A DNA stretch of 25,288 nt from an uncultured Bacteroidota bacterium (GTDB lineage Bacteria; Bacteroidota; Bacteroidia; Bacteroidales; P3), in NCBI GenBank assembly GCA_902766265.1, contig CACXCY010000229.1, positions 1-25,288 on the forward strand, in the 5' to 3' direction. The position numbers and the translations under genes were made by a program. The stretch's first letter is position 1. Each line of letters begins with the position of its first letter. The notes beneath the pieces were generated by a model. The model did no database searches. It worked only from the letters and a program-made list of their open reading frames with translations, and was not told where the DNA came from. Shown one piece after another: positions 1 through 25,288 of the stretch.

Positions 1-453
1 CACCTTGTATCCGAGGTCGCCTGGGGTGAAGTAGAATTTCTCGTAATAGCCAGGGTCGTCGGGGATGTGCATCTTCCGGTATTTCCCTAGATAGCTTCCA
101 TCGGCATCGATGACGGCGGTGGTGTTGTGGTAGAGCCCTTCGGCACGTTTCTCAAACATGGAGCACACGATGACCACGCCCAACTCTCGCGCCAACCGCA
201 TGAAGTGCTGTGTCGTGGGACCATCGGGGATGCTTTCTGCGAATGCGAAATTATGGTAGTCCTCGACATCGCAAAAATAGTGTGCTGCAAAGAGCTCCTG
301 CAGACATATAATCTGTGCGCCCCGCTCAGCCAGTTCGCATACGCGGCGGGTGTATAGTTCCAAGTTCTTTTGTTTTTCGGCCTCTGGGTCATCGTCACGG
401 ATGACGGCGACCTGTGCCAATCCAATTTTGACTTTCTTTGCTTCGGGTTTCAC
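1..453 (-). CDS. aguB: Carbon-nitrogen hydrolase (nitrilase superfamily), N-carbamoylputrescine amidase-like; 3' part runs off the window edge
   Basis: Not in the supplied ORF track. Manual translation from GTG at 453: VKPEAKKVKIGLAQ...CLQELF...YHNTTAVIDADGSYLGKYRKMHIPDDPGYYEKFYFTPGDLGYKV. Catalytic Glu (QELF) and Lys (YRKMHIPDDP) are present; the catalytic Cys would lie outside the window. The aguB specificity is inferred from the HIPDDPGYYEKFYF motif. Confidence 0.85.
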   Translation of the reverse strand, partial: MKPEAKKVKIGLAQVAVIRDDDPEAEKQKNLELYTRRVCELAERGAQIICLQELFAAHYFCDVEDYHNFAFAESIPDGPTTQHFMRLARELGVVIVCSMFEKRAEGLYHNTTAVIDADGSYLGKYRKMHIPDDPGYYEKFYFTPGDLGYKV

Positions 454-474
454 GGTAATGCTGGTGTAATGTGG

Positions 475-1281
475 TTATTTGCTGGAGTCGTAGAACGGCT
501 GTTCTCTGTAAAAGACAATCCTGAATCCTGGAAATGTCGATGGTTTCATTTTGGGTGCCGACGGCACAACGAACGGCATGGGCTCTTGCGAGCTGCTGCC
601 GCCAATGAGGGCGTAGGTGGGATGCCATGTGGTGTCGCCTACCAATGAGGATATACTTCCGTTTTCGACAAGTTCGCAGGCGTTGCCGCTCATGTCATAT
701 ATTCCAAGCTCGTTGGGCACTTTCTGCTGCACGGGGTGCAACTGACCGCCGCTGTTGCCTTTGTGCCAGGCCACATGGTTGGGGTTGTTGCTGCCGGCGT
801 AGTTGTATCCTTCAGAGTAGTGTCCTCCTTTGGCGGCAAAAATCCATTCGCCTAAGGTGGGGATGCGGAATCCGAAAGTCAGTATAGAGTCCAGTTTGTG
901 GCAAAAAGTAACTGCCTCTTCTGGCGACGCAATGGTGGCAGGCAGGTCGTCGCCGCGTTGTATCCAGCAGGGGTTGGCGGAGCCCATAACGGCTATCCAT
1001 TGCTGTTGTGTCACTTCATTGCGCATGATGTAAAATCCGCCAAAGGTGACATAGTATCCATCGTCCTCTATGCTGACAGTGTCGGTGGCCACATAGGTGA
1101 ATTCGAACAGAGGCCCCTCTGGAACAGGGCTGTCGGGCAGATAGTAGTAGTCAAACATGTAGCGCGTCAGGTTCCATCCCCATTGGGTGGAGTCGGCATC
1201 ATTCATGCCAAACCAACGGTTGGTTTGTGCCCCAGCGCTCATCGAGACAGCCACAAGGATAACTGTCAGCAGATTCCTCAT
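475..1281 (-). CDS. Secreted FGE-sulfatase (SUMF1/EgtB/PvdO-type) domain protein
   Basis: Signal peptide MRNLLTVILVAVSMSAGA; family motifs FRIPTLGEWIFAAKGG, HPVQQKVPNELGIYDMSGN and terminal GFR. Confidence 0.85.
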   Translation of the reverse strand: MRNLLTVILVAVSMSAGAQTNRWFGMNDADSTQWGWNLTRYMFDYYYLPDSPVPEGPLFEFTYVATDTVSIEDDGYYVTFGGFYIMRNEVTQQQWIAVMGSANPCWIQRGDDLPATIASPEEAVTFCHKLDSILTFGFRIPTLGEWIFAAKGGHYSEGYNYAGSNNPNHVAWHKGNSGGQLHPVQQKVPNELGIYDMSGNACELVENGSISSLVGDTTWHPTYALIGGSSSQEPMPFVVPSAPKMKPSTFPGFRIVFYREQPFYDSSK

Positions 1282-1305
1282 TGTGTTGGGTAGCGTTCGA
1301 AGTGG

Positions 1306-3171
1306 TTAGTTGATATTGATGAAATAGGGCAGGCGTGCCTGCAGACAGGGCTCTTCGGCAAGTCCGCGGATGTCACATTCTATCTGGCGTTCCAACGTGT
1401 TGTGGCGTATGGCTTTCCGTGCCTGGAACAGGGCACGTAACGAGATGGTGCTTCCGTCGCTGTCCTCGTCATCGTTGCCGAGCATAGCCATCAGTTGTTC
1501 CATCCAGTCTTTGGGATTGGGATAGTGTACAATGCTGTAGTCTTTGATACCAGCCAAGTCGGCAGCGATACGGAAGGCCAAGTCAATGCCACCCAGCGTG
1601 TCCACCAAGCCAAGTTTCAATGCATCGGCACCTGTCCACACGCGGCCTTTGGCTATAGAATCCACGGCCTCATAGCTCATCTTGCGACCTAAGGCAACGG
1701 TGCTCACAAACGTGACGTAGAAATCCTCGACGTTCTGTTGCATCATGGCGCGTGCCGTGGGGGAAAGTCCGACAAGGGACAGTCCTGTGGAGTTGTGGTT
1801 GGTTTGTGCGGTATCGAATGTGATGCCAATCTTCTTTTTCAACATGTTTCCTACTTCAGGAAGGGTGCCGAACACCCCTATGGAGCCGGTGATGGTGGTA
1901 GGTTGAGCCACAATCTTGTCGGCCAGGCACGACATTTCGTATCCTGCCGATGCGGCGAGGTCGCTCATCGACACCACGACGGGTTTCACCTTCTTTGCGC
2001 GGCGCACAGCGGCTGTCATCGTCTGGCTGGCGGTGGCGGCACCTCCCGGTGAGTTGACACGGAGCACGATGGCTTTCACATCGTCGTCTTTTACAGCATC
2101 GTCGATGGCTTTGGCGATACGGTCACCATACACACCGGTGCCGTAGCCAGGATAGCGGCCACCTTTCACGGTGCCTTCAGCATAGATGACGGCAATCTCG
2201 TTGTTGCTGTCTTCTTTGTTTTGGCGCACGGCTTTGGCGTACTTTTTCACGCTGATGGTGTGCTTGCGCCCGTAGGTGCTGTCGAGCAGTTGCTTTATGT
2301 CGTACTCATAGCAGAGCGTGTCCACGAGGCCTGATTTGTAGGCGCCTTTGGCCAGGTATCCACTCAGCTGGTCGGCTATCGTGTTGATGCTGTCGTAGCT
2401 CATGTGGCGTGCATCGGCCATGTTGTGAGCCGCATGGCTCCAGATAGAGTTGATATAGGCGTGGATCTGTTCACGGTTTGCCTCACTCATGTGGTTCATG
2501 ATATAGGGCTCGCCGGCACTTTTGTAGGCGCAACTTGTCGGGCGAATCAAGTCCACCTTCATGCCCAATTTGTCGAACAAGTCCTTGTAGAACATAAGTT
2601 GTGCGCCGATACCACGGAAGTCCACAACACCGTCGGTGTGCAGGCATATACGGTCGGCTGCGGTGGCTAGATAGTATATGGGTTGTGTGAACATCTCGCC
2701 GTAGCATATCACAGGTTTGCCGCTTGTGCGGAAGTCGATGATGGCGTTGCGCAGTTCTTCGGAAAGACCCCAAGAAAGGTCGCTGGCACCACAGGCGATG
2801 TACACACCCTTGATGCGGTTGTCGTTCTTGGCGGCATGGAGGGTCTCCAGAATATCCTCAGCGCTGATGACTTTTTCTTCGCTGAAGGCATTCTCCAGCA
2901 TGTTGGGAGCCGCTTCCTGAATATGTTGACTGAGGTCGATTTTCACAAAGCTGCCGTCTTTCACGGTGACGCTGTCGGATTTGTCAATGCTGCCCATCAT
3001 GCTGATGATCATAATGATCATGGCGATAAAAGAGATGATGCTCAATACGGCGCTGGCCACGATGATGCCTACGGCCGATGCCAGCATGGTTTGCCCAAAG
3101 TTGAGGGGCTGTCGTGTTGGCTGTGTCTGAGCGTTGCTTTGCTGTTCTGTTTGGGTGTACGATTCTTCCAT
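1306..3171 (-). CDS. sppA: Signal peptide peptidase SppA, 67K type (protease IV, S49)
   Basis: 621 aa, N-terminal TM helix, two S49 domains; motifs YKSAGE, LRVNSPGG, SMSDLAASAGY, ITGSIGVFG, GRVWTG. Confidence 0.96.
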   Translation of the reverse strand: MEESYTQTEQQSNAQTQPTRQPLNFGQTMLASAVGIIVASAVLSIISFIAMIIMIISMMGSIDKSDSVTVKDGSFVKIDLSQHIQEAAPNMLENAFSEEKVISAEDILETLHAAKNDNRIKGVYIACGASDLSWGLSEELRNAIIDFRTSGKPVICYGEMFTQPIYYLATAADRICLHTDGVVDFRGIGAQLMFYKDLFDKLGMKVDLIRPTSCAYKSAGEPYIMNHMSEANREQIHAYINSIWSHAAHNMADARHMSYDSINTIADQLSGYLAKGAYKSGLVDTLCYEYDIKQLLDSTYGRKHTISVKKYAKAVRQNKEDSNNEIAVIYAEGTVKGGRYPGYGTGVYGDRIAKAIDDAVKDDDVKAIVLRVNSPGGAATASQTMTAAVRRAKKVKPVVVSMSDLAASAGYEMSCLADKIVAQPTTITGSIGVFGTLPEVGNMLKKKIGITFDTAQTNHNSTGLSLVGLSPTARAMMQQNVEDFYVTFVSTVALGRKMSYEAVDSIAKGRVWTGADALKLGLVDTLGGIDLAFRIAADLAGIKDYSIVHYPNPKDWMEQLMAMLGNDDEDSDGSTISLRALFQARKAIRHNTLERQIECDIRGLAEEPCLQARLPYFININ

Positions 3172-3345
3172 ATTGGTTGCTGTTTTATATTAATTCATTT
3201 TTAATAAAATTATGAGGATAACGTAAGTCTTCCTGTTTTAGTATTGAACGGTATAAATCTTTGACAGAGTGTTGTGTTCATTCATCAAGGAATGATTTAT
3301 CGTGTTAATGGACAAAAATCCTATTGCCAAGTCATGAAAATGTTG

Positions 3346-3353
3346 TATCTTTG
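3346..3353 (+). promoter_or_regulatory. Bacteroidetes sigma-A -7 element (TATCTTTG) for the OMP gene
   Basis: Exact TAnnTTTG followed by CA, about 40 nt upstream of ATG 3395. Confidence 0.7.
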
Positions 3354-3394
3354 CATCATTAAATTGATGCTTAAATGTTTTAAATACAATTGGT

Positions 3395-4180
3395 ATGAAA
3401 CGAGTTTCAGTACTCATAATTCTGTTGTTTGCAGTATTACGTTCAGCTACTGCGCAAAACAATAATTGGACTTTCTTTGTAGGATGGAATCAGGCCATTG
3501 GTGATTTTGCAAAATCAGATATTCCATCGAACGACTGGGCTCTTATTTCCTACGAAAGTACCAAGGGCGGTGCTGGCTATGGGTTCGACTTGGGCGTGTC
3601 ATATAGCCATCCTCTGGTTGGCAGTAATGCAAGCATTGTTGTTAGTGCAGATTTTATATACACAGATGTCAATTACGACATTCGCCACAAAACAAACATG
3701 TCCATCATTGATGCTCGTAACAATTTTGACAAAGTGAATATTATTTCTCCGAAATTCATAAACGTTCCAATCCTTGCAGGAGCTCGTTATGAATTCGAGA
3801 TGAGCAGCAAATACAGTTTCTATTTAGAAGCGCAAGCGGGTCTTGCTATTCGTAAGATTACCAATCGTAGTGCTAGTTTTATCGGTGGGAAAGAGCCCAT
3901 ATCGATAGGTGGAGTAAATATGTATGATTATGTATATACCGACCATTTCTATGGTTCTGCGTCTCTTGCTTTTCACATCTCCATCGGTTTCGTCGAGAAC
4001 GCCCACTGGATTGCCGACCTAGGACTTTGGAGTATGGGTAGCATGCCAGTTGAGGGATATGAGGAATATGAGATGAATACTACTACGACACCGGGACTTC
4101 GTTCATACGGTACACATTCGTTTACAGTGGGAAATATCATTCCGGCTTTCTTTACGTTGAAAATCGGTTATCGGTTGTAA
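3395..4180 (+). CDS. Outer-membrane beta-barrel protein (OmpA-like/porin family), function unknown
   Basis: Signal peptide, alternating amphipathic strands (FDLGVSY, VPILAGARY, FYLEAQAG), C-terminal beta-signal TLKIGYRL; AT-richer than its neighbours. Confidence 0.75.
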   Translation: MKRVSVLIILLFAVLRSATAQNNNWTFFVGWNQAIGDFAKSDIPSNDWALISYESTKGGAGYGFDLGVSYSHPLVGSNASIVVSADFIYTDVNYDIRHKTNMSIIDARNNFDKVNIISPKFINVPILAGARYEFEMSSKYSFYLEAQAGLAIRKITNRSASFIGGKEPISIGGVNMYDYVYTDHFYGSASLAFHISIGFVENAHWIADLGLWSMGSMPVEGYEEYEMNTTTTPGLRSYGTHSFTVGNIIPAFFTLKIGYRL

Positions 4181-4311
4181 AGGTAATTTGTTTTAATAAT
4201 ATTGGTGGATAAGAAACTGCGGAGATTCTTACCGTTTTTACATTTACTGAGGTTACGGTGGGCAATAAAACGCCTGTTGGCTCGTTACCCTATCGTCAAA
4301 ATTTACTAACG

Positions 4312-6090
4312 ATGAGAATCCGCACTCTGATACTTTCCGTTGTCCTCGGCTGTCTCGTGGCAGCACCGGCCTTTGCGTGGTCGCAGAAGCCGGAGAAACG
4401 TTCCAAAAAGCAGGATATACAGGCAGCCGCAGCCATCGACACCATGGTCTCCTGGCAGCAGCTCAGCCAGACCTACGGCATTATCAACGAGCAGTATGTG
4501 CAGGTGCCCGATATGCCCAAGCTCTCGGAGGTGGGCATCGTGGCTATGCTCAAGGAACTCGACCCCCATTCGATGTTCATCGCCAAACGCGATGTGCAGC
4601 GTACCAACGAGGGGCTTGTGGGCAATTTTGAGGGCGTCGGCATCTCGTTCCAGATAGTCAAGGACACCATTCAGGTGGCTGAGGTCATCGTCGGAGGGCC
4701 GTCGGAGAAAGTGGGGTTGCAGATAGGCGACCAGATTGTGGCCATCGACGGCGAGAACGCTACGGGCGACACTATCAACAATTCGTTTGTGTTCAAGCGT
4801 CTGCGTGGCAAGAAAGATACCAAGGTGGAGCTCACTGTGCGTCGTTCGGGTAATGAGCTGCATTTCGTGGTGGTGCGCGACAAGGTGCCCATCTATTCGG
4901 TGGACAGCCGTTTCATGCTTGATTCTGTCACGGGATATATCCGTCTCACCCGTTTTGCCCGCACTTCGGTTGATGAGGTTCATAATGCTGTGGCCGAACT
5001 CAAGAAGAAGGGCATGAAACGTTTGGTCTTCGACCTTCGCGGCAACGGCGGCGGCTATCTGGAGATGGCTTGTGGCGTTGCCGACGAGTTTCTCCCCAAG
5101 GGTCGTCTTATCGTCTATCAGGAGGGGCGCAGCCAGCCGCGCCAAGGGTACGGCTCCAGCCATTTCGGCGGATTCTCGGAGGGCGAGCTCGTGGTGCTGA
5201 TTGATGAAAACTCGGCTTCGGCCAGCGAGATAGTCAGCGGTGCGTTGCAGGATTGGGACAGAGCCACCATCGTCGGTCGCCGGTCGTTCGGCAAAGGACT
5301 GGTGCAGCGTGTGTTTTCGCTCAAAGACGGGTCGCAGATACGTCTCACCACGGCGCGCTATTACACTCCGTCGGGCCGTTGCATCCAGAAGCCCTACGAC
5401 AAGGGCGCGGAGTCGTATTATAAAGATTTGATGGACCGCTACAATCATGGCGAGATGGTGCATCCCGACTCCATCCACATGCCCGACTCGCTTAAATTCC
5501 GCACCAGCAAGGGGCGCATCGTCTATGGTGGCGGCGGCATCATGCCCGATGTCTTTGTGCCCATCGACACCATGCGTCTCAGCGATTACTACCTCAATCT
5601 GCGAGCCAAAGGACTGATTACCGACTTTACGACCGATTGGGCCAATCATCACCGCCAAGATGAGCGGCTGGCTGATTTTGACAGTTTCCTCAAGAACTAC
5701 GACTCCTATGGCGTCGATGCCAAGTTTGCCGCCTATGCCGAGGGCAAAGGTGTGAAACGCACCGCCGTGAAAGGCGAATGGGTGGCTTCCTGGGTGGCCG
5801 ACCAGTTCAAGAAACAGATAAAGGACTCCGTTGCCGCCATTACCGCCGACAATTATATCGACTATATAGCACGCTGGCAGAAGGATACCACCTTTATGAA
5901 CGCTGTCGTCGAGCGTGCCCGCAAGGAGGACCTGCGCACCGAGGAAATCAACCGCCGCAGCGAGGAATACCTTTCCGTGATGCTCAAGGCGCTCATCGCC
6001 CGTTCTCTCTATGGGTCGCAGTACTACTACATGATTATGAAGTCGGAGGACCAAGGTCTCAAAGCCGCCCTCAAGGCCTTCAAATTCTAG
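4312..6090 (+). CDS. C-terminal processing protease, S41A family with PDZ domain (CtpA/Prc-like)
   Basis: PDZ GVGISF; DLRGNGGG; catalytic Ser in NSASASE and Lys in FGKG; TTARYYTPSGR. Start moved to ATG 4312 (MRIRTLIL), which gives a signal peptide. Confidence 0.93.
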   Translation: MRIRTLILSVVLGCLVAAPAFAWSQKPEKRSKKQDIQAAAAIDTMVSWQQLSQTYGIINEQYVQVPDMPKLSEVGIVAMLKELDPHSMFIAKRDVQRTNEGLVGNFEGVGISFQIVKDTIQVAEVIVGGPSEKVGLQIGDQIVAIDGENATGDTINNSFVFKRLRGKKDTKVELTVRRSGNELHFVVVRDKVPIYSVDSRFMLDSVTGYIRLTRFARTSVDEVHNAVAELKKKGMKRLVFDLRGNGGGYLEMACGVADEFLPKGRLIVYQEGRSQPRQGYGSSHFGGFSEGELVVLIDENSASASEIVSGALQDWDRATIVGRRSFGKGLVQRVFSLKDGSQIRLTTARYYTPSGRCIQKPYDKGAESYYKDLMDRYNHGEMVHPDSIHMPDSLKFRTSKGRIVYGGGGIMPDVFVPIDTMRLSDYYLNLRAKGLITDFTTDWANHHRQDERLADFDSFLKNYDSYGVDAKFAAYAEGKGVKRTAVKGEWVASWVADQFKKQIKDSVAAITADNYIDYIARWQKDTTFMNAVVERARKEDLRTEEINRRSEEYLSVMLKALIARSLYGSQYYYMIMKSEDQGLKAALKAFKF

Positions 6091-6194
6091 CCAAATTCTA
6101 GGGTGACTCTAGGGTAACTAGTATGTTTCTAGTATGTTCCTAGTATGTTCCTAGTATGTTCCTTGTATCTTCCTTGTATCTTCCTTGTATGTGG
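6087..6194. repeat. Degenerate 11-bp-period tandem array
   Basis: Units: ctagccaaatt, ctagggtgact, ctagggtaa (9 bp), ctagtatgttt, 3x ctagtatgttc, 2x cttgtatcttc, cttgtatgtgg. It begins at the S41 protease stop codon. Confidence 0.9.
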
Positions 6195-6359
6195 TGGGGT
6201 GCTAAGTGGTAGGTAGTGCTTTTTTCCCCTGGATAGCAGATTCGGATTATGTGTAAGGATGTTTCTTGGGATGCCGTCAAGTATTGGAAGAGAACGATAA
6301 GTCCGGGCGAGGTGGACAAGATGTTGAAAAGATTTTGATTGGGATTGGAAAGTTTTTGC

Positions 6360-6367
6360 TATCTTTG
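6360..6367 (+). promoter_or_regulatory. Bacteroidetes promoter -7 element (TATCTTTG) for arcA; TTTG -33 candidate at 6334-6337
   Basis: Exact consensus followed by CA, with an upstream TTTG at roughly the expected spacing. Confidence 0.7.
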
Positions 6368-6438
6368 CACTTACCTATTTTGTGGGCATTGTGAAAGCAT
6401 TGCTCTACAATATAATGTGTTAGATTATTAGTATACGT

Positions 6439-7686
6439 ATGATACCTGTAAACTTACGCTCCGAAACTGGCCGACTGAACGCTGTGCTGCTGCATCGTCC
6501 CGGTCGTGAAATCGAAGCTATGGCCCCTCAGAACGCACCGGATGCCTTGTATAGCGACATATTGAACTTGGATATTGTGAACAGGGAATATGCTTGTTTC
6601 TCGGGTGCGCTGGAGAAGGTGGCAAAGGTGTTCTATGTGAGAGATATACTTGAGGAGCTGCTGACGGACGATGACATCAGCGAGGTGCTGGTGCGGCAGT
6701 CGTGTGCCTACGACGGCTGTGACTTTCTGGCCGACGAGTTGTTGACGCATGACGCCAAGACGCTGGCTGGCGAACTGATAGAGGGCTTCGCTTACCGAAA
6801 GGGCAAAGACCCTGAGAGTTTTGCCCAGCGCCGTTTTCTGCTGCGCCCGCTCTACAATCTCTTCTTTACCAGGGATGCCTCGTCGTGTATGTACCGCAAG
6901 GCGTTGGTCAATTCGATGTCGTTTGAGGTGCGCGGACGTGAGTCGCTGCTGTACAAGACCATCTTTGAGCAATACTTCCGCACCGAGACGCTGTGGGCCC
7001 AAAAGCACGACGCGAAAGCGCGTACGGAAGGCGGCGACATCCAGATTGTCCGCGACGGTCTTGTGTGTATCGGCAACGGCATCCGCACCAACATGCAAGG
7101 CATCGAGTATCTGGTGAACCAGTTCGGCATAGGGGAGGATAACTTCTCGTTTATTGTGCAGGAACTGCCTCATAAGCCCGATTCGTTTATCCATCTGGAT
7201 ATGGTGTTCACCCATCTGGGCGAGCATCAATGCATGGTGTTTGAGCCGATGCTGAAACACAGCGGCCTCTTTGCCAACATGCACACCTACATGCTGTCGA
7301 CGGCGGGCTCCAAGGTGGAGCGCCATGAGTTTCCCGATATATTGAAGGCGCTGGAGTATGCCGGCGTGGAGATGGAACCTGTTTTCTGCGGTGGCAGGAG
7401 CGGGGAGGGGCTGTTTGACGACTGGAAGCAGGAACGCGAGCAGTGGCACAGCGGTGCCAACTTCTTCGCTTTCGGCGACAATCATGTCATTGGCTATCGT
7501 CGCAACGGCCATACTATCGATGCGTTGGACAAAGCCGGTTTTGCTGTGCTGAAGGCCGAGGATGTGTGTGCAGGCACGACCCATCCGTTCGACTATGAGA
7601 AGGCGGTGGTGACCTTTGCGGCTTCCGAACTGCCTCGCGGCGGTGGCGGCGCCCGTTGCATGACTTGCCCCATCAACAGGGATTAA
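6439..7686 (+). CDS. arcA: Arginine deiminase (amidinotransferase/pentein superfamily)
   Basis: 415 aa; SETGRL..VLLHRPG, NLFFTRD, EGGD, IHLDMVF, ELPRGGGGARCMTCP. The catalytic Asp/Glu/His/Cys set is present. Confidence 0.9.
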   Translation: MIPVNLRSETGRLNAVLLHRPGREIEAMAPQNAPDALYSDILNLDIVNREYACFSGALEKVAKVFYVRDILEELLTDDDISEVLVRQSCAYDGCDFLADELLTHDAKTLAGELIEGFAYRKGKDPESFAQRRFLLRPLYNLFFTRDASSCMYRKALVNSMSFEVRGRESLLYKTIFEQYFRTETLWAQKHDAKARTEGGDIQIVRDGLVCIGNGIRTNMQGIEYLVNQFGIGEDNFSFIVQELPHKPDSFIHLDMVFTHLGEHQCMVFEPMLKHSGLFANMHTYMLSTAGSKVERHEFPDILKALEYAGVEMEPVFCGGRSGEGLFDDWKQEREQWHSGANFFAFGDNHVIGYRRNGHTIDALDKAGFAVLKAEDVCAGTTHPFDYEKAVVTFAASELPRGGGGARCMTCPINRD

Positions 7687-7720
7687 GATAAATAAGGTAA
7701 ACTAAAACCCAATACACAAA

Positions 7721-10700
7721 ATGAAACGTTATCACTTGGTAAACAACATTATCGGTTGGTTGGTGTGTTTCGTTGCCTGTGGTGTGTACATCATGACGGC
7801 CGAAGCGACTGCCAGCTGGTGGGATTGTGGTGAATACATTGCTACCGCATTCAAACTCCAGGTGGGACATCCTCCGGGAGCCCCCACATTCCAAATCATT
7901 GGACGCTTGTTCTCCATGTTCAGCGACCCGCTGTCGGCGGCCCGTGCAGTCAACATCATGTCGGCTGTGTGCTCCGGTTTTGGCATCATGTTCCTCTATT
8001 GGACGATTACGCTGCTGGGCAAACTCATTATCCGTGAGCCCGAACCCGGGTTGAAGGACTGGCGCACATGGGCCATCTTCGCATCGGGTATTGTCGGTGC
8101 CATGTGCTATTGTTTCAGCGACACCTACTGGTTCTCTGCCGTCGAAGGCGAAGTTTACGCTATGTCGTCGTTCTTTACGGCCGTGGTGTTCTGGGCGGTG
8201 CTCAAATGGGAAGAACAATCCGACGACCCGCATTCGTTGCGGTGGCTCATCCTGATATGCTTCCTGGTGGGCACGGCCATCGGCGTCCACTTGCTGAACT
8301 TGCTGACCATACCTGCGTTGGTGTATGTGGTTTATTTCAAGAAATGGAAGAAAACGACCGTCAAGGGCTTCATCGTCAGCGGTGTCATATCGGTGCTGCT
8401 GCTGGCTGTGGTGCTGTGGGGTATCATTCCAGGCATCGTGAGCGTGAGCAGCGCATTTGATGTGTTCTTTGTCAACTCGCTCCACTTTGGTTTCAGCGTG
8501 GGCACCGTTGTGTTCTTCCTGATTGTGGCCGGCGTCATCGGCTGGGGTTTGTGGAAGACTTCGGCCAAACAAGCCAACAAACCGGTGGTCAACGCCTCTA
8601 TTTTGGGACTGTTGATGCTCATAGTGGGTTACAGCACTTTCTTTGTCCTCGTGATACGCGCCAATACCAATACGCCGCTTAACGAGAACGCCCCCAAGGA
8701 CGCTGTGGCTCTGCGCGCCTACCTGGGTCGTGAACAATATGGGGAGACGCCGTTGCTGACGGGCCCATACTACACGGCAGGCAATCCTATCGACGTGAAG
8801 AACGGCTACACCAAATATGTGCGTGGCACCGATAGCGAAGGACGTGATTGCTACATTCCCAAGGCACATTCGCAGAAATTTGTGTACCGTAGCGAGCATA
8901 CGGGCTTCTTCCCCCGCATGTACAGCAACGACAACGGTCGCCAGCATCCGCTGTTCTACAAATATTGGGCAGGTGAACCTCCTCGCGGACAGAAACCGAC
9001 GATGAGCCAGAACCTGAAGTACTTCAACCGCTATCAATGTGGCTGGATGTATTGGCGCTACTTCATGTGGAACTTTGCCGGCAGGCAGAACGATATCCAG
9101 GGGCATCACTTCAACGATGACGGCTCCATAGATTACATGAACGGCAACTGGATATGTGGCATCAAGTTTATCGACGAAGCCCGTCTGGGGCCGCAGGACA
9201 ATCTGACCGACGCCATGAAGAACAACAAGGCGCGCAACACCTATTTCCTGTTGCCGCTGCTGCTTGGAGTGGCCGGCTTGGTCTATCATGTGATGAAGGA
9301 CAAACGCGGCGCGTTCATTGTATTCTTGATGTTCTTCATGACAGGATTGGCTATCGGCATCTATCTGAATATGCCTCCCCGCCAGCCGCGTGAGCGTGAC
9401 TATGCTTTTGTGGGGTCGTTCTACTTCTTTGCCGTCTGGGTCGGATTGGGAGTGCTTGGATTGGCGGATTGGATTACAAAGAATGTCAAGAACAATTCCC
9501 TCAAGGGCGTTGTGACGGCAGCGGTGTTTCTGCTGTGCATGCTGGCGGTGCCTGTGCGCATGGCGTCACAGAACTGGGACGACCACGACCGTTCGCAGAA
9601 GACGGCCGCCCGCGATTTCTCAAAGAATTACCTGGGCAACCTGAGCAAGAACTCCATCTTGGTCACCTACGGCGACAACGACACTTTCCCGCTCTGGTAT
9701 GCGCAGGAGGTGGAAGGTTGGCGTACGGATGTGCGTATACTCAACTACACCTTGGCGGGCATGCATTGGTATATCGAACAGCTATACAACAAACTCTATG
9801 AGTCGGATGCGTTGCCGATGACCTTGCCCTACGAGGACTTCTATGGCTTGGGCGCCGACCTTGTGTATCTACAGGACAACTCGCCTGAGTTCCTGGAAGT
9901 GTCGGATGTACTGAAAATGGTGCGCGACAACGCTTCCCGCTTCACGGTCAACAACAGGGGCGAAATGATTCATTTCCTGCCGACCAAGAGGTTTAAGATT
10001 ACTGTCGATGTAGACAAGTTGGTCGAATTGGGTGTTGTATCTGCTGAGGACGCCCCGCATATCGACCCTGTGATACGTTTTACCATCAACAGGGATATGC
10101 TCTATCGCCACCAGCTGATGATACTTGATATATTGGGCACAAATCATTTTGAGAGAAATATCTACACGATGAACCCCAGCTATATCAAGGATGCATTCCC
10201 CATTGTGGACAGCTACTGCATGGAGGACGGATTGGTGTTCAGATTGATGCCTTATCCCGCACAGAAGGAGTTTACCGACAATACGATGGACTACTATCTC
10301 AATGGAATCCAGGGAGAAGACGGCGAATACACTCCGCTTGAATGGGGCAACCTGAACGCAGACATCTATGTGGATCCCATCAGTTTGAATATGGGAAGCG
10401 TGCAGCGCCAGAACTTCTTTGTACTGGCTCGTGCGTTGATGGCAGGTCCGACTCCCGACACCGCGAGTGCGCGTCAGTTGCTCGATATGGGTGAAAAATT
10501 CTTCCCCAAGAAGAACTTTGCCCACGATAAATACTGCCTCTATATGGTGGAACTCTACAACAAAGTCTATGGTGTAGAGAAGGCCACGGAACTTTGGAAC
10601 GACATCTTCGACTATTATCGTCAGGATATAGCTTACGTGGGACAATACACCAAGATGGCAAACCGCAAGTTTGCGGCCGGAACCGCCAACCGTCTGCGGG

Positions 10701-10837
10701 AAGACTGCCAGATACTGTACACTCTCGCCGACAGCGCGCGCAAGCATCTGCATAATGAGACTCTGGCAAATAAGGCGGAAGAGACATTCAAACCGTACGA
10801 ATATGCCTTCATGCAGTCGCAGACAATGCCGAGGTAA
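7721..10837 (+). CDS. DUF2723-domain polytopic membrane protein (GT-C-like, TMEM260-like)
   Basis: 1038 aa; WWDCGEYIATAFKLQVGHPPGAP, FWFSAVEGEVYAMSS, GVHLLNLL, QPRERDYAF, GDNDTFPLWYAQEVEG are typical of Bacteroidota DUF2723 proteins; many TM helices. Confidence 0.9.
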   Translation: MKRYHLVNNIIGWLVCFVACGVYIMTAEATASWWDCGEYIATAFKLQVGHPPGAPTFQIIGRLFSMFSDPLSAARAVNIMSAVCSGFGIMFLYWTITLLGKLIIREPEPGLKDWRTWAIFASGIVGAMCYCFSDTYWFSAVEGEVYAMSSFFTAVVFWAVLKWEEQSDDPHSLRWLILICFLVGTAIGVHLLNLLTIPALVYVVYFKKWKKTTVKGFIVSGVISVLLLAVVLWGIIPGIVSVSSAFDVFFVNSLHFGFSVGTVVFFLIVAGVIGWGLWKTSAKQANKPVVNASILGLLMLIVGYSTFFVLVIRANTNTPLNENAPKDAVALRAYLGREQYGETPLLTGPYYTAGNPIDVKNGYTKYVRGTDSEGRDCYIPKAHSQKFVYRSEHTGFFPRMYSNDNGRQHPLFYKYWAGEPPRGQKPTMSQNLKYFNRYQCGWMYWRYFMWNFAGRQNDIQGHHFNDDGSIDYMNGNWICGIKFIDEARLGPQDNLTDAMKNNKARNTYFLLPLLLGVAGLVYHVMKDKRGAFIVFLMFFMTGLAIGIYLNMPPRQPRERDYAFVGSFYFFAVWVGLGVLGLADWITKNVKNNSLKGVVTAAVFLLCMLAVPVRMASQNWDDHDRSQKTAARDFSKNYLGNLSKNSILVTYGDNDTFPLWYAQEVEGWRTDVRILNYTLAGMHWYIEQLYNKLYESDALPMTLPYEDFYGLGADLVYLQDNSPEFLEVSDVLKMVRDNASRFTVNNRGEMIHFLPTKRFKITVDVDKLVELGVVSAEDAPHIDPVIRFTINRDMLYRHQLMILDILGTNHFERNIYTMNPSYIKDAFPIVDSYCMEDGLVFRLMPYPAQKEFTDNTMDYYLNGIQGEDGEYTPLEWGNLNADIYVDPISLNMGSVQRQNFFVLARALMAGPTPDTASARQLLDMGEKFFPKKNFAHDKYCLYMVELYNKVYGVEKATELWNDIFDYYRQDIAYVGQYTKMANRKFAAGTANRLREDCQILYTLADSARKHLHNETLANKAEETFKPYEYAFMQSQTMPR

Positions 10838-10863
10838 CATAGTGCTACATATCGCAATAAAAG

Positions 10864-10893
10864 GAAAAGCCCATCCGTCAGGAAGGGCTTTTC
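10864..10893 (+). terminator. Intrinsic terminator hairpin after the DUF2723 gene
   Basis: GAAAAGCCC-A-TCC-GTCA-GGA-A-GGGCTTTTC; A-run before and T-run in the 3' arm. Confidence 0.75.
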
Positions 10894-10961
10894 TGCGTAT
10901 ATGTTTAAAACCTTGTTACAATCTTTCAGCGGCATACGAGGTTCAATTATGGAATTGTTGC

Positions 10962-10969
10962 TAATTTTG
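10962..10969 (+). promoter_or_regulatory. Bacteroidetes -7 element (TAATTTTG) for the small RHH gene
   Basis: TAnnTTTG followed by CA, 23 nt before ATG 10993. Confidence 0.65.
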
Positions 10970-10992
10970 CAAATACTTTAATCACTATCACT

Positions 10993-11244
10993 ATGCCAAA
11001 TAAAACGCAACCGCGGGGTAAGAAAGTATCTCTGACGTTCTCGAGACGAGATTATGAGGCACTAACGGCTTTTGCGGAAGACAAAGGTGTTCCCCGCGCG
11101 GTGGCGATACGCCATATTGTGCACGAAGCTTTGAAGACGTACAATCGCAATGCTTCACAAACGGTGTCGAAAAACCAACTGGGGCTTTTCGATTCTGTGC
11201 AGATTGACATCTTTAACAATGCATCCAAGACAGAGGACGTTTGA
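10993..11244 (+). CDS. Ribbon-helix-helix (CopG/Arc-like) DNA-binding protein with C-terminal QLGLF/QIDIF motifs
   Basis: KVSLTF strand, helix SRRDYEALTAFAEDKG, helix PRAVAIRHIVHEAL; has its own promoter and fills the gap between a terminator and the atpB promoter. Confidence 0.75.
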   Translation: MPNKTQPRGKKVSLTFSRRDYEALTAFAEDKGVPRAVAIRHIVHEALKTYNRNASQTVSKNQLGLFDSVQIDIFNNASKTEDV

Positions 11245-11297
11245 GGGAATACAAAAAAAAACTTTGCAGAATAGCGTTGTCAATCCCGACTTTTTTG

Positions 11298-11305
11298 TAT
11301 CTTTG
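11298..11305 (+). promoter_or_regulatory. Bacteroidetes -7 element (TATCTTTG) for atpB
   Basis: Exact consensus followed by CA, about 55 nt upstream of ATG 11361. Confidence 0.75.
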
Positions 11306-11360
11306 CAAGTCCATATAGGATGAATACAAAATTGCTATTATAAGAAATAAACTATTAATC

Positions 11361-12551
11361 ATGCGATTAAAACACATCACTTTATTTGCGGCTCTTTTCT
11401 CTTTGTCGGTGGTGGCTCTTGCACAGACAGAGAGCATTCCTTCCGAGAAAGACCTCAACAGCCCTATCAAGGCAGTTGATGAATTGCCGGATACAACGAT
11501 GAACCAGGCGGCTGTGGTGGTAGAAGATGAAGGAGAGATGAATCCAGGTTCCATCATTATTGGTCACGTTACTGATGCTCATTCCTGGCATCTGTTTGAC
11601 TACAAGACCAAAGACGGTAAAGAACATGCGGTGGCTATCTCACTGCCAGTCATCTTGATTAATGATGGCCACTTGGATGTCTTTATGTCCAAACGTTTCC
11701 ATCATGGTCACGCTGATTATAAGGGTTATCGCCTTGTGGGTGGCGGTTTGGAAAAGGAAGAGATTATCTGCATTGATGAGATAGGAAACCCCATTGTGAT
11801 GGCCAATGGAAAGATAAAGAAACCAATCGATATCTCAATCACCAAGACTCCTGCAGCTATAATTATAGCGGTGATACTCCTGCTTGTTATCGTTCTTTCG
11901 GCAGGGAAACAATATAAGAAACGTCCCAATAAAGCTCCGCATGGCTTGCAAGCTCTGGTGGAAATGTTGGTGTGTCATGTGCGCGACGAGATGGCTGCAC
12001 CGATGATAGGGCCTAAATATGAGAAGTATCTTCCCTATCTGTTGACGCTGTTCTTCTTTATCTTCTTCTGCAATTGCTTGGGTATGATACCGTTCTTTCC
12101 TGCAGGTGCCAACATTACGGGAAATATTGCAGTAACAGCCACATTGGCTTTGATTACTTTCTTTATAACAAACCTTAGTGGCAACAAGCATTATTGGAAA
12201 GACATATTCAATACTCCTGGTGTTCCTGCATGGTTAAAGGTATTCCCTTTGATGCCGGTAGTGGAACTTGTGGGTGTGTTTACCAAACCCATCGTGCTGA
12301 TGATACGACTCTTTGCCAATATGACAGCAGGTCATATCGTCATTCTCGGCTTTGTGGTGATTATTTTCATCCTGTCAAATCTGTTTGGAGCAGCTGTGGG
12401 TGGCGCGGTGTCGGTAGTATCGGTGCTGTTTGCCGTGTTCATCAGTTTACTTGAGTGTCTGGTGGCTTACATCCAGGCCTATGTGTTCACGATGCTTTCG
12501 GCTCTCTACATAGGTATGGCCGTAGAAGAACCCGAGGAAGCTCACGCATAA
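11361..12551 (+). CDS. atpB: F0F1 ATP synthase subunit a (Bacteroidetes long form)
   Basis: HVTDAHSWH, DISITKT, YLPYLLTLFFFIFFCN, ANITGNI, IRLFANMTAGH (essential Arg), LECLVAYIQAYVFTMLSALYIG; N-terminal signal-like sequence and acidic extension. Confidence 0.95.
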   Translation: MRLKHITLFAALFSLSVVALAQTESIPSEKDLNSPIKAVDELPDTTMNQAAVVVEDEGEMNPGSIIIGHVTDAHSWHLFDYKTKDGKEHAVAISLPVILINDGHLDVFMSKRFHHGHADYKGYRLVGGGLEKEEIICIDEIGNPIVMANGKIKKPIDISITKTPAAIIIAVILLLVIVLSAGKQYKKRPNKAPHGLQALVEMLVCHVRDEMAAPMIGPKYEKYLPYLLTLFFFIFFCNCLGMIPFFPAGANITGNIAVTATLALITFFITNLSGNKHYWKDIFNTPGVPAWLKVFPLMPVVELVGVFTKPIVLMIRLFANMTAGHIVILGFVVIIFILSNLFGAAVGGAVSVVSVLFAVFISLLECLVAYIQAYVFTMLSALYIGMAVEEPEEAHA

Positions 12552-12641
12552 GAGAGATCGTACTGAATCAAATAGTAATCCATGGTCCCATAATGTTTGA
12601 CAATGGGATTCGTGGCACCCTTAACTCTTAAAACAAATCTA

Positions 12642-13838
12642 ATGAAATCTATCAGTGAAATAAACTTTAAAGGCAGAAAGGTGTTGCTGCGCGTTGACTT
12701 TAACGTACCTGTCGACGAGAATAAAAATATCACCGACGATACCCGCATGCGTGAGTCGATGCCCACCATCGAGAAACTACTGAAGGACGGTGCTGCTGTT
12801 ATTATAATGGCTCACTTTGGCCGTCCGAAAAAGGGCGGTTTCGAACCAGAACTGACCCTTCAACCGGTTGCCAAACATTTGGAAGAGCTTGTGGGCCATA
12901 AGGTTGTGTTTACGCAAGAACTCCTTGGCAGCGGCAAACCTGAGGAATTGGCCAAAAACCTCCAAGGTGGTGAGGTGATGTTGCTGGAGAATATCCGCTT
13001 CTATCCGGAGGAGACGAAGGGCGGTGTGGAATTTGCAGAGCAACTGTCGAAACTGGGAGACTGCTATGTCAATGACGCTTTTGGTGCTGCCCATCGTGAA
13101 CATAGTTCGACGGCTGTGATTGCCAGATTCTTCCCTAAAGACAAATACTTTGGATTCTTGATGGAGCATGAGGTGCGTAATCTGGAAAAGCTGATGCATG
13201 ACGCGCCGCGTCCCTTTACCGCTATTATCGGTGGCAGCAAGGTAAGCAGTAAGATAGGCATCCTGGAAAACCTTTTGGATAAGGTGGACAATATGGTTAT
13301 CATTGGTGGTATGCGTTACACGTTTACCAAAGCCATGGGCGGCAAAATTGGCAAGAGCATCTGCGAGGATGATAAGATGTCGTTGGCTCTTGACCTGATG
13401 AAACGTATGGATGAAAAAGGGGTGAAATATTACATCCCTACAGACAGTGTGATTGCTGACAATTTCAGCAATGATGCCAATACCAAGATAGTCGCCTCAA
13501 ATGCTGTTCCCGATGATTGGGAAAGCATGGATTGCGGTCCTGACAGCGTGAATGCAATTCGTGAAATCGTGCTTAAGAGCAAGACTATTCTTTGGAATGG
13601 TCCTGCAGGTGTGTTTGAAATTCCCGCTTTTGCAAAGGGCACCCATGAGATAGCTAAAGCTGTTGCTGAAGCCGGTAAGCAGGGGGCTTTTACCACTGTG
13701 GGAGGCGGCGATAGCGTGGCTGCTGTCAAGCAGATGGGCATTGCTGACAAGATGAGTTATGTTTCAACAGGTGGCGGTGCCATGCTGGAATACCTCGAAG
13801 GAAAGACGTTGCCAGGTATTGCGGCAATTAAGGACTGA
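12642..13838 (+). CDS. pgk: Phosphoglycerate kinase
   Basis: RVDFNVP, LLENIRF, YVNDAFGAAHR, WNGPAGVFE, GGGDS, VSTGGGA. Start moved to ATG 12642 (MKSISEINF). Confidence 0.97.
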   Translation: MKSISEINFKGRKVLLRVDFNVPVDENKNITDDTRMRESMPTIEKLLKDGAAVIIMAHFGRPKKGGFEPELTLQPVAKHLEELVGHKVVFTQELLGSGKPEELAKNLQGGEVMLLENIRFYPEETKGGVEFAEQLSKLGDCYVNDAFGAAHREHSSTAVIARFFPKDKYFGFLMEHEVRNLEKLMHDAPRPFTAIIGGSKVSSKIGILENLLDKVDNMVIIGGMRYTFTKAMGGKIGKSICEDDKMSLALDLMKRMDEKGVKYYIPTDSVIADNFSNDANTKIVASNAVPDDWESMDCGPDSVNAIREIVLKSKTILWNGPAGVFEIPAFAKGTHEIAKAVAEAGKQGAFTTVGGGDSVAAVKQMGIADKMSYVSTGGGAMLEYLEGKTLPGIAAIKD

Positions 13839-13856
13839 CATAAAAGAGTAGGATTG

Positions 13857-13889
13857 AAGGCGGCGGATGATGTTCGCCGCCTTTTTCTT
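13857..13889 (+). terminator. Intrinsic terminator after pgk
   Basis: AAGGCGGCGGA-tgatg-TTCGCCGCCTT followed by TTTCTTT. Confidence 0.85.
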
Positions 13890-13911
13890 TACAATAAATA
13901 CAAGCAAGATT

Positions 13912-15699
13912 GTGGCGCAATTCCTCCCTATAACGCTTGAAGAGGTCAAACGTCTCGGATGGGCGGAGGTTGACATTATACTTGTGTCTGGAGACGCTTA
14001 TGTCGATCACCCGTCGTTCGGTACGGCCGTTTTAGGGCGCACATTAGAGGCGGAGGGCTATAGGGTGGCCATCATTCCTCAACCAAATTGGCGTGATGAC
14101 TTGCGCGATTTCTGCAAGTTCGGCAAACCCCGCTTATTTTTTGGGGTCACATCGGGATGTATGGACTCGATGGTGAACCACTATACAGCGGCGAGAAGGT
14201 TGCGTCATGATGATGCTTATACGCCGGGAGGTGTTGCTGGCTTTCGCCCCGATTATGCCACATATGTATATACACGGATATTGAAACAAATATATCCTGA
14301 CGTCCCAGTTGTTATCGGGGGAATAGAAGCATCTATGCGTCGACTGGCGCATTACGATTATTGGAGCGATACGCTAAAACCATCGATTTTATACGATGTG
14401 CCTGCTGATTTATTGGCCTACGGGATGGGAGAGAGGACGATAGTGGTAATAGCCAATACTCTGAATGAAGGAGGTGGGGTGGCTGCATTGCGCGGGATGA
14501 AGCAAACGGCATATCTCGCTGATGAGATACCAGGAAATGAAGATTCGGATATGATAGTTCTGCATTCCTATGAAGAGTGTAGAAAATCGAAAAGAAAGCA
14601 AATAGAGAATTTTCATCGTTTAGAAGTAGAAAGTAACAAGGTTGAAGCTGCTACCATTGTACAGCCCCACGGAGATCATTTCGTTGTGATTTCTCCTCCA
14701 GATATACCGCTTTCGGGAGAAGAACTCGACAAGTCATTTGATTTGCCATATACCCGGTTGCCTCATCCTAAATACATAAAAAGAGGCAAGATTCCTGCCT
14801 ATGAGATGATAAAGTTCTCTATCAATAGTCATAGGGGATGTTTCGGCGGATGTGCATTCTGTACCATCAGTGCTCACCAGGGTAAGCAAGTGGTATCGCG
14901 TAGTGAAGAATCCATTATGGCTGAGGTGGACAAGGTTGTAAATATGCCATCGTTTAATGGTACTTTGAGTGACTTGGGCGGTCCTTCTGCCAATATGTAC
15001 AAAATGAGTGGGCGCAACAAGGAACTGTGCAAGAAATGTGCCCGATATTCATGTATACAACCGTCGCATTGCCCGAATCTTGATAGTGATCATACGCATA
15101 TCGTATCGCTCTATCGCAAAGTTATGTCACGTCCCGGGGTAAAGCACCTCTTCATAGGCAGCGGTATCCGTTACGATTTATTTACTAAAAACAACGGTGG
15201 TTTTGAATATTTTAGAGAGATGGTACTTCATCATGTGAGTGGGCGTCTGAAGGTGGCTCCAGAACATACATCTCCGGCGGTGCTTAAAGTGATGAGAAAA
15301 CCGTCATTTGACACGTTTGTTCAGATAAAACAGCGGTTTGATGATATATGTCGCCACGCTGGACTTAAGTATCAGTTAATACCGTATTTTATTAGTTCCC
15401 ATCCAGGGTGCCGTTTGGGGGATATGGCGGAATTGGCGGTGCAGATGAGAAAAATGGGCTATAGGTTGGAACAGGTGCAAGATTTTACACCCACGCCAAT
15501 GACACTGGCTACAGAAATGTATTATACAGGCATCAATCCTGAAACTATGCAGCCAATTTATGTGGCCACCCGTCAAGATGACAAACGTGCACAAAATCTA
15601 TTGTTCTTCTACTACAAGAAAGAACTGCATCCTAATATCAAAAGAATACTTCTTAATAGCCATAACGGCCGTTACCTACCCTTGTTAGGTATTAGGTAA
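13912..15699 (+). CDS. ygiQ: YgiQ family radical SAM protein (UPF0313)
   Basis: DIILVSGDAYVDHPSFG, GGIEASMRRLAHYDYWSD, HRGCFGGCAFC (CxxxCxxC), DLGGPSANMY, VQDFTPTPMT. The ORF-track ATG at 13867 lies inside the terminator, so GTG 13912 is the likelier start. Confidence 0.93.
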   Translation: MAQFLPITLEEVKRLGWAEVDIILVSGDAYVDHPSFGTAVLGRTLEAEGYRVAIIPQPNWRDDLRDFCKFGKPRLFFGVTSGCMDSMVNHYTAARRLRHDDAYTPGGVAGFRPDYATYVYTRILKQIYPDVPVVIGGIEASMRRLAHYDYWSDTLKPSILYDVPADLLAYGMGERTIVVIANTLNEGGGVAALRGMKQTAYLADEIPGNEDSDMIVLHSYEECRKSKRKQIENFHRLEVESNKVEAATIVQPHGDHFVVISPPDIPLSGEELDKSFDLPYTRLPHPKYIKRGKIPAYEMIKFSINSHRGCFGGCAFCTISAHQGKQVVSRSEESIMAEVDKVVNMPSFNGTLSDLGGPSANMYKMSGRNKELCKKCARYSCIQPSHCPNLDSDHTHIVSLYRKVMSRPGVKHLFIGSGIRYDLFTKNNGGFEYFREMVLHHVSGRLKVAPEHTSPAVLKVMRKPSFDTFVQIKQRFDDICRHAGLKYQLIPYFISSHPGCRLGDMAELAVQMRKMGYRLEQVQDFTPTPMTLATEMYYTGINPETMQPIYVATRQDDKRAQNLLFFYYKKELHPNIKRILLNSHNGRYLPLLGIR

Positions 15700-15700
15700 A

Positions 15701-16465
15701 CTATTGCATCACGGCAATTTTTCGTGCTGTCCCAGTGCCTATTCTCACCACATATATACCTGCATCTGGGACTTTATATGAATCAATACCTCGTTTGCCG
15801 TTAAGGATACAACGACCGTCAATGCTGTAGATCCAGATTGGTAGATTTCCTGTGTTGGAAAAAGCCATTCTATTTCCATGTACATGGATTTTTGTATTGT
15901 CTTTGGGAGCATATAATAAGGATTCATTATTATATATAAAGATAGCGCGTATCATAAAAGGATTTCCAAAGCCGTAATCAACCGCATTGAACCATGTATT
16001 TCCGTCATCGGACATCCAGGAAGCGTGGTGATTGTTGATGATATCGCTACAATAGTCTCCGGCATATACAGGGGTATCTTTATGGAATGTAATCCATAGT
16101 GTATTGTTGGTGTCGATGTCAAGTGGCGTATTCAGGGTAATGGTATTCCAACCACTAGCACTGTCAGATAGGAATTCCTGAGAGACGAGCAGCGTCAAAG
16201 GGCTATATTCGCTTCCACTATAGACGGCAAGTTCAATATTATAAGATTCAATGGTGTGGAGCATCACGGCCGTGAGTCGGTCGCCTACGGATGATAGTTC
16301 GCCGGGTGGGATGGTTATGCCCCAATACAATGATGGATAATTACGAGAATAAATTGAAGATGCATACTCCCCATTGTCGTAGCCAATTGTGTCAAATTGT
16401 GCTTGAGATGAGACTGATAATAGAAGTGGCAGTACGGTAATCAGTAATTTGGTGAGTTTCTTCAT
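15701..16465 (-). CDS. Secreted protein with an uncharacterised beta-rich domain and a T9SS-like C-terminal sorting domain
   Basis: Signal peptide ending SSQA/Q; C-terminus IWIYSIDGR...AGIYVVRIG...RKIAV resembles a type A T9SS CTD. Confidence 0.75.
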   Translation of the reverse strand: MKKLTKLLITVLPLLLSVSSQAQFDTIGYDNGEYASSIYSRNYPSLYWGITIPPGELSSVGDRLTAVMLHTIESYNIELAVYSGSEYSPLTLLVSQEFLSDSASGWNTITLNTPLDIDTNNTLWITFHKDTPVYAGDYCSDIINNHHASWMSDDGNTWFNAVDYGFGNPFMIRAIFIYNNESLLYAPKDNTKIHVHGNRMAFSNTGNLPIWIYSIDGRCILNGKRGIDSYKVPDAGIYVVRIGTGTARKIAVMQ

Positions 16466-16470
16466 ACTTG

Positions 16471-17229
16471 CTATTTCTTTCGGTCACTCCCAATGTTGGC
16501 TCCGATAAATTGACGATTGAGTCGGGCAATATTCTGTCGTTTGATTTGTTTGGGGCATTCGGCCTCGCAAGCATAGGTGTTTGTACAACTACCAAACCCC
16601 AGTTCATCCATTTTGCACACCATATTTTTTACGCGGTTTTGTGCTTCAATTTGTCCTTGGGGAAGCAACGCAAGATGGGAGACTTTTGCTCCGACAAAAA
16701 GCATGGCACTTGCGTTTTTGCAAGCAGCCACGCATGCCCCGCAGCCGATACATTCAGCAGCATCCATGGCCATATCGGCTTTGTGTTTTGGAATGAGTAT
16801 CGTATTGGCGTCTGGAACTCCTCCGGTAGTCACGCTAATGTAGCCGCCAGCTTGGATAATTTTGTCGAAGGCAGAACGATTCACCACCAAATCTTTTATG
16901 ACGGGAAATGCTTTAGCTCTCCAGGGCTCTATCCAAATGTCTTCGCCATTGTTGAATTTACGCATGTGCAGTTGACAGGTGGTTATTCCGTCATCATTAC
17001 CATGAGGACGTCCGTTGATGTAAAGACCACACATTCCACAGATGCCTTCGCGGCAGTCGTTGTCGAAGCATATGGGGTGATCGATATGGTCGTTGATTAG
17101 TTTTTCGTTGAGAATATCAAGCATCTCCAGGAAAGAACAATCGGGGGATATATTCTCAATCTGGTATGTTTCGAAGTGACCCTTGGATTGTGCGTTTGCC
17201 TGACGCCATATATGCAGTGTGAAATTCAT
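16471..17229 (-). CDS. sdhB: Succinate dehydrogenase/fumarate reductase iron-sulfur subunit
   Basis: [20 protein letters not shown] and [12 protein letters not shown] cluster motifs. Confidence 0.96.
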
Positions 17230-17330
17230 AGCCGTACTTTTGGTCGTTTATACATTAAATAGCCACATGGGTTCTGTTTGTTTTTCGCTTTGTCGCACGT
17301 TCGTTTGTTTGTTGTGTTACAATCCACTAC

Positions 17331-19262
17331 TTACTTGTAGTTACGTTTGGCAATCTGGATGTGTTCGTAGTTGAGAGTCTCTTTGTGGAGGGTTTCGGGT
17401 TGGGCGTGGCCTTGATATTGCCATGCTGCGACATACATATAGTGTTCGTCGTCGCGCAACGTTTCCCCATCTTCGGTCTGATACTCTGTGCGGAAGTGAC
17501 CACCGCAACTTTCTTCGCGATGAAGGGCATCGGTGGCTATCAGGCGTGCCAACTCAAAATAATCAGCTAATCGGTACGCTTTTTCCAACTCGGGATTATA
17601 CTCGTATGCATTGCCGGTGACGTGGACATCTTTCCAGAAATTATTCTCTAATTCGTCAATGTGATGTATAGCTTCTTTGATACTGTCAGCGTTACGTGCC
17701 ATGCCAACATGTTCCCACATTATTTTGCCCAAGGTTTTGTGGAAATGGTCAACCGTGTGGGTACCTTGAATGTTTATCAGCTGTTCAATACGTTGTTTCG
17801 CGCATTGTTCGGCTTCATCAAATTCGGGAGTGTTGGACGCTATGTTGCCAACATATATTTGGTCGGCGAGATAGTTCTGTATAGTGTAGGGAAGTACGAA
17901 ATATCCATCGGCGAGCCCTTGCATTAATGCAGATGCACCGAGTCGATTGGCTCCATGGTCACTGAAATTTGCTTCACCGGCGGCAAAGAGTCCAGAAATG
18001 GTTGTCTGTAACTCGTAGTCGACCCAGAGCCCTCCCATGGTATAGTGGACAGCAGGGTAAATCATCATCGGGGTTTTGTAAGGGTCCTCGTCAACGATTT
18101 TCTGATACATTTGGAATAGGTTGCCATAACGCTGCTCTACCACGTCTTTCCCTAGACGTTTAATGGCGTCTGCAAAGTCAAGAAATACGGCTAATCCTGT
18201 AGGTCCTACACCATAGCCAGCATCACAACGTTCTTTGGCGGCACGAGAGGCAACGTCACGGGGAACAAGGTTTCCAAAAGCTGGATAGCGGCGCTCCAAA
18301 TAGTAATCGCGGTCTTCTTCTCTGATGTCGCAGGCCTTCAACTGACCTTTTCGCAGCGCTTCCGCATCTTCCTTCTTTTTGGGTACCCAAATACGACCGT
18401 CGTTGCGCAAACTTTCACTCATGAGTGTTAGTTTTGATTGGTAGTCACCATGTACGGGAATGCAGGTTGGATGGATTTGTACATAGCAAGGATTGGCAAA
18501 ATAGGCACCTTTCTTGTGGCATTGCCATGCGGCTGACACGTTGCTGTTCATGGCATTCGTGGACAAGTAATACACATTGCCATAGCCGCCAGTGGCTACT
18601 ATGACGGCATGTGCGGCGTATCGTTCTAGTTTACCTGTGACGAGATCTCGTGCGATAATGCCCCGAGCCCGACCATCAACAACAACTAGTTCCATCATTT
18701 CGTGGCGTTCGTGTAGTTTGACAGAGCCACGTGCTATCTCCCGGCTCAGCGCCCCATAGGCACCTAATAGCAGTTGTTGTCCCGTTTGTCCACGCGCGTA
18801 GAATGTACGGCTTACTTGGGCACCTCCAAAGGAACGGTTGTCAAGGAGTCCACCATAATCGCGAGCAAAGGGTACGCCTTGAGCGACACATTGGTCAATA
18901 ATATTTCCGCTTACCTCGGCTAATCGATACACATTGGCTTCGCGCGCACGGTAGTCACCGCCTTTGATAGTGTCGCGAAATAGGCGTTCCACGCTGTCGC
19001 CGTCGTTCTGATAGTTTTTCGCGGCATTGATGCCTCCTTGGGCAGCTATGGAATGTGCGCGTCTGGGGGAGTCTTGAATGCAGAATATATCAACATTAAA
19101 TCCCAAAGCACCTAATGATGCTGCAGCTGATGCGCCTGCTAGTCCTGTACCTACAACGATGATGTTTAGTTTGCGTTTGTTGGCAGGGTTGACTAGTTTT
19201 TGGGATGCTTTGTAGTTAGTCCATTTTTCGGGAAGGGGACCTGAGGGTATCTTGGAATCCAT
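17331..19262 (-). CDS. sdhA: Succinate dehydrogenase/fumarate reductase flavoprotein subunit
   Basis: [21 protein letters not shown] (covalent FAD His), [40 protein letters not shown]. Confidence 0.97.
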
Positions 19263-19310
19263 GGATATGTCTGTTCGTTGGAAGATTATGTTGGGTGCGT
19301 TTTGGGACGA

Positions 19311-20276
19311 CTAGAATAATAACAGGATGCCAATGGGGATGCTGGCAAACATTAGGCATATACACCATGCGTATATGATGCCAATGATTTCTATGGCGCG
19401 ATAGTATTTGTAGTTGGAAAGACCTAATGTCTGAAATGCAGCTTCAAATGCGTGGCGCATGTGGAACCATAGTATGGCGAAAAACAACAGGTACATAACT
19501 ACCATTAGCGGTCTCTTGAACAGTTGGTGTACCATATTGTAGAAATCGGGTTCTACATCAATGGTGGGTATGGCTTTCTCTAATAAGACTTTGTCGTCAT
19601 AATTGATTTGTGTAATCCATTTGTGGTCGCTGGACACCATGCTGTTGTCTATCCGTTGGAGGAAATCAATAACGGGTATTGCGCGTTTCATGGCTTCGGT
19701 TTCATTGGCGAGTTTGCTAAAGTCATCCTCAGGTAGCATGGATTTATATACCTCAAGATTCTGTTCGTATTGACCGATGAAATCTTGAGGGGTTGTTTCC
19801 ATTTGGTCGCAATAGTGTTGCAGGGTGATAACTTCGTCGCTCTGGATATCTTCAATCTTGGCCATATATATTCTCTTCACCACCCCAATCTTTACGAGAT
19901 AGAAATCGTAGAAATGTAGCCCAATACAAATGAGTAGTAGTGTTCCTGTAAGTATCATCAGCTTTGATGATGGTGCAGTTTTGCTTTTCGTAGGTATGTG
20001 ATAGGGGATAGGCCGGGCTTTCTTGTTTTGGAACCACAAGATGATTGTGAGGATGATGTGCAACAGAATGCTTGCCAGAAGTAAAATTTCGAATATTTTT
20101 ACAATAATATTACTGCCCATAAAATGGCAAAACGCCGAATAGGCACTCCCGCCATCGTCTTTAAGCACTAGCAAGTTTGCTGTAGCGTGAAAAAGTAGGA
20201 ACAGTAGCAGAAATGCCCCCAATAGTGCTACGACAATTTTCTTTGTTATGGAGGATATTTTAATTAGTTTGTCCAT
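19311..20276 (-). CDS. sdhC: Succinate dehydrogenase/fumarate reductase cytochrome b subunit with a large loop insertion
   Basis: SSITKKIVVALLG, four heme His ligands (H36, H79, H127, H278 in ORF-track numbering), HAFEAAFQTLG; first gene of sdhCAB. Start is probably ATG 20276 (MDKLIK), not 20294. Confidence 0.92.
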   Translation of the reverse strand: MDKLIKISSITKKIVVALLGAFLLLFLLFHATANLLVLKDDGGSAYSAFCHFMGSNIIVKIFEILLLASILLHIILTIILWFQNKKARPIPYHIPTKSKTAPSSKLMILTGTLLLICIGLHFYDFYLVKIGVVKRIYMAKIEDIQSDEVITLQHYCDQMETTPQDFIGQYEQNLEVYKSMLPEDDFSKLANETEAMKRAIPVIDFLQRIDNSMVSSDHKWITQINYDDKVLLEKAIPTIDVEPDFYNMVHQLFKRPLMVVMYLLFFAILWFHMRHAFEAAFQTLGLSNYKYYRAIEIIGIIYAWCICLMFASIPIGILLLF

Positions 20277-20297
20277 TTTTCTTGTATGTTCCAATAA

Positions 20298-20720
20298 TTA
20301 GATTCGATTGCCTTGGAAATCGAAGCGCATTTCGAGGCCGTTGCTGAGGTGGATTTTGTAGCCCTCGGTTTCTTTGTCCATGCGTACAATCTTGTATTTG
20401 GGACAATTCTCAAGAACATAGCGACGAATGCCTGCAGGTACGGCGCTTTTCGTCACCTCTTTGTCGGCAGAGATGTCTTTCCAGCTGCCGTCGCGGTTAA
20501 AATTGATTAGAGTGCCGTCAACAAGTGTGACTTCGTAAGCGACATCGAACCCTTGGGTTATCTTAATGATTTTGGATGGCGATACGTTGTTCCAGTTGTT
20601 TTGTATATACTTCATTGCAGCAGACGGTAGTTGGTCGCGTTTGATGCTGTGGCGCTCTTGGGCACAGATGCTCCCAGTCAGGAGTATTACTCCGATGGCG
20701 ATAAGAAGTGTCTTTTTCAT
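20298..20720 (-). CDS. Secreted PepSY-like (BLIP-like, PF11396-type) two-repeat protein
   Basis: Signal peptide MKKTLLIAIGV...; two repeats, LPSAAMKYIQ...YEVTLVDG..INFNRDGSW and VPAGIRRYV...YKIHLSNG.EMRFDFQGN. Start moved to ATG 20720. Confidence 0.85.
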   Translation of the reverse strand: MKKTLLIAIGVILLTGSICAQERHSIKRDQLPSAAMKYIQNNWNNVSPSKIIKITQGFDVAYEVTLVDGTLINFNRDGSWKDISADKEVTKSAVPAGIRRYVLENCPKYKIVRMDKETEGYKIHLSNGLEMRFDFQGNRI

Positions 20721-20817
20721 GGCGTATTGTATTTTTGATTTTTTCAATATTTTGTACCTGCAAATAGGTGATTTATTGTGGTTCTTGCGCAATTATTTTG
20801 TTTGATATCAGAATCTG

Positions 20818-22200
20818 TCACGCGGAAAATTCCAATAAAGAACCTTTGTGCTTAAAGGAATGCTCCATTGCTGCTGCATCGAACGCCACATTCCCGTTTA
20901 CAAAAGTTTTTTCTATACGGGTGTGGAACGTTTGCCCTTCCAGCGGCGACCATCCGCATTTATATAGTATATTATCTTTATTTATGGTTTGCTCAACGCC
21001 AGTACGTACCAATGTGAGGTCGGCATAATAGCCCTTTCGGATAAAGCCGCGCTTTTTGATGCCAAACAATACGGCAGGGTTGTGGCACATCTTTTCTACG
21101 ATGAGAGGAACCCATGTGTCAATTAGTTCGGCATGGTCGGATATAGGACTATAGCATGCCTCCAGCATCATCTGCAAGGTATGCTGTATGGATGGAATGC
21201 CGCTTGGCGCATCGAAATAGTTTTTCTGTTTTGAATCCCATGTATGTGGAGCGTGGTCACTACCGATGGTGTCAAGCAATCCATCGTAGAGGGCGGCCCA
21301 CAGGGCCAGTCGGTCATTATTGCTTTTAATTGAAGGGTTGCATTTGATAAGGTTGCCTAATTCCGTATAATCGCGGTCATCGTACCATAGATGGTTTGGA
21401 GTTACTTCTGCGGTAATTCTCTTTTCGACAAGTAGCTTGTTGCTAAGCATATTGAGCTCCGTGGCACTACTCACATGGGCAATATGCAGTCGCGTTCCGT
21501 ATTTTAAGGCCCTTTCAATGGCTTTGTATGTGGATACGTAGCACGCTTCCGTGTTGCGAATCTTGGGATGTAGAGCGGCCCGCTCTTTGTCTGTGCCGGC
21601 AAATTCTGCTTTGTACAGTTTCATGTTGGCTTGCACGATGGATTCCTCTTCGCAATGGGCTACGATGAGTTTTCGCGAGTGTTGGAAAAGATGGTCAAGT
21701 CGCGTTGCGTCGTTGACCAGCATGTTTCCTGTAGATGATCCAAGAAAGAGTTTGATGGCAGCGTAGCGTTGGGTATCTATGGAAATCAGTTCGTCGATGT
21801 TGTCGTTGGTTGCGCCGAGCATAAATCCGTAGTTGACCACAGATTTTTCAGCCGCCATTTTTTCCTTTTGTTCCAAAAGGGGTAGGGTGGTGGTTTGAGG
21901 TATGGTGTTGGGCATGTCGATGACCGACGTTACCCCACCGGCGGCAGCCGCGCGACTTTCGGTGGCGAAGTCTGCCTTCTCGGTCATGCCGGGGTCGCGG
22001 AAATGCACATGTGTATCAATAATGCCTGGCAGCAGCAGACATTCTGTGGCATCAATTGTTTCGTAAGATGCAGATGCGGGAATCTGGGGTTGTTTGTCTG
22101 GTGAGAAAATTTTGACTATCTTGCCATCGGAAATGTAAATCGAGGCCTCGCGCAGCGAGCCCTCGTTTACTATTGTCGCGTTTCTTATAAGGTAATCCAT
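20818..22200 (-). CDS. pyrC: Dihydroorotase (type I, multifunctional-complex type)
   Basis: PGIIDTHVHFRDPG, AAAGGVTSVIDMPNT, IKLFLGSSTG, IKCNPSIK, GSDHAPH, KMCHNPA. Confidence 0.92.
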   Translation of the reverse strand: MDYLIRNATIVNEGSLREASIYISDGKIVKIFSPDKQPQIPASASYETIDATECLLLPGIIDTHVHFRDPGMTEKADFATESRAAAAGGVTSVIDMPNTIPQTTTLPLLEQKEKMAAEKSVVNYGFMLGATNDNIDELISIDTQRYAAIKLFLGSSTGNMLVNDATRLDHLFQHSRKLIVAHCEEESIVQANMKLYKAEFAGTDKERAALHPKIRNTEACYVSTYKAIERALKYGTRLHIAHVSSATELNMLSNKLLVEKRITAEVTPNHLWYDDRDYTELGNLIKCNPSIKSNNDRLALWAALYDGLLDTIGSDHAPHTWDSKQKNYFDAPSGIPSIQHTLQMMLEACYSPISDHAELIDTWVPLIVEKMCHNPAVLFGIKKRGFIRKGYYADLTLVRTGVEQTINKDNILYKCGWSPLEGQTFHTRIEKTFVNGNVAFDAAAMEHSFKHKGSLLEFSA

Positions 22201-22249
22201 AATCGCGGCATGCTTGTGTGTAAGCGTTTCCCGGTAGTGTTGGTTCTGG

Positions 22250-23602
22250 TTAGAATTTCTTTTTACTGCTCCATTTCCGGCCAGCTACGGATGCTTCCGA
22301 AGAGGTGTTGTATATGTTGGCGACGACGAAACGTCCAGTATGGTCGATGCATCCCCAGCGCCCATCCATCTTGGCGGGAGCTGTGCGGTTGTTCCATGAA
22401 TAGATAAATTCCTTACCGTCTTCGAATGTGGGATTGATGACCCATTGGCCTTTGAAATCAACCCATCCCCAATAGCCATTCTCTGGATTTTTGATAGGAT
22501 AGAGCCAATGTCCAAGCTCTTGGTCGTTGTCCCATTCATAGCCGGCGCGCTCTGCTTCGCGAGAAAGTGTGAATACGTTCTTCGATAGCCATTCACCTGC
22601 GGCGCCAATACTGCACCAGTAGCCGTCCATCTTGGCGGTTGCAAACTCTCCTGTGTCGTTTACAAAGTGCGATGCGCCCTCGTACATGGGTTCAATACAC
22701 CATTCTCCAGTATAATCCACCCATCCCCATTTTTGGGTTTGGATATCGGTTACGGGATAGCGCCATTTGTCGATGGCACGGCCGTGTTCGAGTTGGCTAA
22801 GGGCGTAGTCGGCAATTTGCATAGAGGGAAATATCATCTGGGATATTACTTTTCCATAACGGTCAATACTGCCCCAGCGGCCATTTTTCTTTACCTGGGC
22901 ATAAATATAGTTGTGGTCTTTGCCAAAGTAGTCGTAGTCCTCGTATTCGGGTTGCACCATCCAGCGCCCCAGATAATTCACGTATCCCCATAGGTTGTTG
23001 TCTTTTCCTTGGGTGGGATAGCGCCATGTGTCGTAGTGCAAGCCGTTGATCCATTGTTTTCCAGCAAGGTCGGCGTGTTCTTGCGCCATGAAGATGGGGG
23101 CTATCACCATAACGCCTTTGCCGTCGATGCAGCCCCAACGGCCATCGTATTTGACTGTGGCATAATTCATGGGTTCTACGCCATAGAAGGGACGGGCGTC
23201 TTCATAAACGGGCTCAAATTTCCATTTGCCGTAGTAATCCACAAATCCCCATTTGTCTGTGGCTGTGTTCTGGGCAGGATAAACCCATTTGCCAGGTTCG
23301 TCGCCGCTTTCCCATTGCTTGCCTGCCTCTTCGGCTTCTTCGGCAGAGTGGAAAATGTTGCGGACAATCATTTCGCCACGCACGTCGCAGCATCCCCAGG
23401 CGCCGTCCAGTTTGACTACGGCAAACTTTTTGAAATGGCCTTGAAAGGGATTGGCGTGCGAGAACTGTGGAGCAATCTGCCAGCCGCCTTCCGCGTTCTT
23501 ATAGCCGTACAGACGACTACTTTTCTCTTGTGACAGAGTTTGGGCCATAGTACCGCCAATGAGGGTAAATGTCAACAAAATGAGTATTGTGAGTCTTTTC
23601 AT
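22250..23602 (-). CDS. Secreted WG-repeat protein made of five modules of about 87 aa
   Basis: Signal peptide; repeated WG[FYW]V[DN]Y.G.W.I.P.YE.A..F and K.DGRWGCID..G motifs. Confidence 0.9.
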   Translation of the reverse strand: MKRLTILILLTFTLIGGTMAQTLSQEKSSRLYGYKNAEGGWQIAPQFSHANPFQGHFKKFAVVKLDGAWGCCDVRGEMIVRNIFHSAEEAEEAGKQWESGDEPGKWVYPAQNTATDKWGFVDYYGKWKFEPVYEDARPFYGVEPMNYATVKYDGRWGCIDGKGVMVIAPIFMAQEHADLAGKQWINGLHYDTWRYPTQGKDNNLWGYVNYLGRWMVQPEYEDYDYFGKDHNYIYAQVKKNGRWGSIDRYGKVISQMIFPSMQIADYALSQLEHGRAIDKWRYPVTDIQTQKWGWVDYTGEWCIEPMYEGASHFVNDTGEFATAKMDGYWCSIGAAGEWLSKNVFTLSREAERAGYEWDNDQELGHWLYPIKNPENGYWGWVDFKGQWVINPTFEDGKEFIYSWNNRTAPAKMDGRWGCIDHTGRFVVANIYNTSSEASVAGRKWSSKKKF

Positions 23603-23633
23603 AAGGGAGGAAATTTCTATTAAGACTAATTTG

Positions 23634-23641
23634 CAAAGATA
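23634..23641 (-). promoter_or_regulatory. Bacteroidetes -7 element for the WG-repeat/pyrC cluster
   Basis: CAAAGATA on the plus strand reads TATCTTTG on the minus strand, 31 nt upstream of ATG 23602. Confidence 0.7.
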
Positions 23642-23713
23642 CGATTTTTTTTCAATTGTGTACCGTAAATAATCATTTTATTATAAAAAGCTTCATTTTT
23701 CTGAAAAAACTCG

Positions 23714-23721
23714 TATCTTTG
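23714..23721 (+). promoter_or_regulatory. Bacteroidetes -7 element for glyA
   Basis: TATCTTTG followed by CA, 41 nt upstream of ATG 23763. Confidence 0.75.
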
Positions 23722-23762
23722 CAAGATATTAAGTAAATTTTTTAATTCAAAACAATATTGAT

Positions 23763-25040
23763 ATGCAAAGAGATACTGAAATTTTCAATCTCATCCAGAA
23801 AGAGAGAGAACGCCAGACAAAGGGCATCGAGTTGATTGCCTCTGAAAACTTTGTTAGCGACCAGGTGATGGAGGCCATGGGCTCCGTTATGACCAACAAA
23901 TATGCCGAGGGTTATCCCGGCAAGCGCTACTACGGCGGATGCCAAGTGGTCGACCAGAGTGAAACTATCGCTATTGAGCGCGCCAAGAAACTTTATGGTG
24001 CTGAGTGGGCTAATGTCCAACCTCACAGCGGCGCTCAGGCAAATATGGCCGTATTCATGGCTTGCATGAAAGCTGGCGATACCTTTATGGGTATGGACCT
24101 CAATCACGGCGGTCACCTTTCTCACGGCAGCCCGGTCAATTTCAGCGGTCTTATGTTCCACGCCATTTCCTACGAGGTGAAAGAAGAAACGGGTACCGTT
24201 GACTATGATATGATGGAAACCCGCGCTATGGAAGGCAAGCCCAAGATCATCATCGGCGGCGGCAGCGCCTACAGCCGTGACTGGGATTGGAAACGCATGC
24301 GTGAAATTGCGGATAAATGTGGTGCCCTCCTCATGGGCGACATCAGTCACCCCAGCGGCCTTATCGCTAAAGGTCACCTAGAAAATGCTGTGAAATATTG
24401 CCACATCGTAACCACCACCACGCATAAGACTCTTCGTGGACCTCGCGGCGGTATGATTCTTCTGGGTAAGGATTTCGATAATCCTTGGGGTAAGACGACT
24501 CCCAAAGGCGAGATTAAGAAGATGAGCGCTCTCCTTGATAGTGCAGTGTTCCCCGGCACGCAGGGTGGCCCTCTGGAGCATGTGATTGCGGCCAAAGCCG
24601 TTGCCCTCGGAGAAGCTTTGACCGATGACTATGACCGTTACATTGTCCAGGTGATGAAGAATGCCAAGATGATGAGCCAGGCCTTTATGGATAAGGGTTA
24701 CAAGGTGATTAGCGGCGGTACCGACAACCACCTGATGTTGATTGACCTGCGTCCTAAGTTCCCCGAAATGACGGGCAAAGAAGCTGAGAACGCACTTGTG
24801 GCCGCCGATATTACGGTTAACAAAAACATGGTTCCGTTCGATAGCCGTAGTGCATTCAAGACCAGCGGTCTTCGTGTGGGAACGCCTGCTATCACCACCC
24901 GTGGTTTGAAAGAGGACGATATGAAGGGTATCGTTGATATGATTGATACCGTTCTTTGCGATCCGACCGAAGCTACGATAGCCAAGATCCGTAAGCAAGT
25001 CAACGATATGATGATTGACCGTCCGCTTTTCGCTTGGTAG
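23763..25040 (+). CDS. glyA: Serine hydroxymethyltransferase
   Basis: [56 protein letters not shown] (PLP Lys), SGLRVGTPA. Confidence 0.98.
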
Positions 25041-25089
25041 TCAGCTTTGTATTGGCTATGGCGCTATTCGTCTAAGCCCAATAAGTAAG

Positions 25090-25119
25090 AGAGGGGGCAC
25101 GCAAATGCGTGCCCCCTCT
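25090..25119 (+). terminator. Strong stem-loop after glyA, probable terminator
   Basis: Perfect 13-bp stem AGAGGGGGCACGC-aaat-GCGTGCCCCCTCT followed by TCTGTT. Confidence 0.8.
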
Positions 25120-25183
25120 TCTGTTACAGTCAATTACGGATTGACGAATGTTCTTCTGGATACCCCGAATTTGGGTTGTTCAA

Positions 25184-25229
25184 AAGTTAGACTTAAGTTA
25201 GACTTAGGTTAGAGTTAGGTTAGAGTTAG
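25184..25229. repeat. 11-bp tandem array (2x aagttagactt, 2x aggttagagtt, then ag)
   Basis: Read directly from the sequence; intergenic, downstream of the glyA terminator. Confidence 0.9.
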
Positions 25230-25288
25230 AAAATGGAGTTTTTGTCTGCCGATTTCATTATGGATTTTTCAATCGGCAAGAAATGGGG

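Follow-up and report, generated by a model that had tools for sequence, protein, structure and literature searches.

A ribbon-helix-helix protein family of Bacteroidales with a conserved tail motif as a candidate partner of the DNA sliding clamp

The gene and its surroundings

The window, by which we mean the whole stretch of 25,288 nucleotides analyzed here, carries on its forward strand, at positions 10993 to 11244, an open reading frame (ORF) of 83 codons followed by a stop codon, as the sequence-only reading of this DNA had described. The encoded protein consists of a basic N-terminal arm, a ribbon-helix-helix (RHH) core, a polar linker and a tail that displays two short and similar peptides, QLGLF and QIDIF (Table 1). 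The codons for Q62 to F66 span nucleotides 11176 to 11190 and those for Q70 to F74 span nucleotides 11200 to 11214; the placement of the pair between 11176 and 11214, already proposed in the sequence-only reading, matches the translation of the ORF. The gene is present as a single copy in its own genome, which has 1.9 Mb. When all six-frame ORFs of at least 60 amino acids of this genome were scanned, the pattern Q[LIM]x[LIM]F was found 62 times, and pairs lying within 30 residues of each other, for which 0.06 occurrences are expected, were observed once, namely in the 83-residue RHH protein.

Table 1. Features of the RHH gene and of its upstream region (window coordinates)
Feature	Position	Strand	Basis or remark
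Candidate Bacteroidota -7 promoter element, TAATTTTG	10962..10969	+	Read from the sequence; 24 nt before the ATG
Basic N-terminal arm, residues 1-10	10993..11022	+	Lys/Arg runs in relatives (alignments); mean pLDDT 76
RHH core, residues 11-54: strand segment plus helices 18-31 and 35-54	11023..11154	+	AlphaFold2, Foldseek, PDB profile
Variable polar linker, residues 55-60	11155..11172	+	Unconserved in alignment A1; low pLDDT
Motif 1 with flanks, N61, Q62-L-G-L-F66, D67	11173..11193	+	Family-defining peptide of clamp-binding type
Motif 2, Q70-I-D-I-F74, second copy of the same peptide type	11200..11214	+	Invariant in the close clade
Short polar/acidic C-terminal end, residues 75-83	11215..11241	+	Alignments

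As seen in the window, the gene lies downstream of a gene for a TMEM260-like protein of 1038 amino acids and upstream of the genes for ATP synthase subunit a (atpB), Pgk and a YgiQ-type radical-SAM protein, and the order ADI, TMEM260-like, RHH, atpB, pgk, ygiQ is conserved in the clade to which the window belongs. The atpB gene (11361 to 12551) does not lie with the other F-type ATP synthase genes: those for subunit c and the alpha subunit are on contig C6 of G000, and a second ATP-synt_ab gene, probably that of the beta subunit, is located on C141. In all close relatives, too, the RHH gene is followed by atpB, whose product has an N-terminal DUF8433 domain, and then by pgk, and the split of the ATP synthase genes is therefore an ancestral trait of the clade rather than an error of assembly.

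Elsewhere in the family, glmM usually precedes the gene and recR converges on it, and in other members kdsA is the adjacent gene. The recR gene is convergent in 7 of the 25 loci with full context, and otherwise no conserved neighbor ties the family to replication; at L038, L039, L040, L048, L051 and L052, the gene follows glmM and is convergent with or adjoins recR. No neighbor is constant over the 25 loci, and none is a toxin, ParA or replication gene. This extends to the family what the sequence-only reading had stated for the window, where TMEM260-like and atpB are the neighbors and no toxin, replication or partition gene is adjacent. The absence of a constant neighbor and of toxin, ParA or replication genes speaks against roles as an antitoxin, in partition or in dedicated local autorepression. 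It also follows that any invariant partner of the protein must have its gene at some other place in every one of these genomes. A partition protein of the ParG/omega type was rejected, as the gene has no adjacent ParA-type ATPase and our operator search revealed no direct repeats upstream of it. The only strong inverted repeat upstream is the terminator-like hairpin of the preceding gene (10864 to 10893).

The sequence-only reading had also credited the gene with a promoter of its own of the type TAnnTTTG. The element is indeed present in the window (Table 1), but it is no feature of the family, being peculiar to this genome and one relative (L001), the two loci at which longer spacers with promoter-like elements were found. 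In most relatives, the gene starts approximately 5 to 25 nt from the upstream stop codon. On its other side, the atpB start lies a few to approximately 60 nt downstream of the RHH gene in most relatives, and farther away in a few. Within this downstream spacer of the window, ATACAAAA occurs three times between 11247 and 11331, twice in direct and once in inverted orientation, flanking TATCTTTG (approximately 11297 to 11304), a promoter-like element of atpB, and a block, TTTTTTGTATCTTTGCA, is common to the window and L001. The ATACAAAA triplet may be an operator, or no more than AT-rich DNA of the promoter; most relatives do not have the spacer that holds it.

In RNA-seq libraries of two studies, assembled contigs span the ORF without a mismatch and include the upstream terminator region as well. 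Their existence is compatible with transcription of the ORF and demonstrates presence in RNA libraries only. At position 11253, in an intergenic run of A residues just after the stop codon and thus outside the ORF, the RNA-library contigs of two runs are one A shorter, which may reflect strain variation or a homopolymer assembly error.

A ribbon-helix-helix core in a single-copy family

The structure of the 83-residue protein was predicted as a monomer with AlphaFold2 from an alignment of 79 sequences. Residues 11 to 54 were modeled with a pLDDT of 96 to 98 as an extended segment (residues 11 to 17) followed by the two helices given in Table 1, and a distant family member was predicted with the same layout of strand and helices. 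Among the matches listed by Foldseek for the PDB, almost all were RHH proteins (MazE9, Rv0298, CopG, Arc, ORF56, ParG, NikR, NikA and CopA), with an rmsd mostly of 1 to 3 Å over 40 to 53 columns and of approximately 5 Å for the chains of the MazE9 complex; E-values reached only 0.16 to 1 because the RHH domain is so small. The search of the PDB with a sequence profile likewise returned mainly RHH proteins (CopG, 56B, AvtR, NikR and ParG), with 56B and CopG at an E-value of approximately 0.005. Neither Pfam, including RHH_1, nor NCBIfam gave a match of any kind to the window protein. One relative falls just above the Pfam RHH_1 threshold (21.1 bits against a cut-off of 20.5), and others show RHH-type matches below threshold in Pfam or NCBIfam as well as weak matches to RelB and DUF6290. 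On these predictions, we accept the RHH assignment of residues 11 to 54 as the confident core of the protein; the RHH pattern that the sequence-only reading had recognized in residues 11 to 50 agrees with the model. From what is established for the RHH fold, the protein is predicted to dimerize and to bind DNA. Basic N-terminal arms are also found in ParG and Arc. The predicted fold of residues 11 to 54 matches that of RHH transcription factors and antitoxins such as CopG, Arc, ParG, NikR and MazE9, but unlike these, the protein has no toxin, ParA or metal-binding partner domain, and we know of no clamp-type tail motif in those families.

Our searches restrict the family to a single order. With a profile, 95 matches were obtained among 1.8 billion representative proteins. 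In a six-frame search of genomes sampled from the order, with a threshold of E 1e-5 or better, the family was present in 101 of 301 genomes and 66 of 209 genera, always in exactly one copy. Outside the order, a sample of 401 genomes of the phylum gave only weak matches, which cover the RHH part and not the tail. Member genomes belong to Bacteroidales, Lentimicrobiaceae included, and are nearly all metagenome-assembled genomes of uncultured organisms. No Pfam or NCBIfam model covers the family, and a search of the protein atlas gave unnamed clusters and generic RHH families only. Wherever a member has been given a name, it is that of a hypothetical protein, save for two stray automatic labels: one JGI record names P0228 (93 amino acids) "DNA polymerase III psi subunit," and P0132 is labeled "peptide methionine sulfoxide reductase MsrA." We found nothing to back either name, and both are probably automatic mislabels, that of P0228 being a curious one given the clamp-type motif. 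Searches of 50,697 phage and 72,556 plasmid records with tblastn gave no match, and a mobile origin was rejected. Fused or longer forms were likewise not found among proteins of 206 to 2000 amino acids, which is weak evidence. Overall, single-copy occurrence and the lack of phage or plasmid matches give the family a housekeeping-like distribution. We regard the gene as genuine, and likewise the family to which it belongs, for which we know of no earlier description.

The nearest folds include RHH antitoxins (MazE9, Rv0298 and CopA), and together with the weak matches to RelB and DUF6290 they bring to mind an orphan RHH antitoxin or a classical autorepressor, the tail of which would be a toxin-binding or degron segment. 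This is very improbable given the genomic data. The 25 loci with full context hold TMEM260-like, atpB, glmM, recR or kdsA genes instead of a toxin-like neighbor, and a gene kept at one copy in each of 101 genomes, without phage or plasmid matches and syntenic with housekeeping genes, does not behave as an antitoxin gene. In addition, the family motif lies a median of 16 residues from the C terminus, and in most relatives an autorepressor would find no promoter region in front of the gene to regulate.

Conservation and rules of the tail motif

As described above, the tail of the window protein carries two motifs, and the sequence-only reading had proposed to test whether both are conserved in homologues while the linker drifts. 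Our alignment passes this test. A search of 5.8 billion proteins yielded 27 close homologues, and in their alignment the RHH part is 35 to 50% identical to the query while the 15-residue segment N61 to N75 is invariant. The codons of this segment vary synonymously among the 24 distinct loci, with all six Leu codons, all three Ile codons and both codons each of Gln, Asp and Phe in use. Synonymous sites of the tail vary freely, and the constraint therefore acts on the peptide; the motif is under purifying selection at that level. For the same reason, a DNA or RNA element overlapping the tail was rejected. The three residues between the motifs are likewise fixed or nearly so in the close clade, which is more constraint than two independent motifs would need.

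To define the motif over the whole family, we pooled 297 distinct members. The pattern Q-[LIM]-x-[LIM]-F follows the second helix in 295 of them, and in these the Q and the F never change. Leucine occupies position 2 in 96% and shares position 4 with I and M, and position 3 is free, with K, G, D, N, S, E and T all occurring. The flanks are also conserved, with N at position -1 in 93% and an acidic residue at position +1 in 74% (D alone in 63%), and a [VI]-[STA]-[EK] block is conserved upstream of the N. What comes after the motif is a variable acidic tail, with a median of 16 residues to the C terminus.

A second copy of the motif is present in 128 of the 295 members, 8 to 28 residues from the first. 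Its position falls into several groups, at 8, 9 to 10, 12 to 15 or more than 20 residues after the first copy, with the window's clade at 8, and its sequence varies as well (QIDIF, QLSIF, QMNIF, QLTIF, QMDIF and QLNLF are examples). When the one-copy and two-copy states were mapped on a FastTree phylogeny of the core, built without the second motif, at least 18 changes of state were counted, a number that is rough given the approximately 67 columns of the alignment. The variety of second copies and these repeated changes fit independent linear-motif units, and the second motif is thus a repeatedly gained or lost extra copy of one linear motif rather than part of a fixed structural element. The two tandem motifs that the sequence-only reading had taken as the hallmark of the protein are both present here, but what defines the family is a single motif, N-Q-L-x-L-F-[DE], to which certain lineages have added the second.

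The tail is also where the prediction loses confidence. Residues 56 to 83 have a pLDDT of 55 to 64, and the tail of the distant member has a pLDDT of 44 to 59; the low values in both members indicate a flexible, exposed and disordered tail. Within it, AlphaFold2 draws two short strands, at residues 69 to 71 and 77 to 79. These strands, together with the invariance of the whole N61 to N75 segment in the close clade, could be taken as signs of a tail with a role in structure or self-association, for example as a beta-hairpin or zipper by which RHH dimers on DNA would assemble into tetramers or larger oligomers, in the manner of the C-terminal extensions of Mnt or NikR. However, the strands fall in the low-confidence range just given, most members have one motif only, followed by the variable acidic tail, and neither the spacing of the second copy, which ranges from 8 to 28 residues, nor the hypervariable position 3 is what such an element would lead one to expect. 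We therefore consider a structural role of the tail improbable.

The sliding clamp as a candidate partner

The consensus of bacterial clamp-binding peptides is QL[SD]LF (as quoted in PMC12867686). The rules derived above for the family motif are those of this consensus plus an extra N. Escherichia coli Pol II ends in QLGLF, and motif 1 of the window protein is this same pentapeptide.

For a comparison within the order, we turned to its own clamp clients. The host has one normal dnaN gene, a 383-residue ORF on the minus strand of contig C151 of G000 that covers 10920 to 11981; its DnaE gene is incomplete and runs off its contig, and its Y-family polymerase, present as a fragment, carries QLDLF followed by an acidic stretch. 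A second QLDLF-bearing ORF of the host (contig C135) was set aside, as it has the appearance of a spurious antisense frame. Y-family polymerases were collected from 40 other genomes of the order, giving 30 loci (L114 to L143). Strict Q-L-x-[LIM]-F is present in 11 of the 30, and D or E comes next in 10 of these 11. The clamp-binding ends fall into three classes. Short DinB-type polymerases end in hexapeptides of the form Q-L-x-hydrophobic-x-hydrophobic, polymerases of 385 to 513 amino acids carry Q-Q-L-x-[LIM]-F-[DE]-[DE], and UmuC-like proteins of approximately 420 to 440 amino acids have Q-L-x-L-F-[DE] at an internal position and are also conserved at the C terminus. By this comparison, the RHH tail carries the same peptide as the accepted clamp clients of the order, the acidic residue after the F included. 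The setting differs: here the peptide sits on an 83-residue DNA-binding protein without a catalytic domain, it is preceded by a conserved N at position -1, and it has a second copy in the window's clade.

These differences bear on a further alternative, in which the tail docks on some other conserved partner (RNA polymerase, a protease or its adaptor, or a division or segregation protein) and its match to the clamp motif is partial mimicry or coincidence. The conserved block, [VI]-[STA]-[EK]-N-Q-L-x-L-F-[DE], is longer than the canonical clamp motif, neither the N at -1 nor the [VI]-[STA]-[EK] block occurs with the motifs of the order's polymerases, and the family is confined to one order while the clamp is universal. 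The N and the upstream block are not known clamp determinants and may point to an additional or a different partner. On the other hand, all four determinants of the clamp motif are fixed in the family, the sole free position is the one that is free in the consensus, and the acidic residue at +1 is shared with the polymerase motifs of the order. Moreover, we know of no other bacterial partner that recognizes Q-L-x-L-F, which we count against this alternative. Docking on a partner other than the clamp is unlikely in our judgment.

Docking of the DNA-bound RHH dimer to loaded beta clamps (DnaN) through its tails is the best-supported reading of the data and, we think, probably the right one. The clamp interpretation has passed every computational test available and may overall be called partly supported, and the conserved peptide makes the family a strong candidate for a new clamp partner. 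The proposed protein would be a small dimer, with the basic arm and the RHH sheet holding DNA. Each subunit would display, on its disordered C-terminal tail, one copy of the beta-clamp-binding motif, or two as in the window, and the tail would insert into the hydrophobic cleft of DnaN rings loaded on DNA. With its two tails, the RHH dimer could then engage both clefts of a single ring. Going by known clamp geometry, a spacing of 8 residues is too short for the two motifs to occupy the pair of clefts in the same ring. The second motif would add avidity or rebinding. The outcome would be recruitment to newly replicated DNA or competition with other clamp clients. We thus commit to a clamp-tethered DNA-binding factor that would couple its DNA-bound state to replication, acting on local transcription, as phage Mu MuC does, or on clamp occupancy. 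The N at -1, the fixed residues between the motifs and the 8-residue spacing leave room for the different-partner and structural alternatives.

Sliding-clamp clients are mostly replication and repair enzymes. The sequence-only reading knew of no characterized chromosomal protein that combines an RHH domain with a double clamp motif, and our literature searches agree, as no RHH clamp partner was found in them. The closest precedent comes from phage Mu, whose transcription factors MuC and Mor bind DNA and carry two clamp-binding motifs, neither of which can be dispensed with in clamp-activated late transcription (PMC12867686). MuC and Mor depend on clamp binding for their function, which links transcription to replication, and their overexpression is toxic via titration of the clamp and interference with the Hda-clamp control of DnaA (PMC12867686). 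What the phage proteins and the RHH family have in common is a DNA-binding protein with clamp-type motifs; they differ in that MuC and Mor are phage proteins with motifs at the N and C termini, whereas the RHH family is chromosomal and carries its motifs in tandem in one tail. The Mor/C family has a helix-turn-helix and not an RHH fold. Membership in the Mor/MuC family was rejected on the RHH fold, the lack of a Pfam match and the lack of any detected sequence relationship. Among cellular proteins, Hda (Proteobacteria), YabA (Bacillota) and CrfC are lineage-restricted clamp clients other than polymerases, in which a short motif couples a regulatory activity to loaded clamps. The RHH family differs from them in having no AAA+, zinc or dynamin-like domain and no sign of a contact with DnaA, and the likeness is at most functional and speculative.

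Going one step further, the family might be to the cell what MuC is to phage Mu, or an equivalent of Hda and YabA, that is, an order-wide RHH factor that reads loaded clamps and couples transcription, clamp occupancy or the control of re-initiation to the passage of the fork; we put this forward as a tentative and rather unlikely extension. What would be new is that a chromosomal RHH DNA-binding protein, lacking any catalytic domain, is a candidate clamp client. To our knowledge, MuC of phage Mu (published in 2026) is the only bacterial DNA-binding regulator shown to act through the host clamp, and we know of no replication-coupled regulator described in Bacteroidales. If the clamp interpretation is true, an order-wide, single-copy RHH protein with an invariant clamp motif would extend the MuC principle to cellular genomes and would provide Bacteroidales with a candidate replication-coupled DNA-binding factor.
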